Both the position numbers and the translations under genes were made by a program. This document shows, piece by piece, positions 1 through 64,000 of a stretch of DNA of 64,000 nt. The notes under the pieces are model-generated. The model did no database searches, was not told where the DNA came from, and was given only the letters and a program-made list of their open reading frames with translations. The stretch comes from Escherichia coli. GTDB taxonomy: Bacteria > Pseudomonadota > Gammaproteobacteria > Enterobacterales > Enterobacteriaceae. The first letter of the stretch is position 1; each line of letters starts with the position of its first letter. The stretch lies in assembly GCF_050320075.1 (NCBI RefSeq), contig NZ_CP190021.1; one strand, 5' to 3'.

Positions 1-98
1 TAACGAAGTGTGAACCAGAAACCACCCGCAAAGCAAGCCGTAAATCTGTAAAAACGCAGGAAACTGTCCTGTCTGCCCTGCTGGCGCAGACGGAGGAA

Positions 99-1952
99 GT
101 GAGCGTGCCGCTGGCCTCGCTGATTAAATCACCGCTGAATGTGCGCACGGTGCCGTATTCTGCGGAGTCCGTCAGCGAACTGGCGGAGTCCATTAAGGGC
201 GTCGGACTGCTGCAGAATCTGGTCGTGCATACCCTGCCTGGTGACCGTTACGGTGTCGCCGCAGGTGGTCGCCGACTGGCTGCACTCAACATGCTGGCAG
301 AGCGTGGCATCATTCCGGCTGACTGGCCTGTACGCGTGAAGGTTATTCCGCAGGAGCTGGCGACGGCTGCATCAATGACTGAAAACGGTCATCGTCGGGA
401 TATGCACCCTGCCGAACAGATTGCCGGATTCCGTGCGATGGCGCAGGAAGGCAAAACGCCTGCACAAATCGGTGATTTGCTGGGCTATTCGCCCCGCCAC
501 GTTCAGCGAATGCTGAAACTGGCAGACCTTGCGCCTGTCATCCTCGATGCGCTGGCAGAAGACCGCATCACCACAGAGCACTGTCAGGCGCTGGCGCTGG
601 AGAACGACACCGCGCGTCAGGTGCAGGTGTTTGAAGCCGCCTGCCAGTCGGGATGGGGCGGTAAACCGGAAGTACAGACCATTCGTCGTCTGGTGACCGA
701 AAGTGAAGTGGCGGTGGCAGGTAACAGTAAATTCCGCTTCGTGGGGGCTGATGCTTTCTCACCTGACGAACTGCGTACTGATTTGTTCAGCGATGACGGG
801 GACGGTTATGTCGACCGCGTGGCGCTCGATGCTGCCCTGCTGGAAAAACTCCAGGCTGTCGCTGAACACCTTCGGGAAGCCGAAGGCTGGGAATGGTGCG
901 CCGGACGCATGGAGCCTGTCGGTGAGTGCCGTGAGGATGCCGGAACATACCGCTGTCTGCCGGAGCCGGAAGCGGTGCTGACGGAGGCAGAAGAAGAACG
1001 CCTGAACGAACTGATGACGCGTTACGACGCGCTGGAAAACCAGTGTGAGGAATCCGACCTGCTGGAAGCAGAAATGAAGCTGATGCGCTGCATGGCGAAG
1101 GTCAGGGCGTGGACGCCGGAGATGCGTGCCGGAAGTGGCGTGGTGGTGTCCTGGCGTTATGGAAACGTATGTGTCCAGCGTGGTGTGCAGTTGCGCAGTG
1201 AAGATGACGCGACTGATGACGCTGACCGCACGGAACAGGTGCAGGAGAAAGCGTCAGTGGAGGAAATCAGTCTGCCGTTGCTGACGAAAATGTCTTCCGA
1301 ACGCACGCTGGCAGTCCAGGCAGCACTGATGCAGCAACCGGACAAATCTCTGGCACTGCTGGCATGGACGCTCTGCCTGAATGTGTTTGACAGCGGAGCG
1401 TACAGTAAACCAGCACAAATCAGCCTGGAATGTAAACATTATTCGCTGACCAGCGATGCGCCGTCAGGGAAGGAAGGTGCCGCATTCCTGGCGCTGATGG
1501 CAGAAAAAGCCCGTCTTGCGGCCCTGTTACCGGAGGGATGGTCACGGGACATGACGACGTTCCTGTCACTCAGTCAGGAGGTGCTGTTATCCCTGCTCAG
1601 TTTCTGCACCGCATGCAGCCTTAACGGTGTCCAGACCCGCGAGTGTGGTCGCACGTCACGCAGTCCGCTTGACTCACTGGAGAGCGCCATCGGTTTTCAC
1701 ATGCGCGACTGGTGGCAGCCGACGAAAGCAAACTTCTTCGGACACCTGAAAAAGCCGCAGATTATCGCAGCCCTGAATGATGCCGGACTGTCCGGTGCCG
1801 CACGGGACGCAGAGAAGATGAAGAAAGGCGATGCCGCTGAACATGCAGAGTTCCATATGAAAGACAACCGCTGGGTGCCTGGCTGGATGTGTTCACCACG
1901 TCCACAGACGGATGCCACTGAACGCGCCGATAACCTGGCTGATGCCGCCTGA
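99..1952 (+). CDS. ParB-like nuclease domain protein of the plasmid leading region; the frame is open to the window start, so the 5' end may lie outside the window
   Basis: 617-aa ORF with ParB N-terminal-like motif GGRRLAALNM and HTH-like segment; sits immediately upstream of psiB as in F/IncI leading regions; no stop codon upstream in frame back to position 3. Confidence 0.75.
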   Translation: MSVPLASLIKSPLNVRTVPYSAESVSELAESIKGVGLLQNLVVHTLPGDRYGVAAGGRRLAALNMLAERGIIPADWPVRVKVIPQELATAASMTENGHRRDMHPAEQIAGFRAMAQEGKTPAQIGDLLGYSPRHVQRMLKLADLAPVILDALAEDRITTEHCQALALENDTARQVQVFEAACQSGWGGKPEVQTIRRLVTESEVAVAGNSKFRFVGADAFSPDELRTDLFSDDGDGYVDRVALDAALLEKLQAVAEHLREAEGWEWCAGRMEPVGECREDAGTYRCLPEPEAVLTEAEEERLNELMTRYDALENQCEESDLLEAEMKLMRCMAKVRAWTPEMRAGSGVVVSWRYGNVCVQRGVQLRSEDDATDDADRTEQVQEKASVEEISLPLLTKMSSERTLAVQAALMQQPDKSLALLAWTLCLNVFDSGAYSKPAQISLECKHYSLTSDAPSGKEGAAFLALMAEKARLAALLPEGWSRDMTTFLSLSQEVLLSLLSFCTACSLNGVQTRECGRTSRSPLDSLESAIGFHMRDWWQPTKANFFGHLKKPQIIAALNDAGLSGAARDAEKMKKGDAAEHAEFHMKDNRWVPGWMCSPRPQTDATERADNLADAA

Positions 1953-2003
1953 TGAACAACCACACCGCCCCGCCGGAGACGGGGCGGCAGAGGGAGAAAT
2001 ACG

Positions 2004-2441
2004 ATGATGAATACCGAACTGACACTGAATGCCCTGCAGTCCATGAATGCCCAGGAATATGAAGAAATCCGTGCTGCGGGAAGCGATATGCGCCGTAATC
2101 TCACTCACGAGGTGATGCGTAAAGTGGACGCACCGGCTAACTGGATGATGAACGGAGAGTATGGCAGCGAGTTCGGGGGCTTTTTCCCCGTCCAGGTTCG
2201 TTTCACGCCAGCCCACGAACGTTTCCACCTGGCATTATGTTCGCCGGGAGACGTCTCTCAGCTCTGGATGCTGGTTCTGGTGAATGGTGGTGGACAGCCT
2301 TTCGCCGTCGTTCAGGTGCAACATATCTTCACGCCTGCCGCGATCAGTCACACGCTGGCGCTTGCCGCGACACTGGATGCGCAGGGATACAGTGTTAACG
2401 ACATCATCCATATCCTGATGGCAGAAGGAGGTCAGGCATGA
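2004..2441 (+). CDS. psiB: plasmid SOS inhibition protein PsiB
   Basis: 145-aa product closely matches recalled PsiB sequence ([40 protein letters not shown]); correct size and position. Confidence 0.9.
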
Positions 2442-3157
2442 GCGCACGTTCACGGGCACTGATCCCCCTCAGCGCAGAACAACAGGCCGCCATGCAGGCG
2501 GTGGCTGTCACAGAACAACGTCGTCGTCAGGGACGCACACTTTCAGCATGGCCTTATGCCACCGCTTTCTTTCGCTGCCTGAATGGCAGTCGCCGGATTT
2601 CGCTGACCGATCTCCGCTTTTTTGCCCCTGCGCTGACGAAGGAGGAATTTCATGGCAACCGTCTCCTGTGGCTGGCTGCCGTGGATAAACTGATTGAAAG
2701 TTTTGGGGAAGTCTGTGTTCTTCCCCTGCCATCCGATGCGGGGCACCGTCTGTTCCCGTCCGTGCCTTTTCGTGAAGGTGAGCGTCGTCGTCAGAAAACC
2801 ACGCTGACAGAGCAGAAATACAGCCGCCAGCGGGAACGTGAGGCAGAACGACGGGAACTGGAATACCAGACATGTTTTGCTCAGGCGCAGATTGACCTTG
2901 CGTTTCATACTCCCGCCACGGTCGGAAGCTGGTTGTCCCGCTGGTCTGGTGTTGTTGAGGAGCATGATCTGGAAACGATTTTCTGGGGGTGGTGCGGGCG
3001 TTTTCCATCACTGTCATCATTTGACCGGTTTTTCTGGCAGGAGGAACCACTCTGGCGGCTGATTTTTGAAGCCGGTGAGGCCGGTCGTGGTGCACCGGTA
3101 CAGGTACGTGCACTTGAGCAGTGGATGATCCCGAACAAGCTGGAGAACGTAATATGA
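2438..3157 (+). CDS. psiA: PsiA protein
   Basis: 239 aa, start overlaps psiB stop (coupled), typical psiB-psiA arrangement and size. Confidence 0.8.
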
Positions 3158-3750
3158 TGAAATCAGACGAAAAATACCAGGTTCCCGCGTGGATGCGACC
3201 TCTGTTGCCGTTGCTCTGCAACACCGGGGGGAACGATCCGGAAGAACTGCTGAATGATACAGAAACCACTGCCAGTGCGAATGTTGTCCGTTATGTACTG
3301 ATAGTTGCTGTGCGGTCGCAGGTTGATCTGCTGCAGCTTCTGTACAGGAAAGGGCTGTTGCGCACAGAGATACCAGGTGGCTTTTCACCGGAAGAAGCGC
3401 AGGCACTCCTGGATAATCTGGTGCGCAGCCATATCAGCAAGGCGCTGTCGGGCGAGCGAATGGCAGCCCGTGACAGAAATGCCGATCTGGCCTGGATTGG
3501 ACAGCAACTGGTCGATGACGCCTGGTTTGTCCGTGCCACACTGGAAGCGCATGGGATGAGCGTCGGAAATGAGAGTCCCCCTGCTCCGCCGGAGACAATG
3601 CCGGACATACAGACACGGGAACTGGTGATGTTGATCAAGCGACTGGCATCATCGCTGAAAGCGGTGAAACCGGACAGTTGTGTGGTGCGTGAAGCGCAGG
3701 ACTGGCTGCGCGACAGAAAACTTGTGGATATCACAGATATTCTCCGGTGA
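3154..3750 (+). CDS. hypothetical leading-region protein, translationally coupled to psiA
   Basis: ATGA overlap with psiA stop at 3154-3157; GGAG RBS upstream; 198 aa; no recognisable motif. Confidence 0.55.
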   Translation: MMKSDEKYQVPAWMRPLLPLLCNTGGNDPEELLNDTETTASANVVRYVLIVAVRSQVDLLQLLYRKGLLRTEIPGGFSPEEAQALLDNLVRSHISKALSGERMAARDRNADLAWIGQQLVDDAWFVRATLEAHGMSVGNESPPAPPETMPDIQTRELVMLIKRLASSLKAVKPDSCVVREAQDWLRDRKLVDITDILR

Positions 3751-4211
3751 ACCAGGCATGTATATTTTACGCAGGGACACGCCGATCATGATCGTTTCAT
3801 ATCAGGGGTGGTCTGGAGGTCATGCGGCGTGTCCTCTGCACTCGCCGGAATAAGGAAGTCGCCGGCGGCTCCGCTTTTACCCGGCCATGCGGGGCATGGC
3901 CTTGTGGGGTTTCAGCTCTGTGGCCTCAGCGTCGTGTGCGGGCTGTGCCGTGCCTCCATCTTAGCCGGGCTGGCAGGGATGCAAGGGTACGCTTCGCCGC
4001 TGCGGTCACCCGGTCCCTCCTTCCCGTCTGCCGTGATTTTCCGGTCGTTCGTCCGCTCAGGTTTCGCGGCCTCACCCTGCAACTCCCGTCAGCCGTGTGC
4101 GTCAGGCTGCGGCTTCCCTTGCGCCCCTGCATCCCCGCCTTATCGCCCGGCTTTTATGGAGGCACGGCACCGCCCGGTGTCGCAGAACATGTGACTATGG
4201 AGGATTCGGGA

Positions 4212-4712
4212 ATGTCTGTTGTTGCACCTGCTGTATACGTTGGAACCTGGCACAAATACAACTGTGGAAGCATCGCCGGACGCTGGTTTGACCTGACCAC
4301 GTTTGATGATGAGCGCGACTTTTTCGCCGCCTGCCGTGCTCTTCACCAGGATGAAGCCGATCCTGAACTGATGTTTCAGGATTATGAGGGATTCCCGGGG
4401 AATATGGCCTCTGAATGCCATATCAACTGGGCCTGGGTTGAAGGCTTCCGCCTGGCACGGGATGAAGGCTGCGAAGAGGCTTATCGTCTCTGGGTGGAGG
4501 ATACCGGTGAGACGGATTTTGACACCTTCCGCGATGCCTGGTGGGGCGAGGCTGACAGTGAGGAGGCTTTTGCGGTTGAGTTCGCCAGTGATACCGGCCT
4601 GCTGGCTGACGTGCCGGAGACGGTGGCGCTCTATTTTGACTATGAGGCGTATGCGCGGGATTTATTCCTGGACTCCTTCACCTTTATTGACGGTCATGTG
4701 TTCCGTCGGTGA
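4212..4712 (+). CDS. ardA: antirestriction protein ArdA (166 aa, acidic DNA-mimic family)
   Basis: Start at ATG 4212 after GGAGGA RBS; sequence [36 protein letters not shown] and acidic composition match ArdA; the longer track ORF 3822-4712 is an Arg/Pro-rich artefact of the GC-rich leader. Confidence 0.85.
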
Positions 4713-5078
4713 TTTACTCCCCCGCTCCGGCGGGGGTATGGCCTGCCAGGCCGCCGGAAAACCCTGGCAGGCTTACGCCTGCCTGAAATGCAGGAGGGCC
4801 GCGCCTGCGGCGCTGCCCTTCCTGCCCGTCATGGTGTGAGGCATTTTTCTGTTATGTCGTTTCTGTTGTTCTGATTTCCGGAGGCGGGGACACCTTCGGC
4901 TCCCGGCTGCCTGGCGGCATCCGGTCGTCAGGCCCGACTCCGACAGGCAGCTGCTGGCGCACCCGCCAGTCTCCGCCGAACCCGCTGGCGCGGTTTCGGG
5001 CTGCCGCTACGGTCCGATGTCTGAAAAACCAGGCTTGCAGCGACCGTTCCGGTCGCGCCGCCCCTGTCGCGCCGGAAA

Positions 5079-5395
5079 CGGCGCTCCCTGCACACCTGAC
5101 GGTGTGTAAGGCCACTGCGCCTGATGGCGCAGTCAACCCTTCCGCCGCCACCCCTGCGGCCTGTTTCCCGCTGTGGACTTTCCGGGGGCTGGAGTAACCA
5201 CATCCCGTTTCAGCAGTCCAGGGGAAGATATACCGTCCACAAAATTTTTAGCCATAAACCCGGCAAAAAATTTTGCGTCCGCCCCCGGACAGCTGCCCCG
5301 TGACGTGGTGACGGACGCCCCATCGGAAAGGTCCACTGCGGGGAGAAACCCCGAAGAAGTGGACGGCAGAAGGGGCTTTCGCCCCTCCGGGGAGC
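5079..5395 (-). promoter_or_regulatory. conserved structured non-coding element, copy 1 (candidate single-strand promoter / ssi-type element of the transferred strand)
   Basis: About 320 bp that align at roughly 80 percent identity with 7957-8275; frameshifting indels between copies argue against coding; lies directly upstream of ORF 5441. Confidence 0.5.
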
Positions 5396-5440
5396 AACCG
5401 GTCGGCCCGGCGACCTGATTCAGCAGAAGGAGACGTTTTC

Positions 5441-5875
5441 ATGACAGTCAGCAGCACGATTTCCGTTTTTTGCCGCGACGGGGTGTTCCGTACCGTTTAC
5501 TGCCACCTGCACGGGGAGCCGACCTGGAACGGTCGCATCCTGCATACCCACTATGCCACCGGTCAGCAGGCCGAAGCCCTGGTTGAACACGGTGATATCC
5601 GTTGCCTCGGTCCCCGTTGCGACAAACCCGCCGGGCATACGCTTCAGAACCCGGTGGACGGTGTGACGGCTTATTACGGACGTGACAGTGGTTTCCGGAT
5701 GGACAGTGAGGCGCGTGAGTACCGTTCTTTCAGGGAGGCTATTGCCACTGAAAGCACTGAAGAGGTGCGCTTCCATTATGTGTTCATCGACGGCTACTGG
5801 AAGGTGATGTACCGCACGCCGGAAGGCTGGAAGATGAAAGCGCTCGCGCTGGCACTGCGTCGCTGTCCGAAATGA
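5441..5875 (+). CDS. hypothetical protein (144 aa), first gene downstream of conserved element copy 1
   Basis: ORF with AGGAGA RBS (aagGAGAcgttttcATG); Cys/His-containing, no recognisable family. Confidence 0.6.
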   Translation: MTVSSTISVFCRDGVFRTVYCHLHGEPTWNGRILHTHYATGQQAEALVEHGDIRCLGPRCDKPAGHTLQNPVDGVTAYYGRDSGFRMDSEAREYRSFREAIATESTEEVRFHYVFIDGYWKVMYRTPEGWKMKALALALRRCPK

Positions 5876-5968
5876 AAAAAAGGCAGGGCGATAAACCCTG
5901 CCTCTCTCCGCCGGCGCTTCCCCGCCAGGAAGTCCGGCATCTCAATCACTATCTATGGAGATTATGCC

Positions 5969-6235
5969 ATGAGACCATCAATTATCTTCGCAACCGCCGA
6001 GTATGTAAAGCGTCTGCGTGAAGAGTGCCTGCGGGAGAATAAACCCCTGCACCGCCATACCCGCTTCAGACGTCAGGAGCTGGCACAGGATGAGATTAAC
6101 CCGGACGTCCTGGCGATGAGCGGCCATATCGCCAGACGCTGCAGTGAGCAGAAGCGGGTGCGTATCCCCGCTATGAAAGTCAGCGAATGGGGCCACCTGC
6201 TCCGCGCGCTTGAAATTGAGCGGGTCTGCCACTGA
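5969..6235 (+). CDS. hypothetical small basic protein (88 aa)
   Basis: ORF with GGAG RBS 9 nt upstream; Arg-rich; co-oriented directly after ORF 5441. Confidence 0.45.
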   Translation: MRPSIIFATAEYVKRLREECLRENKPLHRHTRFRRQELAQDEINPDVLAMSGHIARRCSEQKRVRIPAMKVSEWGHLLRALEIERVCH

Positions 6236-6299
6236 TTAACCCTTGCCGTCTGCCTGTGCAGGCGGCAGGATACGTTCAGACATCTCACCAGGAGGAACC

Positions 6300-7238
6300 G
6301 TGAGTCAGAAGAAAACCACCACGACGCCCACGCCGCATGATGCCGCGTTCCGGTCGTTCCTGGCGAATCCCGACGTCGCCAGAGATTTTCTGGAACTGCA
6401 TCTTCCGGCGGAGTACCGGCAGTTGTGCGACCTGTCCACGCTGAAGCTGGAACCCGCCACCTTTGTTGAGCCGGACCTGCATCAGTACGCCAGCGATATC
6501 CTCTGGAGTGTGAAAACCACCGGGGGTGAAGATGGCTATGTTTATACGCTCATCGAGCACCAGAGCACCGAAAATCTGTACATGCCTTTCCGCATGTTAC
6601 GTTACAGTGTGGCGGCGATGCAGAGACATCTGGAGCAGCACAAAACGTTGCCACTGGTGATTCCTGTACTGTTCTATCATGGTGAGCGCAGCCCGTACCC
6701 GTACAGCATGAACTGGCTGGACTGTTTTGAGAATCCGGCACTTGCGGCTAAAATATACACAAAGCCGTTTCCGCTGGTTGATATCACTGTCGTTGATGAC
6801 AATGAAATCATGAACCATCGCCGGATGGCCGCACTGACGCTGCTGATGAAGCATATCCGCCATCGTGACATGATGGAGCTGCTGGACAAACTCCCGCAGG
6901 TCATGGTGGAAATTTCAGACGAGCAGGTGCGTGTTCTGATTCATTACATCGTTAACGCAGGGGACTCTGTATCACCGGAATTTATGCGGGCGCTGGCTGA
7001 GCGTCTGCCGCAGCATGAGGATAAACTGATGACTATCGCAGAACGTCTTGAGCAAAAAGGTCGCCAGGAGGGCAGGATGGAAGGACGCATGGAAGGACGC
7101 ATGGAAGGACGCATGGAAGGAGCGCTTGAAAAAGCCCTGGCTATTGCGTGCCAGCTTCAGAAAATGGGGATGACGCCGGAGCAGATTAAGCAGGCTACCG
7201 GACTTTCCGATGACGAACTGAAGAAAATCACTCACTGA
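6300..7238 (+). CDS. Rpn-family (YhgA-like, PD-(D/E)XK) recombination-promoting nuclease / putative transposase
   Basis: GTG start after AGGAGG RBS; N-terminal HDAAFRSFL..ARDFL and core motifs typical of Rpn/YhgA proteins; C-terminal tail domain after a GRME tandem repeat. Confidence 0.8.
   Translation: MSQKKTTTTPTPHDAAFRSFLANPDVARDFLELHLPAEYRQLCDLSTLKLEPATFVEPDLHQYASDILWSVKTTGGEDGYVYTLIEHQSTENLYMPFRMLRYSVAAMQRHLEQHKTLPLVIPVLFYHGERSPYPYSMNWLDCFENPALAAKIYTKPFPLVDITVVDDNEIMNHRRMAALTLLMKHIRHRDMMELLDKLPQVMVEISDEQVRVLIHYIVNAGDSVSPEFMRALAERLPQHEDKLMTIAERLEQKGRQEGRMEGRMEGRMEGRMEGALEKALAIACQLQKMGMTPEQIKQATGLSDDELKKITH
7071..7118 (+). repeat. in-frame 12-bp tandem repeat x4 (ggacgcatggaa) encoding (GRME)4 in the Rpn linker
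   Basis: Three perfect units plus one imperfect unit read directly from sequence. Confidence 0.9.
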
Positions 7239-7249
7239 GTAAACATCAC

Positions 7250-7276
7250 AGCCCGGCAAAATGCCGGGCTTTTTTG
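7250..7276 (+). terminator. Rho-independent terminator after the Rpn gene
   Basis: Hairpin agcccggc-aaaat-gccgggct followed by a T-run. Confidence 0.7.
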
Positions 7277-7299
7277 TCAGCAGGAGCAGAGCAAATAGC

Positions 7300-7458
7300 A
7301 TGACGATTGCAGAACGTCTTATTCAAAAAGGCGCACTTGAAGTGGCGCGGGAAATAGCCTGCCGGCTGCGGGATATGGGCTGGACGCCGGAACGGATTCA
7401 GGAGGCAACCGGACTTTCCGGTGAAGAACTGAAAAAGCTGTTTCCTGATGAGCAGTAG
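7300..7458 (+). CDS. free-standing Rpn C-terminal tail-like small protein (52 aa)
   Basis: MTIAERLIQKG..GWTPERIQEATGLSGEELKKL parallels the Rpn tail MTIAERLEQKG..GMTPEQIKQATGLSDDELKKI; GGAG RBS upstream. Confidence 0.6.
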   Translation: MTIAERLIQKGALEVAREIACRLRDMGWTPERIQEATGLSGEELKKLFPDEQ

Positions 7459-7488
7459 CCTGGCATTCAGCCAGGCTGTGAATCACGC

Positions 7489-7740
7489 TCACACATCCTC
7501 TGCCGTTTCCCCCAGTTCATTTTCCAGTCGCCTGATGATATCTGCCTTACGCATCCCCTGCATGTGAGGCAGCAGGTCACGGACTGAAAGTGCCTGGGTG
7601 GTCCTCCAGACGGTGACGTCCACCTGTTCCGCATTTTCCCAGGCGTGCCATGTTCTCTGCGTCACGCCAAATTCTCTGGCCGCTTTTTCGCGTGACCAGA
7701 GCATGCTTTTTCGCCAGATTCGCAGTTCCCAGCCGGTCAT
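7489..7740 (-). CDS. small HTH DNA-binding regulator (83 aa)
   Basis: HTH-like segment REKAAREFGVTQRTWHAWE; promoter region carries twin palindromes. Confidence 0.6.
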   Translation of the reverse strand: MTGWELRIWRKSMLWSREKAAREFGVTQRTWHAWENAEQVDVTVWRTTQALSVRDLLPHMQGMRKADIIRRLENELGETAEDV

Positions 7741-7754
7741 AAAACACCTTTGAA

Positions 7755-7775
7755 AAAGTGAAAAAACTTCACTTT
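7755..7775. promoter_or_regulatory. palindromic operator-like site AAAGTGAA-N5-TTCACTTT (copy 1)
   Basis: Perfect 8-5-8 inverted repeat just upstream of the HTH gene start. Confidence 0.6.
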
Positions 7776-7821
7776 ATTTTATCATCACAATTGCCAAATC
7801 AGCGCGATAAATAAGTGTAAA

Positions 7822-7842
7822 AAAGTGAAGAAATTTCACTTT
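7822..7842. promoter_or_regulatory. palindromic operator-like site AAAGTGAA-N5-TTCACTTT (copy 2)
   Basis: Second identical 8-5-8 inverted repeat 67 bp from copy 1. Confidence 0.6.
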
Positions 7843-7956
7843 TTTTGCTTGTAAATGTCGTGCGGTTTTCTCTGTTTTCACCTGTGCGGGAGTGGTGTGC
7901 CAGTGACCACCACATGCCATTGTTGTGCCGTCGTTTTTCTTCAGTCGCGCCGTATG

Positions 7957-8275
7957 CGGCGCTCCCTGCACACCTTACGGTGTGTAAGGCCACTGCGCCT
8001 GATGGCGCAGCTGTCTCTGCCTGTCTGCCGCCGCACTGCGGCCTGTTCTCCGCAGACGGACTTTCCGGGGGTACATACATGACCACATCCCGTTTCAGTC
8101 GTCCAGGGGGGAGATGTACCAGCCACAAAACTTTTTGCCGCAGGCGTCAAAAACTTTTGCGTCTGCCCCCGGACAACTGCCCCGTGACGTGGTGAGCGTC
8201 CCCCGTCGGAAAGGTCCACTGCGGGGAAATCCCCGAAGACCCGGACGGCAGAAGGAGCTTCGCTCCTCCGGGAAA
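7957..8275 (-). promoter_or_regulatory. conserved structured non-coding element, copy 2
   Basis: Homologous to 5079-5395; directly upstream of ORF 8317. Confidence 0.5.
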
Positions 8276-8316
8276 TGACCTGGCTGTCCCGGCAGTCGTG
8301 ACGATGAGGAGACAAT

Positions 8317-9168
8317 GTGATGAATCAGACTTTACCCACTGCTGACCTGAATACTGCCGGCACGACAGATGTTATTCCGTCTGTGGCTATCGACCGCATC
8401 ATCGCGCAGCGTAACGAAGGTATTGCACTGTTCATGCAGGCGATGGAATGCCTGGCGACAGCGCGCAAGATTCTGCTCGATGCGTCAGGTGATATTTTTC
8501 TTTACGGGTTTGAAGACTGCGTGACTGATTCCGTTCGTCGCATAGATAAACCGGAAGAAGCGAAAAGGAATATCACCCGTCTTGCCGACCGGAAAATCTG
8601 GGACCGCCTGATGACAGATACGGGCATGTACACCTTCATGAGTTCATGCCAGCGTGATGAGTGGAACAGCCAGCTGATGAGCGACACCTGTCCTGAAATC
8701 ACCCTGGACAATGTACTGGCAACATTCCGCCATCTGAATGCCTGCAAGATGCAGACATTTGAACAGGGACTGATTGATGTCTACCGGAAATTGTCATGGG
8801 ATTACAGAACCAATAATCCCTGCCGTCTGGGTAAGAAAATCATTATTGAAAACCTGCTGTACCGCTGGAGTAACGGGCGTGTGACGCTGGACTGCAGCGG
8901 ACGGGAGGCACTGGATGACCTGGTACGTCCGTTTTATCTGCTGGAGGGGCGCAACGTTCCTGACTTCAGGAACAGTATCGGGGCGCAGTATGGTGAATTT
9001 CTCGGGAACGGCGACAATGTCGGTAAGCTGTTAGAAGGGGAATATTTTACGGTGCGTGGCTACCAGAAAGGGACCGTACACATTGTCTTTAAGCGTTCTG
9101 ACCTTGTTGAAAAACTGAATGATATTATTGCACGGCATTATCCAGGTGCATTGCCGCCACGAGTCTGA
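8317..9168 (+). CDS. hypothetical protein (283 aa), last + strand gene of the leading region before oriT
   Basis: ORF with AGGAGA RBS; adjacent GTG and ATG candidate starts at 8317 and 8320; no confidently recognised domain. Confidence 0.6.
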   Translation: MMNQTLPTADLNTAGTTDVIPSVAIDRIIAQRNEGIALFMQAMECLATARKILLDASGDIFLYGFEDCVTDSVRRIDKPEEAKRNITRLADRKIWDRLMTDTGMYTFMSSCQRDEWNSQLMSDTCPEITLDNVLATFRHLNACKMQTFEQGLIDVYRKLSWDYRTNNPCRLGKKIIIENLLYRWSNGRVTLDCSGREALDDLVRPFYLLEGRNVPDFRNSIGAQYGEFLGNGDNVGKLLEGEYFTVRGYQKGTVHIVFKRSDLVEKLNDIIARHYPGALPPRV

Positions 9169-9180
9169 TTAAACAGAAAA

Positions 9181-9210
9181 GCCCTGGTATTTATGCCGGG
9201 GCTTTTTTTT
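9181..9210 (+). terminator. Rho-independent terminator after ORF 8317
   Basis: Hairpin gccctgg-tatttat-gccggggc followed by T8. Confidence 0.7.
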
Positions 9211-9253
9211 CTGTAATCATCATAATCTCAGAACACGATGTGACATTGTCACA

Positions 9254-9595
9254 TCAATTGTTGTTCATATCGATGCCATCTTTCCTGCCTGAATCTGTCT
9301 TTTTAGGTGCTGTTTTAGAGGAAGAACGGCGGGATGGTTTTTTCGATTCTGCTTCCCGAATAATGTCACGAAGTGCCTTCTCTCCTACTTCATACCCTGC
9401 ATTTTTGAGCGTGTCACGAACATCTGCCAGTGTATAACCCTTTGTCCTTACCAGGACAATAATGTCATCACGAATGGCATCAAGAAAATCACGCAATGTT
9501 TTCCGTTGAGCGGTGAGATCTGGCAATTCCGATAAAGCAGCTTTTGCCAGCTGGATGTCATCATCTGAGTAAAATTTTTTAGAAGCCATTGGCAC
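9254..9595 (-). CDS. hypothetical protein with Lys/Arg/Ser-rich basic C-terminal tail (113 aa), possible DNA-binding protein, directly beside oriT
   Basis: ORF on the opposite strand to the other leading-region genes; basic tail ESKKPSRRSSSKTAPKKTDSGRK. Confidence 0.5.
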   Translation of the reverse strand: MPMASKKFYSDDDIQLAKAALSELPDLTAQRKTLRDFLDAIRDDIIVLVRTKGYTLADVRDTLKNAGYEVGEKALRDIIREAESKKPSRRSSSKTAPKKTDSGRKDGIDMNNN

Positions 9596-9647
9596 TTTCT
9601 CTCCGTTTCATGTTGAAGTCTGATTTTATCATCAAAAACTGACTCCT

Positions 9648-9776
9648 GGCAGGGCTGCGCCCTGCCTCTGCCGTCTGCATAAGACTATGATGCACAAAAA
9701 TAACAGGCTATAATGGCCTGAAAAACGGGACAGGATGTGCAATTGTATAACCGCGCACGCGCGATTATACAATTGC
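9648..9776. promoter_or_regulatory. oriT: origin of transfer (oriT) with predicted nick site on the - strand
   Basis: Inverted repeat ggcagggc-tgc-gccctgcc (9648-9666); 12-bp inverted-repeat arms gcaattgtataa/ttatacaattgc (9739-9776); minus-strand core CATCCTG/TCCCG resembling IncP/IncI nick regions, placing the nick near 9730/9731. Confidence 0.7.
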
Positions 9777-9821
9777 CTCCTGGTCAGGGCTTCGCCCCGA
9801 CACCCCAGTAAGGAGCTGACC

Positions 9822-10154
9822 GTGAGTGATAAACGTCAAAGAAGTGGTAGTGAAAGACGGCAAAAGACGATCCTGAGAGCGGTCCGGTTCTCACCGGATG
9901 AGGATGAAACTATCTGTAAGAATGCTGAAGATTCCGGACTTACTGTATCTGCTTACATCCGAAATGCAGCACTGAATAAGCGAATTAACTCCCGTACAGA
10001 TGATGCTTTTCTGAAGGAGTTAATGAGACTGGGAAGGATGCAGAAGCATCTGTTTGTTCAGGGAAAAAGAACCGGTGACAAGGAATACGCAGAAGTGCTT
10101 GTTGCCATAACCGAACTTACAAATACATTGCGTAAACAGTTAATGGAAGGTTGA
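9822..10154 (+). CDS. nikA: relaxosome accessory protein NikA (ribbon-helix-helix, 110 aa)
   Basis: GTG start after AAGGAG RBS, next to oriT and upstream of the relaxase; expected size. Confidence 0.8.
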   Translation: MSDKRQRSGSERRQKTILRAVRFSPDEDETICKNAEDSGLTVSAYIRNAALNKRINSRTDDAFLKELMRLGRMQKHLFVQGKRTGDKEYAEVLVAITELTNTLRKQLMEG

Positions 10155-10164
10155 GGATTCTCCG

Positions 10165-12864
10165 GTGAATGCAGTCATTCCGAAAAAGAGAAGGGACGGC
10201 AAGTCTTCGTTCGAAGACCTGGTATCCTACGTCTCTGTCCGGGATGACATGACCGATGAGGAACTGGATTTATCTTCTTCTTCGCAGGCTGAACAACCGC
10301 ACCGAAGCCGTTTCAGTCGCCTTGTTGATTATGCGACACGTCTTCGAAATGAGTCATTCGTGGCGCTGGTTGATGTCATGAAGGACGGCTGCGAATGGGT
10401 CAACTTTTATGGTGTCACCTGCTTTCATAACTGTACTTCTCTTGAAACTGCCGCTGCAGATATGGAGTACATTGCCCGGCAGGCACACTATGCAAAAGAT
10501 GACACTGACCCTGTTTTTCACTACATCCTTTCCTGGCAGTCACATGAAAGCCCGCGTCCGGAACAGATTTATGACAGTGTACGTCATACGCTGAAATCAC
10601 TCGGCCTTGCCGACCATCAGTATGTCTCTGCCGTGCATACTGATACAGATAATCTGCACGTCCATGTGGCTGTTAACCGGGTACACCCTGAAACGGGTTA
10701 TCTGAACCGGTTATCATGGAGTCAGGAAAAACTCAGTCGTGCCTGCCGTGAGCTTGAACTGAAGCATGGTTTTGCTCCGGATAACGGTTGCTGGGTCCAT
10801 GCGCCGGGAAATCGTATCGTTCGCAAAACTGCCGTTGAACGTGATCGCCAGAACGCCTGGACACGCGGAAAAAAACAAACTTTTCGTGAGTATGTTGCGC
10901 AGACAGCGGTCGCTGGTTTACGCAGTGAACCTGTACATGACTGGTTATCCCTGCATCGTCGTCTTGCGGAAGATGGTCTGTACCTGTCTCAGATGGACGG
11001 AAAATTTCTGGTGATGGATGGCTGGGATCGCAACAGGGAAGGTGTACAGCTTGACTCGTTTGGTCCCTCCTGGTGTGCAGAAAAACTCATGAAAAAAATG
11101 GGTGACTACACGCCAGTGCCAAAAGACATTTTCAGCCAGGTGGAAGCACCAGGACGCTATAATCCGGACTTCATTGCAGCTGATGTTCGCCCGGAAAAAA
11201 TCGCTGAAACAGAAAGTCTGCAGCAGTATGCCTGTCGTCATCTTGGAGAACGTCTGCCGGAAATGGCACGGGAAGGACGGCTGGAAAACTGCCTGGCTAT
11301 TCACCGCACACTGGCTGAAGCGGGATTATGGATGCGTGTTCAGCATGGTCACCTGGTTATCTGTGACGGTTATGATCATAACCAGACTCCCGTTCGTGCT
11401 GACAGCGTATGGTCACTGCTGACGCTCGACAATGTGAATCAACTCGATGGTGGCTGGCAGCCTGTACCAACAGATATTTTCCGCCAGGTTACGCCAACAG
11501 AACGCTTCCGTGGTCGTCGTATGGAGAGCTGTCCTGCGACCGATAAAGAATGGCACCGTATGCGTACAGGTACGGGGCCGCAGGGGGCTATCAAACGCGA
11601 ACTGTTTTCTGACAAAGAAAGTCTGTGGGGATACAGCATCAGCCATTGTAGCCCTCAGATTGAAGAAATGATCACACAGGGTGAGTTTACCTGGCAGCGT
11701 TGTCATGAGTTGTTTGCACAACAGGGACTGATGCTACAGAAACAACATCACGGGCTTGTTGTCGTTGATGCTTTTAATCATGAGCAAACGCCGGTGAAAG
11801 CCAGCAGCATTCATCCTGATCTGACACTGGGGCGTGCGGAGCCACAGGCCGGACCTTTTGTGAGTGCTCCAGCAGATTTGTTTGACAGGGTGCAACCTGA
11901 AAATCGCTATAACCCGGAGCTGGCTGTCAGTGACAGGTACGGGGTCAGCAGTAAACGTGACCCAATGCTGCGCCGGCAGCGACGTGAAGCCAGGGCTGAG
12001 GCCCGTGCTGACCTGCGTGCCCGCTATCTGGCATGGCGTGAACAATGGCGTAAACCGGATCTGCGTTATGGGGAACGTTGTCGGGAAATTCATCAGGCAT
12101 GCCGTCTGCGGAAGTCACACATTCGTGCGCAGTACGATGATCCGGCATTACGTAAGCTGCATTATCACATTGCAGAAGTTCAGCGAATGCAGGCATTGAT
12201 CAGGCTGAAAGAAGACATCAGGGATGAGCGACAGAAACTTATTGCTGACGGGAAATGGTATCCACCCTCTTACCGTCAGTGGGTCGAAATTCAGGCTGCT
12301 CAGGGAGACAGGGCTGCTGTATCGCAGTTGAGAGGCTGGGATTATCGCGATCGCCGTAAAGACAAGTCACGCACAACGACGACAGACCGCTGTGTCGTGC
12401 TTTGTGAACCGGGCGGAACGCCGGTATACGGTAATACCGGTGATCTCGAGGCCCGTCTGCAGAAGAACGGGAGTGTTCGTTTCCGTGACCGTCGGACGGG
12501 AGAGTTTGTCTGTACGGATTATGGTGACAGAGTTGTTTTCCGTAATCACCATGACCGCAATGCGCTGGCAGATAAACTGGATTTGATTGCACCGGTATTA
12601 TTCGGGCGTGATCCACGCATGGGGTTTGAACCAGAAGGAAACGACAAACAATTTAACCAGGTCTTTGCTGAAATGGTTGCCTGGCATAATGTGACAGGCC
12701 GTACCGGTCACGAAGACTACAGGATTACGCGACCGGACGTGGATCATCACCGTGAAGGAAGTGAACGCTACTACCGCGATTATATCGCGGCGAACAGCAA
12801 CGATGACGCATCACTGCCTCCGCCGGAGCAGGATAAACGCTGGGAACCGCCTTCTCCAGGTTAA
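10165..12864 (+). CDS. nikB: conjugative relaxase NikB (899 aa)
   Basis: Relaxase histidine triad HTDTDNLHVHVAVN; size and position match the IncI1 relaxase. Confidence 0.9.
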   Translation: MNAVIPKKRRDGKSSFEDLVSYVSVRDDMTDEELDLSSSSQAEQPHRSRFSRLVDYATRLRNESFVALVDVMKDGCEWVNFYGVTCFHNCTSLETAAADMEYIARQAHYAKDDTDPVFHYILSWQSHESPRPEQIYDSVRHTLKSLGLADHQYVSAVHTDTDNLHVHVAVNRVHPETGYLNRLSWSQEKLSRACRELELKHGFAPDNGCWVHAPGNRIVRKTAVERDRQNAWTRGKKQTFREYVAQTAVAGLRSEPVHDWLSLHRRLAEDGLYLSQMDGKFLVMDGWDRNREGVQLDSFGPSWCAEKLMKKMGDYTPVPKDIFSQVEAPGRYNPDFIAADVRPEKIAETESLQQYACRHLGERLPEMAREGRLENCLAIHRTLAEAGLWMRVQHGHLVICDGYDHNQTPVRADSVWSLLTLDNVNQLDGGWQPVPTDIFRQVTPTERFRGRRMESCPATDKEWHRMRTGTGPQGAIKRELFSDKESLWGYSISHCSPQIEEMITQGEFTWQRCHELFAQQGLMLQKQHHGLVVVDAFNHEQTPVKASSIHPDLTLGRAEPQAGPFVSAPADLFDRVQPENRYNPELAVSDRYGVSSKRDPMLRRQRREARAEARADLRARYLAWREQWRKPDLRYGERCREIHQACRLRKSHIRAQYDDPALRKLHYHIAEVQRMQALIRLKEDIRDERQKLIADGKWYPPSYRQWVEIQAAQGDRAAVSQLRGWDYRDRRKDKSRTTTTDRCVVLCEPGGTPVYGNTGDLEARLQKNGSVRFRDRRTGEFVCTDYGDRVVFRNHHDRNALADKLDLIAPVLFGRDPRMGFEPEGNDKQFNQVFAEMVAWHNVTGRTGHEDYRITRPDVDHHREGSERYYRDYIAANSNDDASLPPPEQDKRWEPPSPG

Positions 12865-12870
12865 AAAAAA

Positions 12871-12895
12871 GGCCGCGCCAGAATCCGGCGCGGCC
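12871..12895 (-). terminator. terminator hairpin between convergent nikB and trbC
   Basis: GC-rich hairpin ggccgcgcc-agaatc-cggcgcggcc preceded on the + strand by an A8 run (a T-run on the - strand). Confidence 0.65.
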
Positions 12896-12900
12896 ACTGT

Positions 12901-15192
12901 TCAGTACATTCCGTCCCAGTCCGGACGGTTGGTTTTTTTATGATGAAACCCGTTTACAGGACGCCCTGTCGGGTGGTTATTGTCCTGTGGAAGCGTTAAC
13001 AGGTTTATACCTGCTCTTTCTGCTCTCACTGATATCTGATTTTCCTCTTTTGTTTCAGGTAGTTCTGGTCTGTTCAGCGTGATATAGCGAATTCGTCGCT
13101 CTTCCCGTGTGGTCGTTTTAAGCGTATTCACCGCTGTTTCCCACAAGGCACTTTCACGTGCGTTGATATCTGTGTCGTACTCTTCCAGCATTGCCATAGC
13201 CGCCTGACGTCCTGCAATGCGTTGCTGAAATGTATCCACGATCGTGTGCGGCTCTGTGCGAATTTTTCGTCTTTTTCTGGAGGGTTTTGCAGTCAGGACG
13301 CCAATGATGGCACTGACATTTTCCGGTGACGGTATTCGACGTTGAGTAGTACGGGGAACAAGACGGCGGAGACGGTCCAGGCGTGGCGCATCCACGCTGA
13401 TATACCTGTTTATAACAACGGGATCGCTGCTGCAGCTTTTCTCATCGTCAGGGATGAAGAATGATGCTGATGGTACGGTTTCTCCCCGGAAAATAGAAAA
13501 GAACTCGCCAGGATGAAGTTCAATCAACTCCTGAACATTTATCTTGCTTTCCATCAGGATGCTGATTTGTGGGCTGTCAATCCATGATTCACCAAATATG
13601 CCGTCCTGACGCTGCAGGTTGTTCATTCTCGCCCTGGCTTCTTCACCGGCGGCGCTTTTCAGCGTTCTGGCCGTACTACCCTCGCTGACAATCCTGCCGG
13701 CAAATTTTGTCCCCGTGTTCTGCATCAGTGTTGCAGTATTCGTGGCTGTTGTCTGTCCTTCTATACGTTCCTGGTCCTGTGCCATCAAAATCAGAGCAAA
13801 ATCCAGTGAACGCACCTGAGTGGCTTCCACAGCAATACGGTCCGTATAGTATGCCCCTACTTCATCAAGGAAACACAGATAAGGGAAACGCCCCTTATAT
13901 TTTTTGACTTCCAGTGCATCGGAATCAGTTCCTTCGAGGCGGTAGCCCAAATCACGGGCGAGAATCATACTTTTCTGGGTGATAAACATTCGTCCAAGAG
14001 CAGACGTTGTATGCGCTGATGTATCCAGAGCGGGGATCATTACCATCAGAATCCTGTCGCTGTGAATGCTGTCACGGATATCGATATCACCGGAATCTTC
14101 AGCAAAAATATCCCCGAATGCTTCCGTGAATGTGCTGAAAGTTTCAGAAAACTGCCCGGAGAGATAAGCATGTTGTTTTCTGGGTTCTTCCGTCCAGGCT
14201 GATGGTGTCCTGACCAGCGACAGGTCGAAACCGGGAACGTCCTGAAGGTAGTTACGTAACGGTGCGATAGCTTCTTCCGGCCACTGATCATCGAGGCCAC
14301 GACAGTAAAGTTTGGCCATCCCTTCGAGAGTCATATGTTCACGGAGCATCTGCAGCGACATTGTTTTGCCTTCGCGCACACACCAGAATTTAGTACCAAA
14401 TACCAGTGCCTTATTCATGGCAATGGCCCGGGACTGCCACTCGCCCCCCTGGACGTTCTGGGGCAGCATTGACTGCATTGTCTCCGCTGTGAATGCCTCG
14501 GTGCTGTAACAGAAGGGATTCCAGGTATTTGACTGAGGACGCGTTTTTTCACCACTCAGAATGATTTCACTGCGGGATTTTCCTCCGTTCATGAAGTTAA
14601 TGACTTCCACATCGTCTTCACGTCCAAAGCGTCTGGCCAGATACCAGATCGTTCTTGCCGTATCATTCTGTGCCTTGCCATCGACAAGGGTGAATCCTCT
14701 TGCCCAGCAAAGTGGGTTAATCGCCCAGGCAAAGATGGTTTCCGTTTTACCGCCACCGGTGGTGGCGAAAAACATTATATGGCGGGTCAGATCGTCCATA
14801 CTCAGCCATAACTCCCTGCCAATATCCCTGACGCGTTGATAACCAACATAGAATATGCCGCTGGCCGGTGATTCCAGAATGACCTCATACTGGAACAGGG
14901 TTGGCCAGAAGCTGAAAAGACTTCTTTTAATCATTCTGTCCTGTGACGGGTCAGCACATTCCAGCGTCATGGGCATACGAAGAGGGCAGCGCCATCGCTG
15001 CAGACTAAATACCAGCATTGTTATCAGTGTGAACAACAGACATGCCGGTAATGCAAGTGGCCAGATAAAACTGGCCACAAGACTTGCCACCAGGCAAAAG
15101 CCATAGATATTGAGACTCTGGAGTGCATTCCAGACAGGATTTCCCCAGGCTGTACGATGTAAAAGCTCGGGGTTAACGCGATGTTCACTCAT
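12901..15192 (-). CDS. trbC: TrbC, coupling-protein-like ATPase (DotL/IcmO-like, 763 aa)
   Basis: Walker A FFATTGGGKTE; N-terminal transmembrane segments; size matches IncI1 TrbC. Confidence 0.85.
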   Translation of the reverse strand: MSEHRVNPELLHRTAWGNPVWNALQSLNIYGFCLVASLVASFIWPLALPACLLFTLITMLVFSLQRWRCPLRMPMTLECADPSQDRMIKRSLFSFWPTLFQYEVILESPASGIFYVGYQRVRDIGRELWLSMDDLTRHIMFFATTGGGKTETIFAWAINPLCWARGFTLVDGKAQNDTARTIWYLARRFGREDDVEVINFMNGGKSRSEIILSGEKTRPQSNTWNPFCYSTEAFTAETMQSMLPQNVQGGEWQSRAIAMNKALVFGTKFWCVREGKTMSLQMLREHMTLEGMAKLYCRGLDDQWPEEAIAPLRNYLQDVPGFDLSLVRTPSAWTEEPRKQHAYLSGQFSETFSTFTEAFGDIFAEDSGDIDIRDSIHSDRILMVMIPALDTSAHTTSALGRMFITQKSMILARDLGYRLEGTDSDALEVKKYKGRFPYLCFLDEVGAYYTDRIAVEATQVRSLDFALILMAQDQERIEGQTTATNTATLMQNTGTKFAGRIVSEGSTARTLKSAAGEEARARMNNLQRQDGIFGESWIDSPQISILMESKINVQELIELHPGEFFSIFRGETVPSASFFIPDDEKSCSSDPVVINRYISVDAPRLDRLRRLVPRTTQRRIPSPENVSAIIGVLTAKPSRKRRKIRTEPHTIVDTFQQRIAGRQAAMAMLEEYDTDINARESALWETAVNTLKTTTREERRIRYITLNRPELPETKEENQISVRAERAGINLLTLPQDNNHPTGRPVNGFHHKKTNRPDWDGMY

Positions 15193-16255
15193 GGCCAGAC
15201 TCGCTGTCGGTGGTTTTCAGGAATAAATTAAGCGTGCCAGTTTCCTGCAGAATTCCTGTAGGCAGATGCCAGCCGGTGTCGGACAGCACCCATGGGGTAC
15301 CGGCAAATCCGAACTTACGGAAGGCGACATTGTTAACATCAATCGCAGCTCTGGCTGCTTTCAGGCATGTTTCATCTGCAGGCGTTGTTTCTTCTGATGG
15401 CGTCATCATTCCGTTATCTGCGGAATACAGTCGGTGCCAGCCGGCAGCACGTTTCTGAGCATCTTTTTCACACAGCAGTGGTGCCACACGGTCGGTGGAT
15501 TCCTCTCCACCAATAACTGAAACCGGGTAGATAACGACATTGAAGTCGCTGGCCAGGCGTTTTAAGGCCGGCTCCAGAAGTCTGCAGTTAGGACAGGCAG
15601 GATCGAGAAATGCGAACAGGGTTCGTTCATGACCGGATGACAGGTTGATGGTAAACATGCCCCGATCGGCGTTCCGCTTCAGAACAGTAGCCAGATTATG
15701 TCGCGCAGCTGCGGCTTCCGGATTTTTGCTTGTGATTGTTTTCTCCGGTACCTGGACGTCTTTTTTCGGGGGAACCGGGAGTTGAATGCCTTCATTTAAT
15801 GGCACAGTGTGATTCAGGTGAGGGGGAAGCAGTCGTGGCTCACCTGCTGTCTGTACTGCTTCAGGCGTTGTATCATCCCAGAATACACGATCAACATAGC
15901 GGAACAGAGAGAAGCCAATCGTTGCCATTACGAACAGCACAACGCTGGCGATTATGCCACGGAACAAAGGTGTTCTGCTGAAGCGGCGTTCCATCAGATA
16001 TTCAAGGCGCAGGCAGGAATCAATAGCTGTAAGTATCTGGTCAGCGTTATGCTCCTGTTTATCAATCAGGACGGTTTCTCTGTTACGGGTGCCCATGGCG
16101 TCAAAGGCTATATGAATCAGTTGATTATTTCGTGTTACCAGCCCTGACAGGGCATCCCGTGGAAGGACGGCAATAATTTCTGTCCTGCCATCCGGCCAGA
16201 TTGCCTGCACGGAAATATGTTTTGCAATACGTGTTGCAAAGTACTCGATTGTCAT
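15185..16255 (-). CDS. trbB: TrbB, periplasmic thiol-disulfide oxidoreductase-like protein
   Basis: CPNC thioredoxin-type motif; position between trbC and trbA. Confidence 0.75.
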   Translation of the reverse strand: MTIEYFATRIAKHISVQAIWPDGRTEIIAVLPRDALSGLVTRNNQLIHIAFDAMGTRNRETVLIDKQEHNADQILTAIDSCLRLEYLMERRFSRTPLFRGIIASVVLFVMATIGFSLFRYVDRVFWDDTTPEAVQTAGEPRLLPPHLNHTVPLNEGIQLPVPPKKDVQVPEKTITSKNPEAAAARHNLATVLKRNADRGMFTINLSSGHERTLFAFLDPACPNCRLLEPALKRLASDFNVVIYPVSVIGGEESTDRVAPLLCEKDAQKRAAGWHRLYSADNGMMTPSEETTPADETCLKAARAAIDVNNVAFRKFGFAGTPWVLSDTGWHLPTGILQETGTLNLFLKTTDSESGHE

Positions 16256-16273
16256 TTTCAGTTCTCCGGATAA

Positions 16274-17482
16274 TCAGAATTCGTTGTCTGTAGCAGGTGT
16301 GCGGGGCAGGATGTCGTCGGTGAGGGACCAGTTGGTCAGGATGCGGCGTTTCCGGTCGCGATCTGGTTGTGGTTCATCCCAGATAAGACCGAGACTGAGC
16401 ATATCCCGCCGTAAGCCTTCCACCGCTTCATCAACACAGGGTTCAGGGCAGGGAAGGCCAAAACGCATGGCTTCGGCCTCTGCACGTGCAACGGCCACCA
16501 CGCCAGCGCCTTCAATAAATCCTTTCGTGGTATTGGCGCGGTGTAATGCATAAAACAGCGTCCTGTCCACGCCTTTCAGCCAAATCCAGTTGGGTGGCGT
16601 AAGCCGCAGGTCATGTGCATACAGCCAGACCAGCCCACTGCGGACGTAGCGATGTTGTTTCAGCCATTGCTGTGCTCCGTTGCTTTTAATCACTCTCTGG
16701 AAAGCTGATTTGGCCAGTGAATAAACAGGGGTACAGAATTTCCCACTGTCCCGTTTGCTTTTAATTCTGCATGAGAGGTTCAGTGTATCCATGAGCTTTA
16801 ATGCTGCCTTACGATCATCCAGGAAATACTGAAGACCAAATATGGCAAAGAGCGCTTTTTCATGTGGTGCCATGTCTTTCCAGGACGTTAAAGGTTTACC
16901 CAACTGGGCCATGAAACATCGTCTTGCAGCTGCAACATCGAGCTGCATATTGGTGATGAGAGTATGCTGCTCGACAAATGCTTCCGGGGTGAGAGCAACC
17001 CGCCGTTCAGGTCGTTTGCCACCATGAAAGAGTTTTTCCGGATCACCATCTGCCAGTACAGGGGCGATAGCAGGGGACAACGAAGCAAAGATGTATGGCA
17101 GGCGGGTAATATCTACTGGTCTGCGGGTGAAACGACTTTGTCCCGGATGTTGATACCACTCCCACAAACACCAGAGTGTCACAGGTAAGAGGTACATCCA
17201 CAGAATACCTATGGTCTGCTCCATGACGTTAACCCACTGGCTATAGCTTATGTTGGCGGCGTTGTTACCGGTCATGGCAAGCAGGTTGTATCGTGGTGCT
17301 GCATAGTTATGAAATGGTCCCCAGTCAACCAGTCCCCATAAGGTATGAAGAATCAGGCAGCTGGCGTAAACCACTTCCGGCAAGAATAACCATATAACGA
17401 ATAGCAGCAGGATAAGAAGGACACCAACAGCGCCCCATATCTGCATAGGATCTTCTGCGACAGGCTGTCGATTGTAAGACAT
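16274..17482 (-). CDS. trbA: TrbA inner-membrane protein (DotM/IcmP-like)
   Basis: 402 aa with N-terminal transmembrane helices; synteny. Confidence 0.75.
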   Translation of the reverse strand: MSYNRQPVAEDPMQIWGAVGVLLILLLFVIWLFLPEVVYASCLILHTLWGLVDWGPFHNYAAPRYNLLAMTGNNAANISYSQWVNVMEQTIGILWMYLLPVTLWCLWEWYQHPGQSRFTRRPVDITRLPYIFASLSPAIAPVLADGDPEKLFHGGKRPERRVALTPEAFVEQHTLITNMQLDVAAARRCFMAQLGKPLTSWKDMAPHEKALFAIFGLQYFLDDRKAALKLMDTLNLSCRIKSKRDSGKFCTPVYSLAKSAFQRVIKSNGAQQWLKQHRYVRSGLVWLYAHDLRLTPPNWIWLKGVDRTLFYALHRANTTKGFIEGAGVVAVARAEAEAMRFGLPCPEPCVDEAVEGLRRDMLSLGLIWDEPQPDRDRKRRILTNWSLTDDILPRTPATDNEF

Positions 17483-17770
17483 GACAAAGTCTCCATTTCT
17501 GGAATTTAAATCAAACGGAAAGGTTAAAAATTTATTTGCAGGCGATAAGAGCTAACCAGAGGAATTAGCCGTGTGATAAAAGGATTGTTGCAGATACGAA
17601 AGTCGTTAGAATAGCTGCGGGCGCTTGAGGCTGTATGCCGAAAGCGTTTTGTGGACGGTATACAGCAGAAAGCCCCTGGAGATTTTTTTATCAATCAACC
17701 AAGGGCTCTACTGTAATGCCTAGACAACATTATAGTAGCCCGATAACCGCCGTAAGGCAATGGAGGGGCT

Positions 17771-17926
17771 ATGATGCCACAGCGAACGTTTTTAATGATG
17801 TTAATCGTCATCTGTGTGACGATTCTGTGTTTTGTCTGGATGGTGAGGGATTCGCTTTGCGGACTCCGGCTCCAGCAGGGAAACACAGTGCTTGTGGCAA
17901 CGTTAGCCTACGAAGTTAAACGTTAA
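17771..17926 (+). CDS. pndA: Hok-family type I toxin PndA (51 aa), absent from the ORF track because it is under 60 aa
   Basis: Translation MMPQRTFLMMLIVICVTILCFVWMVRDSLCGLRLQQGNTVLVATLAYEVKR has the Hok/PndA architecture (transmembrane helix plus conserved Cys); GGAGG RBS; an overlapping upstream frame (17635-17919) fits a mok/pndC-like reading frame. Confidence 0.85.
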   Translation: MMPQRTFLMMLIVICVTILCFVWMVRDSLCGLRLQQGNTVLVATLAYEVKR

Positions 17927-17938
17927 CGGGCAACACGG

Positions 17939-17966
17939 CGGCAGGTTTTCTGCCGCCGCTTTGTTG
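17939..17966 (+). terminator. hairpin at the 3' end of the pnd transcript
   Basis: cggcggcag-gttttc-tgccgccg hairpin followed by cttt. Confidence 0.5.
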
Positions 17967-18402
17967 CGAAGGCTGACCTCATTGCGCCCTTTCTTCTTCA
18001 ATGAAGCGTATCCGGTATTGTTTCATTTCCCCTGAAGCCGATTAGCTCCAGCCGAATGCCTTTGCCATCCGGGGCCACGTTCTGCATTTCGCAGATACCA
18101 CGTCGGGTCATGAGTGTGAAGGCTGTCATTGCCAGCATGGCTAACGCATTTTCCTCGCTTCCGCTGCGTTTCTCGAGAGCATCGGCAATTTATTCTATGC
18201 TCCCCACCTGAAAGCAAGAGTCGAATTCTTTACTCCACTTTTCTGACATCGGATTTTCTCTCTGTATTTATGGGTAGTTATCGAACTGAATGTGCCAGTT
18301 TTTTCAGGAGACGGCAAAGTTGAGATGGTTGGTTCTGATTCAAAGCATGAGTTTCCCCGGTGTGACGGGCATGTCGGGCGGATTTTGAGAAACAACAGAT
18401 GT

Positions 18403-18433
18403 AAAAAAACCGACTGGTGAGGTCGGTTTTTTT
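18403..18433. terminator. bidirectional Rho-independent terminator
   Basis: A-run, hairpin aaccgac-tggtgag-gtcggtt, then T7. Confidence 0.7.
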
Positions 18434-18457
18434 ACTGTTCCGTTACAGAGTGGGTGG

Positions 18458-18489
18458 CTCTGGTCGGAAAAGAACTGTCTATAACTGAC
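18458..18489 (+). repeat. 32-bp direct repeat, copy 1 (ctctggtcggaaaagaactgtctataactgac)
   Basis: Matches 18646-18677 at 31 of 32 positions. Confidence 0.9.
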
Positions 18490-18548
18490 CTGTAGATAGT
18501 ACGTCTGGAATTATATTTCTGCAAGTACTGGATAAGTGTATACTCGGC

Positions 18549-18845
18549 ATGTCAGCTCTGAGGCATGTTCTGTCCGGCATATTGTTCAGCGGGAAGAACA
18601 GGTTACAAGTCCTGGCCAAAACATCAGGTGGTGCTGGTTTTGGTGCTCTGGTCGGAGAAGAACTGTCTATAACTGACACTATAGAAACCGTTGTGACAGG
18701 CAGTGTAAGAGCGAACAACGGGGTTCTTTCTCCAGTGATGGAGAAGCGGATGATTAATCTGTTAATCATCGTTCTCAGGGCAGTAGTTGCCGTTGCAAAC
18801 GCGCTGATTGCTGTTCTGGAACTGATCCGGGAACTTATCGACTGA
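18549..18845 (+). CDS. possible small protein with hydrophobic C-terminal helix (98 aa); uncertain
   Basis: ORF ending in a helix-like INLLIIVLRAVVAVANALIAVLELI; weak RBS; overlaps direct repeat copy 2. Confidence 0.3.
   Translation: MSALRHVLSGILFSGKNRLQVLAKTSGGAGFGALVGEELSITDTIETVVTGSVRANNGVLSPVMEKRMINLLIIVLRAVVAVANALIAVLELIRELID
18646..18677 (+). repeat. 32-bp direct repeat, copy 2
   Basis: Matches 18458-18489 at 31 of 32 positions; 188 bp spacing. Confidence 0.9.
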
Positions 18846-18909
18846 TAAGCCTGGAAACGTAACTAAGGGCAGGGAGTTACCGCTTCCTGCCCTTTAACAA
18901 AAAGAGATC

Positions 18910-19086
18910 TCACGTTAAAAATTTGTACCCTTCTTTAACTTCCAGTGCCTGCTCCTTTGACTCAAACATCAGTCTTGTTTTCCCGGGAACGCCCCATGAA
19001 ATGTATTCAACATCTATCCACCATTTTCCATATTCTTTATATGGCCCGGATATTACTTTTTTGACAAAGGCATCTACCAGATTCAT
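18910..19086 (-). CDS. hypothetical small protein (58 aa from the internal ATG)
   Basis: ORF MNLVDAFVKKVISGPYKEYGKWWIDVEY.. in an AT-rich segment; the long track version has an implausible N-terminus. Confidence 0.4.
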   Translation of the reverse strand: MNLVDAFVKKVISGPYKEYGKWWIDVEYISWGVPGKTRLMFESKEQALEVKEGYKFLT

Positions 19087-19471
19087 TGTTTTTTCCTTTT
19101 TGTGTTGAAAATAATTAATGCCAGAGCACAGCGAAAATAATGAATGCGCTGGCTGTGATAATTGCGATTTTCTCCCATATGATATTTTTCTCATGGGGGT
19201 TTCTACGGAGATTATTTCTTCGCATTGAGATACCGGTATTCATGTTTTATCTTGGACTTTTGTTTTGTTGTCTGTCTGGCAGGCTGTTCTGCGCCCGTTT
19301 GTGACAAGGTTAGCTTATGGGGTTAAATGGTCACGGACATCATGCGGACGGTTCCCTGTCACATGCCATCTGGTTTTTTCATTCAAATTGAGAGATATTG
19401 CTAAGTTGAGTCGCTTGCGATAGTGGACTCCTGTTTGTAAGTGAGTGCCATTGTTTATTTCATGAAGAGGA

Positions 19472-19687
19472 TTGATTATGAGCATGCCTCCTGCGATAGC
19501 TAATACTTTCTTGTTTGAAATGATGAAGAGTAAATCAAAAGACGTTACACTTGCTGCGATCTATGCATTAGGTGAAGGCCGGTGTCAGGCGGAGAACATT
19601 ACTCGTGAATTACATAGATTGAGTCAAAGTGATGATATGGAAATAAAAATTGCTGCGATTAAAGCACTTGGTCGAATTTATCGGTAA
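19472..19687 (+). CDS. small HEAT-repeat-like protein (71 aa)
   Basis: Two helix-pair motifs AAIYALGEG and IKIAAIKALGRI resembling HEAT/PBS-lyase repeats; GAGGA RBS. Confidence 0.4.
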   Translation: MIMSMPPAIANTFLFEMMKSKSKDVTLAAIYALGEGRCQAENITRELHRLSQSDDMEIKIAAIKALGRIYR

Positions 19688-19758
19688 CGGCATAAGTTAT
19701 CTGTTGTAATGAACAAAAGCCGGCTCATTTGAACCGGCTGTTATGGAGGGAGCTTATC

Positions 19759-20421
19759 TTAAAATACTTCGGCTACAGGCATGCCTGCAATCTGCTCCCA
19801 CTCCTTACGCTTCTCCTGAATCAGGCGAGGAAAGTCGACAGGGTAATCATATCCTCGACTTGCCATAGCGTGCATGGTGTTTGATGCGGTTTCTGGATGA
19901 GTACACCATGATGGAATAGGAACCATTGGCAGGTTGATGTATTTCGTATGAATTTCCAGTGTTTTGTCGTCTGTTACAGTACGAGTGAAATTATGAATGT
20001 CAAAACCGATAACATCCATAATGTTGCCTGGATAGATACGGACATACAACATTGTGCCATTTTTAAGGTCAATACCGAAATAAGCTCCCTGAGTTAAAGA
20101 TAATCCTTCATACCCCTTCTCTGGAGAGTAGAAGCCTGACTCTTTTATTGTTTGTACAACTTTTCTTATCTTTTCTCTCCTTGTTTTTGCACGTGAATAC
20201 ATCCATATACCTGGCGCAAGTAATAAGAACCAACTACCAAAAGTGACAACATAATCTTCAATGTTGTCACCATAATAACGAGAACTAAATAACATCAGTG
20301 TAGATGTCAGTGCGCAAAATAAAAAGAAAGGTATTCCTAAAAAGAAGTAAGCCTTCCTTAATACATAATATAACAACCACCAAGTTGGAAATCTGTCAGG
20401 TGTCTCTTTTTTATCTTTCAT
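19759..20421 (-). CDS. excA: entry-exclusion inner-membrane protein ExcA-like (220 aa)
   Basis: Membrane protein of expected size in an AT-rich segment between trbA and traY. Confidence 0.65.
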
Positions 20422-20485
20422 ACAATGCCTCCCCTCGTACTATCTATTATTTTAATGCCGATGGGGAGGTTGTGCAATATTTATA

Positions 20486-22717
20486 TTATCCTTTTATTCC
20501 GTCCTTGTCGTCACTTCCTTTATCTTTAAGACGATCTGTTTTCATTCCAGGAGTATGTCGGATATTGCGACTTCCTCCAATAAATATTTCTTTAACAGAA
20601 TTTGCCATGCTGCCAAGAGTGTTGGCTCCCTCACGCCCACCAAGGAAATTAATAACATGATCAGGTAGGTAGGCCTGAAGGGCAAATATGGCAGCTACAG
20701 AGGTTGTACAAATTCTGGCGTATATCAGCAAGAAACCAGCAAGACTGAAAATACCGGTCAGCGAATTGAACTGTACGTTAACCAGGGCAGCGCCAAATAA
20801 TGCATTCAGTATTGTGCCTACGGCGATGATGGCAACAGAAGCAAAGAAAAAACCAAAGACCATGATGGGCGGCCTTATCATACTATCAATTAAGTATATA
20901 TAACCGTAGGCTGCCCGACTTCCTCTATCTTCTGATGTTCCGAGATGTGTTGCAGCCCACAGAGGTCCGGCGGTACATCCTATTAATACACTGACTATCC
21001 AGTTCCCAATGCCTGTCATCCAGAAAATGAATGGTATAAATGGTAGGTAAATTGATAAGGAAAAACCCGCACAAAACAACAGGAACAACAAGAAATATAT
21101 TGGGGGAGCTGCAGCATCCAGCAGAGCAACTAATCCTTTAGGTAATCCAGAGAATAAATTGGCAACCTTTCCGAAAATAGAGTTATCACCTACTGTCGCG
21201 AGAACTCTAACTGTTGTATATCCACTCCAGAGAATCTCTGTTGTTCCTAATGTATAATCACCAATATTTTTCATCTTTATCAATGGATTGACCTGATCGC
21301 TTGTTGTTCCTGTGCCACTTATCTCTGTTGCTATCCAGTTGGTTCGATAGACAAAGAAGCTCATCATTTCAGATAAGGCAGACTTAGGATCTTGCGCATT
21401 GGCCATTCGTTGCTCATTGGCTGATGTAACAGTGCCCAGAGGTGGTGTATAGGTGGTGTTCTGTAATTGAGTCTTGTAGGCACTCATGACTGCACTGAAT
21501 AAGTCAGTATCACCAACTTCTCCCAGTGATGACATTGAAGTTACAGCTGGAGCTCTGTCAGCCAGCTCGGCCAGACGCTGGTTAGCAGTGGCAAAGGTCT
21601 GATACCATGCGCCAAGCGTTACCCACCCGTAGGTTGTGAGATAAGATTTAAGAGCCTCTTTTCTGGATTGCTCTCCGTTATCAGTGGGTAGCGATTTTTG
21701 TACAGCACGTTCATACTCGTCGGCTGCTCTCTGAATCCGTGTCTCGATATCCGGCAATGTTCCGTTGCCAGAATTTCTTTTTTCCAGAAATGTTGTCACA
21801 AACTCACTGGCAGCGTTGTCCATGTCGCTAATCATATTATCCATGGCTGCACGTTGTGCTGAGATAACACCGCTGTATTCGTTTTTACTGAAGGGATTAA
21901 AGAATTTTCCAATCGTCGATTGATCTGTTGTTCCGTTTCCTTCTACTGACAGGCTGGCTGAACCACAGATACCGCTGCCATTGGATACCGTGACAGTGTA
22001 ATTACCACTGGCGGTTTTAGCTGATTCTGTCATCAGTGAAGTCGAGGATTTGGCCGTCTGATTAAAATCATTTAGTCCTGCGTTAACCGCATACTTACAC
22101 AGTTCCATTTCAAAAATGCCACGCGCTGCTGTTTGTGTGGATGCCTGAACTGGCTGTACAGTCATTGAATAACCATTTGCGATATTATCAGCGGCAAGTT
22201 GCACCATCACATTGGCGGACCCAACCCCCATTATCGATGCGCCCCATAACATAATGAGCTGAGCGATACTCCAGCCATTTCCGGTTGGAACGATCATCAG
22301 AAAACCTGCAACGACACTCAGTGTGCCGACGATATCGCGTCCGGTGCTGAATACCTGTCCCTGATGCCCCGAACGCACAACATGACGGATACCAATGAAC
22401 ATAAACCAGACAACGGCAAGTACGGCGATGATACTGTTGAACGCCCCGAACATGCTTCCGATCAGAGTGGGGGCGCTGGTTGACAGTGGATTGGTGACTA
22501 CATCACCGAATATCGTGACCAGCGCCTGGCGAGACAGATCGTCAGGATTGGTTGCGGCAGACACAATATCCTGATAGGTCACTGAAGCCATTGCCGGCAG
22601 TGAGGATATAGCAAGGCCTGCACAGAGTGCGCGAAGTAAAATTTTCACAGTAACTCCGGAATAGAATTGCGTATGGGCAAAGGCCACACAGGATTTAATT
22701 AAGGGGGATGGCGACAT
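20486..22717 (-). CDS. traY: TraY polytopic inner-membrane protein (DotA-like) of the type IVB secretion system
   Basis: 743 aa with many transmembrane segments; synteny and size. Confidence 0.8.
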   Translation of the reverse strand: MSPSPLIKSCVAFAHTQFYSGVTVKILLRALCAGLAISSLPAMASVTYQDIVSAATNPDDLSRQALVTIFGDVVTNPLSTSAPTLIGSMFGAFNSIIAVLAVVWFMFIGIRHVVRSGHQGQVFSTGRDIVGTLSVVAGFLMIVPTGNGWSIAQLIMLWGASIMGVGSANVMVQLAADNIANGYSMTVQPVQASTQTAARGIFEMELCKYAVNAGLNDFNQTAKSSTSLMTESAKTASGNYTVTVSNGSGICGSASLSVEGNGTTDQSTIGKFFNPFSKNEYSGVISAQRAAMDNMISDMDNAASEFVTTFLEKRNSGNGTLPDIETRIQRAADEYERAVQKSLPTDNGEQSRKEALKSYLTTYGWVTLGAWYQTFATANQRLAELADRAPAVTSMSSLGEVGDTDLFSAVMSAYKTQLQNTTYTPPLGTVTSANEQRMANAQDPKSALSEMMSFFVYRTNWIATEISGTGTTSDQVNPLIKMKNIGDYTLGTTEILWSGYTTVRVLATVGDNSIFGKVANLFSGLPKGLVALLDAAAPPIYFLLFLLFCAGFSLSIYLPFIPFIFWMTGIGNWIVSVLIGCTAGPLWAATHLGTSEDRGSRAAYGYIYLIDSMIRPPIMVFGFFFASVAIIAVGTILNALFGAALVNVQFNSLTGIFSLAGFLLIYARICTTSVAAIFALQAYLPDHVINFLGGREGANTLGSMANSVKEIFIGGSRNIRHTPGMKTDRLKDKGSDDKDGIKG

Positions 22718-22744
22718 GCCAGTGGTACTGGCATCTGGACGTGA

Positions 22745-23329
22745 TCAGTATTGTTTACTGGTTACGGCAATTAACGTGGCATTGCGCCAGCCATTGCGGT
22801 CGTTCAGAAAATCACGGAAAGTCCCCTGCTCGGGTTCGCTGACTTTTCGTTCATGCAACTGCCAGAGGCGGTATGTAACAATCAGTGCTCTGGAAGCACA
22901 AAGAGCGACGCCTGACAGTATCAGCACAAGAGTGCTGATGGCGCGTACCAGAGTCGTAAGAGGTAATGAAGAGGCGGCAAAGAGCATACCACTGAGAAAC
23001 AAAGCGATGGCCAGCAGACTCCAGCAACAGAATCGCCATACTGTTCTGCGCCGGCGGAAACGACGATCCAGATCGTCTACTGACATATGGCTGGCCTGCA
23101 GAGCTTCTTCCCACGTGAGGTGGAGTTGCGCCTTTTTATTATTTACCTGACGAAATCTGTCCAGTCTGCGTTTTTGTTGTTCCAGCATATGCTGTACAGA
23201 ATTCGTTATCAGGCGAGTCTCCATCAGAGGAACAAAAATGTTAATAATCCCCCGGGTGGCTATGCGGGTTATGGATGGTGATTTTTTGACGTTTTTCGTC
23301 TGGTCTGAATTTTCCGGTAACTTATTCAT
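22745..23329 (-). CDS. traX: TraX membrane protein
   Basis: 194 aa, transmembrane segments, synteny. Confidence 0.65.
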   Translation of the reverse strand: MNKLPENSDQTKNVKKSPSITRIATRGIINIFVPLMETRLITNSVQHMLEQQKRRLDRFRQVNNKKAQLHLTWEEALQASHMSVDDLDRRFRRRRTVWRFCCWSLLAIALFLSGMLFAASSLPLTTLVRAISTLVLILSGVALCASRALIVTYRLWQLHERKVSEPEQGTFRDFLNDRNGWRNATLIAVTSKQY

Positions 23330-23357
23330 TTTTTCAGTCCTGTTCTGACGTCAGCTT

Positions 23358-24560
23358 TCAACGTGCGTTTGCCTGATTGATTGTTTTCTCAAGGCTACCG
23401 AGTTGTTTTTCATAATACTGGCGGGCGGTCAGAGCCAGTTGCTGTCCAGAGATGACATTACCCTGGCGGATCTGTTCTTTCAGGTCGTTCAGTTGCCAGT
23501 TCATTTGCGCAGTGATTCTTACCAGTTCACGGAGCAGGTTATCTCCCTGCATTTCCTGTAAATCCACCAGGTATGCTGTGTTGGCGTAGCGCCGGCCAGC
23601 CTCAAAAGCTTCAAACTCACGGGTACTCATATATCCCCGTGCTTTTGCTTCTGGTGAAGCCACCTGGTCGAAGTAAGCGGCCGCTGAGTCTGACTGCAGT
23701 GTTTCAGCCAGTGCTTTACGTGTGCTTTCATTAGGCGTGCTGTCAGCAATCAGCGTCAGTTGGGGATTCGACGCAGAATCAATGATGCCGTTGTATTCGT
23801 TCTGGAGTCCGACGTAGGTTCGCCCACTCTGGGTATTCACTTCTCCTTTACCCAGAGCACGACCGGCAGAGGGGCGGGAAGTGTTTTTCATGTAAGCCGT
23901 CGCTGCATCTATTTGCTTCTGATCCCATGTCAGTGCTGCAGGTGTGTCCGCTGTACCTGCGCCGTGGTAAATCGAGCGTACCTGACTGTCTCCACCTGGT
24001 ATTTCGCCCACAGAAGGACAAACGGCGGTTCCTCCAAAACGTGCATATTCTGCTTCTGTACAGTAACTGGCGTGTATGGCCGCGCCATCATAAGCTTCCC
24101 GCACGGGAGAGTTTGCTGCGCTGGCCAGACGGTCGCGGATGCTACGGTTGCTCACACCGCCACCTTTACTGAGTTTTGAGGCTGCGGATGCTGAGGCACT
24201 TTTGCTTTCTGTTGCAATCCCTGATGCGGATTCACTGCAGATGGAGTCTGGCACGGTGAAGCTTTTCCGTGCCTCCTCGAGGCGCTGAGTTTCATTACTG
24301 AAAATCATCTGCTGACGTGTCGCCTGTCCGTTCTGGGCAATGACACTTGCCAGCTTTTCAGAGTTCTGATTGATAGCGGTACCCGTGGCTGTCTGGGTAC
24401 TCAGTATGTTGCCAAGGACATCTTTGATGGCTTCCATTCTGGGGATGACCTGCTCTTCAACAGGCCGGCTGGCGACGACGGTGACTGAATAAGCATGAGC
24501 CTGGCATGCCGTTCCACTCAGGGTGGCTATAAGGGCTGCGAGTAATGTTTTTCTTTGCAT
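23358..24560 (-). CDS. traW: TraW lipoprotein
   Basis: 400 aa with signal peptide and lipobox-like LSGTAC; synteny. Confidence 0.75.
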   Translation of the reverse strand: MQRKTLLAALIATLSGTACQAHAYSVTVVASRPVEEQVIPRMEAIKDVLGNILSTQTATGTAINQNSEKLASVIAQNGQATRQQMIFSNETQRLEEARKSFTVPDSICSESASGIATESKSASASAASKLSKGGGVSNRSIRDRLASAANSPVREAYDGAAIHASYCTEAEYARFGGTAVCPSVGEIPGGDSQVRSIYHGAGTADTPAALTWDQKQIDAATAYMKNTSRPSAGRALGKGEVNTQSGRTYVGLQNEYNGIIDSASNPQLTLIADSTPNESTRKALAETLQSDSAAAYFDQVASPEAKARGYMSTREFEAFEAGRRYANTAYLVDLQEMQGDNLLRELVRITAQMNWQLNDLKEQIRQGNVISGQQLALTARQYYEKQLGSLEKTINQANAR

Positions 24561-25141
24561 TTTATTGTCTCCTGCTCGGGATGGAGCACAAGGTCAGGAA
24601 GGCTGTCGTATTTTCTGTTTTCAGGTAGTGGGGCCAGTGGGAAACACTGAAATCGCCTGGTGATATAACCTTTCCTGTTCCGGTTATCGATGATGCTGAA
24701 AGAACGACGTCTGACGCGCCGTAAGGTGGAAGGGTCAGTATCCATAACAGGCCAGTCACCGGCACTCAGTGCCGGCGTTCCGGGAACGGATGGCCATAAC
24801 CAGGTATCATCGGACATCAGCGAAGCCAGCGGTGAAGGGAGTATCCACTGGATGACATGCTGAACGTCGAATGGTGCTTCATCCGGGACAGAAACCTGCC
24901 ATATTGCCGTTGTTATCAGCTCATCTGTGCTGGACGGCAACAACAACCGCATGCCTGTAACCTTTCCCTGTGTTCTGGCATCCGAGGCGTATATCACTCT
25001 GGGATTGGGGGCCGGATGTAACCTGAAGACACGTGACGGCAGAGTGAATGAGAAACTGTCACCTTTTACCTCAAGTTTTTTAAGAAATACCTGCCCTCTG
25101 GCAGGTCTCCGGCAGCGTGGGGTGATATGAATTGTACACAT
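24527..25141 (-). CDS. traV: TraV
   Basis: 204 aa, overlapping coupling with traW and traU. Confidence 0.65.
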   Translation of the reverse strand: MCTIHITPRCRRPARGQVFLKKLEVKGDSFSFTLPSRVFRLHPAPNPRVIYASDARTQGKVTGMRLLLPSSTDELITTAIWQVSVPDEAPFDVQHVIQWILPSPLASLMSDDTWLWPSVPGTPALSAGDWPVMDTDPSTLRRVRRRSFSIIDNRNRKGYITRRFQCFPLAPLPENRKYDSLPDLVLHPEQETIKCKEKHYSQPL

Positions 25142-28100
25142 CAGAGATTGTATCCCTGTTTTCGGATGAGCTCCGAGGCCAGTTCTTCAATAACATTGTC
25201 ACTGTTATGTTGGCCCGCCCGGTGCTCAATTAATGACGTTGCAGAACCTCTGGGGAAGTTTTCGGCCAGAATCTTACGTGCCCGAACTGAACCTAACTTA
25301 TTTGTCAGTGTTTTACGCAGGGCACTGTCTTTTGGCGATGAGTTCAGCGCCCATAGCTCCAGTGGACCGACGGTAAATTTGAGTATTCTCGCAAGCGTGC
25401 CACTTTTTACCCTGAATACTCCCAGAACAGGAACACCACTACCATCTGGTGCCGGGCCTTCCGGCATTTTCAGGAAGCGTTTCAGCATAAATTCAGGAAC
25501 GTTGAAGTTATCCCTCAGTACGGGGATATCTTCGGGTTTGTAGCGCAGTAACCAGAGAGTATTTGCTGACTTAAGAACGCTTTCCGGGTAGTCCCTCAGA
25601 TACTGCGTACTCAGAACCGTGCGGATAGCAAACTTGCGTTGCTCACGCTCCTGGGTATCCAGATTTTCCCAGATGAAGTCAATGCCCCGGGCGTTATGCA
25701 GTTCATCATAAACTTTTGTCTTAACCTCCTGATCAAGTTGGTTAATACGTTTAAGAGCGATTTCATGGTATTCCCGTGGAAGCTGCTTTAACACTTCATC
25801 CCTGTATTGTGGCAGGGTGAAGTCACCACCGGCGATCTGACCTGCAAGCAGGTACATGATGCCGGTTTTAAGCCTGCCTGCAGGCGTTTTGTCACCGGCA
25901 ACATTATTCAGATCGACAGCGATGACCCGGGTTTCCGGGTTGATCATAAACCGGGTATACCCGGATATCATGGGGTAGTCGTTATGTCCCTGCTCCAGGG
26001 CGCGGCGGATGTAGTCCAGCAGAAGCTCGTTTGAACCATCACGCTGAACAGTACCGAAAACATCCCTGAGACTGGTATGGCCCAGCATCGAGGACACTTC
26101 GGGAAGCTGGGGCATTGCCTGATAATGTGCCCGCTGAGCCGCCATGATATACCCGGCATTGTGGAGCATATCCCGGACTTCGAACCAGGTTGATCTGGCC
26201 CACCAGGTTGCATCATGTTTTTCATACAGTCCCGAGTCCTGCAGTGCTGAATCCACCAGTTCTTCCGTTGAGGCGCGATAAAGTCGCGGATTATTTTCAC
26301 CGTACTCTTTAAAAGCCAGCTCGATAAGCTGGTTGATAATTTGTCGGGTGTCTCCGGGGTTACAGGGTTGACCGGTACCGGTATCGACACAGAGAGCACA
26401 CAGCACCGATGACATGAAATTCTTTTCCGGCGTAATAGGCTTTTTAGCGCCGTACATCACGTCAAAAAGGTTACGGGTGTATTCCGGATCATTGCTCAGA
26501 ATAATACCGACAGCTTCGTCTTTTCTTTCCGGAGGAAGACTGTCGCGAATAAGCTGAACCAGTCCCTGAGCACTGTATCCCTTATCGATATAGGCAATGA
26601 AGGGCAGGTTTTTCTGAGCAGATGATATCTGTATTTCCGACAATGTATTAATCAGAACTGATTTACCCAGTCCCGGATCGCCTGGTGCGAGTTCTGTATG
26701 TTTATTTTGTTGGGATGACGCCAGACCAACCTCAATTGCGGAACCGTCTTCTGTATGTAACATCAGATTCCCTTTGCCTCGCCAGACAGAGCCTGCCCTG
26801 TTAAGCGGGAAAAGCGAGATGGCATGTGACAACGGGGGATACAGGGGAACCGGGCCGGAGCCTCCGGATGCCGCGAGAATGGTATTCACCCAGGCGCGTC
26901 GGGGATCGCCAAATGTTGTCGTGGTGCCACATACGCCCCAGCCTTCAATGGCTGATTTCAGAATGGCCTGGTTTCGTGTGCATATTTCACGTGTTTTTCC
27001 CCACGTGGAGGCCATGATGGTCATTATGCAGACAGGTTCTTTTTCATCCGTTGCCGCCAGGGCCATAACGGATTCATACATTGGACGAACGGCAGAAATG
27101 AAACTGCTGTAAGTCAGAAGCGTTTTCTTCAGATTAAGAGCCTTCATCCCGCCGGGCATCAGATCCATTCTGATGCGCCAGGGGACTGCGCGTGGGACGG
27201 CACGGACCAGTTCGTTAAACGTCTGCAGATTTTGCGGAGGTAAAGTAATCGATACCATTCCGTGCCAGAGTCCGCCCGCCTGAACCAGGTTGCCCTGTGT
27301 GGTCACCTGAGTGTTGAATAACTGCAAATGCAATGAAGGAGCATGTAGTACGGATTCATCGTCAGTCCAGCGATATCCCGCTGGCTGGGCATCTTCAGGC
27401 AGGTGGGGTTGCCAGTTACGCGGTGTGCTGTGCCGTTCTGTCTGACGACGTATTTCACGCCCGACCTCGTGTATATCCAGTAGCCGGAGAATCAGGCCAT
27501 CAGATGAATGTCTCAGTGCCTGTTCCACATTATCAAGAAAAGCTTCGTGGCGGATTTTCAGTGCAGATAAGGTCCACTGCCAGGGGGACTGGGCAAAGCG
27601 TGCTTTCGGTACCCGTTCAGCCAGTCTTCTGACAAGCTCATCATGGGCGGTACGATCGCTGTTGCTGATAAGGTCGGGTCCACTCCAGATCGCCAGCCAG
27701 CAACGCTCCCGGACCAGCCATGGGGACAGTGTTGTGACTTTCTCATCGACCACATCCTGTAACTGGATACCTGTATTAGCCAGTGAGCGCTTTTGTGGGG
27801 CGACCATGTCTTCGATTTCTTCTTTCCCCATGTCAGGATCACGCTCAAAAACGAAGCTGATTTTATGACCGCTGTTTTTATATGCCGTATTCAGGCTGTC
27901 ACTCATGCTGGTGATCAGCGATTCCAGTGAACCTGGGCCAGTCTGGTCGGATGCTTCATCCATTTCCCTGAAAGCACCGCTGACTTCAAAGACAGAGAGA
28001 TATTCTCCACGCTTTGTGGCTGCAATATAGGGCGAATTCAGCCATGGGCGACGTTCACGATCCTGTCTGTCCAGACCTATTACAGTACGTAAATCGCAAT

Positions 28101-28185
28101 ACTCAACAAAACTGCTTGCGACAGAGAAACGGGATAGCGTGTTCAGACAGTCTTCGATAGTGAAGATTAAACGGTTTATGTTCAT
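25141..28185 (-). CDS. traU: TraU, VirB4/DotO-like conjugative ATPase (1014 aa from the internal ATG at 28185)
   Basis: Walker A GDPGLGKS; length from the MNINRL start equals the recalled 1014 aa of IncI1 TraU. Confidence 0.9.
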   Translation of the reverse strand: MNINRLIFTIEDCLNTLSRFSVASSFVEYCDLRTVIGLDRQDRERRPWLNSPYIAATKRGEYLSVFEVSGAFREMDEASDQTGPGSLESLITSMSDSLNTAYKNSGHKISFVFERDPDMGKEEIEDMVAPQKRSLANTGIQLQDVVDEKVTTLSPWLVRERCWLAIWSGPDLISNSDRTAHDELVRRLAERVPKARFAQSPWQWTLSALKIRHEAFLDNVEQALRHSSDGLILRLLDIHEVGREIRRQTERHSTPRNWQPHLPEDAQPAGYRWTDDESVLHAPSLHLQLFNTQVTTQGNLVQAGGLWHGMVSITLPPQNLQTFNELVRAVPRAVPWRIRMDLMPGGMKALNLKKTLLTYSSFISAVRPMYESVMALAATDEKEPVCIMTIMASTWGKTREICTRNQAILKSAIEGWGVCGTTTTFGDPRRAWVNTILAASGGSGPVPLYPPLSHAISLFPLNRAGSVWRGKGNLMLHTEDGSAIEVGLASSQQNKHTELAPGDPGLGKSVLINTLSEIQISSAQKNLPFIAYIDKGYSAQGLVQLIRDSLPPERKDEAVGIILSNDPEYTRNLFDVMYGAKKPITPEKNFMSSVLCALCVDTGTGQPCNPGDTRQIINQLIELAFKEYGENNPRLYRASTEELVDSALQDSGLYEKHDATWWARSTWFEVRDMLHNAGYIMAAQRAHYQAMPQLPEVSSMLGHTSLRDVFGTVQRDGSNELLLDYIRRALEQGHNDYPMISGYTRFMINPETRVIAVDLNNVAGDKTPAGRLKTGIMYLLAGQIAGGDFTLPQYRDEVLKQLPREYHEIALKRINQLDQEVKTKVYDELHNARGIDFIWENLDTQEREQRKFAIRTVLSTQYLRDYPESVLKSANTLWLLRYKPEDIPVLRDNFNVPEFMLKRFLKMPEGPAPDGSGVPVLGVFRVKSGTLARILKFTVGPLELWALNSSPKDSALRKTLTNKLGSVRARKILAENFPRGSATSLIEHRAGQHNSDNVIEELASELIRKQGYNL

Positions 28186-28274
28186 AGGTGAGGGAACTCC
28201 GGACTTACAGGAGGGAGGTTTGTGCAGTTTGATTTTTTTAATGCCACCCCGCGCTGGAGTGGCATGAAGAAAAA

Positions 28275-29075
28275 TCAATCAACGTATTCTTTTTTGATGA
28301 ATGAATCTGGTGTCAGAATCAGGGCAATCCCGTTCATTTTTTCACGCAGGGGCGAACGACCGGAAGGTGGATAGCGACGAAAAACGTCAGCGAAATCGGC
28401 CGGGCGGAAACTGCGGAATTTATCCTCAACCGCCAGTCTGTTTTGCATCAGTGCAGAGAGCGCTTCCCGTCCCCGCCGGACCCGGAACTTATCATTACTG
28501 AAAACTTCCTGTAATGAACGACGGTTAAGGGCCACGACCGTGGATGGATGAAGGTCGGGTAGCCACACCATAACGCCCTGTGCTGCGGCATAACCATTCA
28601 GTGAATGCCAGGCGTGGCAGAAAGCACATAAGCTGTAAGGCGGGCCGTCTTCATGAAACAGTTCCTGCTCTTTCTCTGACAACGACTCTGTACTGGTGAT
28701 TTCAGCTTTCTGTACATGGCGGAGTGAAAGACGTCTGGCAGACAGACGGGCCTGCTCAAGCGCCCGTTCAGCGGCTTTTACTGCCGTGTTGTACTTTTCC
28801 TTTTCGCCGGTTGCGACTGGTTCACCACGCTTTTTTAACTTATCCAGATGTTCTGTGGCCTTATTAAGACGAACTCGTGTGTCACTGATTGTGTCGGTAA
28901 GCTGTCTGAGTGGCCATGAGTCATCCAGTCTGAAACGGTGCCTGACGTTTTGCCGGCAGCAGATACATCGACCGGGCGTTGTTAATTCCGGTTCCGGTAA
29001 CAGTGGCTCCTGTGTATGAACCACATCAATTTCTGGAAAGGGATACAACCACAAGTCTTTAATGCTGTGTTGCAT
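28275..29075 (-). CDS. traT: TraT
   Basis: 266 aa, synteny. Confidence 0.65.
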   Translation of the reverse strand: MQHSIKDLWLYPFPEIDVVHTQEPLLPEPELTTPGRCICCRQNVRHRFRLDDSWPLRQLTDTISDTRVRLNKATEHLDKLKKRGEPVATGEKEKYNTAVKAAERALEQARLSARRLSLRHVQKAEITSTESLSEKEQELFHEDGPPYSLCAFCHAWHSLNGYAAAQGVMVWLPDLHPSTVVALNRRSLQEVFSNDKFRVRRGREALSALMQNRLAVEDKFRSFRPADFADVFRRYPPSGRSPLREKMNGIALILTPDSFIKKEYVD

Positions 29076-29247
29076 GAGCAGGCTCCGTACTGGTGTAACG
29101 TTTCACGGCTTCCAGAATGATGTTTGCGATTTCATCGGAACAGCATTCTGCAAAAATGAATTCCTGATCGTCCCGACTGTCGTGGGCAATCACATTGCCG
29201 TTTTCTGTTCGTCGTAACGTTATGTGCTCCGGGCTCCAGGCAGACAT
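29059..29247 (-). CDS. traS: TraS small protein
   Basis: 62 aa, coupled to traT. Confidence 0.5.
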   Translation of the reverse strand: MSAWSPEHITLRRTENGNVIAHDSRDDQEFIFAECCSDEIANIILEAVKRYTSTEPAHATQH

Positions 29248-29310
29248 ATGTGCCTCCTTGTATTGCCGAACAGGAAGGGCACCGGATAAATGCCAGTGCC
29301 CTGGACAGGA

Positions 29311-29715
29311 TTAGCCAATGGAAATTGAGGAAATCCCCAACTGTTTCTGGCTGCGACTCATCATTTCAGGTCCGGCGGCAAGTAGCGCCCCAATGACGAT
29401 AGATAGAATGCAACCAGCCAGTCCCATCCCCCCTTGTTTCCCAACTTTTTTCAGCCCAATCAGGCCCCCGAGAAACGCAATTACGCCGATGAACTGCGCA
29501 ATAGTCAGTGATGATGACTGTGCTGTTTTGGCACCTTGTTCGACATTGCGAACCATATCGGCAAGATCTCCATCGGCAAGAACGGCTTTGGGCAGCAACA
29601 TCATGGGAATGAGCAGCAGGAACTTAGTCAGTTTGCTCCGGCATGACATTACAAACAGTTGTGCGTGGATAAATGCGGCGTACAGACGGGCCGCTACGAC
29701 ACGAATACGTGACAT
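29311..29715 (-). CDS. traR: TraR membrane protein
   Basis: 134 aa, transmembrane helices. Confidence 0.65.
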   Translation of the reverse strand: MSRIRVVAARLYAAFIHAQLFVMSCRSKLTKFLLLIPMMLLPKAVLADGDLADMVRNVEQGAKTAQSSSLTIAQFIGVIAFLGGLIGLKKVGKQGGMGLAGCILSIVIGALLAAGPEMMSRSQKQLGISSISIG

Positions 29716-29765
29716 AGTTTCTCCTTAAATGGATATATCAGTGGTTTATATGAAGGTGAAAAAAA

Positions 29766-30293
29766 TCAGAAGACGATTCCAATGCTTGCCAGCAGGGCAT
29801 TGAGGACACGATCGATAAAGACCAGCAGGACGCCGGCAATAAATTTGACGTTTCCCTTACTGACGGATTCACTGGCACTCAGTGCGGTATGTCCATCGAG
29901 TCCGGCCTTGCGCCAGATGGATATCCCGTTCATTACAAATCCAACACCGGCCAGCTTGGCCAGCGACAGAACTGCATTTGCTGCGCCAGCAGCAGCGCCA
30001 AACGTCTGAGGTTGTACATATGCAATCGGGCCAAATGAGTCAGCCCTGAATCCCATTTGTACGCCTCCGGCGTTAATCATTGCCGGGAGTGATACGAGCA
30101 TGCAGCTGGTTAACATCCCCGCAATAAATTTTCCGGGAGACATTTTTACCGGACCGGCTGAACGGGCGCGGGCAAACAGGGTAATCATGCTGATCACCCC
30201 GATGAATTCTCCCCAGGTAAACAGGAAATCCATTCCGGCACTGAAAATACTGCTGGCAAAGTTCTCAATGGCGGTCAGGGCATCCATGTTCAT
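29766..30293 (-). CDS. traQ: TraQ membrane protein
   Basis: 175 aa, hydrophobic. Confidence 0.7.
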   Translation of the reverse strand: MNMDALTAIENFASSIFSAGMDFLFTWGEFIGVISMITLFARARSAGPVKMSPGKFIAGMLTSCMLVSLPAMINAGGVQMGFRADSFGPIAYVQPQTFGAAAGAANAVLSLAKLAGVGFVMNGISIWRKAGLDGHTALSASESVSKGNVKFIAGVLLVFIDRVLNALLASIGIVF

Positions 30294-30997
30294 CAGCGTA
30301 ACGTCCCTGCACTGGTGATGATGGTCCGGGTAGTCGGATCAATCCGCTGGATCACCACATTGCCCAGCGTCTGACCTTCTCTGACAGCCCAGGTACTACC
30401 CTGCCAGCGAATCCAGGCCATACCAGTTTCCATCGACATGATTTTCATTCCGTTAAGTACAGACGACGTTTTTTTCTTTGCTGGATGCGGTGTGGAAGAG
30501 GATTCAGTGACGCTTTTCTGTGTCATTATTCCGTTCAGGCGGCTCCGGATATCATCCAGCTGACGGCGTGTTTCCTGTGCGTATTCTTCATCCTTTTTTA
30601 TAGCTTCGCCCAGCTTGTTAATGCTGTCGTGAAGCATATTCAGTGTTGCCTGAATTTTTTCATCGCGGTTATCCAGCTCTGTTTTTACATCCCGGGCAAG
30701 CTGGCTCATATCTTCTCCTGTCCGGACAGTCATAGTCTCAGTGGACTGAACGGAAGGTGATGATTCTTGTGTGGTTTGCCAGGTCTGTACGCCAGCATCC
30801 GCATCATTAAACGGAGGCATGCCTGTTTCCGATGGCGCTCTCAGGAACAGATACCATATGGCTGCGAGCAACACGACTGCACATAGCCCCCATGTTGCTA
30901 CAGATATCCCCCAGACGGAACGTTTCCAGAAGGGGGCGGGTTTCTCTTCGGGTTCACCGAAGCTGCCGGTTTCATCTATTTCTGTTTCAGGTTTCAT
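30293..30997 (-). CDS. traP: TraP
   Basis: 234 aa, one transmembrane helix plus coiled-coil region. Confidence 0.7.
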   Translation of the reverse strand: MKPETEIDETGSFGEPEEKPAPFWKRSVWGISVATWGLCAVVLLAAIWYLFLRAPSETGMPPFNDADAGVQTWQTTQESSPSVQSTETMTVRTGEDMSQLARDVKTELDNRDEKIQATLNMLHDSINKLGEAIKKDEEYAQETRRQLDDIRSRLNGIMTQKSVTESSSTPHPAKKKTSSVLNGMKIMSMETGMAWIRWQGSTWAVREGQTLGNVVIQRIDPTTRTIITSAGTLR

Positions 30998-32286
30998 TAT
31001 GGTGTCTCCGGTTGTTCATCATACCGACGTTGCATCACAGCTTTTCTTTGCTCCATGGCTGTCTGCATTCGTGCCTGCGAGCGTTGTTCCGCCTGTGATG
31101 TACGATTAACTGAAGGGGAAATGCCACTGGAAAGGGAAGATGACCTGGCGTCGTTTGTCATTACCGGGTCAACAAACAGAATTGATACGACTTCATGCTG
31201 ATACACTTCTACCTGTTTATAGGGCTCACTTTCTGCCTGGCGGGTTAATATCTGACTTCCTCTTTCCGCCATACCACCGGCAATAACGCCCGCAACAGCT
31301 TCACCACTGGGCATTCCCACGCGTCCGGTAACCGTGCCATAGTTACCCTGAATAACCTGCGTGTTGGCATCTTTATAAAGTGTGCCAATACTGCCCACAC
31401 CTCCTAACACTGACGGCAGAATGATATGTTTAAACCAGCGTGTATTCACATTGCTGGCCACGGATGACATCAGGTTGTCTTCCCGTTGAGCATATGCATT
31501 GACCTTAAGGTCCATGCCGTTCCAGCTCATCCGGTCGAAATGGATCTCCACGCCGTTACCCACCAGTTTGACTCCCGGACTGAACAGCGTTGCCCCTGCC
31601 CAGGGGCCAGCGGGAATGGTTGCGATAACCTTGGATGACGGGTTATCAGAATCCACTGCAGTATCAATATATGCCGGTATACGGGTCAGGGCAGGTATCA
31701 GTTGTATCCCTTTTTCTGCTACAGGCGTGGACAGGCTGGCATTCTGTAATGCGAATTGCTGCGTACCATTCTGCCCTGTTGTTTCTGCCGGAGATTTATT
31801 CCACATAGTCGTTGCTATGGTTGGTGTACTACCGGCAGGATGCTGATCTTTTATTCTTACAATCAGCTTTTGCAGCCGTTCCATACGCTTTTCACTGGCT
31901 GCTCGATCCTCCTGTGGTGTGCCGGAAGCCTGGCGATAAGCATAGTTTTCCGGTTTTGCTGCAGGCTGTTGTTGCTTTTCCGGAGTGTCCGGAATATCAA
32001 GCCCCTGCGGAAGACTGGCAATGAACGTCTGATTATTGCGGGCTGCCGCCGCAGCCCCTCGTTCATTATCCGCTCTTAACAGTTCACGATAGTGAGGCGT
32101 TTCGGTAACGCTGCGCGTACCGCCACTTGCAGCACTGTTTATGTTCACGGCTGACTGCATATCGCTGTTACTCCCTGATACTTTGGAAAACGCGATATAG
32201 CTGCCGCCAAATAAGATGATGCTGCTCAGCCCAAGCAGGGCAGCCAGTTTCTTTCCGGATTTACCGGCATCCTGTTCAGCACTCAT
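30997..32286 (-). CDS. traO: TraO (DotG-like core component)
   Basis: 429 aa, synteny and size. Confidence 0.75.
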   Translation of the reverse strand: MSAEQDAGKSGKKLAALLGLSSIILFGGSYIAFSKVSGSNSDMQSAVNINSAASGGTRSVTETPHYRELLRADNERGAAAAARNNQTFIASLPQGLDIPDTPEKQQQPAAKPENYAYRQASGTPQEDRAASEKRMERLQKLIVRIKDQHPAGSTPTIATTMWNKSPAETTGQNGTQQFALQNASLSTPVAEKGIQLIPALTRIPAYIDTAVDSDNPSSKVIATIPAGPWAGATLFSPGVKLVGNGVEIHFDRMSWNGMDLKVNAYAQREDNLMSSVASNVNTRWFKHIILPSVLGGVGSIGTLYKDANTQVIQGNYGTVTGRVGMPSGEAVAGVIAGGMAERGSQILTRQAESEPYKQVEVYQHEVVSILFVDPVMTNDARSSSLSSGISPSVNRTSQAEQRSQARMQTAMEQRKAVMQRRYDEQPETP

Positions 32287-32288
32287 GA

Positions 32289-33272
32289 TTACTCCAGTTC
32301 TGGTGTCACGTGAACGGACTGGCCATTCACAGAGAAAGTCAGTAGTGGGGTGACGGGAAGCTTCCAGAGATGAGTTCCGTCGGCAGAGGACAAGGTCTGT
32401 TCAAATTCATCGCGCAATATCGCCCGGGAACGAACCAGAAGGTCATCGCCGTGTTGCCAGATCGTTGTATCCGGGACATTACCTGTGAATTTCAGCCTCT
32501 TAACTGAAGGGTCCCGGGGAGGAATACCATCCAGAAATGCCTGTAATGTTGCATCATGCAGGGCGATTTTATCCGTCGGGATGGAGACAACCGGGCTGGT
32601 TGGTCCCTGCCGTGGTATTCGCAGATCCAGACGACTGTCCATTTCCTGACTGGATGACGGCGTATCTGTTTCGCCACTGGTTACGTTCAGGATGACCGGT
32701 ACCGACAGACCTTTCAGGTAGACAGAAATGTTTCCGGATGCCCATGGCCGCAATGGTGTGATTGTCACCATGTTCTCGTTGTACTGCACATCAAAGAGTT
32801 TTGGTGCCGCGTTATAAGGAGGATCGGATTGTGGCCATGGTGAACCGTTGATATCGGTAAATGTCACTACGCTCAGGTTGTTCATGGCTGTGCGAACAAG
32901 AGGAAGGCTGGCACCGGGGGACAGATTAACTGTCAGAGAGCTGATACGGGGTACAACACTGGTGATGGGCGCATTGATGGCCCGCTCGTTATCCGCCATG
33001 AGACTGCGTAGTGAGCGAATCTCATCGGCGGAGAGCTCAGAATCAAGTCTTGCCGCATCCTGTACCAGCGGGCTGGCCTGCCCGGGGGCAGGCAGCTCAC
33101 CTTTTACCAGTGTTGCCGGAACACCTCCGGTGTTTTGGGAGGCGTTCTGAACGTGATCGCTGGCAGAATTTGTCGTTTGTGGTGTGCGTGCGTTCTGCCA
33201 TCCTGCGTTATCGGCAGACGTGGCGGCGCTGCACACCAGGAGCAGTGTGCTCAGTAAATAACGTGATTGCAT
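32289..33272 (-). CDS. traN: TraN periplasmic/outer-membrane component
   Basis: 327 aa with signal peptide. Confidence 0.75.
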   Translation of the reverse strand: MQSRYLLSTLLLVCSAATSADNAGWQNARTPQTTNSASDHVQNASQNTGGVPATLVKGELPAPGQASPLVQDAARLDSELSADEIRSLRSLMADNERAINAPITSVVPRISSLTVNLSPGASLPLVRTAMNNLSVVTFTDINGSPWPQSDPPYNAAPKLFDVQYNENMVTITPLRPWASGNISVYLKGLSVPVILNVTSGETDTPSSSQEMDSRLDLRIPRQGPTSPVVSIPTDKIALHDATLQAFLDGIPPRDPSVKRLKFTGNVPDTTIWQHGDDLLVRSRAILRDEFEQTLSSADGTHLWKLPVTPLLTFSVNGQSVHVTPELE

Positions 33273-33282
33273 ATTACTTATC

Positions 33283-33975
33283 TCAGGAGTTCGGTCCGGC
33301 GTTACGGGAGATCATCTGCCGGATTTCCATACCGGATGGTTTCAGTCTGGGGTCAACACGCTGGATGGTGATTTCGAAAACAAAAGACTGTTCTGGCTTG
33401 CTGGTTGTCTGGCCGACCAGACGCATACGGACAGGATACTGAAATGTCCAGAACCATACGCCGTCGGACATTTGTCCCTGTCGTACCAGAACGCCAGCGC
33501 CTGTCGTGGCGGTCAGATTCATCTTCTCTTTCTTGATCGTCTCCAGAATGTTAGATGCCTGTAATGCATTCACATATCCGGCAAAACCTTCGTCAGAAAA
33601 ACGCGGAGACAGGGAGGAAATCTGTGAACGATAGTGCACAAAATCCAGGTTGAATGCGGTCGCCAGTGCCTGGCTGCCAAAGGCCATTGCGTCATTCTGA
33701 CTCCATGCTGGCTGATTTGTTGGTGCCAGCCTGACCAGACGACCATTGTCTGTAGCGAAATATTCGCGCTCCACATTCGTTGAGTGCCAGTACTGAATGG
33801 CGTTGCCAGTAATACTGATAAGAAGACATGTGCCCGTACATAAAAGCGCTTTTATCAGCGCAGGGACATTATTTGCCCGCTGTTCTGACTGCTTCATAGC
33901 CCTGATTGTGCTCTTCAGTATTTCCGGGTCAGGTGCCGGATGTGATGGCGAGGATAGCTCGGTATTTTCGGTCAT
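33283..33975 (-). CDS. traM: TraM
   Basis: 230 aa, transmembrane helix, synteny. Confidence 0.7.
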   Translation of the reverse strand: MTENTELSSPSHPAPDPEILKSTIRAMKQSEQRANNVPALIKALLCTGTCLLISITGNAIQYWHSTNVEREYFATDNGRLVRLAPTNQPAWSQNDAMAFGSQALATAFNLDFVHYRSQISSLSPRFSDEGFAGYVNALQASNILETIKKEKMNLTATTGAGVLVRQGQMSDGVWFWTFQYPVRMRLVGQTTSKPEQSFVFEITIQRVDPRLKPSGMEIRQMISRNAGPNS

Positions 33976-34319
33976 AGGTTGTAGTCCTTCCAGGGATCAA
34001 TATTCCCCGGCAGCTTTTCATTCACCTTGTCCACGACCGCGTCGCAGACCTGGTTTTCCAGCTGCGACAGAATGTCGTCAAGGCTGGGGAACTGGGGGAG
34101 GTTTATGCTGATTTTTTTGATTCGTGACAGACAGGACTGCAGGGATGAGGAAACATCGTTTTCACGTTGTGACCATGCATCCGCAGCTGCACGTGCTCGC
34201 TCATATCCTGTATTACTACCGGCCTGTGCCGCGCTACCCGCACGACAGGTTGCAGCACTTGCCGTGGATGAAATCAGGATAAGGCCGAGCACGGCAACCA
34301 GAGACTTATGCATGTTCAT
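33972..34319 (-). CDS. traL: TraL periplasmic protein
   Basis: 115 aa with signal peptide, coupled to traM. Confidence 0.65.
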   Translation of the reverse strand: MNMHKSLVAVLGLILISSTASAATCRAGSAAQAGSNTGYERARAAADAWSQRENDVSSSLQSCLSRIKKISINLPQFPSLDDILSQLENQVCDAVVDKVNEKLPGNIDPWKDYNL

Positions 34320-34336
34320 ATGGCTTCCTTACCGGC

Positions 34337-37300
34337 TCATCGGCCGGGGCTGTGGGAGAGATCCTGATGCAGAGTTTTTTCCTGCCTGTCCTCCGGCTTT
34401 TGGCTGTTGGACCACTGCTGCCATGACTGCTCGAAGCCCAGGTTCCGGTACAACGCATCAGGTTGTTTTTCCGGCGTGTAGACAGCAGCAAAAAGCGGTT
34501 CTTCCCGGGTTTTCAGATGAAACTGCATAAGCTCCGGTGCGGGGCGATTCGTGCTGTCAGCATCGTGGTTTACCGCTTCACCATAACCTGCAAAGCGTAA
34601 ACCTTTGTCGGTCAGCGCATTGATAACCAACTGACTGTTGTCGGCCGATGGGGTGGCCAGTGCCGGATACAATGTGCCGTTCAGCCGGACCACACCCTGC
34701 AGATGTTCATCGGCACTCTGGACAAGTAGCAGGTTGAGTTCACGCGTATCCTTATCCACTGATCCCAGAACAGGTGTCAGCTTGTCAGGGGCTGCGCTGG
34801 TTATTTCTGTTACCTGATTTGCGTTCTGTGGCGCGGAGACCGGATGTCGGTCTTCACCGATAAACAGATGTGAGCCGACGTTTTCTGGCATACGTAACGC
34901 TTTCATCTCTTCGGGCCACCCCTGGCTGATTTGCGCAGCCACTTTCATAAAGGTTTCGACCGGAATCGCCTGAATACGCTGACCTTTATCCGGATTATCA
35001 TGTGATACCGAGATCCCGTTGGTAACTGACTCCATGGACCACTTATTCCGGAAACGTGCTTTTTGCTCACCAGGGAGAATGAATTGTTCGCGGTTCTGAA
35101 GTGTCAGTGTCACCACGTCACCTTTCTGATGGTTTTTGACCAGACTTTCCAGTTGTTCCCCCCAGTAGAGTTTGCTGCCACTGCGGTTTTTAAGCTCAAC
35201 AAAGAAACTCTCTCCTTTGCCGGGTGCATATTCAGCACGACCAAAATTGTGCAGTACGGCAGTCACGCTCTCTCCCGGGCGAAGTTTTCCTGGTGGTTCT
35301 TCACCTTGTGCCGCATCTGCCGTTTTGCCAGGTTCAGCCGGTGATGATGCAGGGACGGTGCTGACGGTTGATGCTTCAGGGGCAACTGGGGACGCCGGGG
35401 ATTGTGTGGCTTCTTTTTCCTGAACGGGGTCAGGGACAACCGGTTGTTCAGGGGTATTCCGGTTAAGTTCCGGCGTTGGCTGATGGGTGACAACAGCATC
35501 CTTACCGACAGCCATTTCCTTACGTAATGTATCGAGCTCCAGACGCTGATCAGCGTGTTTCATGCGCACATTGATGTTGTGCTCGATAATCAACCGCATC
35601 GCTTTTTGCTTAAAGGCATCACTGCCTGTCAGCTCAATGACGCCACCATAGAAATTAGTGGCCACAGCAAGTGCGGCCAGAACACTGCGATCGTCATTGC
35701 TGGCACCGTCGACCATTTCCAGCCGGTTTACCCGGTCAATGAAGGCTGGTTTGCCATCCAGCTTGTACAGGACGGTTCTGTCTGCTCGTTTTTCACCCTT
35801 CAGTGATTTTATGATTTCGTCCAGATTAAGCGATATCGGTGCATCAGGACGTTCCGGGGCGTAGACAATACTGTCAGGTGTCGGTGTGGTCGTCGTGGTT
35901 TCCGGTGAGGGCGTGGGATCACTGTTCTCATGTGCCTGTGAATCCGTTTTTTTACGCGTAAAAAAGCCACGCGCTTTGTCGAGAAACGATGAAGTATTAT
36001 CAGAAGGTGATGTGCTCTGAACAGGTTGCTGTGGATTGGGTTCATCCCGGACAGCCGGTTCTGCAGTATCTGTTGTGGCCTGAAGTTCTGACTCATCTGC
36101 CTGAACGTGGTCTGTGTCCGGTTGCGACGGCATATCACTGTTTTCCTGCAGATGCTCAGGATTTTCATTGTTCATCAGCTCCTGATATGCGCTGTAGTTT
36201 TCGTATTCTTCGGGGCCATCTGACTCAGGAAGGAACGGCTCTGGCTGAAGGGGAATGTCTTCAGTTACATGGCTGACCGCCTCTTCCCGGGGAGTATCCG
36301 GGGATATTCCGGTGCTTTGTTTGTCATCAGGCTCCGTCATCACGGTCATTTCCTCTTTGACTGCATCAGGGGAAGGTGATGGCTCGGCTGATTCATTCAT
36401 GGTTTCAGATGAGGGACTGTCTTCAGGGGATGCGGGGGCGGCAGCAGGGGCCGGTATTTCAGGTGAAGTGCCGGATTCCTGTTGTGACTCGTTTTTTTCC
36501 GGTTGTGACAGTTCGGCTTCAAATTCACGCCAGTCTTTATCTGTGGCCACCGAGACAACTTTTTCCGGAGGTTCCGCCGGATGAGCGGGTTCATCAGGGG
36601 CAGATGCCGTTGTACTTTCCGGGGACGCCGGTGATTCTGCAGGGGAGTCCTGAACTACAGAGCTTTCCGTTTGCGCCTGAACGTTATCAGCGTGCCGCTC
36701 ATCTTTGCCGTTATTTTCAGTGGCGTGACTGGTAAATGACTGTGTTTCGTCAGCAATGTTACTGCTGGAAGCAGCTGGTTGTTCCTGCTGCGTGGCGGAC
36801 GGCAGAGAAGGTCCCTGGTCATGGCTGTGCCCTGTATCGGGTGATGTTTCAGGATATTCTGTCGGAGTCATGGTTTTTTCCTCAGTGTGGACCGGTGTAA
36901 AAACGAGGTTGCCGATCACCAGTGCCTCGCGGATTTCCGGGGTGTTACTGTTGGGGGTGGAAACCCCGATGTGTTCTAACTGGGCGTTGATGACATGCTG
37001 AAAAGCGGCCCGTCCCCGGCTTGCGTCCAGGTCATTGAAATCGGTCAGCCCCTGCGCTTTTTCGGCATCGGTGAACGCAGGAAAGATGACCGTTCCTCCT
37101 GTCAGTTCTGCGGCTTTTGTTGCACTGACGATACCTTTGTTAACCCGGATTGCATGATCGTTGTCGGCACAGAAGATAAAGGGGCTTTGCGTCCACTTTT
37201 GCCGGGCATTTTCGGCAACGGCAATCATGTTGCCTCCATCCACCGTCATCAGTACCGGAAGGCCCGTGGCTTCGTGCAGGGAGGCCGCAGTGGCATAGCC

Positions 37301-38140
37301 CTCGGCAAACAGTACCGGCTGACCGTTGCGCGGTGTGCCCAGCGCAAACCAGTTACCGGTTTTCTCTGAATCTTTCAGGATGCGGGCATCCTTCCCCCCG
37401 GTGACCGGAATACGCTGGTAAGAGCGTATCGCGCCGTTACGGTTACTGAAGGGAATAACCAGTTCATTTTTGTTGTTTACCCGCACCCCCGGTGCAGCCT
37501 GAATGCCTTTCCGGGTCAGGTATTCATGTGCTGTGGCCTGCGGCCATTTGTTGACATAGCGGCGGGCATACGCGGCCTGTCGGTTGTACTGTGCTTTCAG
37601 TTCCCGCTCCGCGTCCTCCCTGCGTTGCATTGAATGCGCTTTCAGGTGGAGTCTTGCGCGGGGATCTGTCTGTTCTCCGCCGGAGAAGGTCCAGGTGATC
37701 GGCGAATCATCCGCGCTGCGATAATCCCTGTACCAGCCGGCAGGTCTGCCGTCCAGGAATCCGCGATATGCGCCACTTTTTTGTCCTTTTTTGTCATCGG
37801 CAGTCGGGACACGGTGGATTTTCCCGTCCATGACCGGCAGTTCTTTCAGAACCAGTCCGGCATTCTCCAGAACCTGGGCAAACTCGGTGACCGGATCACT
37901 GCCGTTCATGGAGACGTCCTGTGGCCGGGGCAGCCAGCGGTCCAGCCTGGACAGGTCCGCCCCCGGGCGGGCGAACCAGAGTTTGTGCTCCTTGTCCCAG
38001 ATGACGGGCGTGTGCCCGTTCATCGGGGGATGTGCTTTTTTGAGATCTTCTATTTCATCTGCAGGCACGGCAAGCCAGGTGCGGTAGCGGGATACAGACG
38101 GCATGAGTGCTTCTCCTGAAAAAAGACGGAAAAAAACCAC
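34337..38140 (-). CDS. sog: Sog DNA primase (SogL, 1267 aa) with Toprim primase domain and long acidic Pro/Ser/Thr/Glu-rich linker
   Basis: Primase motifs (LFAEGYATAASL, DGGNM, CADNDHA); about 450 aa of low-complexity acidic sequence; position between traL and traK. Confidence 0.9.
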   Translation of the reverse strand: MVFFRLFSGEALMPSVSRYRTWLAVPADEIEDLKKAHPPMNGHTPVIWDKEHKLWFARPGADLSRLDRWLPRPQDVSMNGSDPVTEFAQVLENAGLVLKELPVMDGKIHRVPTADDKKGQKSGAYRGFLDGRPAGWYRDYRSADDSPITWTFSGGEQTDPRARLHLKAHSMQRREDAERELKAQYNRQAAYARRYVNKWPQATAHEYLTRKGIQAAPGVRVNNKNELVIPFSNRNGAIRSYQRIPVTGGKDARILKDSEKTGNWFALGTPRNGQPVLFAEGYATAASLHEATGLPVLMTVDGGNMIAVAENARQKWTQSPFIFCADNDHAIRVNKGIVSATKAAELTGGTVIFPAFTDAEKAQGLTDFNDLDASRGRAAFQHVINAQLEHIGVSTPNSNTPEIREALVIGNLVFTPVHTEEKTMTPTEYPETSPDTGHSHDQGPSLPSATQQEQPAASSSNIADETQSFTSHATENNGKDERHADNVQAQTESSVVQDSPAESPASPESTTASAPDEPAHPAEPPEKVVSVATDKDWREFEAELSQPEKNESQQESGTSPEIPAPAAAPASPEDSPSSETMNESAEPSPSPDAVKEEMTVMTEPDDKQSTGISPDTPREEAVSHVTEDIPLQPEPFLPESDGPEEYENYSAYQELMNNENPEHLQENSDMPSQPDTDHVQADESELQATTDTAEPAVRDEPNPQQPVQSTSPSDNTSSFLDKARGFFTRKKTDSQAHENSDPTPSPETTTTTPTPDSIVYAPERPDAPISLNLDEIIKSLKGEKRADRTVLYKLDGKPAFIDRVNRLEMVDGASNDDRSVLAALAVATNFYGGVIELTGSDAFKQKAMRLIIEHNINVRMKHADQRLELDTLRKEMAVGKDAVVTHQPTPELNRNTPEQPVVPDPVQEKEATQSPASPVAPEASTVSTVPASSPAEPGKTADAAQGEEPPGKLRPGESVTAVLHNFGRAEYAPGKGESFFVELKNRSGSKLYWGEQLESLVKNHQKGDVVTLTLQNREQFILPGEQKARFRNKWSMESVTNGISVSHDNPDKGQRIQAIPVETFMKVAAQISQGWPEEMKALRMPENVGSHLFIGEDRHPVSAPQNANQVTEITSAAPDKLTPVLGSVDKDTRELNLLLVQSADEHLQGVVRLNGTLYPALATPSADNSQLVINALTDKGLRFAGYGEAVNHDADSTNRPAPELMQFHLKTREEPLFAAVYTPEKQPDALYRNLGFEQSWQQWSNSQKPEDRQEKTLHQDLSHSPGR

Positions 38141-38193
38141 CGCCGGAAGCCGGGGGTGGCTGGGGGGATAGAAAATCGGGGGAGAAATGTTTG

Positions 38194-38745
38194 TCAGGGT
38201 TTCCAGTCTGTACCCTTATTCCAGCGATCCTGCCAGTGTTCAAGATATTGTGCGGCTACATCCGGCATATTCTTGAGCACAACGACATTCTCTGAATTCT
38301 TGCGTGCAGCAGCACGAGAGAAGTTATAGGAGCCAGTTTCAACCGTGTTTCCGTCAACAATGATGACTTTGTCGTGATGGATGGGGAAGGCATCTACAGT
38401 CCGGAGAGGAATGTCCAGCAGGTTGATATATTTCATCGCTTCCTGACTTGCCCGGTTCGTATTCCCCTTGTCATCAACAACAATACGGACGTCCACTCCG
38501 CGTTTTTTCGCTTTTGCCAGCGCATGCATTACATCCGGGTCGGTGAAGGAATATGCCATCATCCTGATGGAGCTTTCCGCACTGTTGATTGTGTCAAGCA
38601 CCAGAGCGGATGCGCTTCCTTCAGGAGAAAAGCCGACCTTCACGGATGGCGTGTCGATCATTGCAAACGATGGTGTCGTGAACAGTAACGGGCATGCCAG
38701 TAGCGATACCCGGAGCAGAGTAACGATAGTTTTTTTACCTGACAT
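38194..38745 (-). CDS. nuc: phospholipase-D-family endonuclease (Nuc-like), secreted
   Basis: Start at internal ATG 38745 giving signal peptide MSGKKTIVTLLRVSLLACPLLFTTPSFA; HKD motif HHDKVIIVDG..GSYNFS. Confidence 0.8.
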   Translation of the reverse strand: MSGKKTIVTLLRVSLLACPLLFTTPSFAMIDTPSVKVGFSPEGSASALVLDTINSAESSIRMMAYSFTDPDVMHALAKAKKRGVDVRIVVDDKGNTNRASQEAMKYINLLDIPLRTVDAFPIHHDKVIIVDGNTVETGSYNFSRAAARKNSENVVVLKNMPDVAAQYLEHWQDRWNKGTDWKP

Positions 38746-38759
38746 AAAGACTCCAGAAT

Positions 38760-39050
38760 TTAATCGAGGCCAGTCCAGTCTCGTGGTGATTCCGTATGGT
38801 GGCGATACCACCATGGACGACCGGAGGCGATGGCCCCTCTCAGAATGCTGAAAATGCGTGTACAGATAGTCCTGACAGTCCAGCCTGAACGGTCGAGAAT
38901 AACGAAAAATAAAATGATGCCGGTGCAAATCCAGAAGGTTGTTTTGGAGGGAAAGGGGCATATAAACAGATAAATCATGGTGAACGGCAGAGGTACGCCC
39001 TGGATGTTGACTGGCGGTGTTGCATATCGCCAGAAACCTTCTCTTTTCAT
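38760..39050 (-). CDS. traK: TraK small membrane protein (IcmT-like, 96 aa)
   Basis: 96 aa with transmembrane helix, ATGA-type overlap with traJ stop; alternate frame to the spurious N-extension of nuc. Confidence 0.6.
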   Translation of the reverse strand: MKREGFWRYATPPVNIQGVPLPFTMIYLFICPFPSKTTFWICTGIILFFVILDRSGWTVRTICTRIFSILRGAIASGRPWWYRHHTESPRDWTGLD

Positions 39051-40195
39051 GACCGTAACTCCCCTGGCGGGATAAAAAGAATCGCTTCTCTTCGGTCAAC
39101 TTCATTCCGGATATACATTTCCAGAATCTGGTCCCGGATACGGCGCTTCTCCTGCCGGATTATGGCATCAATGTGATGCCCCCACTCTGCATGCGGCATT
39201 CCGGAAAGATTGTCGCGAAGCTCATCGTTAATGACGATATATTCCCGGACGGCTTTACGACCACCGTCATTTGTTCTGACCAGAACCTGAACCAGAATGA
39301 ACTGCAACAGTGACAGGACAGCCCAGGCCATCGAATCCCTGATGACAGGGGGAAACAGCCCAAGAAGACGTGCCAGCGTTTCACCAGGAGATTTCGTATG
39401 CATGGTGCTCAGGCAGTAATGCCCGGTGTTGCCTGCCTGTACCGCTGCGTCGGCGGTTTCGTTATCCCTGATCTCACCAACACCGATAATTTCGGGATTA
39501 CGTCGTACAGCAGAACGCAGTCCGGCAGCAAAACTGACCACATCACGCCCGATTTCTGCCTGATGCGGTGGGAGCAGATCGTTTTCATTTCCCAGGATAT
39601 ATTCCACCGGGTCTTCATATGTCACGATTTTGGCGTCGGGGAAATTGTCCATAATGTAACGGTACAGTGCTGAACACAGCGTTGATTTTCCTGACCCGGT
39701 TTCACCACATACAAATCCCAGACCGCTTTTGCAGACCATTGCTTCAAGCAGGTCTGGTTCAATGTTCATGGAGAGAATGTCCGGTATTTCTGTCGGGATG
39801 ACACGCATGGTTATTGAGATTGCTTTCTCCTCCGCACCAGATGTGCCCTGAATGAGGTGAGAGCGTAACCGGATGCGTTCTCCGCGTTTAAGACCATAGC
39901 GCCCGGATGCATCCCCGTTAATCTGTATCGTCCTGTCAACCGGATTGCCTGCCAGAACGCGGGGAATGACTTCCCGACCGAACAGTTCATCAATCAGGGA
40001 GGACATGAGTGTGGTTGGTAACGTTGCACTGGAACAACGCACCCGTCGGCCAAAGCGACTGACAGATACAGGTGACCCGCCGGTCAGATCCACATCACTG
40101 ACTTTATGTGCGGCACACCAGACAAAGAAATGCCGTAGTTCATCTGCAGTGAAACGCTGAAACGGAAAAAGACCAAACTCATCAGGAATATTCAT
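39047..40195 (-). CDS. traJ: TraJ, VirB11/DotB-like secretion ATPase (382 aa)
   Basis: Walker A GETGSGKST; size matches. Confidence 0.9.
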   Translation of the reverse strand: MNIPDEFGLFPFQRFTADELRHFFVWCAAHKVSDVDLTGGSPVSVSRFGRRVRCSSATLPTTLMSSLIDELFGREVIPRVLAGNPVDRTIQINGDASGRYGLKRGERIRLRSHLIQGTSGAEEKAISITMRVIPTEIPDILSMNIEPDLLEAMVCKSGLGFVCGETGSGKSTLCSALYRYIMDNFPDAKIVTYEDPVEYILGNENDLLPPHQAEIGRDVVSFAAGLRSAVRRNPEIIGVGEIRDNETADAAVQAGNTGHYCLSTMHTKSPGETLARLLGLFPPVIRDSMAWAVLSLLQFILVQVLVRTNDGGRKAVREYIVINDELRDNLSGMPHAEWGHHIDAIIRQEKRRIRDQILEMYIRNEVDRREAILFIPPGELRS

Positions 40196-41010
40196 CGGGA
40201 GCCTCCTTCAGTGCCTATAAGCGGACGCCAGTGAGATTTCTGAAGATTGAATTCCGCATGATTTTTAAGGCGACGAACACGATCTCCAGTGACCAGTTTT
40301 TTCCCGTCACCTGTAACGGTTTGCATTTGATCAGAAACATCCGGACGGGTGATCATGCCCTGACGCCAGAGAAGTGAGTACAGCATCATGCCCCGGTAAT
40401 CACGGGTGAGGGTTTTCTGGTTGGCTTCAAGCGTCAGGTCGGCGTTTTGTCTTCCTTCCTGCCATCCCTGCCGTAATGCGGTTTCCCACACTTTTCGTTG
40501 CACGCTGTCTTCTGGAACGACGCTGCCTTCTGTACCCGGAGTGGCTGTTGTTGAAAGCCCCCGGAGAAGCCAGTCACGCCAGCCCGGTGGATTGCTGACA
40601 AAGCGTTCAGGGCGAATGATGGTCCAGACCCGGGAAGAGGTCCGGATTTGATCTGGCGTGATATGAGCTACGTCCTGTGCTTCATCAATAACCGGTGGTA
40701 GCCAGCCTTCCGGGCTAATCAGTGGCCGGAAATCGTATAAGGCATTAAGTGTGCTTTCCCGGGCGTTGAGCGCCTGAATCAGCTCCCATGAACGCTGAGC
40801 CTTGCCACCACGAAATCCAAGCGTTTTACCTGCGTCTGTCAGCATTTTCCAGCGTGTTTCTGACAGACTATCCGGCTTTTCACTTCGTGGTTTAAGCCAT
40901 GCATTAATGTCAGGTGGTGGCGTATTGACACCACCTGGCGAGATGGTAGGGGAAGAAGAACAACCAGTAAGCAGTATTACTGGCAAAAGGAGAGAGGTGA
41001 GTGCTTTCAT
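40192..41010 (-). CDS. traI: TraI lipoprotein (DotC-like)
   Basis: Lipoprotein signal LLTGCSS; 272 aa. Confidence 0.8.
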   Translation of the reverse strand: MKALTSLLLPVILLTGCSSSPTISPGGVNTPPPDINAWLKPRSEKPDSLSETRWKMLTDAGKTLGFRGGKAQRSWELIQALNARESTLNALYDFRPLISPEGWLPPVIDEAQDVAHITPDQIRTSSRVWTIIRPERFVSNPPGWRDWLLRGLSTTATPGTEGSVVPEDSVQRKVWETALRQGWQEGRQNADLTLEANQKTLTRDYRGMMLYSLLWRQGMITRPDVSDQMQTVTGDGKKLVTGDRVRRLKNHAEFNLQKSHWRPLIGTEGGSR

Positions 41011-41465
41011 TTTTTCCGGTTCTCCGGCTGCATGAAGCTGACCTGTAACAAGCCCGGATATTGATGGATTGTTGCTCTCCAGGCTGTCTGGGCTTCAATA
41101 AGTCTCAACGTATTGGAAAACGTCATATCCCGGACGTGAAGGTTGACTGGTAACGGCAGGCGGACACCATTGTAGTTAAACTGCATCCCCCTGACTCTGG
41201 CCAGTTCGTTCAGTAATTCAATTGCATCACCTTCCCAGTCAAAGGAAAGGCGATCGCTGTTAGCTGTCAGAAGATGAGACCCCGTTGAAACCGGAAGTTG
41301 GCCGGAAAATACACCTTTGTCCCATAATGTGTACTGAGTGTGCCGGGTAACCGCCACATCAGAGGCAGCACCGTAGTTACGCGGAACAGGAGTATGCTGA
41401 GAAGGGGAGTTGCAGCCAGCCAGAAAAAGGGCGGCAAGACACCCCGCAGGTATAATACGGTTCAT
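41007..41465 (-). CDS. traH: TraH lipoprotein (DotD-like)
   Basis: Lipoprotein signal FLAGCNS; 152 aa. Confidence 0.8.
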   Translation of the reverse strand: MNRIIPAGCLAALFLAGCNSPSQHTPVPRNYGAASDVAVTRHTQYTLWDKGVFSGQLPVSTGSHLLTANSDRLSFDWEGDAIELLNELARVRGMQFNYNGVRLPLPVNLHVRDMTFSNTLRLIEAQTAWRATIHQYPGLLQVSFMQPENRKK

Positions 41466-41671
41466 AATAATTCCTGAGCAGTTAAATCAGAATGGGATAT
41501 ACCGGTGCTCCGGTACAGACAGGATGATGTTTGTTTCCGGCTATACTTGCGTTACCGGAAATAAATGCCAGTGTGGCCAGGTAAATAGCCTCATAGTTTA
41601 CTGAAGGTGATTATTCCTGATACTGGCTGGTTGATGTGTCGTCAGACATAAAACGAATATGAGCGTAATCT

Positions 41672-41798
41672 TTAACGCTCCGCGCCGAATCGATCCATGA
41701 TGGATGACTCGACGATTTATGAATCGAACGTACCGGCGCTTGTCCCTGAAACAGTTCCCGGCCCTCGTCCGGATAACCTGCAATTCAGACAGGCACAT
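41672..41798 (-). promoter_or_regulatory. bipartite conserved leader element, copy A, upstream of traH
   Basis: Box 1 ttaacgctccgcgccgaatcgatccatgatgg and box 2 ctgcaattcagacaggcacat recur at 62169-62292 and 63231-63361. Confidence 0.5.
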
Positions 41799-41859
41799 GT
41801 GCCCGTACACTCTTGTATCTTACTGAGTATATCAGAATTTATGTAAATTCAAATATCCT

Positions 41860-42444
41860 CTATGCCTCTTTGTTGTATTTTCCGTCAAGTATGAGCCGGG
41901 TACCATCGTAATGCATGATCAGGGCATCAAGGTACGCCGGTTTGAATTTCTTGCCGAGCCTATCTCTGGCCAGAAATGATAAACAATGATTATGTGTCAT
42001 TATTACTATGTTCCTTTTATGAGATTCTCTTGCGATTGATTCAAGCGTCTTATAAAGATCATTATTGCAGTCTGATAAACTGTCCATAACGACGGGTTCT
42101 TTACCGGAGAAGAATTTTGCAGTTTGTATGGTTCTTACCGCATTGCTGGAGTAAATATCATATTCACTGAAGATTGTTGCGAACTTAATACCTTCCTGCT
42201 GTGCTTTCTCTGTACCGGTAATAGTGATTCCGCTTTTATCCGAATAGCATGGCATATCTGAACGGTCGCAACGTTCTCCATGGCGGAAAAGGAAAATAAC
42301 GGTGTTATCAGCATTAATTTCTTTTGCCTGTTCCAGGGTGATATCGGGAAGCGAGCTTTTTGCTTTTGTCACTGCCGCTACCAGGAAAACAGAAAATAAA
42401 AGAATGAATGCTGTTTTTGAATAAGAAGAACGTGGTTTCATCAT
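41860..42444 (-). CDS. traG: histidine phosphatase (phosphoglycerate-mutase-like) family protein with signal peptide, at the traG position
   Basis: RHGER catalytic motif (LFRHGERCD); N-terminal signal peptide; symbol is positional only. Confidence 0.55.
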   Translation of the reverse strand: MMKPRSSYSKTAFILLFSVFLVAAVTKAKSSLPDITLEQAKEINADNTVIFLFRHGERCDRSDMPCYSDKSGITITGTEKAQQEGIKFATIFSEYDIYSSNAVRTIQTAKFFSGKEPVVMDSLSDCNNDLYKTLESIARESHKRNIVIMTHNHCLSFLARDRLGKKFKPAYLDALIMHYDGTRLILDGKYNKEA

Positions 42445-42503
42445 GTTATTTAAACTGAATATAAAAATACCCCCGGGTTTAGTGCCGGGGGCGGGGACAG
42501 TAA

Positions 42504-43706
42504 TCAGAAAGTGAACTGAAGTTGTGCCATTGCACCGTAATCGTGGTCAGTTCCTACCAGGCCGGAAACATCGATATGTACGACGTCAAATGGAGAGATA
42601 CCAACGCCAGCGGTGAAGGCGCTTCCGGAGTTTGATGCCATGTTCTGACGATAACCGGCACGCAATTGCGCCCATTTCCATGCGTTAAATTCAGCACCAA
42701 CACTTGCAAACTGACGTTTGCTGTCAGAAGTGAAGCCACTGGCAGGAGTCAGATCAATGTCAAGAGCAGTGGTAAACAGGTCATTATGCCAGGATACACC
42801 GGCGGTTGCCTGCGGACGAACTTTGAAGGTTTCTTTAAAGCCATTGACGACTTTAGTATCAATACTGCGTGGAATGATGTTCTGGGCAACAAGACCGACA
42901 GTCCAGTTGTCATTCAGGTCTGTATAAGCACCAATATCGGCGTTGAATCCGTTTTTCGTGTTGTGGTACTTGTCACCGTCAAAATCGTCTTTGTCGTAAT
43001 CACGAACCGTTACGTTGTAGTTAAACAGGTCCACACGCTGATATTTTGGTGTGACGCCAAGAGACCATTTTTGTCCGGCCGTTTCCAGTTCTTTGGCAAA
43101 TGAAATTCCGACGTCGGTAATTACAGCTGCACGCCCGAATGCGCGTGAGGTCAGGGCATTCTTATCGACGTCGGTAATTGTTCCATTGGCAACTTTGTCC
43201 AGATAATCCAGGTCTGCATCGTTTACTTTTCCGTTTACGCTGACAGTTCCGTAAGACTTGACCATAAGGGCAAACGGCAGAGTGTCATTTGCCATGGCTG
43301 CTACAGCTGATACACCTACCTGAGCATCTGCATTGATATTGCGGAATTCCTGCAGACGATGTTTAAGATTTGCCGCTGCCTGTTGTACGCCATGCTGGTT
43401 ATCTACAGCACTGTCAAACAAATCCCAGTCATCTTTAACATCATCAGCTTTATTTGATACATCATCAGGATCAGCAACTTGTGCCCCAACAGACGGCAGA
43501 AGAAGGCTGAAATCATCATTGCTGTTGTGCTTTGTCAGTAAAGCCGGGTTTGCCAGAGGTGCCACACCATAATGGGAAGATGCTACCCCGGTACCACCCA
43601 TTGCATCGTTACGCGCTTCAAAATATGACGTCGCTGCTGCAGCGTTAAAGGAAAATAATACAGCAGATGCAATGATGGTGCGGGTAATATGATTTTTCTT
43701 CATCAT
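42504..43706 (-). CDS. traF: TraF outer-membrane beta-barrel-like protein
   Basis: Signal peptide, alternating beta-strand pattern, C-terminal aromatic LQFTF; 400 aa. Confidence 0.7.
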   Translation of the reverse strand: MMKKNHITRTIIASAVLFSFNAAAATSYFEARNDAMGGTGVASSHYGVAPLANPALLTKHNSNDDFSLLLPSVGAQVADPDDVSNKADDVKDDWDLFDSAVDNQHGVQQAAANLKHRLQEFRNINADAQVGVSAVAAMANDTLPFALMVKSYGTVSVNGKVNDADLDYLDKVANGTITDVDKNALTSRAFGRAAVITDVGISFAKELETAGQKWSLGVTPKYQRVDLFNYNVTVRDYDKDDFDGDKYHNTKNGFNADIGAYTDLNDNWTVGLVAQNIIPRSIDTKVVNGFKETFKVRPQATAGVSWHNDLFTTALDIDLTPASGFTSDSKRQFASVGAEFNAWKWAQLRAGYRQNMASNSGSAFTAGVGISPFDVVHIDVSGLVGTDHDYGAMAQLQFTF

Positions 43707-43790
43707 TTAATTTCCTGTTTATCAGAATTTAGACAAAACAACGCTATGACACGGATGTGCCGTAATTTTTACTTTGGTACTATCTGGTAT

Positions 43791-44615
43791 TTACCAGGGT
43801 AATAAAGACGTATTAAATAAGCTAACAGGTAGTATTTGCCCTGTAATAAGGTTCCCGGCAAGGCCAGGTCTCAACGTGACGCGTCGCAAAGACATTGTTG
43901 TATTCTGCCTGGTTGTATATTCAGTTAACCATTTTCTTTTTTCATCGTTCAGAAGTGTTGGTGATAATGATAGTGCCGGATATATTACAGAGCCATTTAT
44001 TTCTTTTTTCTGTCTCAATATTACCCCGCAATATTCTCTTTTCGTATTTCCTGCGAAGGGGAAACTATGCCAGAAAATAACTTCAGTGTTGCTGCTATCA
44101 CTAATAAGCATTCTGAAATTATCAGCAGTATCTGGCCATTCACCGGACAACGCTATCGGATAGTTTTCATGGCCATTCAGCCAGTCCGGATTGAGATTAA
44201 AACATTCAGCAAGATGTTCGAGAGCGTCAGCTGAAAGATAGTCTGCAAGTCTGGCCGGGTCCTGTATAACCGTGGAGCGGATATTCCATGGCGACAGCAA
44301 TGTTGCCAGTAATGGCGCATTTATATCATGCGACAGCATGATGTATTCAATTCTGCTTATTATGTTTCCTGTGGTGTTATCCGCAGGCATAAACATATTA
44401 TGAAGAGCATCCTCAAGCAGGATTCGGGTTAAATCAGCGGTGGATATGGCTAATTGTTCGCTCATTATCCCCAGAACTTCTCTTACCCCTTGGGGGTAAC
44501 GGACCTGCAGAGGTGTCGGGTTTATCTGACGACCGTTGATGAGTTTTTCGCCGATTGCTTTTTTGTCCAGCGAGAGCATCATTCGGGCCGCAATACCGGT
44601 CGTATTCAGTCTCAT
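43791..44615 (-). CDS. traE: TraE
   Basis: 274 aa; last tra gene before rci; synteny only. Confidence 0.6.
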   Translation of the reverse strand: MRLNTTGIAARMMLSLDKKAIGEKLINGRQINPTPLQVRYPQGVREVLGIMSEQLAISTADLTRILLEDALHNMFMPADNTTGNIISRIEYIMLSHDINAPLLATLLSPWNIRSTVIQDPARLADYLSADALEHLAECFNLNPDWLNGHENYPIALSGEWPDTADNFRMLISDSSNTEVIFWHSFPFAGNTKREYCGVILRQKKEINGSVIYPALSLSPTLLNDEKRKWLTEYTTRQNTTMSLRRVTLRPGLAGNLITGQILPVSLFNTSLLPW

Positions 44616-44765
44616 TGTTCCTCCGACTGAAAAAGTCTTTTCAGCTCATGTGGTTATTGTATCTTCGGTGTTTTTTCTGGTGAAACGAATAATTTCGATC
44701 ATGCAGATCGAATGTGTTTGGCGAGTTGTTGCAACTCGCCTTTCTGTATGTGTTTTGAATGATGT

Positions 44766-45920
44766 TTACAGCGGGGTGCTGCCCGGGTTCAGAGGGCAAA
44801 TCATAATGTAGTCAGGGTCGTTAACAGGTAACGCTCCGGGAGATGGGACACGTTCGCCTTTCTGTGCTGCAATGGCCAGTGTACGCAACAAAACCTCACT
44901 GGCGCGGTGAACTGCTTCCTCTTTCGTTGTGGCAGTGACGTGAAGGTTATCAAAATCACCGATCTCAATACGATGCGCTTTCTGCCCATTTTCTTCATCG
45001 ATGGTCGTGATATGGGCAGGATACGGCACAAACCATGCTGCTACTTTTTGTGTCTGCCGCCGGCGGGCATCAAGCTTACTGACCAGTTGCCATGCACGAA
45101 GATGAGTATACCGTTTCAGCATATTCATGGAACGATGTCCTGATATTGCAGCAATCTCCATTACATTCAGGCTACCCAGTTCGAAGAAGCGGCTTATTGC
45201 TTCATGCCGTAGATCGTGAAAATGCAGGTCCTCGATGCGAAGTCGTTGTGTGGCTATTCTCCAGGCATTTTTAAAGCCGGATGCGGTGTAATCAAAAACA
45301 TTGCCGTGGAGATTAACGGGCATCATCTGAAGAAAGTTACGGGCACGTCTGGACAGAGGAACATCCCGTGAGTGACCGTTTTTGGTTTCAGGTAAATGAG
45401 CCACACCGTGGCGCAAATCAATGTGCTCCCAACGTAAGGCCAGTATTTCGCCCTGCCGCATGGCTGTCTCAAGGGCAAGATGGAAAATGACATACAACAT
45501 CAGATTTTTTTCGCGGAAATAGCGAGAAAGGCGACGTTCTTCTGAAGACGTTAGCCGGCGATCTCGTCCCGAGGATACTTTCGGCTTGCGAACCAGTTCA
45601 ACCGGGTTAGTACGACAGGTTCCCCATTCAACACGAGCAATATTGAACAGAGATGACAGAAGGGCGAGTTCAAGACGTACAGTATTACCTGTAATGGGTT
45701 TACCCGTTCGGGGGTTGATTTCTGCTAAACGAACGTCTCTGTATGTAGCAATATCAACGGTTGTTATTTCGTCCATATTCCGAAGGGCAATGGGATATCG
45801 CTTGATAACATTGCTCCGGTAAAACTCCTGTTGATGCCCTTTCTTGTGAACAGAAACTGTTTTCAGGTACTTATCCAGTGCGCGTGACAGGGACATTTTA
45901 CGGATGCGTGGAGACGGCAT
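44766..45920 (-). CDS. rci: shufflon-specific tyrosine recombinase Rci (384 aa)
   Basis: Start [19 protein letters not shown]; tyrosine recombinase motifs (R..HDLRH..Y); directly adjacent to the 19-bp shufflon repeats. Confidence 0.92.
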
Positions 45921-45971
45921 GCTAACCTCAAAAGAGGCAAAAAATAATGCCAACAATCATTCTCTGCAAGC

Positions 45972-45990
45972 GTGCCAATCCGGTACCTGG
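45972..45990 (+). repeat. shufflon sfx repeat 1
   Basis: gtgccaatccggtacctgg. Confidence 0.9.
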
Positions 45991-46446
45991 GGCGCTCCTA
46001 AAATTCAATTCACAACGCAGACCTACAACATAGCTAAAAACACTCGTAATTTAAGGCTCGGGGTCCATGCATATTGCTCATGGACTTACCTGAATGGCTC
46101 ACCCTTTGGTGGTTTTCAACAGGTATATTCCGACCAAAACAACGTTTGGTATGTGAGTAATTATGCTTGGGGAAATTATGAGTCTGGTGGGACCATATCA
46201 GTCACATGCCTCAATCTTCCTGGTGCTGGAGCTTAATTAAAGGGGCAACAGTAGGCATCGACATGTTCCTCATCAACACCATCACCAATACCGTACATGC
46301 GTGTTCCAGTCATAATGTATCCAGTCGGACATTGAATCGGCTTGTAATAGATCGAACCACCACTCTTACCGCCGATAAAGTGATTCATTGCTACGGATGA
46401 TTTGTACCAATTACATGCTGAGTAATTAATTTTATTACCCCCTGAC

Positions 46447-46465
46447 CACCGACCGGATTGGCACG
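46447..46465 (-). repeat. shufflon sfx repeat 2
   Basis: reverse complement gtgccaatccggtcggtgg. Confidence 0.9.
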
Positions 46466-46472
46466 TAGGCCA

Positions 46473-46491
46473 GTGCCAATCCGGTACTTGG
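46473..46491 (+). repeat. shufflon sfx repeat 3
   Basis: gtgccaatccggtacttgg. Confidence 0.9.
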
Positions 46492-46801
46492 CGTAAAAGC
46501 AATTCTGGTAGTACGGTGATAACTGGTCGTATAGCAAATGGTCAGCAAATACCGCTGCCAACAGGATTTTCTGCCAGTCAGTGCTCATGGAGTGTGAGCA
46601 ATGCAGAAAACCCTCAAGGTTGGAAGCCGAATTACTTTGCAGGATCAGTTGCAACTTATGATGCAAATCGAATTGTTAAATGTGGTTTTTATGATGAATA
46701 CAATTTCCATAAAGGGACATTTAGAGCTGATTTAACCGGAAAATGTAGTTATGTCGTCGCGTGTCAGAACTGAGATTAAATTGCTGGCGCTGCTGGCCTA
46801 C

Positions 46802-46820
46802 GTGCCAATCCGGTACCTGG
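46802..46820 (+). repeat. shufflon sfx repeat 4
   Basis: gtgccaatccggtacctgg. Confidence 0.9.
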
Positions 46821-47307
46821 AGAAAGGTAGGATCTGGTGAGCTTCAAATTGCTACAGCACAGGCCACAGGTTGGCGCTTTCCTGGAGCAACAGCTACTTG
46901 TCCAACTGGAAAACGTGTTACAGGTGGCGGCGGAATATGCACCTCACGAACTGGTTACATATGGCTTACCAGGTCATTCCCATCAGCCAATAACTCATGG
47001 TCGGCTGCGTGCGATACAACCGAAGATCAGAATGGTTCAATAACTGTATATGCCATTTGCCAATAAGCTATTTCAAGCAAGTAATCTTCATAAAGTAGGA
47101 CGAATACTGTGTGTAGTTTTTGGCTTGCCAAGTCATCTCGCCGTTAGAGTCAGGCATGTCAATAGGAACGACTTCTGTTTCTGCCATTTCACGCCCGTCA
47201 ATACGATAGGTGTTAATACACAGTTTAAACCTCCCTAAGACCTGTGTGTTTTTGGGATATAACGTAAATGTTTTTATATTCGTCCATATCGACGCTGATG
47301 ATGATTT

Positions 47308-47326
47308 CCAGGTACCGGATTGGCAC
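47308..47326 (-). repeat. shufflon sfx repeat 5
   Basis: reverse complement gtgccaatccggtacctgg. Confidence 0.9.
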
Positions 47327-47334
47327 GTAGGCCA

Positions 47335-47353
47335 GTGCCAATCCGGTACGTGG
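47335..47353 (+). repeat. shufflon sfx repeat 6
   Basis: gtgccaatccggtacgtgg. Confidence 0.9.
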
Positions 47354-47685
47354 AAGACTTCTGGTTCGCTCAATGGTTCTTACACAAACTTAGGTTCACA
47401 TAGAGGTTCATTCTCAGGGCGGAATTCAGGGGGCAGTACATTGTTTATTTATGCATCTGGAGGTAATGGAGGATCTGCCGGAGGTGCATGTGCAAATACA
47501 TCCCGACTGCAGGGATATGTTGGTGGGACGCTAATTAGCGTGAATGCCAGCAATAACCCTGCATATGGAAAAACAGCCTTTATCAGCTTTGCTGTACCTG
47601 CAGGTACTTCCTATCAGATAACATCCTATCCAACAGAAAATACATCATGTGGTGCCGGGGTATTTTCAGTATTTGGATATCAAAC

Positions 47686-48990
47686 TTAATTGAGCGTTAC
47701 ACACGACGCAATACAACCTGTCTTATGCTCGTATTTGTACCATTTGCGTGAACCTGCTGGGCTCTCAACTACCTGGCAGTAGTGGGCATCCTCTGCGTTG
47801 CCCATTCTGGCAATGGCACAGAAGTCGAATTGCCCCAGATAACCTGTGGTGGAAAGCTGAGTAACTTTGAGTTTTCCACCTATTGTCCCCCACGTACCGG
47901 ATTGGCACGAAAGTATTGCCCCTGTATTATCGCGGCCTACAAGGCCGTTAGGCGAACATGATGCGCCAGCAACGGCAGTTCTTTCCAGTTGTAAGTATTC
48001 ACCAGTATAAAGGCGACCATCAGCCCGAACAGTACCGCCTTTCACCTGACCGCCGGTATAGATGCCCTTGTTGTTTACACTTCGAACCCATGATCCATCG
48101 GACATATAAAATCCGCCACCGTGAGTTTCATTGAGCCAGCCTTTACTGTTACGAGTAATTAACCAACCATTATTACTTCTGATATCACCGCCAGCGGTGA
48201 CATTTACGTCAAAGTTTCCGCTATTGCCTTTTACCTGACCGCTGAAAGTGCCATTTACACCATTCACATTGCCGCTGAAATTACCTGTCTGGGCATTTAC
48301 TGCCCCAACGTTATTCAGGTTATTTGATCCCATATCAATGGCCGTGTGCATTTTGTTTAAGTCAGGGCGACCATTGACCTGGAATCTGTAAAGACGATCA
48401 GTGTCCTCAGCTGCACCACTAAGTTCATCTGTCGATAACAATACGGCAATATGCCCGTTACCGCTTTTGGCACCATAATTACTTAAAGCTACTGACCAGG
48501 AACGTAATGCACCTGTGGCTGTTTTGCCGTCCTGGATATATCCACCAAGACCAGTGGTAATATCCTTAGCCATCTGGATAAGTGCTTTCACTGGATAAGG
48601 TGTGCCACCACTGGATACAACCATTGCCTGTAGTAATTCCGGGTTTTGGGCGTTTCGAACCACATATGCCTGTAACCGCTGCCCCTCGCTGTTTGTCTCA
48701 GTAAACCCGCTGGACAAAAAGCCGGTATTTTTCAGCATGGTTGTCGTGATAACGGCAGGAGTTGTTGTGGTACTACTGCCCTGGAGAGTCGTGTAGTTTT
48801 TCCCTATATAAGAGCGGGCCGCACTGGTCCAGTTGCTGACAAGACGTGCTTCAGTTTGCCATCCTTTTGTTTGAATATAGTCCTGCCATATGCCCGCTCC
48901 CCAGGCAATCAGGAGCATAACAATCAGTAAAGCCGCGCCAGTTTCCAGCGATGCCCAGCCTCGGTCATATTTTTTCATCAGATTACCCAT
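47686..48990 (-). CDS. pilV: PilV thin-pilus adhesin / minor pilin with shufflon-selected C-terminus
   Basis: Type IV pilin-like N-terminus; CQSGTW junction encoded by sfx repeat 7. Confidence 0.9.
47889..47907 (-). repeat. shufflon sfx repeat 7, inside pilV at the constant/variable junction
   Basis: reverse complement gtgccaatccggtacgtgg. Confidence 0.9.
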
Positions 48991-49661
48991 AGTGGTTGAT
49001 AAAGATTATCCAGCAGCAAAAGGACATGGCCAAAACATAGCCATGGACCCAGAGGGCCTTCTTTATGCCCTTTTATGCACCATGTTGAATGCCATAAGAC
49101 AAATCCTCCTGTGCCCAGCAACACACACCATATGGCGTTATATAACCCTGACCATGCGGTAATACCTGCAATAAGCCACAGGTCTCCAGTGCCAATATTA
49201 AGACGATGGCGGTTAACTAATTTATGAAGGCAGAATAAGACAATTGCAGCAGTGGCAAATTCTGTTGTACGGAACCACCATATATCAGTCGTGATTTGTG
49301 ATAGCATTCCTGCAATTAAAAAACGTCGGGTGAATGTTCCTGGTAATAAACCTGTCAGTGCATCCGTTACCGCCATTTGCAGTATGAACGAAAGAATAAG
49401 GACAGCATGAATACGGTAGAGCAGTGGTGATGATGATAAAATAATTAACGCCACAGCTATACTGTATAGCCATATTCCTGACAGAACAGCAGGGTGTGTC
49501 TTATACCAGAGATGTCCCGTATCAGATAAAAAATAACGAACTCTGAATAGCAGAGTTCGTCCAATAATGGAAAATGTGAACATCAATGGCAGTATATAAA
49601 CAGGGGATAGACTTATGCCTACGATTGTCTGCATTGCCTGCCTCCCTGTCCGGGAAGACAT
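48978..49661 (-). CDS. pilU: PilU prepilin peptidase (A24 family)
   Basis: Polytopic membrane protein with prepilin-peptidase-like core; synteny. Confidence 0.8.
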
Positions 49662-50179
49662 ATCCCTTTCATGTCACGATAAATTCTCCATATTTTATTG
49701 GCATATTGCTCTCTTGTTTCATGTCTGTCCTTACGGAATCCGGCATTGTATGACCCAAGGCAATTCCAGCTGACGCCACATATCTGAAAATGTCTTGCCA
49801 GTATCCAGCTTCCTATATGGATATTAAGGCATGGTTTGGTAATTAAATCCTCAGACTTTTTTATTACGCCCATATTTATCAGCTTTGGAATATGGGTTGA
49901 GTTTATTTGCATCAACCCATAATCCGTGCTACTGGCTTTACCTGTTTTTTTGTCCTTATTTATATTAATTGCGCCCGGCCTCAACGAAGATTCCCCGGCA
50001 GAAATAGCCTTCAATAATAATGGTTCAATTTGATAGCGCGCGCCGGCAGCGGCAAAGCAATTGTCCCACTTGTTGGTCCAGATCTGTTTGGGAGCTACGT
50101 ATGAAGCTCGGGCGGGTGGAATAAGAGAAAAAAGCAGGATTAATGAAATAAGTCTGAGGGGTACTGTACCCCCTGACAT
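49619..50179 (-). CDS. pilT: PilT lytic transglycosylase
   Basis: SLT-domain motifs AGESSL and GLMQIN; signal peptide. Confidence 0.8.
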   Translation of the reverse strand: MSGGTVPLRLISLILLFSLIPPARASYVAPKQIWTNKWDNCFAAAGARYQIEPLLLKAISAGESSLRPGAININKDKKTGKASSTDYGLMQINSTHIPKLINMGVIKKSEDLITKPCLNIHIGSWILARHFQICGVSWNCLGSYNAGFRKDRHETREQYANKIWRIYRDMKGICLPGQGGRQCRQS

Positions 50180-50188
50180 TAAAACTCC

Positions 50189-50803
50189 TTAACCATTGAT
50201 GGTGAAGATAAGTTTGTTTGTACCAGTGCTGCCATTATCTGCCTTGCATTGCGTACTGGCTTCTTCAGTAGTGACTTTTCCATCACTGTGAGCAGTACTG
50301 TTCAGGGTAATGCCGTTAGTTAAACCAGTTTTACTGATTCGTGTGGCAATCTGGATACAGGCATCCTGTGGGACTTTATCATAGGTAACGGTAAAACCGT
50401 TGTTGAACCCTGATGTTGAAGCCGGGGCAACAGTTACAGCACCGCCCCATGCGTTATAGAGCGTTGCTGTACCAGATGTTTTGTCGCCCTGTACGGTCAT
50501 CCCAGAGGGAATGACACCCATCTGAATGAGGGCACCTGTCATTTTGGCACTGCTGGTAAATGTATATCCATCGCTACCTTTTAGCAGGCTCTGGGCACTT
50601 GTGATAATTGTTTGTATATTTGCGGTTTCAGTTGCCACATTGGCTCTTGTACGCAACGCATACAAACTACCCAGAACAACGACTATAACAAAAAGAACAA
50701 CGAGCGCTATTGTTCCCTGCTCCAAAATTGCCCATCCTTTATCATGAGGCTCATTCTTCTTATTATTTCCAGTTAAAGTGGTATTAATATTTTCTACTAA
50801 CAT
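50189..50803 (-). CDS. pilS: PilS type IV prepilin (major thin-pilus subunit)
   Basis: Long leader followed by hydrophobic pilin helix GWAILEQGTIALVVLFVIVVVLG. Confidence 0.8.
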   Translation of the reverse strand: MLVENINTTLTGNNKKNEPHDKGWAILEQGTIALVVLFVIVVVLGSLYALRTRANVATETANIQTIITSAQSLLKGSDGYTFTSSAKMTGALIQMGVIPSGMTVQGDKTSGTATLYNAWGGAVTVAPASTSGFNNGFTVTYDKVPQDACIQIATRISKTGLTNGITLNSTAHSDGKVTTEEASTQCKADNGSTGTNKLIFTING

Positions 50804-50820
50804 AAATATCCTCGTTTTGT

Positions 50821-51918
50821 TTAAAAGTTACCCATGCTGTTGTCACTAATAGACTGAATATCCATAATGGCAAAAACCAGTAACATGAGAGACATGACAA
50901 GAAATATCAGCATAATTAAACGAATCACGTTTGCCCGTTTCTTTACACGTTGAAGTGTTTGACTAAGCCATCGTTGACCATAATTGCTGATTAGCTCTGT
51001 TGCGCCATCTCCCTGTAATAAAGACAGGAAGTTGGCTGCTTCCCTGGATGGGAACTGATAACCGCACTGACGCAAAGCCAGTCCAAGATGATCCCCCTGG
51101 CGGACGCGGTAAATAATGCTGTCAAGACGTGTGCTTAACCATGGTGATGCAAACTCCTGAAGAATGTTTAGCGAGTTGAGCGTCGTCATTTTGGCTTTCA
51201 GAAGTGCAGCCATATTCAGGAGAAATGTTGCTCCCTGTATATCCTGATAAATACTCCATGGCATTATCTTGTCGGCAAAAGTACGAACACTGTCAGGGCT
51301 TTTCCAGTTTGGAAGAGACCATGATATTAAACCTGTGATCACTGCAAAAAGAACGGCACATATAGCGCCGTAATTATCGACAAAAACAGATAATCCATAA
51401 AGAAAACCAAGAGCACCACTCCATGAATCGGGGGAGCTTATTTTGCTCAGTTCAGGTATTAGCTCTGTATTCAGAACATATAATGTCCCCGTCATCATGA
51501 TTAACAATCCCACCGGATAAATAGCCATTTGCCATATAGCCTGATGGATTTGTTCTTTTGCATCTGTAAGAGTGGTGGCGAATTGCAGTGCATCCACAAT
51601 TGAACCACTTCTTATCCCGGCGCTGATTACTGCGGCCTCTTCCTGAGGAACCCATAAACTAAGAGTATATTCCAGAGAGTTTTCGCCACTGTTTTCACGA
51701 AGAGACTCAATGCAGTCTGTGGCCAGTTCAGCAAAGGGATGCCATTTTCGTCCAAAGTCTGTCCAGGCATCCCGCATCTGTTCCAGTGCGGTCTTTAATG
51801 GCTGTTTATTTTCCAGCAGAAAACGCAGGGCTTCGTAAAACTGCACCCTGTAGGGGGCGCTGAACGTTTTTCTGACAATGAAACGCCTCAGCCGTTGACT
51901 GAAATTCATTTCACGCAT
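50821..51918 (-). CDS. pilR: PilR inner-membrane platform protein (GspF/PilC-like)
   Basis: 365 aa polytopic membrane protein; synteny. Confidence 0.8.
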   Translation of the reverse strand: MREMNFSQRLRRFIVRKTFSAPYRVQFYEALRFLLENKQPLKTALEQMRDAWTDFGRKWHPFAELATDCIESLRENSGENSLEYTLSLWVPQEEAAVISAGIRSGSIVDALQFATTLTDAKEQIHQAIWQMAIYPVGLLIMMTGTLYVLNTELIPELSKISSPDSWSGALGFLYGLSVFVDNYGAICAVLFAVITGLISWSLPNWKSPDSVRTFADKIMPWSIYQDIQGATFLLNMAALLKAKMTTLNSLNILQEFASPWLSTRLDSIIYRVRQGDHLGLALRQCGYQFPSREAANFLSLLQGDGATELISNYGQRWLSQTLQRVKKRANVIRLIMLIFLVMSLMLLVFAIMDIQSISDNSMGNF

Positions 51919-51930
51919 GTTGTTCTCCTG

Positions 51931-53484
51931 TTAGACATCATCGATGCTGAGGCGCTCGTCTTCGTCCAGAGGGATGATTCTGTCGGCTTCAAGAGGGTCT
52001 ACCAGACCTTCATTGATACGGCGAAGAAGATGCTCTACACGACTGATGCCTTTCATGTTTTCCAGCCAGTATTTACGTGCTGCAACTTTGCCGCGTGTTT
52101 TCAGAATCTGAAATAAGCGGTTATCAGGTTCTATCACCTCAGCAATTACAGTCCTGCCGGTGAGGCCTTTACCTATTTCACCGCGCTTTCTGCCGTTAAT
52201 GATTACGTCGTGATTACATTCAGAGCATCCGTGATGATTTCGGAACCAGATATTATCTGTACTGCAGAGTGAATCTTTATTGCAGTGCCGCTCAAGGTAA
52301 TCACGCTCGTCGTCGCTAAGTTCAGGTGCTCGCTTTTCCCATGGAATACGGCAGGAGGGACACAGAGTTGGTACAAGGCGCTGGCTGATCATCCCAATCA
52401 GTAATTGCGCATCGCAAATAAGATCGGCATTCATACCCATCGTAATCATTCGCTCCGGTATACCCAGAGCTGAGTTTGTATGTAATGTCGTCAGAACTAT
52501 GTGCCCGGTCTGTGCCGCGTAGGTGGTTGACATCATCGAGATAAGATCGCGCATTTCCCCTTCCATGATGGCATCAGGGTCAAGTCGCATTGCCGATGAA
52601 ATAGCCCGACTCCATGCCAGTTTGACGGCATCTTCGTCGGATTTGTCGCAGATAATCGGAGTCTGTGTTGCTCCCAGTATCTGTCCTTCCAGCGGATCTT
52701 CGATTGTTAGCAGGTGTCGCCCCTGATTATCGTCAAGATATACACGGCAGGCGCTGCGTAACGTTGTCGATTTACCGGAACCGGTTGGACCTGACAGGAC
52801 TATTTTTCCTTCCGGGCGGCGCAGCATTATGTTCAGCAACCGGATTTGTTCCGGGATAAAGCCCAGTTGTTTAAACGTGGGAACTTTATCTCCGTCATCG
52901 GGTATCAGGCGCATAACTGCAATCAGACCGTCTCCCGTAGGTCTGTGACTGTAGCGTGCACCAAATATTCCTATTTTTCGCATTAATTGTGGGGACAGGC
53001 GCGCATCCTGCTCCCTTTGAGGGAAGAAACTGGTTTCAGTGACATCAGCCATTGACAGAATGGCTGTTGCGCAAAGTGAATAGCCCAGTGCTGGTTGATC
53101 TTCATCTACAGTCTGCAGTTCACCGAATATTCTCATGCGAACTTTGAAAATAGACTCTGAAATTAAGAAATGAATATCTGAAGCACCAAGTTTTCTGGCA
53201 GTTTCAAAATAAGATAGAACTTTCTTCTCACTTTCACTGACATCAGCAAGGTCTTTCAGATGAATAATTCGTTCTTTCGGGCCTCTGTTTTTCTCATCCT
53301 GACCTGCCTCCTGTAACTCCGACAACGAGACTACTTTTGGGTTGATATCCGGATATAATTTTAGCAGCTCCTGGAGATTACTTTGTACGTCAGGCCTTGT
53401 CCGCTGGTTTGTTTCTATAAGAATTTCATGGGTGTCTCCCCTGGATATAAAAAGGAGAGCATCCTTCAGATTATATTTATCCAT
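51931..53484 (-). CDS. pilQ: PilQ secretion NTPase (GspE/PilB-like)
   Basis: Walker A GPTGSGKSTT; C-terminal Cys-rich region; 517 aa. Confidence 0.9.
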   Translation of the reverse strand: MDKYNLKDALLFISRGDTHEILIETNQRTRPDVQSNLQELLKLYPDINPKVVSLSELQEAGQDEKNRGPKERIIHLKDLADVSESEKKVLSYFETARKLGASDIHFLISESIFKVRMRIFGELQTVDEDQPALGYSLCATAILSMADVTETSFFPQREQDARLSPQLMRKIGIFGARYSHRPTGDGLIAVMRLIPDDGDKVPTFKQLGFIPEQIRLLNIMLRRPEGKIVLSGPTGSGKSTTLRSACRVYLDDNQGRHLLTIEDPLEGQILGATQTPIICDKSDEDAVKLAWSRAISSAMRLDPDAIMEGEMRDLISMMSTTYAAQTGHIVLTTLHTNSALGIPERMITMGMNADLICDAQLLIGMISQRLVPTLCPSCRIPWEKRAPELSDDERDYLERHCNKDSLCSTDNIWFRNHHGCSECNHDVIINGRKRGEIGKGLTGRTVIAEVIEPDNRLFQILKTRGKVAARKYWLENMKGISRVEHLLRRINEGLVDPLEADRIIPLDEDERLSIDDV

Positions 53485-53494
53485 ATCACGTTAC

Positions 53495-53947
53495 TCAGAA
53501 AGTAAGGGTGGTGCCATCACTTAACGTGACGCCAGACAATGAGATCGACTTCACTGTGACGGATGTGCCTGGAAGCTGGCTGCCAGTGGTGACGCTTGTC
53601 TGACGTCCATCAGCCATGCGAAGAACGGCATTAAGACGTTTATCTTTGCCGTTTATTTCCATAATAACGGGCAATTCCTTTCTGTTTTTAGATGTCGGCT
53701 GCTCTGAAACTGATGGCAAAGAGGCAGTCACACCAGAGAAACCTGAAACAGTTTCAGATGATGAAGTAACATCTGATTCTTCGAGTTGTTTCTGTAGCTG
53801 TGCGCCCTGAACTTTTGCCTGTAAAAGAATATTCCGGTTTTGTTGTGCTTCAAGTTCTCCTATTGTGACAAGAGGTTGTGTTGTTGCAAATGAAAAACCG
53901 GAGAAGAAAAATATGGATGGAATAATGAGTAATTTACCTGGACGCAT
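53495..53947 (-). CDS. pilP: PilP
   Basis: 150 aa with signal peptide, synteny. Confidence 0.65.
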   Translation of the reverse strand: MRPGKLLIIPSIFFFSGFSFATTQPLVTIGELEAQQNRNILLQAKVQGAQLQKQLEESDVTSSSETVSGFSGVTASLPSVSEQPTSKNRKELPVIMEINGKDKRLNAVLRMADGRQTSVTTGSQLPGTSVTVKSISLSGVTLSDGTTLTF

Positions 53948-55229
53948 AAATATGACCTTCTGAGGAATAACTGAAAGTACCGCCGTTTAATTCAAAATGG
54001 ATATTGCTCAGACGAACGCCGGTATCCTGAAATAAAGGGAACAACTCATCAGGATTTACAGGCGTTGATAAACTGAACTGATATTCTTTCCATTTCTGAA
54101 CAGGGGCTGGTTCACCATCGTTACCTGGTAATGGTTCCGGTATGGCTATTTCATTAATGGCCGGCGTTAACTGTTTTTTCTGAAACCACGTGAACACCCG
54201 CATCAGTTGTTCTGAGGGGGTAGGGACTGCCTCATCCCTGCGGGGCAGGGAAGGCAGTGGCCGGGTTACAGAAGCCAGGCGTGCACCATCTTTAAGGTTA
54301 AAGTCAGGAATAACATTAAAGATTTCTTTGCTTCTTGCCAGAAAGCCTTCAATAGTTCCTCCTGGCTGTCGTTCGTAAATCAGTGTGAATGTCTCGGGAG
54401 TACATGTTCCACCGGTAAGTTTCCAGCCTTCTAGCGCGACCGGTGATGGTTTTCGAAGGTCCGCGCAGGCTTTCAGAAAATCACTGATTACAGGTTGTGA
54501 TGCCCATGGATGCGGGAGTTCTGGCGGTGGATCGGGCTTTTTAAACTGCAATCTTGCCCGTGCAGCTATCTCCTCGGGCGTCGGTACGACATCCGGCTCT
54601 GGCTGAGTCATCCAGAATACAGTGCCTGCGCTGGCTGCTACTAAAAAAAGTACGGCAGGCAGTGTGAATTTGCTGCGATTGCCGACAGTAAGTTTGCAAC
54701 GGCGGAGATCTGCTGATGATAACCGGGTAATAATACTTTCCCAGTTATCAGGATGTTCCAGAGGAGATACGACCTGCCATTTTTCGGGGGGCTCTTCGTT
54801 CATCGTCAGAAAAAGACTGACCTTTTGAGCAACATCAGCATCATTTCCTGACAGATCAGCCATAACGGCAGGCTGGCCATTAATGGAGGCAAGGAATAAA
54901 AGCTCCTTATCGCTGTACCGGAAGACGCCGTATCCATTTCTCACCCATGAGCAGAAAGCCAGAGCAAGGGAAAAATAATGATTGCGCTCCGGCCTGGCCA
55001 GTATTCCTGTGCCGGTAATGCGGCTGATCTTCCCACGGGAACTTCTGCTGCCTACAGTCACTTTCAGAGAGGTAAGCCGTCTGGATTTTACATGGGGCTT
55101 GTGTTTCTGATGAGAAGGGACTCGCTGTTTTTTTACGACAGGACTCCATTTAAGACAGGCTGCCCACACGCGATGATTTACTTTAGGATCTGCGAGAAGT
55201 ACAACCGGGTTGATATCTTCATCAGCCAT
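53934..55229 (-). CDS. pilO: PilO
   Basis: 431 aa, synteny. Confidence 0.7.
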   Translation of the reverse strand: MADEDINPVVLLADPKVNHRVWAACLKWSPVVKKQRVPSHQKHKPHVKSRRLTSLKVTVGSRSSRGKISRITGTGILARPERNHYFSLALAFCSWVRNGYGVFRYSDKELLFLASINGQPAVMADLSGNDADVAQKVSLFLTMNEEPPEKWQVVSPLEHPDNWESIITRLSSADLRRCKLTVGNRSKFTLPAVLFLVAASAGTVFWMTQPEPDVVPTPEEIAARARLQFKKPDPPPELPHPWASQPVISDFLKACADLRKPSPVALEGWKLTGGTCTPETFTLIYERQPGGTIEGFLARSKEIFNVIPDFNLKDGARLASVTRPLPSLPRRDEAVPTPSEQLMRVFTWFQKKQLTPAINEIAIPEPLPGNDGEPAPVQKWKEYQFSLSTPVNPDELFPLFQDTGVRLSNIHFELNGGTFSYSSEGHIYASR

Positions 55230-56904
55230 TGTTGCCTCCTGACGGGAAAGTCGGGGTAATGATGATTACAAGCGTGCTGCGTTCATTTTTCCCGGTTTGT
55301 GAACCACCAAATAATGGATTTGCTGGCGTAAACGTACCGGCTTTACTTGTCGTCGTATTGTTCTGATCGAAACCAGTAACGACAAGTGATTGCCCTTCTT
55401 TCAGATTGACCTTCTGGCTCAGTGAACGCAGTTTGGTATACGGCATTTCGATGTAACTGTTTCCGTCTTTTGACGTAAAGCTACGGATTGTTGGGGGATC
55501 TGACAGATTAAAATTCATCTGCAACTGGAGATTGCCCGTTTTCTGAATTAAAGGCAGCAGGGTCATATTGAATCCGGTGGTGATCATGCCCGGCGTTAAT
55601 GTTGTTGTTGCTCCTACATCCGTAGTCGTTGTTGTTGCTGACTGGGCGACGTAAACCGTCTGATCTGCCATCTGGATAGGTACCGGCGTCAGGTTTGTGA
55701 CAGTGCTTTCTTGTGAAGTCACAACACTGACATCGCCCTGTTCACTCAGCGCTTTAATCAGAAGACTGGAACCGCTGAATTTGGCGGCATTCCCTGTTGC
55801 CGTATCCAGAATTGATACGCCTGCAGATGTAGCGCCTGTAAAATCTCCGCTTGCATTGTTCAACGTTGCTCCGGCGGAATGTAGCGATTTATAAACAAGG
55901 TTCCAGTCCAGACCGAACTGTTCGTTTCTGGTATTGCTGACGCTCAGAACCTGTACGTTCAGGGCTACCTGGCGGTTCATAATACTGTTTTGTTCGTCCA
56001 CATATCGTGCGACGGCTTCCTGGACAGCTGGAGTATCAGTGACAGTCAGCGTTGAGCTCGATGCAGATAACCAGTAACGGCCTTTTTCTGGTGTCAGCAT
56101 TGCTTCAATAGTTTTCCGGATGTCTTCATACAGATCGTATTCCTGACCAACGGTTGTGCTCTGAGAGGACGTTGCATCACCGGATGCTGAGTTATCCTGG
56201 CCTCCTGTTGCCCCCATTGTGCTTGTTGAGCCAGAGCTGACACTGGAACTGCTGCTGGTTTTGGTGTTCAGCATATGAAGTGGATACGTTCTGGTTTCAG
56301 TCAGATAGAATACAATCCGACCATTATCCATGCGCCAGTACAGACCACTCCGGCTGGCCATCAGATCCAGAAGACCATTGATATCTCCCTGCCACATGAG
56401 GTTATTCAGCGTTAATGGCTGAGTGGAGGTAGTCATTGTTGTGCTGCCCAGGCTGCTTAACGGTAGACGCCCATTTTCATCTGGTGCTGGTAGTGTTCCT
56501 GTCATCTGGCGGGTAGCGCCTCCTTCAAGAGTTGAATTGGCTGCGTCAGGCGTGATGATCACAGGGATGCCGCATACGGCAGTAATACGTTGCCCCAGTT
56601 CCTGCAGAGTGATCTCTCCTTTTCTTGCCTGCGTGATGTAGCAGGCCGGAGCTGTTTGTTTTTTCTCTCTTGATACCTGAGCGACCGGAACAGGGTTTAT
56701 CCATTGATTATCGAGCCAGGTAAGAGCCTGCGATTTACGGGCCGAAAGGGCTGATACCTTTTCCCGTGCATGTGCTGAGTCTTCCTGTGCTTTTTTCTGC
56801 ATTTTGTTGATTTCGCTGAAAGTACATCCGGAGATGGAAAGAGCGACGGCGATCATGCAGGGGAGCACCGCCAGCTTCATTGAACGCTGGTGTGATTTTT
56901 TCAT
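55222..56904 (-). CDS. pilN: PilN secretin-family outer-membrane lipoprotein
   Basis: Lipoprotein signal SISGCT; secretin-like C-terminal domain; 560 aa. Confidence 0.85.
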   Translation of the reverse strand: MKKSHQRSMKLAVLPCMIAVALSISGCTFSEINKMQKKAQEDSAHAREKVSALSARKSQALTWLDNQWINPVPVAQVSREKKQTAPACYITQARKGEITLQELGQRITAVCGIPVIITPDAANSTLEGGATRQMTGTLPAPDENGRLPLSSLGSTTMTTSTQPLTLNNLMWQGDINGLLDLMASRSGLYWRMDNGRIVFYLTETRTYPLHMLNTKTSSSSSVSSGSTSTMGATGGQDNSASGDATSSQSTTVGQEYDLYEDIRKTIEAMLTPEKGRYWLSASSSTLTVTDTPAVQEAVARYVDEQNSIMNRQVALNVQVLSVSNTRNEQFGLDWNLVYKSLHSAGATLNNASGDFTGATSAGVSILDTATGNAAKFSGSSLLIKALSEQGDVSVVTSQESTVTNLTPVPIQMADQTVYVAQSATTTTTDVGATTTLTPGMITTGFNMTLLPLIQKTGNLQLQMNFNLSDPPTIRSFTSKDGNSYIEMPYTKLRSLSQKVNLKEGQSLVVTGFDQNNTTTSKAGTFTPANPLFGGSQTGKNERSTLVIIITPTFPSGGNNG

Positions 56905-56917
56905 GAATATATCCAGA

Positions 56918-57355
56918 TTAGTTAACGTAGACGACAGAACCAGCAGTAATGCCTGCCGGGGGTGTCAGACCGGTTGCAGTTCCTGATAGCCAGGTGAGTT
57001 GCCCGTTTTGGAAGATCCCTATTAGTGCAGAACCACGACTTTTTGAACGCAAAGTTTCAACAAGACCTGGTTGTTCAGGCATCCATACCCACAGACGCCC
57101 CTGTTGTAACTGATGTTTAATTCGGGAGTCCGGAGTGACAGGGAGAGCCAGTTTATCTGAGGAAATTACTCCGTCCTGCTGGCCTGATACGTATCTGATA
57201 TCATTGATTCTGTTAGCAATCATCAGTATCTGACTTGCCCATACAGACGCACTTGCATATTGCTGGGCGTTTGTGGTTTCAGACATCTTCTGATTCTGGT
57301 AGCTACCAGTGATAATCAGAATGGTCAGGCCGACGGCCATGACCAGCCATCCCAT
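56918..57355 (-). CDS. pilM: PilM
   Basis: 145 aa with N-terminal transmembrane helix; synteny. Confidence 0.65.
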   Translation of the reverse strand: MGWLVMAVGLTILIITGSYQNQKMSETTNAQQYASASVWASQILMIANRINDIRYVSGQQDGVISSDKLALPVTPDSRIKHQLQQGRLWVWMPEQPGLVETLRSKSRGSALIGIFQNGQLTWLSGTATGLTPPAGITAGSVVYVN

Positions 57356-58422
57356 TAGCGACCATCCCTTGTATCAGAAACTGTAATGATGCACTGCATG
57401 CGAGAAGCCTGTGCGTATAAAGGTTTTTGCGCAGTCCGATATAACTCAAATACCTGCTCCATGGCTGATTCAAATGATCCCCGGAACATTAAAGGCGCAT
57501 CCAGACGGTAATCGGTTACAGAAAGTGGCCATATGACCATCCAGTGCGTTGATGCCATGCTTTCGCATTTTGTTTCTTCTGCCCACTTGATAATGTTCTC
57601 TCTTAATGTGGTGCCTGCCGGCGCACGCCACTCTTTACCCTGAGATACCGGTTTAACAGGCGTTCCGGTCATGAGCGGGATAGACTTGACTGTGGAGCCG
57701 GTTGGAGTCGGGGTGGCGGCGGGGGTTGACGAAGATACGCTGTTTCCTCTGAATGGATTTCGTGGTTTGTTCTGGCTATTTGCTGTTGTTGGAGATTCAG
57801 GGGAAGTGGATGTGGTTACCATGGCTGCTGGCGAGATAGTGGTTGCCGTGTCCTGTGCCGGTGCAGCAGCTGATGTTGTGACGGTCAACGTTTTATTATC
57901 CCAGTCCAGATGGCCCCATAGGTGTTGTTCTTCCAGCAACCGATTCAGAGAACGGGTCCACTGATCATTGGCAGACCATGAAACCAGTTTGGTATTCAGC
58001 TTGGGCGTGGCTGCATTCTCTTGTCTGAATTTCCATCCTTCCGGTAGTAATGTTTTTATCCACTGACTGACGGTCCGGTTACGGGCCGTCGGCGATAGTG
58101 TTACAGGGGCGCTACCAGGCTTGCCTGTAATGATTAACCGGGAGAAATTCTGACTTATTGTTGGTGAAGGTAACGGTCGGGATTCGCTGACTGGATGTGC
58201 TGTTTTTACTGTCTCTGGCACGCTGACTCTCGGGGGGGGAGTTATTTTAGGTGGAGAAAGACGTTGTTGCGTAAGTGCCAGAACGCCAGCACTCTCACTG
58301 ATTTGTCCGTCAACAAAAACCAGAGCAGGCGTATCTGATGGTGCCACGTTATTGCTGCCGGAAATTCCGGCACAGCCGGACAATAATGACGGCAGTATAA
58401 GTGTCAGATAGTTTTTTTTCAT
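57355..58422 (-). CDS. pilL: PilL lipoprotein
   Basis: Lipoprotein signal LLSGCAG; 355 aa. Confidence 0.8.
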   Translation of the reverse strand: MKKNYLTLILPSLLSGCAGISGSNNVAPSDTPALVFVDGQISESAGVLALTQQRLSPPKITPPPRVSVPETVKTAHPVSESRPLPSPTISQNFSRLIITGKPGSAPVTLSPTARNRTVSQWIKTLLPEGWKFRQENAATPKLNTKLVSWSANDQWTRSLNRLLEEQHLWGHLDWDNKTLTVTTSAAAPAQDTATTISPAAMVTTSTSPESPTTANSQNKPRNPFRGNSVSSSTPAATPTPTGSTVKSIPLMTGTPVKPVSQGKEWRAPAGTTLRENIIKWAEETKCESMASTHWMVIWPLSVTDYRLDAPLMFRGSFESAMEQVFELYRTAQKPLYAQASRMQCIITVSDTRDGR

Positions 58423-58455
58423 AACGGAGACTCCGTGTTCGTATATACGTGTTTG

Positions 58456-59046
58456 TTAATTGGTGTGAGGCGGCTGGAGAGGACGAATGACGACTGTCAT
58501 TCCGTCCGAATGCAAATGCGGGAGAGACCACTGAAATAAGAGATATACAAAAGGAATTGATAATCTTTCATACAGACTTGTTTTCCGTGGGCATGTAATA
58601 ACAGAGAAATTCAAACCATAAGATTCCAGTCTCTTTATAAGTTTATTTATTCTTGCAGGAGTAAAGAGATGTGAATGCATAACAATGGTTTCATCATTAT
58701 TAATTGCTTTTGATATCAGAGAAAGTAACACATCCCAGTGTTTCCTCATTGACTCCGGGCAACGTGTATCGGCATAGGGGCTAAGATGTATGCTTGATTC
58801 TTTACTGCCATTTTTTTTCGCAAAGAATGTGAAGTTGTATTTAGATACAGACCTTACGATAAGAAGCACGCATCTGAAAAGTAGTGGGGAAAAGCAGATA
58901 ATAACCACTATACAGAAATATAATATATAAGATAGTGATATGTGGTCAGTGTATAGATAACGGAAGTATTGCCACGGGGTAGTGATGTACAGGCAAAACG
59001 TACACCAAAGTAACCATAGATATAATGGTACGTTATTATTTTTCAT
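58456..59046 (-). CDS. pilK: PilK-like membrane protein; paralogous to the product of 60113-60739
   Basis: N-terminal transmembrane helices; C-terminal region similar to ORF 60113-60739; AT-rich; symbol positional. Confidence 0.55.
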   Translation of the reverse strand: MKNNNVPLYLWLLWCTFCLYITTPWQYFRYLYTDHISLSYILYFCIVVIICFSPLLFRCVLLIVRSVSKYNFTFFAKKNGSKESSIHLSPYADTRCPESMRKHWDVLLSLISKAINNDETIVMHSHLFTPARINKLIKRLESYGLNFSVITCPRKTSLYERLSIPFVYLLFQWSLPHLHSDGMTVVIRPLQPPHTN

Positions 59047-59095
59047 GTTAGTTGATGCCGGCGACTAAGATAACAGAGTAAGGGGGATTAACTGT

Positions 59096-59548
59096 TTAAT
59101 TCTTTGGAACGAAAAAATGCAGTTCCTGAACATCACACACCATTATTTCCACAGGCTTACCATTTTTATCCAGTAAATTTGAATTGGTTTCAAAAGATTT
59201 GCAGTTGTTTTTACTTTTAAATGAATCAAGGTACAGGGTGTTAATGTCAGATTCGTCATCTGTTGTTTCTCTTGAAATAATACTGTTTTTTATCACCACA
59301 TTTTCATGTATCTCATTTGGCATTTTGTACTGTTGCAAATATTGTTGGCGGCGGATGCGTGCCTGTTCACTGCTTTCTATGAACACCACCGTGATGATTG
59401 CCCCGTACATGATAATCAGGAAAACCCAGAAATCTTTTGGTATCTTCCAAAAAAGTGCGGACAGTTTGTTATCTGATGAAATTAAAATCGGAAAAAGGAT
59501 TGCAAAGACAATCAAAATCGCGATGGTTAATTTAAATAAAAACGACAT
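59096..59548 (-). CDS. pilJ: PilJ-like small membrane protein
   Basis: 150 aa, two transmembrane helices, AT-rich; symbol positional. Confidence 0.5.
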   Translation of the reverse strand: MSFLFKLTIAILIVFAILFPILISSDNKLSALFWKIPKDFWVFLIIMYGAIITVVFIESSEQARIRRQQYLQQYKMPNEIHENVVIKNSIISRETTDDESDINTLYLDSFKSKNNCKSFETNSNLLDKNGKPVEIMVCDVQELHFFVPKN

Positions 59549-59590
59549 GGTCCCCTCCTGTTTTGACGAGGTCTTTTGTTTTTGTTGTTT

Positions 59591-59845
59591 TTACGACAGC
59601 CAGTCCTGCAGGTGCTGATGGCGGGAGCGGCTACCCTTGCGCCAGCGGCAGTGGCTACCGGGTGCACGTTCCAGGCGGAACAGAAATCGGTTGTTGCATA
59701 GTACCACCACAAGGCAGTTATCCGGCGTGCAGAAGCGTCGGGCAAGCTCATCGGGATCTGTCTGTGTTTTCGTTGAAAACAGCTTGCGTTTGCAGTGCGT
59801 GTCGACGACCAGTACCTGTAGTCGTCCGGGATGTTGCTGTGGCAT
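59591..59845 (-). CDS. pilI: PilI-like small protein (84 aa from ATG 59845)
   Basis: ORF of expected size at the head of the pil operon; symbol positional. Confidence 0.45.
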   Translation of the reverse strand: MPQQHPGRLQVLVVDTHCKRKLFSTKTQTDPDELARRFCTPDNCLVVVLCNNRFLFRLERAPGSHCRWRKGSRSRHQHLQDWLS

Positions 59846-60112
59846 CAAAGACTCCTTTCGGAACGGGAAAAGAAGCAGCTGTACCGTCGTAACTGCACGT
59901 ACCGGTTGCGAAAAAACGGCACAAGCGAGTAGTGACAGAAAGAATCCCGGGAACGGCAGAAAGGGTGGTACAGGCTGCGAAGACGGGTCACGGGGTGTGT
60001 CGGGAATTAACGCACGTGAGGCGTAATGAGAGCGAAGCTCTTTTTGCCAGGGTCATCTACGTTGATTTTCATGTATGTTTTCCTGTCGGAAATCGTGGTG
60101 CTCTTATAACTG

Positions 60113-60739
60113 TTATTCCCTGTTTCCAGAATCGTTTTTCAGGGTCAGAATGACAATACCACAGCGGGGATTTATGTGAGGCACTTTCCACTGAGATAAG
60201 ATTCTGCTGACGATGAGGATGCGGAACATGACGCTATTCATGGCGGATTCCCTTCGTTCCGCTGTTACATCCAGCCCTTTTCGGCGCAGAGAGCAAATCA
60301 GCTTTTGTGTCCTGGCTTCAGTCAGAAGATGGGATTTCATGTAGATACGTTTCTTCTGGCGTAATAAGGGGGGCAGCTTTTCGAGTAATTGCTTGAAGTG
60401 TTTTTTTATCGCCTTCTTTGAGGAAGTATCTGCGAGTGCGCTCAGGAAAACACATACTGTGTGATTGTCAGACATGTCTTTGGTTTTAAAACTATTTTTC
60501 CTAAATATTATTCTAAGCAGAATGAAAAACGGACGGACTAACAGCGGGAGAGCTATCATCCCCAATATCTCTACTAGCGTCCATATGTTCATCTGGTACA
60601 AGCCATCCTTGCAGAGCAAAATCGCTATAATGCACCAGACGCTATATATAGCTAATGGAATACGATATTGGAGTTTCATGTATTGCTCTTCCTCAGTGTA
60701 ATGTGATAGTCGTCTGCTCCTGTGTTGCACCCCAGACAT
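60113..60739 (-). CDS. traD: TraD-like membrane protein, paralog of PilK
   Basis: Transmembrane N-terminus; C-terminal similarity to the 58456-59046 product; start may be the internal Met; symbol positional. Confidence 0.5.
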   Translation of the reverse strand: MSGVQHRSRRLSHYTEEEQYMKLQYRIPLAIYSVWCIIAILLCKDGLYQMNIWTLVEILGMIALPLLVRPFFILLRIIFRKNSFKTKDMSDNHTVCVFLSALADTSSKKAIKKHFKQLLEKLPPLLRQKKRIYMKSHLLTEARTQKLICSLRRKGLDVTAERRESAMNSVMFRILIVSRILSQWKVPHINPRCGIVILTLKNDSGNRE

Positions 60740-61376
60740 CTTCTGGCAGGCTGGGCAGCCCGATAAATAAGGTGTGAAAGAGGGTTTCTCTGCGTTCGAT
60801 CCCGAATTGATGTTCGTATCCTCTCACCACCTGAAATCCTTCGTCGGAGAATATTAACTCTGCCGCTTCCAGAAGCTGCATAGTTTTGCGGTGTAGTGGA
60901 GTGATCAGCTGCAACGTAACTGGTGCCCTCATATCGCCTGTCGGTAGAAAACACTCTTCGGTGCGACTTAGTTGTAGCAGATGACGTTTCCCGGAACAGG
61001 CCCGTTCAATGGATTCATTGAACACCCTCTCAGGCCATGGGCAGACATATGTGCGCCAGCCTGCTTTCTGTAATTTACCCAGTGCAGCCCGAAAACGAAA
61101 CAACGGACATTCCCCGACAGTGGCAGAGCTGAGAAAGAGCGTATTCAGCGTTCCGATGATGGGAATATTGCGATCTTTTTCGGTCAATGCTTTTAACGCC
61201 ATGATTTCGCCAGGGAGACTACGGAACTCAGGATGTCTGCTGGCACCAGAAAGCCATTCAAGCAGGTAATGCCGTAATCCGGTTTCACTGGTTATATTGT
61301 GGTTTTCCTGTGCCGTTTTCAGGGCATTCAGTGCACACCAGAGCAACTGGCGCACGGGATGTTCTGTCGTGGTCAT
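60693..61376 (-). CDS. traC: TraC-like putative transfer regulator
   Basis: 227-aa ORF between the NusG-like gene and traD; symbol positional. Confidence 0.55.
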   Translation of the reverse strand: MTTTEHPVRQLLWCALNALKTAQENHNITSETGLRHYLLEWLSGASRHPEFRSLPGEIMALKALTEKDRNIPIIGTLNTLFLSSATVGECPLFRFRAALGKLQKAGWRTYVCPWPERVFNESIERACSGKRHLLQLSRTEECFLPTGDMRAPVTLQLITPLHRKTMQLLEAAELIFSDEGFQVVRGYEHQFGIERRETLFHTLFIGLPSLPEDVWGATQEQTTITLH

Positions 61377-61629
61377 GCGAATGTCCTACTGTGAGATGAA
61401 AAGAAGACCGGTATCCGTTCTCTCCGCCACACGTGATGGCACGGGCCGGCCTTTGATAAAACGAATCAATACTCTGGGGTGAAGCCTTTTATTTCTTTCG
61501 CCATTAAGAAATACACGGTTCCATCAAAAGACAGGGGGAGTCCATGGTGGGGATGGCTTCGTGCAGGCTTCACTCCGGAATATTCTCTTGAATTGAAAAA
61601 AGCCCGGCCCGAAGGCCGGGAAATACTGG

Positions 61630-62184
61630 CTATGGGATGTTTACAAGGCGCTCCATAAAGCCGTGATGTTCGGCATTTGATACCAGTTCCAGGAGCAGGG
61701 ATATCCTCGACTCAGGCTGGAGAGTATTTTCCATTCTGAGGAGATACTGATATTGTGCTTTTGTCAGCCATATGCTGGAAGCCGCATTCAGCTCTTCCCT
61801 GGCTCCCGGATTTAGCACAGGGTCCGGGTAAATCTTCATTAATCCATCAACAATATCTTTATTGACGGGTTTTATTTCACCGCCAAACTTCACGAAATCA
61901 ATGAAGGCGCTATGTCGACGTAATGCTGATACTGGGTGAATGTCAAAATTAGCCAGAATAAAAAAGTACCCTGGAAAAATAGCGAATATTCTTTCACGGT
62001 AACAGCACCTGGAGTCTGCCCGTCTTATCTTTCTTGTTATTAATGGAGTCCATGGTACGACGTTTTGCTCATTCAGCCATGAGAATAAAGATTCTCTGTT
62101 TTTGCCGGCTGTATTATATTGCGCAAGATACCAGTTCCGGTTATTCAGGTGTTCTATATTCACGAAGTTCAACGCTCCGCGCAA
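61630..62184 (-). CDS. traB: NusG/RfaH-family specialised transcription antiterminator (TraB/ActX-like)
   Basis: NusG N-terminal-like NWYLAQYN..PGYFFILANFD..FVKFGGE; the track start is a TTG, and a GTG at 62163 with a GGAG RBS is a more likely start. Confidence 0.75.
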   Translation of the reverse strand: MRGALNFVNIEHLNNRNWYLAQYNTAGKNRESLFSWLNEQNVVPWTPLITRKIRRADSRCCYRERIFAIFPGYFFILANFDIHPVSALRRHSAFIDFVKFGGEIKPVNKDIVDGLMKIYPDPVLNPGAREELNAASSIWLTKAQYQYLLRMENTLQPESRISLLLELVSNAEHHGFMERLVNIP

Positions 62185-62292
62185 AACCGATCCATGATGG
62201 ACGATTTTGCGATGTCAGGCGAATATGCTAAATCATATGTCTGAAGCAGTGTCCAGCCCATATCTGGATAAACTGCAGTTCTGACAGGCATA
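62169..62292 (-). promoter_or_regulatory. bipartite conserved leader element, copy B, at the traB start
   Basis: Box 1 tcaacgctccgcgcaaaaccgatccatgatgg, box 2 ctgcagttctgacaggcatat. Confidence 0.5.
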
Positions 62293-62604
62293 TAACCAGC
62301 AGACTCTAGTACGTTCTGTATCGGTGATTTGGCGAACTCACAGATAAAGAACGGCTAAGCACTAATATCAGCAATACAGTGGCACAGTATTGTGATACGC
62401 GAAATAAAACATCAGCACGTCAGTTCAGAGTAAGGTCGCCATATATCGGGCATGAGCCAGATACAAATAACTGGGACACCGTCTGAAGTGATTTGCTTTA
62501 TTAAAGTAACTTGTGCTTGGTGTTTATGTTTATCAATTTGGGATCGCCTGTAAAGTGCAAAATGCAATTTCCATGAAAGTGTCCCCTTTAATGGGGACAC
62601 CTGT

Positions 62605-62892
62605 TCACATTTTTTCGTTTTCTTTAGCTGTATTGCTAATCATGAAAACGAAAGTTCGCATCAGCACAGCAGAGCGAAGTGCATCATATCCTTCCAGATT
62701 TAAATTCTTCAGGCTTCGCTTCAGGTAGGTTCGTACCGTTTCGGGAGAAAGCCGACAGTTCTGAGCAATGGCGTCGTAAGGAACACCCATTGCGTAAAAA
62801 ACGCAGACTTTAAGCTGGTTTGTTGATAGCTCGGGAAACATGCCTTCCAACAGAGTGATGGCCGGGAGTTTCTGTATCAGTTGAGGTGACAT
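62605..62892 (-). CDS. traA: LuxR/FixJ-type HTH transcriptional regulator (TraA-like)
   Basis: C-terminal HTH pattern LSTNQLKVCVFYAMGVPYDAIAQNCRLSPETVRTYLKRSLKNL; ATG 62892 with GGAG RBS preferred over the TTG at 62913. Confidence 0.6.
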   Translation of the reverse strand: MSPQLIQKLPAITLLEGMFPELSTNQLKVCVFYAMGVPYDAIAQNCRLSPETVRTYLKRSLKNLNLEGYDALRSAVLMRTFVFMISNTAKENEKM

Positions 62893-63230
62893 AGCAAAGG
62901 TCTCCGATGACAACTAAAAACGCTATCACCGAGTTCCTACGCTCATTGGTGATAGCCCAGACGGGGGTAGGAATACCGGCGTCATCGGAAACCGGCCAGG
63001 CTAATGCCTGCCCCGCCTGAGCTACCATAGATGACGACAAGAAATACAAGTTCCTGTCTTTATGGTATGGCAAAAAACGACGCCAAATGAAGAAATTAAC
63101 TTCTGCGCCGACGATGACTACGCGGGTTCCTACGCCCGATCACAGTTTTGCCTGTGACCAGTAAAGGGTACTTAGTATAACGCACCGAGTCAACTAACAG
63201 CTTAAAAAACATACAAAAAAGCGTCAAAAC

Positions 63231-63361
63231 TTAACGCTCCGCGCCGAAGCGATCCAGGCATGATGCTTCTGCTTTGTGGCGTTCGAACATGCTGGTCCAT
63301 ATGCACGAAACGGTGTCTGACCCTCGTCCAGACAATCCGCAGTTCTGACGAACATATGAAC
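63231..63361 (-). promoter_or_regulatory. bipartite conserved leader element, copy C, upstream of traA
   Basis: Box 1 ttaacgctccgcgccgaagcgatcca, box 2 ccgcagttctgacgaacatat. Confidence 0.5.
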
Positions 63362-63884
63362 AAATATGCTCTTGTAGAGGCTGTTGTTACACAATTGGCG
63401 GGTTGTGTAACAAATGGTTTTATCATCTAAGAATCATTCTATTTACGATCGAATGATCTACAAAATGATTTTTTAAAGGTTATTTAGATCGTTTAATTGC
63501 ATTAAAACAGAATATTATTCTGTTAGGTAGATCGGTTGTAAGATAAATGATCGTGAGTAGGATAAAAGTCGATCTTTTAATCCAAAAGAAAGATCTAAAG
63601 CAGAAAAATCTGCTTTTAAAAATAGATTTTATTTTTTTGACGCAGGTCAAGATTAACTTATTAGAGGTATCAGTGAGGAGGCACTGGAAGAGAAGAGATC
63701 GTTGTAATGCTTTTCAAATTAACGTAAAGCGGGTATATTTCGGCTGTTATTAGCTGTGCAGAGGGTGGCACTCTGTGGAGCAAAGCGGCGAAAGCCGGAC
63801 GGCAGAATGCGCCATAAGGCATTCAGGAGAGATGGCATGTACGGGCAGTAAGTCAGAAGACTGAAGATGTTCCGGAAGCCATAA

Positions 63885-63950
63885 AAGGAAAACCCCCACT
63901 ATCTTTCTTACGAACTTGGCGGAACGACGAAAGATAGTGGGGGCCTCACA
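63885..63950 (-). ncRNA. candidate antisense Inc RNA of an IncI/IncB-type replicon, complementary to the repZ-leader stem-loop I; rep genes would lie beyond the window end
   Basis: + strand stem cccccactatcttt / aaagatagtggggg (63893-63943) with a 23-nt loop containing TTGGCG, the recalled target-loop motif of ColIb-P9-type copy control. Confidence 0.4.
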
Positions 63951-64000
63951 GAATACGGGTAAAGTATAATGAAACCGTACCAGAGATTCAACCCTGTGCA

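What the first reader, a model, noticed from the sequence alone, without database searches (positions are those of the whole stretch)
9648..9776. oriT architecture and predicted nick position
Two inverted repeats (9648-9666 and the 12-bp arms at 9739-9776 around a GC-rich near-palindromic core) flank a minus-strand CATCCTG/TCCCG core that resembles known nick regions. The predicted nick on the - strand near 9730/9731 sets transfer polarity so that the leading region (9600 down to 99) enters first. That polarity matches the + strand orientation of psiB and ardA.
Basis: partly seen in the sequence, partly recalled or inferred. Interest (0 to 1): 0.35.

Follow-up and report, generated by a model that had tools for sequence, protein, structure and literature searches.

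The report
Known IncI1-type plasmid transfer origin

Summary
Window 9596-9821 is the yggA-nikA intergenic region of an I-complex conjugative plasmid. It is 100% identical to pFORC44_1 and about 94% identical to R64 and ColIb-P9. The minus strand reads 5'-...GCACATCCTG|TCCCG-3'.

Eight nucleotides 5' of the nick lies an inverted repeat with 18-nt arms and one mismatch (9739-9756 / 9759-9776), not 12-nt arms. Nine of its 15 outer pairs show compensatory changes across 15 related origins.

The 9648-9666 hairpin is real and conserved. However, it lies outside the roughly 80-bp module (about 9726-9806) that small mobilisable plasmids carry, and it overlaps the -35 box of a yggA promoter-like site.

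The polarity is correct: yggA, ardA and psiB enter first, and the transferred strand is the template for the plus-strand leading genes.

The only departure from R64 is a 176-bp patch (9748-9923). It swaps the inner repeat and NikA residues 1-34 together, which looks like a matched specificity allele, and it occurs in 141 database plasmids. Interest is low.

The parts
9726..9738 (-). Nick region. The minus strand reads 5'-ACATCCTG|TCCCG-3'. The predicted NikB cleavage is between G(9731) and T(9730).
   Evidence: Identical to R64 and ColIb-P9. The R64 nic was mapped as CGGGA/CAGGA (PMC5789077 Supp. Table S1). The region is conserved in all related origins collected and shares CACATCCTG with R751.
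9739..9756 (.). Repeat A, the nick-proximal arm of the large inverted repeat (GCAATTGTATAACCGCGC). By homology it is the NikA-binding arm. Its outer end lies 8 nt from the nick.
   Evidence: ACCG at 9750-9753 is present at this position in 14 of the 15 aligned origins (CCCG in L011), and the matching positions of the distal arm vary. NikA binding to one arm is known for R64 (Furuya & Komano 1995, title cited in PMC5789077; 'nick region and repeat A' core, PMC4743918).
9759..9776 (.). Repeat B, the distal arm of the large inverted repeat (GCGCGATTATACAATTGC).
   Evidence: I1. Nine of the 15 outer pairs covary across 15 origins. This arm is degenerate in several small oriT-only plasmids.
9783..9801 (.). 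The 8-bp inverted repeat of the minimal oriT (GTCAGGGC ttc GCCCCGAC).
   Evidence: Identical to R64. It is 99% paired and almost invariant in 15 origins. It is described as the second repeat set of the R64 oriT (PMC3817090).
9726..9806 (.). The portable oriT module: nick region, large inverted repeat, 8-bp repeat and GACACCCC.
   Evidence: Matches from small plasmids lacking nikB cover only query positions 22-108, which is window 9721-9807. Their flanks diverge outside this span.
9648..9666 (.). Leading-side hairpin IR1 (GGCAGGGC tgc GCCCTGCC). It is conserved but outside the portable oriT, and it is a candidate operator overlapping the -35 box of a yggA promoter-like site.
   Evidence: I14. 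Compensatory changes occur in L008 (GGCAGTGC/GCACTGCC) and L012 (GGCAGGAC/GTCCTGCC). A promoter-like site on the minus strand has its -35 at 9652-9647 and its -10 at 9628-9623. IR1 is absent from small oriT-only plasmids.
9709..9714 (+). TATAAT hexamer invariant in seven aligned large I-type plasmids. It is a candidate -10 box for nikAB transcription reading across the oriT.
   Evidence: Invariant columns in alignment A3. The consensus scan found no matching -35, so this is an inference only.
9822..10154 (+). nikA, the ribbon-helix-helix relaxosome accessory protein (110 aa, GTG start).
   Evidence: Pfam NikA-like PF21983, E=6.5e-22. It matches PDB 2BA3, R64 NikA(1-51). It is 88% identical to R64 NikA, and all 13 differences fall in residues 1-34.
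10165..12864 (+). nikB, a MOBP-family relaxase (899 aa).
   Evidence: 894 of 899 residues identical to R64 NikB. Pfam Relaxase and TraI_middle. NCBIfam TraI/MobA(P) relaxase. It shares the motif HTDTDNLHVHVAVN with R751 TraI.
9254..9589 (-). yggA, the first gene on the leading side of the nick, transcribed away from the oriT.
   Evidence: Annotated in pFORC44_1, pN367, R64 and ColIb-P9. PMC6112013 calls it the first gene in the R64 leading region, and its pCTX-M3 homologue orf35 represses nikA/tra.
9748..9923 (.). Patch that diverges from R64 and R621a: the inner halves of both repeat arms, the nikA ribosome-binding spacer, and nikA codons 1-34.
   Evidence: 51 of the 118 differences from R64 across 8300-12900 fall within these 176 bp. 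The background is about 1%.

Best explanation

By homology with R64 it works as follows. The ribbon-helix-helix protein NikA binds the nick-proximal arm (repeat A, 9739-9756) of the 18-nt-arm inverted repeat on duplex DNA. It positions the relaxase NikB on the nick region 8 nt away. NikB cuts the minus strand between G9731 and T9730 and stays covalently attached to the 5' T. That strand is unwound and exported 5' to 3' through the Tra/Trb system, so yggA, ardA, psiA, psiB and the upstream ssb region enter the recipient first, and nikAB and the two repeats enter last. When the repeats and a regenerated nick region arrive at the end of a round, they are used to terminate transfer and recircularise the strand.

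Shown here: sequence identity with the mapped R64 nic, the repeat geometry, covariation of the repeat arms, the neighbouring nikA-nikB genes, and the gene orientations. Inferred from R64 and RP4 biochemistry: protein binding, cleavage chemistry and the termination role.

The 9648-9666 hairpin is most likely a regulatory element of the divergent yggA promoter, not part of the nicking substrate.
For: The intergenic region is identical to R64 and ColIb-P9 except inside the large repeat, at 9778-9779 just beyond it, and in the nikA leader just upstream of the start codon. The R64 nic is CGGGA/CAGGA and ColIb-P9 has the same sequence at the corresponding position. NikB is 99% identical to R64 NikB. 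NikA carries a NikA-like domain and matches 2BA3.

The large repeat has 9 of 15 pairs with compensatory changes and 91.6% of cells paired, against 32-50% in the slid controls. The transferred-strand segment folds at -27.4 kcal/mol, z = -6.3.

The 8-nt spacing between repeat and nick is constant in the origins collected, except L011, where the repeat can extend one pair closer. The same 8-nt spacer, ACATCCTG, is found in R751. The MOBP nick consensus is (C/T)ATCCTG(C/T), with the relaxase attached at the 5' end (PMC3772185).

Hits from small plasmids retain only window 9721-9807 (1,718 matching records are typed mobilizable). An R64-like oriT of this kind on pEC156 is mobilised by R64drd11 (PMC4743918).

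yggA is the first leading-region gene of R64, and leading-region genes are oriented for transcription from the transferred strand. 280 of 291 plasmids carrying this or the nearest allele are typed conjugative.
Against: No experiment exists for this allele. Repeat A differs from the R64 NikA site at 4 of 17 positions, and the repeat is 2 bp shorter overall, so binding and exact cleavage are extrapolated.

The primary R64 papers (Furuya & Komano 1991, 1995, 1997, 2000, 2003) are not in the held library. The mapped nic is therefore taken from a secondary table, and their other conclusions from titles and citing papers.

The nick motif alone occurs 19 times in the window.
Confidence: 0.93

Rival explanations
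1. The large palindrome is only a transcriptional operator or 5'-leader structure of the nikAB operon (NikA autoregulation), not a substrate for DNA processing.
For: It lies between an invariant TATAAT (9709-9714) and the nikA start, so a nikAB transcript would include it. NikA-family proteins score weakly against RP4-type 'transcriptional regulator TraJ' and RelB antitoxin models. In pCTX-M3 the nikA/tra operon is under repression.
Against: The same roughly 80-bp module sits on more than a thousand small plasmids that have no nikA or nikB to regulate. Such a module confers mobilisation by R64. The nick region is identical to a mapped nic. A regulatory role may coexist with the oriT role but cannot replace it.
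Confidence: 0.03
2. The origin is of the R64 type, but this allele is a non-functional or mismatched recombinant. In that case the altered repeat A would no longer be recognised, and transfer would depend on another site or a helper.
For: The 176-bp patch is clearly recombinant. Other messy mosaics exist, such as L021, where repeat A and repeat B no longer match well.
Against: The patch replaces the inner repeat and the NikA N-terminus together. Both arms changed in a compensating way, leaving 18-nt arms with the mismatch at the same position as in R64. The allele is found unchanged in 136 plasmids at 99% identity or more, from E. coli, Salmonella, Shigella, E. albertii and E. fergusonii, nearly all typed conjugative. 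No second oriT-like site exists in the window.
Confidence: 0.03
3. The 9648-9666 hairpin is an integral, required part of the oriT, as the reader's 'two flanking repeats' architecture implies. It could, for example, be a binding site on the leading side of the nick comparable to the RP4 TraK-binding region.
For: It is conserved with two compensatory changes in divergent large plasmids. With its flank it is a roughly 30-nt direct-repeat copy of the 8-bp repeat region (9637-9666 against 9771-9800, D3 and D4). The nikA/oriT/yggA layout mirrors traJ/oriT/traK of R751.
Against: It is absent from all small plasmids that carry the mobilisable module. It overlaps the -35 box of a promoter-like site that faces yggA. 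YggA shows no detectable similarity to R751 TraK or to any Pfam, NCBIfam or PDB entry. From my own knowledge, the R64 minimal oriT of 92 bp does not reach this far.
Confidence: 0.15

Closest known systems
oriT of IncI1 plasmids R64 and ColIb-P9 (NikA/NikB relaxosome, MOBP12)
   Same: The nick region, the 8-bp repeat, the 9 outer bp of both arms of the large repeat, the 8-nt spacing between repeat and nick, and the position upstream of nikA-nikB with yggA divergent are all the same. NikB is 99% identical and the 75 C-terminal residues of NikA are 100% identical. The leading-region gene set and orientation are the same.
   Different: The inner halves of the repeat differ: R64 has 17-nt arms with a 6-nt spacer, and this allele has 18-nt arms with a 2-nt loop. 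Four of 17 positions in repeat A differ. Thirteen substitutions fall in NikA residues 1-34, including the predicted DNA-reading beta-strand (TVVRTLRF becomes TILRAVRF). There are two substitutions at 9778-9779.
oriT of IncP plasmids RP4 and R751 (TraJ/TraI/TraK relaxosome)
   Same: The transferred strand carries CACATCCTG|Y and a long imperfect inverted repeat ending 8 nt 5' of the nick. The divergent gene layout is the same: accessory protein plus relaxase on one side, the leader gene on the other. NikA and TraJ are 31% identical, E=2e-8. NikB and TraI share the HxDTDNLHxH motif, E=2e-21.
   Different: The repeat sequences are unrelated. R751 has no 8-bp GTCAGGGC/GCCCCGAC repeat. YggA is not detectably related to TraK. 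The mating system is MPF-I, not MPF-T.
R64-like oriT modules on small Col-type plasmids (pEC156, pCE10D, pKST23, and the NTP16/pCERC7 nikA-only family)
   Same: They carry the same roughly 80-bp module: nick region, repeat A with ACCG, and the 8-bp repeat. pEC156 is mobilised by R64.
   Different: They have no nikB and usually no nikA. Repeat B is often degenerate. Their repeat A variants (for example GTAATCGTATAACCGCGC) share the inner half, but not the outer half, with the window allele.
IncB/O/K/Z and pESI-type I-complex oriT/NikA alleles (for example pBOKZ_020007, pSTM37-118, pSA20075157.1)
   Same: The architecture is the same. pSA20075157.1 has the nearest NikA N-terminus (beta-strand TLLRAVRF) and the same inner repeat (TATAACCGCGCACGCGCG).
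   Different: Their outer repeat positions differ. The rest of NikA is only 65-75% identical in the K/Z types, whereas the window keeps an R64 backbone.

Membership tests
IncI1 / R64-type oriT | Nick-region sequence equal to the experimentally mapped R64 nic (complement CGGGA/CAGGA; transferred strand TCCTG|TCCCG) | tested here: met
   Window 9726-9735 is CGGGACAGGA and is identical to R64 and ColIb-P9. The nic is taken from PMC5789077 Supp. Table S1.
IncI1 / R64-type oriT | Long imperfect inverted repeat whose proximal arm ends 8 nt 5' of the nick on the nicked strand | tested here: met
   The arms are 9739-9756 and 9759-9776, 18 nt with one mismatch. Bases 9731-9738 are the 8-nt spacer. The geometry is the same in R64.
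IncI1 / R64-type oriT | Second, 8-bp inverted repeat distal to the large repeat | tested here: met
   9783-9790 / 9794-9801 is identical to R64 and nearly invariant in 15 origins. It is described for R64 in PMC3817090.
IncI1 / R64-type oriT | Located immediately upstream of a nikA (RHH accessory protein) and nikB (relaxase) operon | tested here: met
IncI1 / R64-type oriT | Repeat A sequence equal to the R64 NikA-binding site | tested here: inconclusive
   13 of 17 positions are identical, and the differences are matched by changes in the NikA N-terminus. Cross-recognition by R64 NikA cannot be judged from sequence.
IncI1 / R64-type oriT | NikA binding to repeat A, and NikA/NikB-dependent strand- and site-specific nicking | not testable with these tools
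   This requires EMSA or footprinting and in vitro or in vivo nick mapping.
IncI1 / R64-type oriT | Transfer polarity: the yggA / ardA / psiB / ssb side leads and nikAB enters last | tested here: met
   The 5' to 3' direction of the ATCCTG strand runs towards lower coordinates. yggA is the first leading gene of R64. The leading genes are on the plus strand. This is an inference from strand geometry, not a transfer experiment.
MOBP nick-region superfamily (IncP, Ti border, R64) | Consensus (C/T)ATCCTG(C/T) on the nicked strand, next to an upstream inverted repeat | tested here: met
   CATCCTGT at 9737-9730 on the minus strand. The consensus is from PMC3772185. R751 comparison.
MOBP nick-region superfamily (IncP, Ti border, R64) | Relaxase with the MOBP histidine motif HxDxD(N)xHxH | tested here: met
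   NikB 157-170 reads HTDTDNLHVHVAVN and aligns to R751 TraI HNDTDNLHIHIAIN. NCBIfam TraI/MobA(P) scores 410 bits.

The most novel reading that the evidence does not exclude
The 176-bp patch (9748-9923) may be a specificity cassette. It exchanges the inner half of the NikA-binding repeat and the DNA-reading N-terminus of NikA together, on an otherwise R64-like backbone.

If so, this oriT/NikA pair would be functionally orthogonal to the R64 pair. That would change which small oriT-only plasmids the plasmid can mobilise. It would also limit cross-talk between co-resident I-complex plasmids.

The left junction cannot be resolved between 9719 and 9748, an interval that includes the nick. The patch could therefore have arisen partly through relaxase-mediated oriT-oriT recombination.
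Probability: 0.3. Interest if true: 0.35.

Novelty: already known. Interest (0 to 1): 0.12.

Why it matters
Knowing the oriT and its nick position fixes which end of this resistance-type plasmid enters a recipient first. That explains why ardA, psiB and ssb sit where they do and face the way they do.

Beyond that, this is textbook IncI1 biology, and the feature could have been annotated by homology. The only mildly useful by-product is the observation that I-complex plasmids carry several matched NikA N-terminus / repeat A alleles. These alleles may determine which of the very common small oriT-only plasmids each conjugative plasmid can mobilise.

Tried and rejected
- The primary R64 papers (Furuya & Komano 1991, 1997, 2000, 2003) could not be read. 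The mapped nic was taken from a secondary supplementary table instead.
- One literature search with match 'anywhere' was swamped by unrelated hits, and one was rejected for syntax.
- YggA was tested as a possible TraK analogue or known DNA-binding fold. It has no Pfam, NCBIfam or PDB sequence match and no BLASTP similarity to R751 TraK. No structure prediction was run, because it lies outside the finding.
- R621a (IncI-gamma) was checked as a possible source of the variant allele. It carries the R64-type NikA, so the allele does not simply track the IncI-gamma replicon type.
- A genome contigs pattern scan found no lineages beyond Enterobacterales-type plasmids. Of 48 hits, 14 were chance matches in GC-rich genomes. 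Many others were tiny, low-coverage contigs in unrelated taxa and are probably contaminants.
- The sigma-70 consensus scan did not support a canonical nikA promoter. The TATAAT at 9709-9714 is proposed only because it is invariant.
- The terminator-like hairpin at 9720-9704 on the minus strand is not conserved as a hairpin in L008, so I do not treat it as functional.
- No second oriT copy was found in the window.

Full report
**What is in the sequence.**

Window 9596-9821 is an intergenic region. To its left is a minus-strand ORF (yggA, 9254-9589). To its right are two plus-strand genes: nikA (9822-10154, GTG start) and nikB (10165-12864). The genes trbC, trbB and trbA lie beyond these on the minus strand.

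Pfam assigns NikA-like (PF21983) to nikA, and Relaxase plus TraI_middle to nikB. Upstream plus-strand ORFs are a ParB-like protein, PsiB, PsiA and ArdA.

The 231 bases around the finding are 100% identical to E. coli plasmid pFORC44_1, which is typed IncI-gamma/K1, MOBP, MPF-I. They match 2,132 PLSDB plasmids, most at 90-95% identity. R64 (NC_005014) and ColIb-P9 (NC_002122) have the same gene order.

**Checking the observation.**

The repeat finder reports the 9648-9655 / 9659-9666 hairpin (8 of 8 pairs, 3-nt loop). It reports the large repeat as 18-nt arms, 9739-9756 / 9759-9776, 94% complementary with 2 nt between them.

Repeats of this quality (arms of at least 14 nt, at most one mismatch) occur at only 5 loci in the 64-kb window, against 0.2 per shuffled sequence. 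By contrast, perfect hairpins with arms of at least 8 nt are common: 32 in the window, against 5.3 in shuffles. The left hairpin therefore needs other support.

The minus strand reads CATCCTGT at 9737-9730. YATCCTGY occurs 19 times in the window, so only the context makes this copy special.

**Identity with R64.**

Aligned with R64, ColIb-P9 and pN367, the window's intergenic region matches ColIb-P9 at every position except four places:
- the inner part of the large repeat;
- two bases just beyond it (9778-9779);
- a 1-nt insertion at 9806/9807, just upstream of the nikA ribosome-binding site;
- the spacer in front of the nikA start codon.

R64 shows two further single-base differences, at 9652 and 9719.

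R64 has GCAATTGTAATACCGTC-acacgc-GACGCTATTACAATTGC, which is 17-nt arms with one mismatch. The window has GCAATTGTATAACCGCGC-ac-GCGCGATTATACAATTGC. The mismatch is at the same position (13) in both.

A published compilation of experimentally mapped nic sites gives R64 as CGGGA/CAGGA, with the nick in the middle. This is the complement of the transferred strand and is credited to Furuya et al. 1991. The same compilation gives ColIb-P9 position 39635 (PMC5789077 supplement).

In the window this decamer occupies 9726-9735. The nick therefore falls between 9730 and 9731, on the strand that reads ATCCTG|T, which is the minus strand. The 8 bases 9731-9738 separate the nick from the first base of the repeat.

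I could not read the primary R64 papers. My statements about NikA binding one arm, the requirement for precise spacing, and the roles of the two repeat sets in termination rest on three things: their titles, citing papers (PMC4743918; PMC3817090; PMC5789077; PMC4652767), and my own knowledge.

**Comparative evidence that the parts are functional.**

A more sensitive search finds 3,795 plasmids with related sequence. In the sampled small plasmids, of about 1.5-9 kb, the match covers only query positions 22-108, which is window 9721-9807 (1,718 of the matching records are typed mobilizable).

I extracted 15 distinct origins from I1, I-gamma/K1, K2/Z and other large plasmids and from small Col-type plasmids, and aligned the transferred strand. 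The results were:
- The nick region CACATCCTGTCC is essentially invariant.
- The 8-bp repeat GTCGGGGC-gaa-GCCCTGAC and the following GGGGTGTC are essentially invariant.
- The large repeat varies, but in a compensating way. Of its 15 outer pairs, 9 show changes on both sides, and 91.6% of cells pair, against 32-50% when the partner columns are slid.
- The position-13 mismatch is kept as a non-pair or wobble in most sequences.
- ACCG (9750-9753) is present in repeat A of 14 of the 15 origins (CCCG in L011), and the matching positions of repeat B vary.
- Repeat B is degenerate in several small plasmids.

This asymmetry fits the R64 picture: initiation needs only the nick region plus repeat A (PMC4743918), and the full hairpins matter for termination.

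As single-stranded DNA, the transferred strand folds into the two hairpins at -27.4 kcal/mol (z = -6.3). A pattern scan of species-representative genomes returned 34 further true modules of this kind and no new lineage.

**The left hairpin (9648-9666).**

This hairpin is retained in divergent large plasmids. Two compensatory changes occur: GGCAGTGC/GCACTGCC in an Enterobacter plasmid and GGCAGGAC/GTCCTGCC in L012. It is followed by an invariant CTGCC..TGCCGTC. The small oriT-only plasmids lack it entirely.

Its left arm coincides with the -35 hexamer of the only promoter-like site found in the region. That site is on the minus strand and faces yggA. The corresponding -10 remains a plausible TAnnAT in the divergent relatives.

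yggA is called the first gene of the R64 leading region. Its pCTX-M3 homologue orf35 represses nikA/tra transcription (PMC6112013).

I therefore read this hairpin as a promoter or operator element of the divergent yggA/nikA control region, not as part of the nicking substrate. A role in an extended oriT is not excluded (confidence 0.15). With its flank, the hairpin is also an imperfect direct copy of the 8-bp repeat region (D3 and D4), and I cannot explain this.

**Polarity.**

Relaxases of this family stay attached to the 5' side of the cut, and the strand is transferred 5' to 3' (PMC3772185; PMC4743918). On the minus strand, 5' to 3' runs towards lower coordinates. So 9730 enters first, followed by yggA, then ardA, psiA, psiB and the ParB-like gene. 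nikAB and the repeats enter last.

Ten of the 14 annotated genes between position 1 and 9600 are on the plus strand. The incoming minus strand is their template. This is the arrangement reported for leading-region anti-defence, SSB and Psi genes (PMC11541004; PMC12672017).

Consistent with this, the transferred strand upstream of ardA folds into a very large hairpin of roughly 270 nt (z = -5.9). It resembles the single-strand promoters described upstream of ardA in a related plasmid.

**Relation to IncP.**

R751 has the same layout: traK (minus strand), then GCGGG|CAGGATGT followed by a 19-bp imperfect repeat, then traJ-traI (plus strand). The transferred strands share CACATCCTG.

NikA and TraJ are 31% identical (E=2e-8). 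NikB and TraI share the motif HxDTDNLHxHxAxN. YggA and TraK show no detectable similarity.

**The one departure from R64.**

Across 8300-12900 the window differs from R64 at about 1% of positions. The exception is 9748-9923, where 51 differences fall in 176 bp. This patch covers the inner halves of both repeat arms and nikA codons 1-34.

All 13 NikA substitutions lie in residues 1-34. This is the part solved as the ribbon-helix-helix DNA-binding domain (PDB 2BA3). The remaining 75 residues are identical to R64 NikA.

Across the alleles collected, repeat A positions 9-11 track NikA residues 20-21:
- AAT goes with T-L (R64 and an Enterobacter plasmid);
- ATA goes with A-V (the window, pSA20075157.1 and a K2/Z plasmid);
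- CGG goes with T-A;
- TAT goes with P-V;
- ATT goes with R-I.

One obvious mosaic, L021, is an exception. This suggests matched specificity alleles, but the number of independent lineages is small and nothing here tests binding.

The window allele is present in 141 PLSDB plasmids, and R621a carries the R64 type. RefSeq labels this NikA generically as 'MobA'.

**Verdict.**

The finding is a correct recognition of a well-characterised element. The nick position, strand and polarity are supported. The architecture needs three corrections: the arms are 18 nt, the true second repeat is at 9783-9801, and the 9648-9666 hairpin is probably regulatory. The novelty of the finding as stated is nil. The allele-swap observation is a modest by-product.

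Noticed in passing
window 9748-9923: A 176-bp patch is 29% divergent from R64 and R621a on a backbone that is about 99% identical. It covers the inner repeat arms and nikA codons 1-34. Across alleles, the NikA beta-strand residues co-vary with repeat A positions 9-11. The nearest relative of the patch is the pSA20075157.1/pESI type, at 84% identity.
   Followed up: partly
window 9637-9666 versus 9771-9800: The leading-side hairpin plus its flank (AACTGACTCCTGGCAGGGCTGCGCCC) is an imperfect direct repeat of the 8-bp repeat region of the oriT (AATTGCCTCCTGGTCAGGGCTTCGCCC). The window's substitutions at 9778-9779, relative to R64, make the two copies more alike. I have no explanation for this.
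   Followed up: partly
window 9731-9735 and 9778-9782: CAGGA of the nick core and TCCTG just beyond repeat B are complementary. In the folded transferred strand the large hairpin therefore extends until the nick sits at the base of the stem. R64 keeps a similar pairing with a 1-nt bulge (CAGATG against CATCCTG). No covariation test is possible because the nick core is invariant.
   Followed up: no
window 9709-9714 (+): This TATAAT hexamer is invariant in all seven large I-type plasmids aligned, including the most divergent ones. It lies 16 nt on the leading side of the nick. It is a candidate -10 box for nikAB, but no recognisable -35 was found.
   Followed up: no
window about 3915-4190 (minus strand): The transferred strand upstream of ardA folds into a hairpin of roughly 270 nt (z = -5.9). 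It resembles the single-strand promoters reported upstream of ardA and klcA in a related IncI plasmid (PMC12672017).
   Followed up: partly
window 46452-46485 and 47306-47355: These are long near-perfect inverted repeats containing GTGCCAATCCGGT. They look like inverted sfx recombination sites of the IncI shufflon (identification from my own knowledge).
   Followed up: no
L033, L035, L039, L041, L047, L058, L066, L069, L072 and other genome-contig hits: Identical R64-type oriT modules occur on tiny, often low-coverage contigs in assemblies of unrelated taxa, including Mycobacterium, Bacillus, Bradyrhizobium, Micromonospora and Flagellimonas. The most likely cause is contamination by small enterobacterial Col-type plasmids.
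   Followed up: no
window 9254-9589 (yggA) and 9822-10154 (nikA); L001 annotation: RefSeq names YggA 'molybdopterin-guanine dinucleotide biosynthesis protein MobC', which looks like a wrong expansion of the mobilisation name MobC. It names this NikA allele only 'MobA'. YggA has no Pfam, NCBIfam or PDB match.
   Followed up: partly
window 10165-12864 (NikB residues 12-23 and 48-59): NikB carries two segments that resemble the relaxase tyrosine motif: GKSSFEDLVSYV and SRFSRLVDYATR. They can be compared with R751 TraI GKSDFAGLANYI. BLAST aligns TraI residue 11 to NikB residue 60, so NikB appears to have an N-terminal extension or duplication of this motif.
   Followed up: no
whole window: YATCCTGY occurs 19 times, against 8.2 +/- 3.1 expected from dinucleotide shuffles. 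None of the other copies lies next to a long inverted repeat. The excess is unexplained.
   Followed up: no
L005 (R64) position equivalent to window 9652: The R64 record lacks one G in the left arm of the 9648-9666 hairpin (GGCA-GGC), which breaks the perfect stem seen in ColIb-P9, pN367 and the window. This is either a real variant or an error in the old record.
   Followed up: no

Follow-up and report, generated by a model that had tools for sequence, protein, structure and literature searches.

The closest described relatives of the locus analysed here are the pndBCA modules of IncI1 plasmids (R483, R64 and ColIb-P9 type) and of the IncB plasmid R16, together with hok/sok (parB) of R1 and flm/srnB of F, which have the same architecture and element order. 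The pnd system of R483 has been described as a hok homologue with a tac element, a mok-like frame and an antisense RNA, pndB (PMC3562002, PMC4147584); post-segregational killing by the native locus of this plasmid is cited in PMC4147584 and in bioRxiv 10.1101/2025.08.07.668861. In the same preprint, a drop assay showed PndA of R483 to be toxic, and one study that it cites reported a tagged PndA(R483) construct as non-lytic. The pndBCA genes were present in all 125 of 125 surveyed IncI1 plasmids, with pndB identical in every one, and neutralization of pndBCA led to curing of an IncI1 plasmid (PMC5330492); pnd is said to sit ‘in the conserved transfer locus’ (PMC7602700).

In the 64,000-nucleotide stretch of Escherichia coli DNA analysed here (the window), we identify, with a probability of about 96%, the pndBCA (pnd) post-segregational killing system of a conjugative plasmid of IncI1 type, a type I toxin–antitoxin locus of the hok/sok family comprising pndB, pndC and pndA. 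The locus is already known and publicly annotated, and there is nothing new in the locus itself: it has the same PndA, the same position between trbA and excA, the same pndC frame, antisense region and tac/fbi blocks as the IncI1 and R16 modules, and we found no difference from the pndBCA of IncI1 plasmids. As judged from its letters, the locus is intact in all its elements. Its relevance is for annotation only; a 50-residue toxin gene, a 67-residue coupling frame and an antisense RNA of about 63 nt are readily lost to ORF-length filters, and exact coordinates for pndA, pndC, PndB, tac and fbi complete the annotation of the window. The pnd genes contribute to the persistence of IncI1 resistance plasmids in bacterial populations, and neutralization of pndB has served to cure plasmids of this kind (PMC5330492).

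Setting of the locus and comparison with hok-type loci

Over a region of 541 bp containing the locus, 804 plasmid records show an identity of 99% or more, and the DNA of many IncI1-type plasmids matches at 100%. There are 1945 matching records in all; 1898 of them are conjugative plasmids, from Escherichia, Salmonella, Shigella and Klebsiella. Among 5426 complete E. coli genomes, 1252 contain a related sequence, with 1856 copies located on plasmids and 84 on chromosomes. Some matches to pnd come in two pieces (e.g. H130); we rejected their interpretation as insertions into pnd, as it is the downstream DNA that differs instead. The flanking genes and the toxin start were read against the annotation of a 100% identical record, NZ_CP018625.1, in which a Hok/Gef gene is annotated between trbA and excA. 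On one side lies a 402-residue ORF with a DotM_C domain, at 16274–17482 on the minus strand, which is named trbA in the identical public record; on the other, excA, also on the minus strand in that annotation, lies approximately 2.2 kb downstream of pndA, and the interval from pndA to excA holds four other annotated genes, dqlB included. A preliminary description of this DNA, made from the sequence without database searches, had placed the toxin between these same two genes, and both flanks are as it claimed.

In order to compare the locus with its relatives, seven loci were aligned: the present one, an R1-type hok/sok sequence (confirmed against public records at 100% over 450 nt), three diverged hok-type loci and two pnd variants of IncK/IncB type (L006 and L007). 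All seven have, in the same order, a −10-like hexamer, GGCGCTTGAGG, an AGCCCC box, an ATG, the toxin gene, a GC-rich hairpin and a block complementary to the 5′ end. The IncK/IncB/O variants are 90–92% identical to the present locus; in these, the toxin gene is not preceded by an extra ATG, and fbi has a single base change. Common to pnd and hok/sok are an invariant 5′ GGCGCUUGAGG, the AGCCCC anti-Shine–Dalgarno box, the mok/pndC ATG, the SLC motif of the toxin, the 3′ hairpin and the 5′-complementary block, as well as an antisense promoter between the start of the leader frame and that of the toxin, and Rfam family RF01794 matches both. PndA, however, is only 32% identical to R1 Hok, and the pnd leader is approximately 20 nt shorter than that of R1 hok, with a smaller 5′ hairpin and the toxin ATG at +155 rather than +174. 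The fbi element reads CCUCAUUGCGCCC in pnd and CUGAAGCGCC in hok-type loci, and lies nearer the 3′ hairpin in pnd. Because the antisense sequences of pnd and hok/sok differ, cross-neutralization between the two would not be expected.

Toxin gene pndA and coupling frame pndC

The ORF at 17771–17926 on the plus strand, which translates to MMPQRTFLMMLIVICVTILCFVWMVRDSLCGLRLQQGNTVLVATLAYEVKR, had been put forward in the preliminary description as a Hok/PndA-type toxin of 51 residues with a GGAGG ribosome-binding site. The assignment to this family is upheld. The product matches the Pfam profile PF01848 (HOK_GEF) with 47.4 bits (cut-off 22; E = 1.4e-12) over 40 of the 42 profile positions, a match far beyond chance, and aligns with R1-type Hok at 32% identity over 47 residues (E = 2e-12), with the SLC motif in register. 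By exact-sequence look-up, the 50-residue product is letter for letter ‘Protein PndA’ (UniRef representative PNDA2_ECOLX), and the 50- and 51-residue forms share one cluster, the names in which include ‘Protein PndA’ and ‘protein pndA’. Two NCBIfam models score PndA below their curated cut-offs, namely the HokA equivalog (68.8, cut-off 89) and the Hok subfamily model (44.3, cut-off 73). The gene is called in public annotations; in the identical record, the RefSeq CDS ‘Hok/Gef family protein’ maps to 17774–17926.

The ORF of 51 codons thus exists as described, but its first codon is probably not the start. Initiation at the in-frame ATG at 17771 would yield a product of 51 residues, whereas the second ATG, at 17774, gives a pndA gene at 17774–17926 (plus strand) encoding 50 residues, and we consider the second ATG to be the best-placed conserved start on several grounds. 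In the IncK/IncB variants, the first ATG is replaced by GCG and only the second is kept; the Shine–Dalgarno sequence GGAGG, found at 17762–17766, is spaced 7 nt from the ATG at 17774 and only 4 nt from that at 17771; the consensus AUG of the Rfam family aligns with 17774–17776; and the RefSeq call begins at 17774. These observations make it unlikely that the toxin is instead the 51-residue product of the ATG at 17771, even though this is the first in-frame ATG, a ‘protein pndA’ of 51 residues has been annotated by many submitters, and the ATG of hok shares a column with 17771 in the DNA alignment.

The same description had noted an upstream frame overlapping the toxin gene, of the mok/pndC coupling type. 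Such a frame does exist, with an ATG conserved in the seven loci; its start lies at 17716 rather than at 17635. The ORF at 17716–17919 on the plus strand, preceded by an SD-like AAGGG at 17701–17705, encodes 67 residues in a frame different from that of pndA, which it overlaps, and its stop lies 7 nt before the pndA stop. Its ATG occupies the same alignment column in all seven pnd- and hok-type loci; the equivalent ORF is 67 residues long in the pnd variants, 70–71 in three of the four hok-type loci and 50 in the remaining one (L004). On its position and conservation, this frame is the mok/pndC equivalent. The exact 67-residue product is found in databases as ‘post-segregation killing protein’ or ‘ORF1’. 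It gave no match in Pfam or NCBIfam, a result to be expected if what counts is that the frame is translated and not which peptide it yields (PMC9841398). The longer frame that a mechanical ORF search reports, 94 residues at 17635–17919, also overlaps pndA in another frame; we rejected it as the coupling frame on two grounds: the ATG falls within the 5′ hairpin, and the hok-type loci have CTG at that position.

Predicted mRNA, its folding and the candidate antisense RNA PndB

A putative promoter for the pndC–pndA mRNA lies at 17585–17612 on the plus strand, with a −35 hexamer TTGTTG (17585–17590), a 16-bp spacer and a −10 hexamer TAGAAT (17607–17612), together matching 8 of 12 consensus positions in a relaxed scan. 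The TAGAAT aligns with the TATGAT/TATAAT of the hok-type loci, with the same spacing to the invariant GGCGCTTGAGG. A strict sigma-70 consensus scan of 17480–18100 returned no promoter on either strand, and the promoters proposed here, that of pndB included, therefore rest on relaxed matches of 8–9 of 12 positions together with homology. Transcription would start at approximately 17619/17620, and the full-length mRNA, carrying both pndC and pndA, would run from 17620 to 17995 on the plus strand (approximately 370–376 nt), its 3′ end being approximate. The 5′ end was placed by homology with the 5′ end of hok mRNA, GGCGCUUGAGG, and the 3′ limit by fbi and by conservation with the 90–92%-identical variants, which ends at 17988–17995. 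The 90%-identical IncK/IncB variants start to match at 17606, so that the unit conserved with them extends from the −10 box (17606) through fbi (17988–17995).

The 5′ leader, at 17619–17776 on the plus strand, is structured and matches the Rfam family RF01794 (‘sok’) with 134.2 bits (gathering score 59; E = 7e-32) over the full model, positions 1–157, on the toxin-sense strand, ending at the pndA AUG. The same family matches the toxin-sense strand in the R1-type hok/sok and in five other loci with 89–126 bits. We considered the strand of this ‘sok’ match as a guide to the orientation of the antisense RNA and rejected it, since in the R1-type locus, too, the match falls on the toxin-sense strand; the consensus of the model closes with the toxin AUG, and the match therefore marks the leader only and is silent on antisense orientation.

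Two elements within the leader would bear on pndC translation. The ucb or anti-Shine–Dalgarno box, AGCCCCUGG, lies at 17670–17679 (plus strand) and is predicted to pair with the Shine–Dalgarno region of pndC in the closed fold; in the minimum free energy (MFE) structures of the full-length and truncated mRNA alike, 17671–17678 pairs with 17700–17707, and the AGCCCC within the box is kept in all seven loci. Immediately downstream, a predicted antisense-target hairpin at 17708–17738 (plus strand) carries the pndC AUG (17716–17718) and a 9-nt loop (17719–17727) containing CUAG at 17720–17723. This hairpin has a folding energy of −10.7 kcal/mol (z = −4.16), accounts for 93% of the ensemble and recurs in folds of the whole mRNA. 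The CUAG in its loop we take to be a YUNR-type (U-turn) motif, the kind implicated in fast antisense recognition.

The two ends of the mRNA are predicted to pair with each other. The translational activator element tac, GGCGCUUGAGG, forms the 5′ end of the mRNA at 17620–17630 (plus strand) and is invariant in all seven loci, and the fold-back inhibition element fbi, CCUCAUUGCGCCC, at 17977–17989 (plus strand), is complementary to it; both are named here as in the hok literature (PMC9841398). With each of the three 3′ ends that were folded (17992, 17996 and 18000), the MFE structure pairs 17620–17629 with 17978–17988. The fbi element is the last conserved block in common with the IncK/IncB variants, which read CCUCAAUGCGCC, and the hok-type loci have CUGAAGCGCC at the equivalent position. 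The tac/fbi duplex has an energy of −18.0 kcal/mol, a value equalled in 366 of 2000 dinucleotide shuffles (18%) and in 32 of the 492 other 130-nt tiles of the window (6.5%). As the duplex energy alone is not significant and tac is invariant in the seven loci, which leaves no covariation for tac/fbi within the set, the support for this pairing is positional and comparative rather than statistical.

The MFE structure of the full-length mRNA is closed, with the 5′ end folded on the 3′ end via tac/fbi and the pndC Shine–Dalgarno sequence paired with the anti-Shine–Dalgarno box, an arrangement known for hok (PMC9841398). An alternative stem, pairing 17620–17626 with 17670–17676 (tac with the anti-Shine–Dalgarno box), frees the pndC Shine–Dalgarno sequence. 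Relative to the MFE, the open form is less stable by 5.0 kcal/mol in the truncated RNA and by 7.3 kcal/mol in the full-length RNA. The closed form remains the MFE in nearest-neighbour folding after 3′ truncation as well. In these models, a switch to tac/anti-Shine–Dalgarno pairing appears feasible, although energy alone does not predict it.

Downstream of pndA, a GC-rich 3′ stem-loop (plus strand) has its core at 17936–17958 and an extended form at 17930–17967 (−26.9 kcal/mol, z = −5.75), close to the hairpin at 17939–17966 of the preliminary description; it appeared terminator-like in our scan, and the hok-type loci have a hairpin at the position equivalent to 17936–17958. By analogy to the stem-loop that closes truncated hok mRNA (PMC9841398), 3′–5′ exonucleases are probably blocked at this hairpin, which would be where the processed, active mRNA ends. 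It is probably not the end of the primary mRNA; fbi follows at 17977–17989, and we therefore regard the hairpin as a protective stem rather than as the end of the unit. The alternative, that the hairpin 17936–17958 and the CUUUGUUG after it form an intrinsic terminator at which the mRNA ends, with antisense pairing as the only control and neither fbi control nor 3′ processing, is in our judgement very unlikely. The hairpin plus its tail does score as terminator-like, no canonical terminator is visible past 17989 and, as noted, the energy of the tac/fbi duplex is not in itself significant. However, the T-tract is weak (CTTTGTTG), and the 90–92% conservation with the IncK/IncB variants extends approximately 30–37 nt beyond the hairpin, through the 5′-complementary block, before it ends. 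The MFE structure of the full-length RNA closes the molecule through this same block, the hok-type loci have an equivalent complementary block beyond their hairpin, and tac and 3′-end control elements have been reported for the pnd of R483 (PMC3562002); in addition, a 1995 paper in J Mol Biol, cited in PMC7602700, describes two translational control elements in pnd mRNA.

On the minus strand, the interval 17650–17770, to which the preliminary description had tentatively assigned the antisense gene, contains both promoter-like hexamers (17760–17729) and a candidate antisense RNA (approximately 17724–17661). The putative pndB promoter, at 17729–17760 on the minus strand, has a −35 hexamer TTGCCT (17760–17755), a 17-bp spacer and a −10 hexamer TACTAT (17737–17732); an overlapping alternative at 17756–17729 (minus strand) consists of CTTACG (17756–17751), a 16-bp spacer and TATAAT (17734–17729). 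These candidates match 8 and 9 of 12 positions, respectively, so that a search for −35/−10 elements on this strand succeeds with the relaxed scan and not with the strict one. The hexamers are identical in the IncK/IncB variants and share their alignment columns with TTGCGC-N17-TATCCT in the sok promoter region of the R1-type locus, from which we infer promoter activity for pndB.

The candidate PndB antisense RNA, the putative antitoxin, would extend for approximately 60–65 nt from about 17724 to 17661 on the minus strand, both ends being accurate to a few nt. The predicted 5′ end falls at 17722–17725, approximately 7 nt past the −10 hexamer. The RNA would open with a single-stranded 5′ tail, UCUAGGCAU, whose complement spans the target loop and the pndC AUG, and would continue into a long hairpin that closes with CUUUCUGCUGU near 17661; its fold (−29.8 kcal/mol, z = −5.4 to −6.3) was equalled in none of 200 shuffles. 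Its length fits a pndB target of 63 nt, a figure that we ourselves back-calculated from the overlap percentages given in PMC3562002. The promoter and RNA occupy positions homologous to those of Sok and its promoter in the R1-type locus, and it is this homology with Sok, together with the strong fold, on which the placement of PndB is based.

Proposed mechanism and a neighbouring agrB-like/dqlB module

The steps proposed here for the pnd locus follow by homology from the literature on hok/sok and R483 pnd (PMC4147584, PMC9841398, PMC3562002), to which the window contributes sequence anatomy and predicted folds. The constitutive promoter at 17585–17612 would give a stable mRNA of approximately 375 nt. 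In the full-length form, tac (17620–17630) would be paired with fbi (17977–17989), and the anti-Shine–Dalgarno box (17670–17679) would hold the pndC ribosome-binding site (17701–17705), leaving the closed molecule inert to ribosomes and antisense RNA alike. Slow exonucleolytic trimming from the 3′ end would then strip fbi and halt at the GC-rich hairpin 17936–17958, whereupon the 5′ end may pair with the anti-Shine–Dalgarno box instead, freeing the pndC start and displaying it in the hairpin loop of 17708–17738. While the plasmid is present, the 5′ tail of the short-lived PndB would bind the loop and the pndC AUG, blocking pndC translation and leading to RNase III cleavage; pndA would be translated only through coupling to pndC, so that no toxin would be made while PndB blocks pndC. 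That the antisense transcript is made, is unstable and represses toxin synthesis is taken from the literature (PMC4147584, PMC5330492, PMC7602700 and the papers by Nielsen and Gerdes cited there). When the plasmid is lost, PndB would decay first, and translation of the processed mRNA would yield the 50-residue membrane peptide PndA, which would kill the cell by membrane damage.

It seems to us barely credible that the locus has decayed or fallen silent, or that its main role on this plasmid is other than post-segregational killing (redundancy with agrB/dqlB, for example, or another role in stress or defence). In favour of such a view, deletion of pnd alone left the stability of pESBL unchanged and plasmid-free cells were still killed when pnd was absent (PMC7602700), many hok loci on chromosomes are inactive (bioRxiv 10.1101/2025.08.07.668861) and a second type I module lies 0.5 kb away. 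Against it, all the elements here are intact and 100% identical to those of hundreds of plasmids, the 125 IncI1 plasmids surveyed all had the same pndB and neutralizing pndBCA sufficed for curing (PMC5330492), and the native R483 locus mediates killing (cited in PMC4147584 and in bioRxiv 10.1101/2025.08.07.668861).

A second known type I module, consisting of an agrB-like small RNA (sRNA) and dqlB, lies at 18401–18845, 0.5–0.9 kb downstream of pnd. A match to the AgrB sRNA family was found at 18401–18488 on the minus strand (53.7 bits; gathering score 40), and dqlB, at 18750–18845 on the plus strand, encodes a 31-residue DinQ-like DqlB toxin (NCBIfam NF041473, 67.8 bits; cut-off 35) and is annotated as dqlB in NZ_CP018625.1. 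A 33-nt direct repeat at 18457–18489 and 18645–18677, identical at 32 of 33 positions, makes the agrB-like sRNA complementary to the 5′ UTR of dqlB. For pTF2, an IncI1 plasmid, a LexA box preceding dqlB has been published (PMC12211044); it had no match in the window at up to three mismatches. Validation of the agrB/dqlB system on pOXA-48 and IncX3 plasmids dates from 2025 (PMC12365149, PMC12317039), and dqlB is present on 67% of IncI1 plasmids (PMC12365149).

The two modules, both located between trbA and excA, may be mutually redundant type I addiction systems. In that case, dqlB would be the ‘concealed’ second system behind the pnd-independent killing of plasmid-free cells that was reported for the IncI plasmid pESBL (PMC7602700). 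We offer this reading tentatively, at somewhat less than even odds; the link from dqlB to the second killer of pESBL is our own, and dqlB is a plausible candidate for that role. Our search of the literature found no paper testing the redundancy of pnd and dqlB in an IncI1 plasmid. Like pnd, agrB/dqlB combines a small hydrophobic membrane toxin with an sRNA repressor that acts by antisense pairing, and serves plasmid addiction (PMC12365149, PMC12317039). Unlike pnd, it has a toxin of an unrelated family (NF041473, 31 residues) and no mok-like coupling frame, and its sRNA is encoded approximately 190 bp away, with no true overlap, and pairs through the 33-nt repeat in the 5′ UTR. The presence of two type I addiction modules side by side in the window is worth flagging in its annotation.

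Strand of the RF01794 match

The Rfam family RF01794, entitled 'sok antitoxin', matches the window at 17619-17776 (+), on the same strand as the toxin gene, and it lies toxin-sense also in the R1-type hok/sok comparison locus (L002, 300-476, +) and in five other loci. The consensus of the family ends at the toxin AUG. Because the match is toxin-sense in all these loci and the consensus stops at the toxin start codon, RF01794 models the leader of the hok/pnd mRNA rather than the antisense RNA, and the orienting of Sok or PndB by the strand of an RF01794 match is therefore to be avoided.

A second type I module downstream of pndA

Downstream of pndA, at a distance of 0.5-0.9 kb, there is a second type I toxin-antitoxin module, of the agrB/dqlB type already known (PMC12365149, PMC12317039). 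Its parts are an AgrB-family sRNA at 18401-18488 (-; Rfam RF02891, 53.7 versus 40 bits) and dqlB, a gene for a 31-aa DinQ-like toxin, at 18750-18845 (+; NCBIfam NF041473, 67.8 versus 35 bits). The sRNA owes its complementarity to the dqlB 5' UTR to a 33-nt direct repeat in the DNA (18457-18489 and 18645-18677, the latter on +; 32/33 identical). We suggest that a module of this kind may be the pnd-independent killer described in the IncI plasmid pESBL (PMC7602700).

On another IncI1 plasmid, pTF2, a LexA box, ACCTGTTTGTTCAGCCAGGA, has been described 119 nt upstream of dqlB (PMC12211044). A search for this box, allowing up to three mismatches, gave no match anywhere in the window, including the region upstream of dqlB (18620-18760), and the putative SOS control of the pTF2 gene may not be common to the copy studied here.

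Partial pnd segments and a neighbouring reading frame

In plasmid record CP114004.1, an S. Infantis pESI-like megaplasmid, all that is left of the pnd region beside trbA is roughly its initial 137 nt (601-739 of the locus, L008). The retained part comprises the promoter and 5' leader, at 87% identity; neither an Rfam leader match nor a toxin gene was found at this segment, which looks like a truncated pnd remnant. Among E. coli complete genomes, 84 of the 1940 places matching the pnd unit were on chromosomes rather than plasmids, as in NZ_CM166345.1, where the match is partial (17876-17998); such places may be chromosomal hok relatives or segments of integrated plasmids.

Directly past the fbi element (17977-17989, +), the opposite strand carries a RefSeq-annotated 'hypothetical protein' of 63 aa, WP_174715448.1 (17998-18189, -); in the mechanical ORF list its frame holds only a 46-aa ATG ORF (17998-18138).

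Follow-up and report, generated by a model that had tools for sequence, protein, structure and literature searches.

The closest described relatives of the locus analysed here are the DqlB-AgrB systems of enterobacterial plasmids and the chromosomal dinQ-agrAB system of Escherichia coli K-12. The dql genes were named and described in 2016, together with four elements of their untranslated regions (UTRs) (PMC5066626), and experimental validation on IncL and IncX3 plasmids was published in 2025 (PMC12365149, PMC12317039). For the DqlB-agrB locus of pOXA-48 (IncL) this comprised toxicity, rescue by agrB, essentiality of agrB in Tn-seq and killing upon plasmid loss (PMC12365149), and for the IncX3 locus of pOXA-484 both toxicity and plasmid stabilisation were demonstrated (PMC12317039). 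The dqlB gene was found in 67.4% of IncI1 plasmids (PMC12365149).

The DNA analysed here is a 64-kb stretch, referred to below as the window, and an interval within it, located on an IncI1-type conjugative plasmid, very probably represents a complete dinQ-like type I toxin-antitoxin locus of the DqlB-AgrB kind. The locus as such is already known, as the family has been described and RefSeq annotates dqlB at this site. The anatomy of the sequence, the family membership of both genes, and the pairing and covariation of the two RNAs support this assignment directly. In common with the loci of pOXA-48 and pOXA-484, the window specifies a toxin of 31 aa that falls in their NCBIfam family, a divergent small RNA (sRNA) that uses its 5′ ~32-35 nt to pair with a stretch of the toxin 5′ UTR ~70 nt ahead of the start codon, conserved UTR blocks, a hairpin at the Shine-Dalgarno (SD) motif, plus a location on a conjugative enterobacterial plasmid. 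It differs from them in its recognition sequence, and the function of this IncI1 allele is read from homology. The transcription starts of this plasmid, the processing and differential stability of the RNAs, the toxicity of the peptide and the role of the locus in addiction are thus inferred by analogy to the IncL and IncX3 homologues, with which 25-26 of 31 toxin residues are in common, and to chromosomal dinQ.

Comparison with dinQ-agrAB of K-12 (PMC3567139, PMC5066626) reveals the same divergent genes, an sRNA that folds and terminates alike (Rfam AgrB), with an antisense element of ~31 nt at its 5′ end, an mRNA 5′ element that pairs with the target, a hairpin that sequesters the SD, and a target, SD and start codon at near-equal distances from +1. 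The K-12 toxin, however, is 27 aa long and starts with GUG, whereas the DqlB of the window has 31 aa and an ATG start; K-12 carries two sRNA genes (agrA and agrB), as do two of the other loci compared (L007 and L010), while the window carries one; and dinQ-agrAB is chromosomal with a role in the SOS response, whereas the window locus resides on a plasmid and is expected to act in addiction. The zorO-orzO, tisB-istR1 and shoB-ohsC systems are of similar design, in that an adjacent divergent sRNA targets a long, processed 5′ UTR without overlapping the toxin gene, but they have no family membership in common with the window locus and their toxin families are unrelated.

The repeat pair and the sRNA gene

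A sequence-only reading of the region had drawn attention to a pair of 32-bp direct repeats 188 bp apart, and this was borne out, the repeat being one base longer at its left end. The two copies, at positions 18457-18489 and 18645-18677, constitute the sole direct-repeat family found; they are 33 nt in length, identical at 32 of 33 positions, and spaced by 188 from start to start. Allowing up to 3 mismatches, these two copies alone were matched in the whole 64-kb window, and 100 dinucleotide-preserving shuffles yielded no match. The only difference between the copies (A18469 versus G18657) becomes a U-G wobble in the RNA duplex. Copy 1, read on the minus strand, encodes nt 1-32 of the sRNA, that is, its antisense recognition element, and copy 2, on the plus strand, is the target site of the sRNA in the dqlB 5′ UTR and contains an invariant GGAG. 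The distance from the end of copy 2 to the dqlB ATG amounts to 72 nt, as compared to 74 nt for the equivalent in K-12 dinQ.

The gene of an AgrB-family antitoxin sRNA of ~88 nt was located at 18401-18488 on the minus strand by its match to Rfam RF02891 (18488-18401, model positions 1-84, 53.7 bits where the gathering score is 40), the one AgrB hit above that score in the entire window. Its transcription start was placed at 18488 through homology with the mapped start of K-12 agrB (PMC3567139) and is thus a predicted one. The predicted fold (minimum free energy [MFE] −28.3 kcal/mol, z-score −6.98) comprises a free 5′ tail of 19 nt, a stem-loop at nt 20-51 and a terminator hairpin at nt 54-88. 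The latter is a Rho-independent terminator at 18401-18435 on the minus strand, with a perfect 14-bp stem, a 7-nt loop and a T7 tract, and in the AgrB model its aligned counterpart is the terminator. The hairpin had been described as a strong bidirectional terminator at 18403-18433; the hairpin itself is present, with arms at 18401-18414 and 18422-18435 that are 14 nt long, 100% complementary and flanked by A7 and T7, but a terminator scan found it terminator-like on the minus strand, and it is the sRNA's own terminator. The further suggestion of a duplicated small RNA was not upheld, as there is a single AgrB-family sRNA and the other repeat copy is its target.

An AgrB match on the plus strand, at 19 bits, reflects just the palindromic terminator. 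Two other family identities were considered for the sRNA and rejected: OrzO-P (RF02083) reached 33.8 bits where 60 is the gathering score, was driven by the terminator and was outscored by AgrB on identical bases, and the match to the RNAI family was likewise terminator-driven and below threshold. Rfam returned no AgrB match in the IncL/M loci or in locus L016; the sRNA-side copies of these were found via the direct repeat instead, the divergence of the IncL/M sRNAs being too great for the Rfam AgrB model.

The toxin gene dqlB

The dqlB gene occupies 18750-18845 on the plus strand and encodes a hydrophobic type I toxin of 31 aa, MINLLIIVLRAVVAVANALIAVLELIRELID, followed by a stop codon; RefSeq annotates it at identical (100%) sequence in pFORC44_1. 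The NCBIfam model NF041473 (DqlB) matched with 63.8-67.2 bits (cut-off 35) over positions 1-31 of its 31, whereas the DinQ equivalog model NF041472 remained below its cut-off of 30, at 15.9-19.6 bits. The mean Kyte-Doolittle hydropathy of the peptide is 1.90, and it has 25 of 31 residues in common with the pOXA-48-type toxin and 26 of 31 with the IncX3-type toxin, both of which have been validated.

The coding evidence in this region had been judged weak, and a 98-aa plus-strand ORF with a hydrophobic C-terminal helix had been listed as a possible small protein. The helix is the 31-aa DqlB toxin and the last 31 codons are those of dqlB, but the full-length ORF is not conserved, and for the ORF as a whole the verdict of weak coding evidence stands, with stops in most relatives. 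That the ORF at 18549-18845 would be a real gene, in which the repeat encodes a duplicated peptide segment, was considered on the grounds that it is open in the window, that copy 2 lies in its frame (ALVGEELSITD) and that some GenBank records carry a long 'hypothetical protein' annotation at dqlB. Copy 1, however, falls in another frame and is followed by a stop, because 188 bp is not a multiple of 3. Moreover, 10 of the 14 loci have an in-frame stretch of just 8-22 codons 5′ of the dqlB ATG, the ATG of the long ORF at 18549 sits 2 nt 5′ of the predicted transcription start, the NCBIfam match is restricted to residues 68-98, and Dql peptides are known to be frequently mis-annotated with an N-terminus that is too long (PMC5066626). 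We therefore reject the 98-aa ORF as a gene, closed as it is by stops in most relatives; the chance that it is one is minute, and the 98-aa 'hypothetical protein' of GenBank records is a mis-call.

Downstream of dqlB, a hairpin had been reported near 18864-18888, and an inverted repeat with arms at 18865-18876 and 18883-18894 (92% complementary) was indeed found there. It resembles a terminator, marks the 3′ end of the predicted dqlB mRNA (18865-18894, plus strand) and is conserved in every plasmid locus of alignment A1; with TTT alone downstream its U-run is short, which is why the terminator scan passed over it.

Pairing and covariation of the sRNA and its target

The 5′ end of the sRNA and its own UTR target were calculated to pair with −63.9 kcal/mol over 32 nt, of which 31 are Watson-Crick pairs and 1 is a G-U pair. 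Across loci the cognate duplexes ranged from −52 to −65 kcal/mol and those between different recognition groups from −23 to −51 kcal/mol; the window sRNA accordingly showed only weak cross-pairing with the K-12 dinQ mRNA (−32 versus −63 kcal/mol). Among 12 distinct loci, 19 of 33 pairs were altered on both sides, and 88.1% of cells were observed to be paired as compared to 37-48% when the partners were slid; none of 500 shuffles reached the observed pairing score. This formal pair count was made on 12 loci because MAFFT shifted the IncL/M rows in the 14-sequence alignment, and all 14 loci were covered by a register-fixed comparison. Throughout, the differences between the copies obey base-pairing rules, G-U included. 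A third, inverted and partial copy was identified at the 5′ end of the mRNA, and it co-varies with both repeat copies.

These data bear on the proposal that the interval is a regulatory or binding-site array. Regulatory it is in the broad sense, comprising the sRNA 5′ element and its mRNA target, but not as an array of protein sites. Two identical 32-bp sites on either side of a promoter region could, as had been raised earlier, be iterons, an operator pair or a recombinase site. There are, however, two copies only in 64 kb and no replication or regulator gene attached to them, a gene of a curated sRNA family begins precisely with one of the copies, the tolerance of G-U wobble between copies is what is expected of RNA pairing, and the co-varying inverted third copy is explained by RNA pairing and not by a DNA-binding protein, thereby leaving protein recognition of the repeats a negligible probability.

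The recognition sequence is lineage-specific, with at least 8 distinct sequences among the 14 loci; in the window, nt 1-20 of the sRNA read UCAGUUAUAGACAGUUCUUU. Of 33 positions, the window sRNA can pair 32 with its own target, 26 with that of IncX3, 16 with that of IncL and 15 with that of IncM. One plasmid carries two tandem dqlB loci and these differ in their addresses, and in two IncI1-type plasmids the flanks, the sRNA body and the toxin ORF are 97-100% identical, with only 52-83% identity over 18459-18739. The divergence of the latter segment looks as if a control region had been swapped as a cassette. It is quite possible, albeit not quite probable, that the variable ~20 nt at the sRNA 5′ end and their target constitute a private 'address', by which the antitoxin of each lineage would protect only against its own toxin mRNA; we did not find this idea stated in the literature cited here. 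If it were true, co-resident or competing plasmids would be unable to neutralise one another's addiction module, and the lineage-specific recognition sequences offer a modest lead on such antitoxin exclusivity between competing plasmids.

Predicted promoters and the question of LexA control

The toxin and sRNA promoters are predicted to lie back to back, an assignment made via homology and by eye. On the minus strand, the putative sRNA promoter at 18496-18524 consists of a −35 TTGCAG (18524-18519) and a −10 TACTAT (18501-18496) separated by a 17-nt spacer, with 7 nt between the −10 and the start at 18488; the positions of this −10 are invariant in an 11-locus alignment (A8, T9, T12 and A13). 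On the plus strand, the predicted dqlB −10 box TATACT (18539-18544) aligns with the −10 box of K-12 dinQ, and every aligned locus keeps the column block ATA(A/C)T. The predicted starts of the sRNA (18488, minus) and of the dqlB mRNA (~18551, plus) are 62 bp apart, divergent and non-overlapping. A strict promoter scan called neither the sRNA nor the dqlB promoter.

The identical set of parts could also serve an SOS-induced membrane toxin module like chromosomal dinQ instead of an addiction module. In favour of such a role are the homology to dinQ-agrB, which is LexA-regulated (PMC3567139), and a LexA box predicted 119 nt 5′ of dqlB on the IncI1 plasmid pTF2 with a heterology index of 11.64 (PMC12211044); a bare CTG-N10-CAG core is present at 18612-18627, the homologous place in the 5′ UTR. 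Scoring was performed with an approximate weight matrix derived from E. coli LexA sites (training range 16.1-28.8). While the K-12 dinQ promoter site scored 23.1 and a second K-12 site 13.2 with this approximate matrix, the homologous position of the window (18526-18545) scored 8.1 and the UTR site 5.9, and alignment to K-12 established that the window departs from the dinQ operator in both CTG/CAG triplets. The three LexA box patterns of PMC12211044 had zero occurrences in 18436-18760, an interval for which we reject any credible LexA/SOS operator, and the site predicted for pTF2 maps within the transcribed, conserved stem region of the UTR and not to the promoter. Considering in addition that the pOXA-48 homologue kills upon plasmid loss (PMC12365149), we regard an SOS role as unlikely and favour addiction as the function of the window locus.

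The dqlB mRNA leader and a proposed mechanism

The primary dqlB mRNA is predicted to span ~347 nt (18551-18897, plus strand), as the mapped +1 of dinQ, which follows from the published numbering in which GUG is +195 (PMC5066626), falls on G18551 in alignment A1 to K-12. On this numbering the target of dqlB is at +95 to +127, the SD at +190 and the AUG at +200, as compared to +88 to +119, +184 and +195, respectively, in dinQ. The 5′ element at 18551-18578 ('sequence 1' of the dinQ model) is a pairing partner of the target and corresponds to the repeat in inverted, imperfect form; in the MFE fold of the full-length mRNA nt 1-28 are paired with nt 101-127. An RNAalifold consensus of 13 sequences showed covariation in the pairs between the 5′ end and the target, where pairs 1-5 with 138-142 co-vary (CG:6, UA:6 and UG:1, among others), and in two further stems. 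Duplexes of the 5′ element with the target averaged −26.8 kcal/mol for cognate as against −17.6 kcal/mol for non-cognate partners.

The SD (GGAG, 18740-18743) is sequestered in a hairpin at 18728-18745, in which an anti-SD strand UUCUCC pairs with GGAGAA, and the consensus of 13 sequences retains this hairpin (198-201 paired with 211-214). The unpaired probability of the SD, calculated as 0.00 for the full-length mRNA, rose to 0.1-0.3 on 5′ truncation and fell back to 0.00 with the target blocked, and in every 5′-truncated form the MFE structure still holds the SD hairpin. Of the pairings described for the UTR elements, 1:2 and 3:4 are thus predicted and conserved, and the alternative 2:3 was seen only in part. 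A clear thermodynamic switch within the UTR is not claimed here, the effect in silico going in the right direction but being modest (0.1-0.3 SD accessibility) and weak, nor is covariation between the target and the anti-SD strand more than weak, given that these duplexes averaged −19.6 kcal/mol for cognate and −15.7 kcal/mol for non-cognate partners, a low specificity across loci.

The mechanism of the window locus is likely to follow that demonstrated for dinQ, on which the following scheme is modelled. Two divergent promoters, back to back between the repeats, would direct the ~88-nt sRNA leftward and the ~347-nt dqlB mRNA rightward, and because the genes diverge the complementarity of the two RNAs appears as a direct repeat in the DNA. 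In the primary transcript the 5′ end would mask the target and the SD would be held in its hairpin, with the consequence that the primary mRNA would be inert. Processing at the 5′ end would then allow the GGAG-containing target segment to compete for the anti-SD strand and thereby free the ribosome-binding site, whereas binding of the sRNA to the target would take away this competitor and so permit the SD hairpin to re-close, the long sRNA:mRNA duplex presumably also being a substrate for RNase III. Upon plasmid loss the toxin mRNA would outlast the faster-decaying sRNA; DqlB, then synthesised, would enter the inner membrane and arrest or kill the cell that has lost the plasmid (post-segregational killing).

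Conservation and neighbourhood of the locus

The locus was found at 99% identity or more over its length in 548 plasmid records, and at least 5000 records contain a dqlB-like locus. The repeats are therefore conserved in relatives, which had been proposed as a check on their relevance, and diverged relatives keep a co-varying repeat. In two loci (L017 and L019) the inter-repeat DNA is gone and a single copy is left, which, together with the fact that direct repeats are substrates for recombination, would be compatible with the repeat being a neutral duplication or recombination scar and the locus a decaying remnant. Neutral copies, however, would not stay matched while diverging, and here 19 pairs change on both sides; the sRNA, both −10 boxes, the SD, the ORF and both terminators are intact, near-identity is maintained across the 548 records, and the window is unlike the two collapsed loci, which illustrate what decay looks like. 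A recombination remnant, as previously suggested, is hence very improbable, and a functional DqlB-AgrB locus remains the preferred reading. Recombination between the repeats would appear to destroy the locus, judging by the two collapsed examples, while gene conversion could keep the copies matched, because the pairing partners are direct repeats in the DNA.

The neighbours of the locus are trbA, pnd and excA. The hok/sok-type module pndCA, at 17619-17926, lies ~480 bp to the left, and an addiction role of dqlB-agrB could consequently be redundant here. Like the window locus, pndCA is a type I addiction module whose mRNA is inert until processed; it differs in that sok/pndB is a cis-overlapping antisense RNA that acts via a leader ORF and in that its toxin is of the Hok family, and it forms a locus of its own. 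With pnd next to dqlB-agrB, IncI1 plasmids of this kind possess a pair of type I addiction modules, a circumstance that bears on attempts at curing resistance plasmids. Plasmid records are without annotation of the sRNA gene, of both promoters and of the target site, and the practical value of the present analysis lies in supplying this annotation.

Two small proteins of the vicinity were also inspected. A neighbouring protein of 58 aa had no match in Pfam. The minus-strand ORF of 43 aa (17998-18129) that had been put forward as a possible small protein does exist as an ORF ending at 17998, but it is the tail of a conserved minus-strand gene of 83 aa, left over by a premature stop in the window.

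The direct repeat and the genes that carry it

The pair of 32-bp direct repeats described in the sequence-only reading was borne out, as a repeat search returned two copies of 33 nt, at 18457-18489 and 18645-18677, which are identical at 32 of 33 positions and lie 188 bp apart from start to start. With up to 3 mismatches allowed these were the only copies in the entire window, and none of 100 shuffles contained any. The hairpins noted on either side are both present, the left one (18401-18435) as a perfect 14-bp stem flanked by A7 and T7, and the right one (18865-18894) recovered in the same search. While the observation thus stands, its interpretation as a binding-site array, duplicated small RNA or recombination remnant is right only in part; on the evidence of sequence comparison, the feature is the antisense pairing interface of a DqlB-AgrB type I toxin-antitoxin module, a kind already known.

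The first copy belongs to a predicted AgrB-family sRNA on the minus strand (18488 to 18401), which scores 53.7 bits in Rfam (gathering score 40) over the whole length of the model; its nt 1-32 are the reverse complement of this copy, and the supposed bidirectional terminator is the terminator of this sRNA. Folded alone, the sRNA leaves a 5′ tail of 19 nt free, followed by a single stem-loop and the terminator (z-score -6.98). Its predicted minus-strand promoter, TTGCAG-17-TACTAT followed by 7 nt to T18488, has -10 positions that are invariant across the alignment. The toxin gene dqlB lies on the plus strand at 18750-18845, where RefSeq annotates "dqlB, DinQ-like type I toxin" at the equivalent position, and its peptide MINLLIIVLRAVVAVANALIAVLELIRELID scores 64-67 bits with the NCBIfam DqlB model (cut-off 35), while falling under the cut-off of the NCBIfam DinQ model. 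The second copy, ending 72 nt before the dqlB ATG, is thereby placed within the 5′ UTR of the toxin mRNA.

Two possible small proteins proposed earlier did not hold. The 98-aa plus-strand ORF is not a gene, as the in-frame stretch 5′ of the dqlB ATG is short in relatives (just 8-22 codons in 10 of 14 loci) and its own ATG is upstream of the predicted transcription start; Dql peptides are frequently over-long in annotation (Kristiansen et al. 2016, PMC5066626). The 43-aa minus-strand ORF is a fragment, the tail of a conserved hypothetical gene of 83 aa (17998-18249, minus strand) with a premature TAA at 18192-18190; the gene is intact (276-527) in L011, a locus at the same backbone site of an IncI1-type plasmid, with GAA in place of the TAA, and RefSeq annotates just its 63 downstream codons on pFORC44_1. 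A further 58-aa ORF (MNLVDAFVKK...; 18910-19086, minus strand), convergent with dqlB and annotated as a hypothetical protein, has no Pfam match and accompanies dqlB in IncI and IncK loci.

The dql genes were named from enterobacterial plasmids, together with four UTR elements (Kristiansen et al. 2016, PMC5066626). For DqlB-agrB of pOXA-48, a 2025 study reported toxicity that agrB relieves, an essential agrB in Tn-seq and killing of cells that lose the plasmid, with 35 nt of complementarity and with dqlB in 67.4% of IncI1 plasmids (PMC12365149), and an IncX3 locus was shown to be toxic and to confer stability on a plasmid (PMC12317039). Together these studies place the window locus in a known family, validated through its pOXA-48 and IncX3 members; the lineage-specific recognition sequences described below are the sole lead that goes somewhat past what the literature found states, the locus otherwise being of an already known type.

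Pairing and covariation across loci

Owing to the divergent orientation of the sRNA and dqlB genes, complementarity between their RNAs takes the form of a direct repeat at the DNA level. The duplex between the 5′ end of the sRNA and the UTR of its own locus has an energy of -63.9 kcal/mol, and the lone A/G mismatch of the two copies is accommodated in it as a U-G wobble. Among K-12 dinQ-agrAB and 17 plasmid loci (IncI, IncK/Z, IncF, IncX1/3/4/5, IncL/M), the repeat is present in K-12 and in 16 of the 17 plasmid loci, the exceptions named being L017 and L019; its spacing is 176-241 bp in plasmid loci and, with agrA in between, 430 bp in K-12, and across loci the second copy ends ~69-76 nt 5′ of the toxin start. 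The repeat sequence varies by lineage, with the two copies matched inside each locus. Of the sRNA:target cells in 12 distinct loci, 88.1% are paired, and sliding the partners by 1-3 columns lowers this share to 37-48%; 19 of 33 pairs have changed on both sides, and no shuffle (0/500) reached the observed pairing score. For sRNA nt 1-20 across all 14 loci, cognate targets pair at 19.5 of 20 positions and non-cognate targets at 13.9, and cognate partners form duplexes of -52 to -65 kcal/mol, compared with -23 to -51 across recognition groups. This comparison of pairing and covariation is strong evidence, drawn from sequence, for selection of the repeat as an RNA-RNA interface, and it rules out both a neutral scar and a site bound by a protein.

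At least 8 recognition types were distinguished. Two plasmids carry tandem dqlB loci, p92-9000 (L012, 1860-3033) and pRHB13-C14_3 (L004, 25-1153), in which the toxins are almost identical and the sRNA/target types differ, one being that of the plasmid locus L005 and the other that of the window. The loci L017 (IncK2/Z, 600-843) and L019 (IncX1, a plasmid dinQ, 651-898) are collapsed to a single repeat copy, with neither promoter left and the sRNA body fused straight to the distal UTR, and the L017 ORF is shortened to 27 aa; recombination between direct repeats would produce just this. Window and L011 share 97-100% identity in the flanks, sRNA nt 31-88, the dqlB ORF and the terminator, but just 52-83% across 18459-18739 (sRNA 5′ end, promoters, mRNA 5′ part and target), a mosaic pattern which looks like exchange of the control region as a cassette. 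L007 (34-118) and L010 (15-99) each have, upstream of the cognate sRNA gene, a second one of the AgrB family on the minus strand, which recalls the agrA/agrB pair of K-12; the pairing of this sRNA with the dqlB UTR of the same locus is poor (-23 kcal/mol).

Predicted folding of the toxin mRNA

By alignment to K-12 dinQ, with published numbering (PMC5066626), the predicted plus-strand -10 box TATACT (18539-18544) coincides with that of dinQ and the predicted +1, G18551, with its mapped start. The sRNA target then falls at +95 to +127 (+88 to +119 in K-12), the Shine-Dalgarno (SD) at +190 (+184) and the start codon at +200 as AUG (+195 as GUG). In the dinQ model the mRNA 5′ end (1) pairs with the target (2) and the anti-SD (3) with the SD (4) in the inert transcript, 2 pairs with 3 in the active form, and AgrB sequesters sequence 2 (PMC5066626). 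In the full-length fold of the predicted 347-nt mRNA, the first 28 nt are base-paired to the target at nt 101-127 and the SD is held in a hairpin (18728-18745; unpaired probability 0.00), so that the inert dqlB mRNA would have its target covered and its SD locked. With the 5′ end truncated, part of the target would pair beside the anti-SD strand and the SD would open, to an accessibility of just 0.1-0.3; blocking the target, as the sRNA would, is predicted to close it again (0.00). These changes agree in direction with the published switch, and given the modest effect we infer such a switch from folding and analogy. In an RNAalifold consensus of 13 UTRs, the pairing of 5′ end and target was retained along with two internal stems and the SD hairpin, and 15 of 29 pairs had changes on both sides. 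Covariation is seen between the 5′ end of the mRNA and the target (cognate -26.8, non-cognate -17.6 kcal/mol), and that between target and anti-SD is weak (-19.6 versus -15.7 kcal/mol). The invariant GGAG within the target is likely the SD mimic.

Comparison with dinQ-agrAB and the question of SOS control

The window locus differs from K-12 dinQ-agrAB in having one sRNA gene rather than two and a toxin of the DqlB rather than the DinQ subfamily, and it lacks a credible LexA operator. An approximate matrix of E. coli LexA sites gave the operator of dinQ a score of 23.1, the homologous window position 8.1, and a CTG-N10-CAG inside the UTR 5.9. A LexA site has been proposed for dqlB on pTF2 (PMC12211044); it maps onto the transcribed, structurally conserved UTR region that holds this CTG-N10-CAG. 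The differences would fit constitutive expression and an addiction role over SOS induction. Over the whole window the LexA-box-like site with the highest score is AACTGAATATACAACCAGGC (43907-43926; 19.1 with the same approximate matrix), which lies inside a 274-aa minus-strand ORF (43791-44615).

Plasmid context

The window is of an IncI1-type conjugative plasmid. To the left of the interval are trbA (16274-17482, minus strand) and a hok/sok-type pnd module (17619-17926, plus strand; Rfam sok at 17619-17776, 134 bits; 51-aa Hok-family ORF at 17771-17926), and to the right excA and traY. As pnd is ~480 bp from the sRNA terminator, two type I addiction modules are adjacent. The repeats, whose conservation the sequence-only reading had left to comparison with other IncI plasmids, are kept in relatives: a 541-bp query spanning the locus is 100% identical to pFORC44_1 (IncI-gamma/K1), and 548 plasmid records match it at 99% identity or more. 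Elsewhere in the window Rfam matched a C4 antisense RNA (62945-63032, minus strand, 77.5 bits) and PK-repZ, the regulatory pseudoknot of repZ (63885-64000, plus strand, 144.9 bits), the latter cut off by the window end and marking the IncI replication control region.

Follow-up and report, generated by a model that had tools for sequence, protein, structure and literature searches.

The nuc Gene in the Transfer Cluster of an IncI1 Plasmid: A Known HKD Nuclease Predicted To Be Exported and Accessory to Conjugation

Introduction

Why would a conjugative plasmid keep a gene for a small, putatively secreted nuclease in the middle of its transfer cluster? The gene in question lies between sog and traK on an Escherichia coli plasmid, within a stretch of 64,000 nucleotides that was analyzed as a whole and is referred to here as the window (contig NZ_CP190021.1, RefSeq assembly GCF_050320075.1). 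A sequence-only reading of this DNA had proposed that the gene encodes an endonuclease of the phospholipase D (PLD) family with a signal peptide, and that such a protein could act against incoming competing DNA. The joint best explanation of our observations, to which we assign a probability of about 95%, is that this conjugative plasmid belongs to IncI1/I-gamma, that the gene is its nuc, with a sequence identical to R64 nuc, and that it encodes a nuclease of the HKD type which by homology would be exported and which is accessory to the transfer cluster.

Identity and Boundaries of the Gene

The open reading frame runs on the minus strand from an ATG at position 38745 to a TGA at position 38194 and translates into 183 amino acids. 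The gene, its ribosome-binding site, and its two neighbors are placed as follows.

38194..38745, minus strand: nuc coding sequence, a 183-residue precursor plus stop codon; a PLD-superfamily HKD nuclease, the same as R64 Nuc (WP_000014583.1)
38751..38754, minus strand: ribosome-binding site GGAG of nuc, 5 nt 5' of the ATG and within the 14-nt traK-nuc spacer, as read from the sequence
38760..39050, minus strand: traK (IcmT/TraK family, 96 aa), which adjoins nuc upstream and fills the interval of the spurious extension discussed below
34337..38104, minus strand: sogL primase gene, which adjoins nuc downstream and encodes Toprim, LPD7, and DUF5710 domains

The window protein is identical to R64 Nuc at 183 of 183 positions. 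WP_000014583.1 is the same RefSeq protein in R64 and in pFORC44_1, and the start annotated by NCBI in identical plasmids is the same ATG. The coordinates 38194-38745 given by the sequence-only reading are therefore correct. The program-made list of open reading frames also contains a 303-residue frame (38194-39105) that extends nuc upstream and overlaps traK. The sequence-only reading had dismissed this extension, and we agree, since traK occupies the interval in another frame, the extra 120 residues have no Pfam match, and the NCBI start is at 38745. Two plus-strand open reading frames opposite nuc (38374-38688 and 38468-38851) also gave no Pfam match. No Rfam family matched in or near the nuc locus, and a consensus scan of 37500-41500 found no sigma-70-like promoter on the minus strand.

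The plasmid context is equally familiar. A 1401-bp region around nuc matches 1371 PLSDB plasmids in all, 1018 of them at an identity of at least 99%. The hosts of the 1371 plasmids belong to Escherichia, Salmonella, Shigella, and Klebsiella, and 1328 of these plasmids are typed as conjugative. Among them, the example records have a MOBP relaxase and a transfer system of the I type (MPF_I), and they are typed as IncI1, IncI-gamma/K1, or IncI1/B/O. Gene order in the window follows that of pFORC44_1 through psiB, ardA, nikAB, trbABC, pnd (Hok/Sok-type), excA, traY to traL, sog, and nuc, and, beyond nuc, through traK to traE, rci with the shufflon, and pil. The feature is the already described, named nuc gene of IncI1 plasmids, of which R64 is one example, and it is not new; the sequence-only reading had missed this identity. 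None of our observations speaks against the identification.

Elsewhere in the window, Rfam models matched several regulatory RNAs. A sok antitoxin RNA (17619-17776, plus strand) is part of the pnd/Hok-type locus, and an AgrB antisense RNA (18401-18488, minus strand) adjoins the dqlB type I toxin. A C4 antisense RNA was found at 62945-63032 on the minus strand (77.5 bits against a gathering score of 45), about 850 bp before the repZ replication-control pseudoknot, which itself matched at 63885-64000 (PK-repZ, plus strand) and is cut by the end of the window. C4 antisense RNAs are known from phages P1 and P7, where they belong to the immunity regions.

Nuclease Family and Catalytic Motif

The protein matches the Pfam family PLDc_2 (PF13091) with E = 1.1e-27 and 96.9 bits against a cut-off of 27, and the match covers profile positions 2-132 of 132. 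Among solved structures the best match is Nuc from pKM101 (1byr/1bys, E = 1.1e-62), with an ungapped alignment in which 101 of 150 residues are identical (67%). Mouse and fly Zucchini/PLD6 and NucT from Helicobacter pylori follow as weaker matches. An assignment as the NucT equivalog was rejected, as the scores of 30-51 bits compare with model cut-offs of 211-351. The chain contains a single copy of the PLD signature HxK(x)4D(x)6GSxN, at residues 124-141.

38323..38376, minus strand: HKD catalytic motif HDKVIIVDGNTVETGSYN, codons 124-141, found by regular-expression match; H124-D-K126-VIIV-D131-GNTVET-G138-S139-Y-N141

With an offset of 30, this motif maps to residues 94-111 of pKM101 Nuc, where the corresponding residues are H94, K96, D101, S109, and N111. 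To examine conservation we used an alignment of the window protein with seven plasmid homologues, which comprised two proteins from IncN plasmids, one from IncFII(K), three from plasmids with F-type (MPF_F) systems (Serratia, Yersinia pestis, and Burkholderia), and one from an IncL/M-like plasmid with an MPF_I system. These homologues are 48% to 62% identical to the window protein. Residues H124, D125, K126, D131, G138, S139, and N141 are invariant in all eight sequences, and so is the segment N150-S-E-N153. The earlier assignment as a Nuc-like endonuclease of the HKD type is thus borne out by the PLDc_2 match, the match to 1byr, and the single intact HKD motif. That reading had named a lack of conservation at the catalytic HKD residues as the observation that would speak against it; since none of H, K, D, GSxN, and NSEN varies among the eight homologues, this objection falls away.

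Export Signal

The N-terminus of the precursor has the features of a substrate of the Sec pathway, as the sequence-only reading had noted.

38662..38745, minus strand: predicted Sec signal peptide MSGKKTIVTLLRVSLLACPLLFTTPSFA, codons 1-28, based on hydropathy, the -3/-1 rule, and homologue alignment

Charged residues (K4, K5, and R12) precede a hydrophobic core (V13-F22) and a putative cleavage site S-F-A|M at positions 26-29. Cleavage by signal peptidase I after A28 is predicted to release a mature protein of 155 residues and about 17.2 kDa. This site aligns with PAFA|VEPSV in the IncN Nuc precursor, and the 155-residue crystal chain of 1byr corresponds to residues 23-177 of that precursor and starts right after A-F-A. 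The predicted site of the window protein therefore coincides in the alignment with the mature N-terminus of 1byr. All eight homologues have a variable hydrophobic N-terminus that ends in a small-x-small site. These rules and the alignment together suggest that the window Nuc is cleaved after A28 and exported. The stretch L15-L16-A17-C18 resembles a lipobox, and we considered that the protein may be a lipoprotein. This candidate was rejected because R12, six residues before the cysteine, breaks the hydrophobic stretch and because Cys18 is not conserved, being absent in seven of seven aligned homologues.

Proposed Enzyme Mechanism

Enzymes of the PLD nuclease family work as symmetric dimers whose active site lies where the two subunits meet, and a histidine makes the nucleophilic attack, which gives a phospho-histidine intermediate (PMC5714352). 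Nuc itself is active on double- and single-stranded DNA and has a wide basic groove (PMC5714352). From the 67% identical pKM101 enzyme and from the family at large we infer the following mechanism for the window Nuc, which appears well grounded by homology. The precursor would be exported by Sec and cut after Ala28. Two mature subunits of 17 kDa would then associate to a homodimer and form a single active site from their two HKD motifs. There, one His124 would attack the phosphodiester to give a phospho-histidine, while the other His124 would protonate the leaving group. As for pKM101 Nuc and the PLD family, catalysis should proceed without a metal ion, hence the name "EDTA-resistant nuclease" in the annotation of pESBL (PMC4288162). 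The wide basic groove would accept single- and double-stranded DNA without sequence specificity. In its most likely role, the enzyme would degrade nucleic acid that reaches the periplasm or the surface of plasmid-bearing cells.

Genetic Context

The sequence-only reading had placed nuc in a type IVB transfer cluster, with sog and traK on either side, and inspection of the neighboring genes bears this out. Upstream, TraK matches the IcmT/TraK model with E = 1.3e-9 and 38.1 bits, slightly under the cut-off of 40, and beyond traK lie traJ and traI. TraJ scores 585 bits with the plasmid_TraJ model and also matches DotB. Several flanking products are Dot/Icm-like, namely TraK (IcmT), TraM (DotI/IcmL), TraY (DotA), and, according to the annotation of the sister plasmids, TraN (DotH/IcmK), so that type IVB is a fair label. 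Downstream, the annotated start of sogL (ATG 38104) has an AGGAG ribosome-binding site, and the listed open reading frame starts at GTG 38140. We favor the annotated ATG because the GTG lies inside a hairpin in the 89-nt gap between nuc and sogL.

38130..38161, minus strand: terminator-like hairpin followed by U7, 32 nt past the nuc stop and 25 nt before the sogL ATG at 38104, found by folding

The hairpin (GCCACC-C-CCGG CUU CCGG-C-GGUGG) is imperfect, with 9-11 pairs and a CUU loop, and its U7 tract is followed by more U. A simple scan missed it because of the internal mismatch, and folding recovered it. The fold energy of the nuc-sog region is -24.7 kcal/mol against -17.8 ± 2.6 kcal/mol for shuffled sequences (z = -2.7). 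The second IncI1 allele of nuc keeps the hairpin and carries a change in the loop only; the traK-sog spacer of sister plasmids without nuc contains no such hairpin. With its ribosome-binding site, open reading frame, and terminator-like element, nuc looks like a small cassette. The hairpin sits within what is usually drawn as a single long transfer operon.

Two further observations concern neighboring genes. From the translation, the central third of Sog is a long acidic, low-complexity stretch rich in Pro, Ser, and Thr that lies between the Toprim primase part and LPD7. On the other side of nuc, traG (histidine phosphatase, about 41860-42444) lies between traF and traH, an interval that is annotated as empty of genes in two sister I-complex plasmids. 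In pESBL, traG is largely dispensable (PMC4288162). Because traG is missing from the sister annotations and is largely dispensable, the cluster seems to contain it as a second accessory insert beside nuc. In the area around 41470-42200, the non-coding gap of about 395 bp between traG and traH borders a dip in GC content to about 0.39-0.40, with the minimum at the beginning of traG (41800-42400). A promoter for traH-I-J-K-nuc may lie in this gap.

Distribution and Accessory Status

According to tblastn, at least 5000 plasmids carry a homologue of nuc, and 4533 of the 5000 records with the best scores are typed as conjugative (about 91% of these records). A full-length copy with at least 95% amino acid identity is present on about 1326 plasmids (tblastn). 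The sampled homologues lie mostly inside or at the edge of transfer regions, at several different sites. On IncN plasmids nuc directly follows a virB11-type ATPase gene at the end of the type IV secretion operon. On plasmids with F-type systems the homologue is located between traI and traX, after finO and dsbA beside repA, or inside the stretch from traC to traW. An IncL/M-like plasmid whose transfer system is of the I type has the homologue after trbC.

Two sister I-complex plasmids lack nuc at this position, and their traK is joined to sog by a 63-nt spacer. One of them is typed as IncI-gamma/K1 and is only about 68% identical to the window in traK-traJ; the other is IncK2/Z. From this direct join we conclude that the IncI1 lineage carries nuc as an accessory insert. 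On the whole IncK2/Z plasmid pSFE199, tblastn found no PLD nuclease. This plasmid encodes a thermonuclease of the SNase family (WP_000598957.1, 167 aa) with a signal peptide, and its gene lies between trbA and excA (17157-17660 of the stretch examined). A recent foreign insertion of nuc was considered on the basis of base composition and rejected: the GC content of nuc is 0.49-0.50, the same as that of traK and traJ, and there is therefore no compositional signal.

The published work on transfer agrees with this picture. Transposon sequencing of pESBL listed an "EDTA-resistant nuclease, Nuc" between SogL and TraK as neutral for transfer with a probability of 1.00 (PMC4288162). In the traH-Y region of R64, nuc, traS, and traH are the sole non-essential genes, and in pESBL only nuc is dispensable (PMC4288162). 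A study of pCTX-M3 counts nuc among the genes of the R64 transfer region and places nuc of IncM plasmids away from the tra region (PMC6112013). The natural absence of nuc from the sister I-complex plasmids fits the dispensability reported for R64 and pESBL. Nuc is an accessory passenger of the transfer cluster and does not belong to the secretion machine. The gene is nonetheless under purifying selection: a comparison of two IncI1 alleles showed 7-8 synonymous and 3-4 non-synonymous differences, which gives a pN/pS of 0.13-0.16 from these small counts.

Possible Biological Roles

Full-text literature searches returned no published role for nuc beyond its being dispensable for transfer, and two readings of its function survive better than the others. 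According to the first, Nuc forms a periplasmic barrier that destroys incoming DNA from competing plasmids, from transformation, or from phage, and in this way provides exclusion or defence complementing ExcA. The predicted periplasmic site and the non-specific activity on single- and double-stranded DNA would permit such a function (PMC5714352). The 4533 conjugative plasmids among the 5000 best-scoring homologue records would point in the same direction if they reflect a strong enrichment, and so does the location of homologues within transfer regions, or next to them, on plasmids of three mating-pair-formation (MPF) types. The unrelated signal-peptide nuclease with an SNase fold on the nuc-less IncK2/Z plasmid hints at convergent recruitment, and the fold of Nuc is common to the DISARM defence protein DrmC. 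On the other hand, the literature that we searched contained no experimental support for a barrier, entry exclusion of IncI1 plasmids is attributed to ExcA, which is encoded in the cluster of the window, and DNA in transfer is believed to travel inside a channel and not loose in the periplasm. Reportedly, Winans and Walker found in 1983 that pKM101 nuc mutants are unchanged in any known plasmid phenotype, which also counts against a barrier. Finally, NucT of H. pylori affects transformation only mildly (PMC5714352). On balance we consider a barrier function a doubtful, tentative proposal.

The second reading places the function on the side of the donor or of the community. Nuc would clear extracellular or periplasmic DNA without effect on standard laboratory matings, and its targets could be transfer intermediates gone astray, the extracellular DNA of mating aggregates and biofilms, or nucleic acid taken up for nucleotide salvage. 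That nuc directly follows traH-K in the transfer cluster suggests co-expression with these genes, and its being dispensable in plate matings (PMC4288162) is in keeping with this reading. An involvement of NucT in purine salvage (PMC5714352) and the presence of secreted nucleases of two folds in I-complex transfer regions also agree with it. Against it stands the sequence itself, which does not indicate release of the protein beyond the periplasm. We regard this role, too, as a speculative one on which we would place little weight.

A more general idea combines several of these elements. Secreted nucleases might be a convergently recruited accessory of conjugative plasmids that acts as a periplasmic barrier to rival plasmids, transforming DNA, or phage, and the hairpin between nuc and sog might tune the expression of nuc relative to the downstream transfer genes. 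The examples are the PLD-type Nuc in IncI1, IncN, and F-type-transfer plasmids and the SNase-type enzyme in an IncK2/Z plasmid. In this full form we judge the idea unlikely.

The remaining two readings deny the protein its place among the Nuc enzymes, and both can be regarded as effectively excluded. The RefSeq name of the protein is only "phospholipase D family protein" and it has weak, sub-threshold matches to cardiolipin synthases, so that a phospholipase or cardiolipin-type lipid enzyme could be envisaged in place of a nuclease. This assignment is highly improbable given that the chain contains only one HKD domain, that 67% of its residues match those of pKM101 Nuc, for which DNA nuclease activity has been demonstrated (PMC5714352), and that it reaches only 19-27 bits with cardiolipin synthase models for which the cut-offs are 281-787. 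Less credible still is a DrmC-type nuclease of a DISARM-like multigene defence system. PADLOC DrmC models match down to E = 2e-17 and the NCBIfam DrmC model with E = 1e-12, a similarity at the level of the fold, but the score with NF038319 is 48 bits against a cut-off of 133, the neighbors are all transfer genes with no drmA, drmB, or methylase gene among them, and DrmC is cytoplasmic whereas the window Nuc has a predicted signal peptide.

Significance

As a finding, the gene matters little: it is named, it occurs in more than 1000 sequenced plasmids, its structure is understood from that of a close relative, and transfer proceeds without it. Its interest lies in being a conserved, selected, and predicted-exported nuclease on thousands of conjugative resistance plasmids. 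The nuc-bearing plasmid types IncI1, IncN, and IncFII(K) carry genes for extended-spectrum beta-lactamases and carbapenemases. If Nuc were indeed a barrier to incoming DNA or phage, a function in plasmid competition or defence would be added to very common resistance plasmids.

Comparison with Known Systems

The closest counterparts are the nuc genes of the IncI1 plasmids R64, ColIb-P9, and pESBL (Komano et al. 2000; Yamaichi et al. 2015, PMC4288162), from which the window gene does not differ; it is the same gene. In R64, pFORC44_1, and pESBL, nuc occupies the same slot between traK and sogL in the traH-Y block, with the same flanking genes.

Nuc from the IncN plasmid pKM101 (PDB 1BYR/1BYS; Stuckey and Dixon 1999) is 67% identical over the mature protein and has the same HKD, GSxN, and NSEN residues. 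The cleavage sites of the two precursors align and both would yield a mature protein of 155 residues, but the signal peptides differ in sequence and in length (28 residues in the window Nuc, 22 in pKM101 Nuc). The genetic settings also differ. In IncN plasmids nuc comes last, after the virB11-type ATPase gene of a VirB-like (type IVA) system, whereas in IncI1 plasmids it lies within a Dot/Icm-like (type IVB) cluster that goes on downstream with sog and traL-Y. A further likeness is that IncN nuc is followed by a strong hairpin and U8, as IncI1 nuc is by the hairpin and U7.

H. pylori NucT (PDB 6EHI) and Zucchini/PLD6 (4GGJ, 4GEL) have in common with the window Nuc the single-HKD PLD nuclease fold and the motif. 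NucT, which is periplasmic or associated with the membrane, likewise carries a signal peptide (PMC5714352). Both are distant from the window Nuc (E = 1e-8 to 1e-9), and neither is associated with plasmids or with conjugation. Unlike Nuc, NucT and Zucchini favor single-stranded substrates because their groove is narrower.

The SNase-family enzyme of pSFE199 resembles Nuc in being a small signal-peptide nuclease encoded in the transfer region of a related I-complex plasmid, one that lacks nuc. It differs in its unrelated fold (Pfam SNase) and in its site between trbA and excA. Nucleases of this staphylococcal type are Ca2+-dependent. The pSFE199 enzyme may be a non-homologous functional analogue of Nuc.
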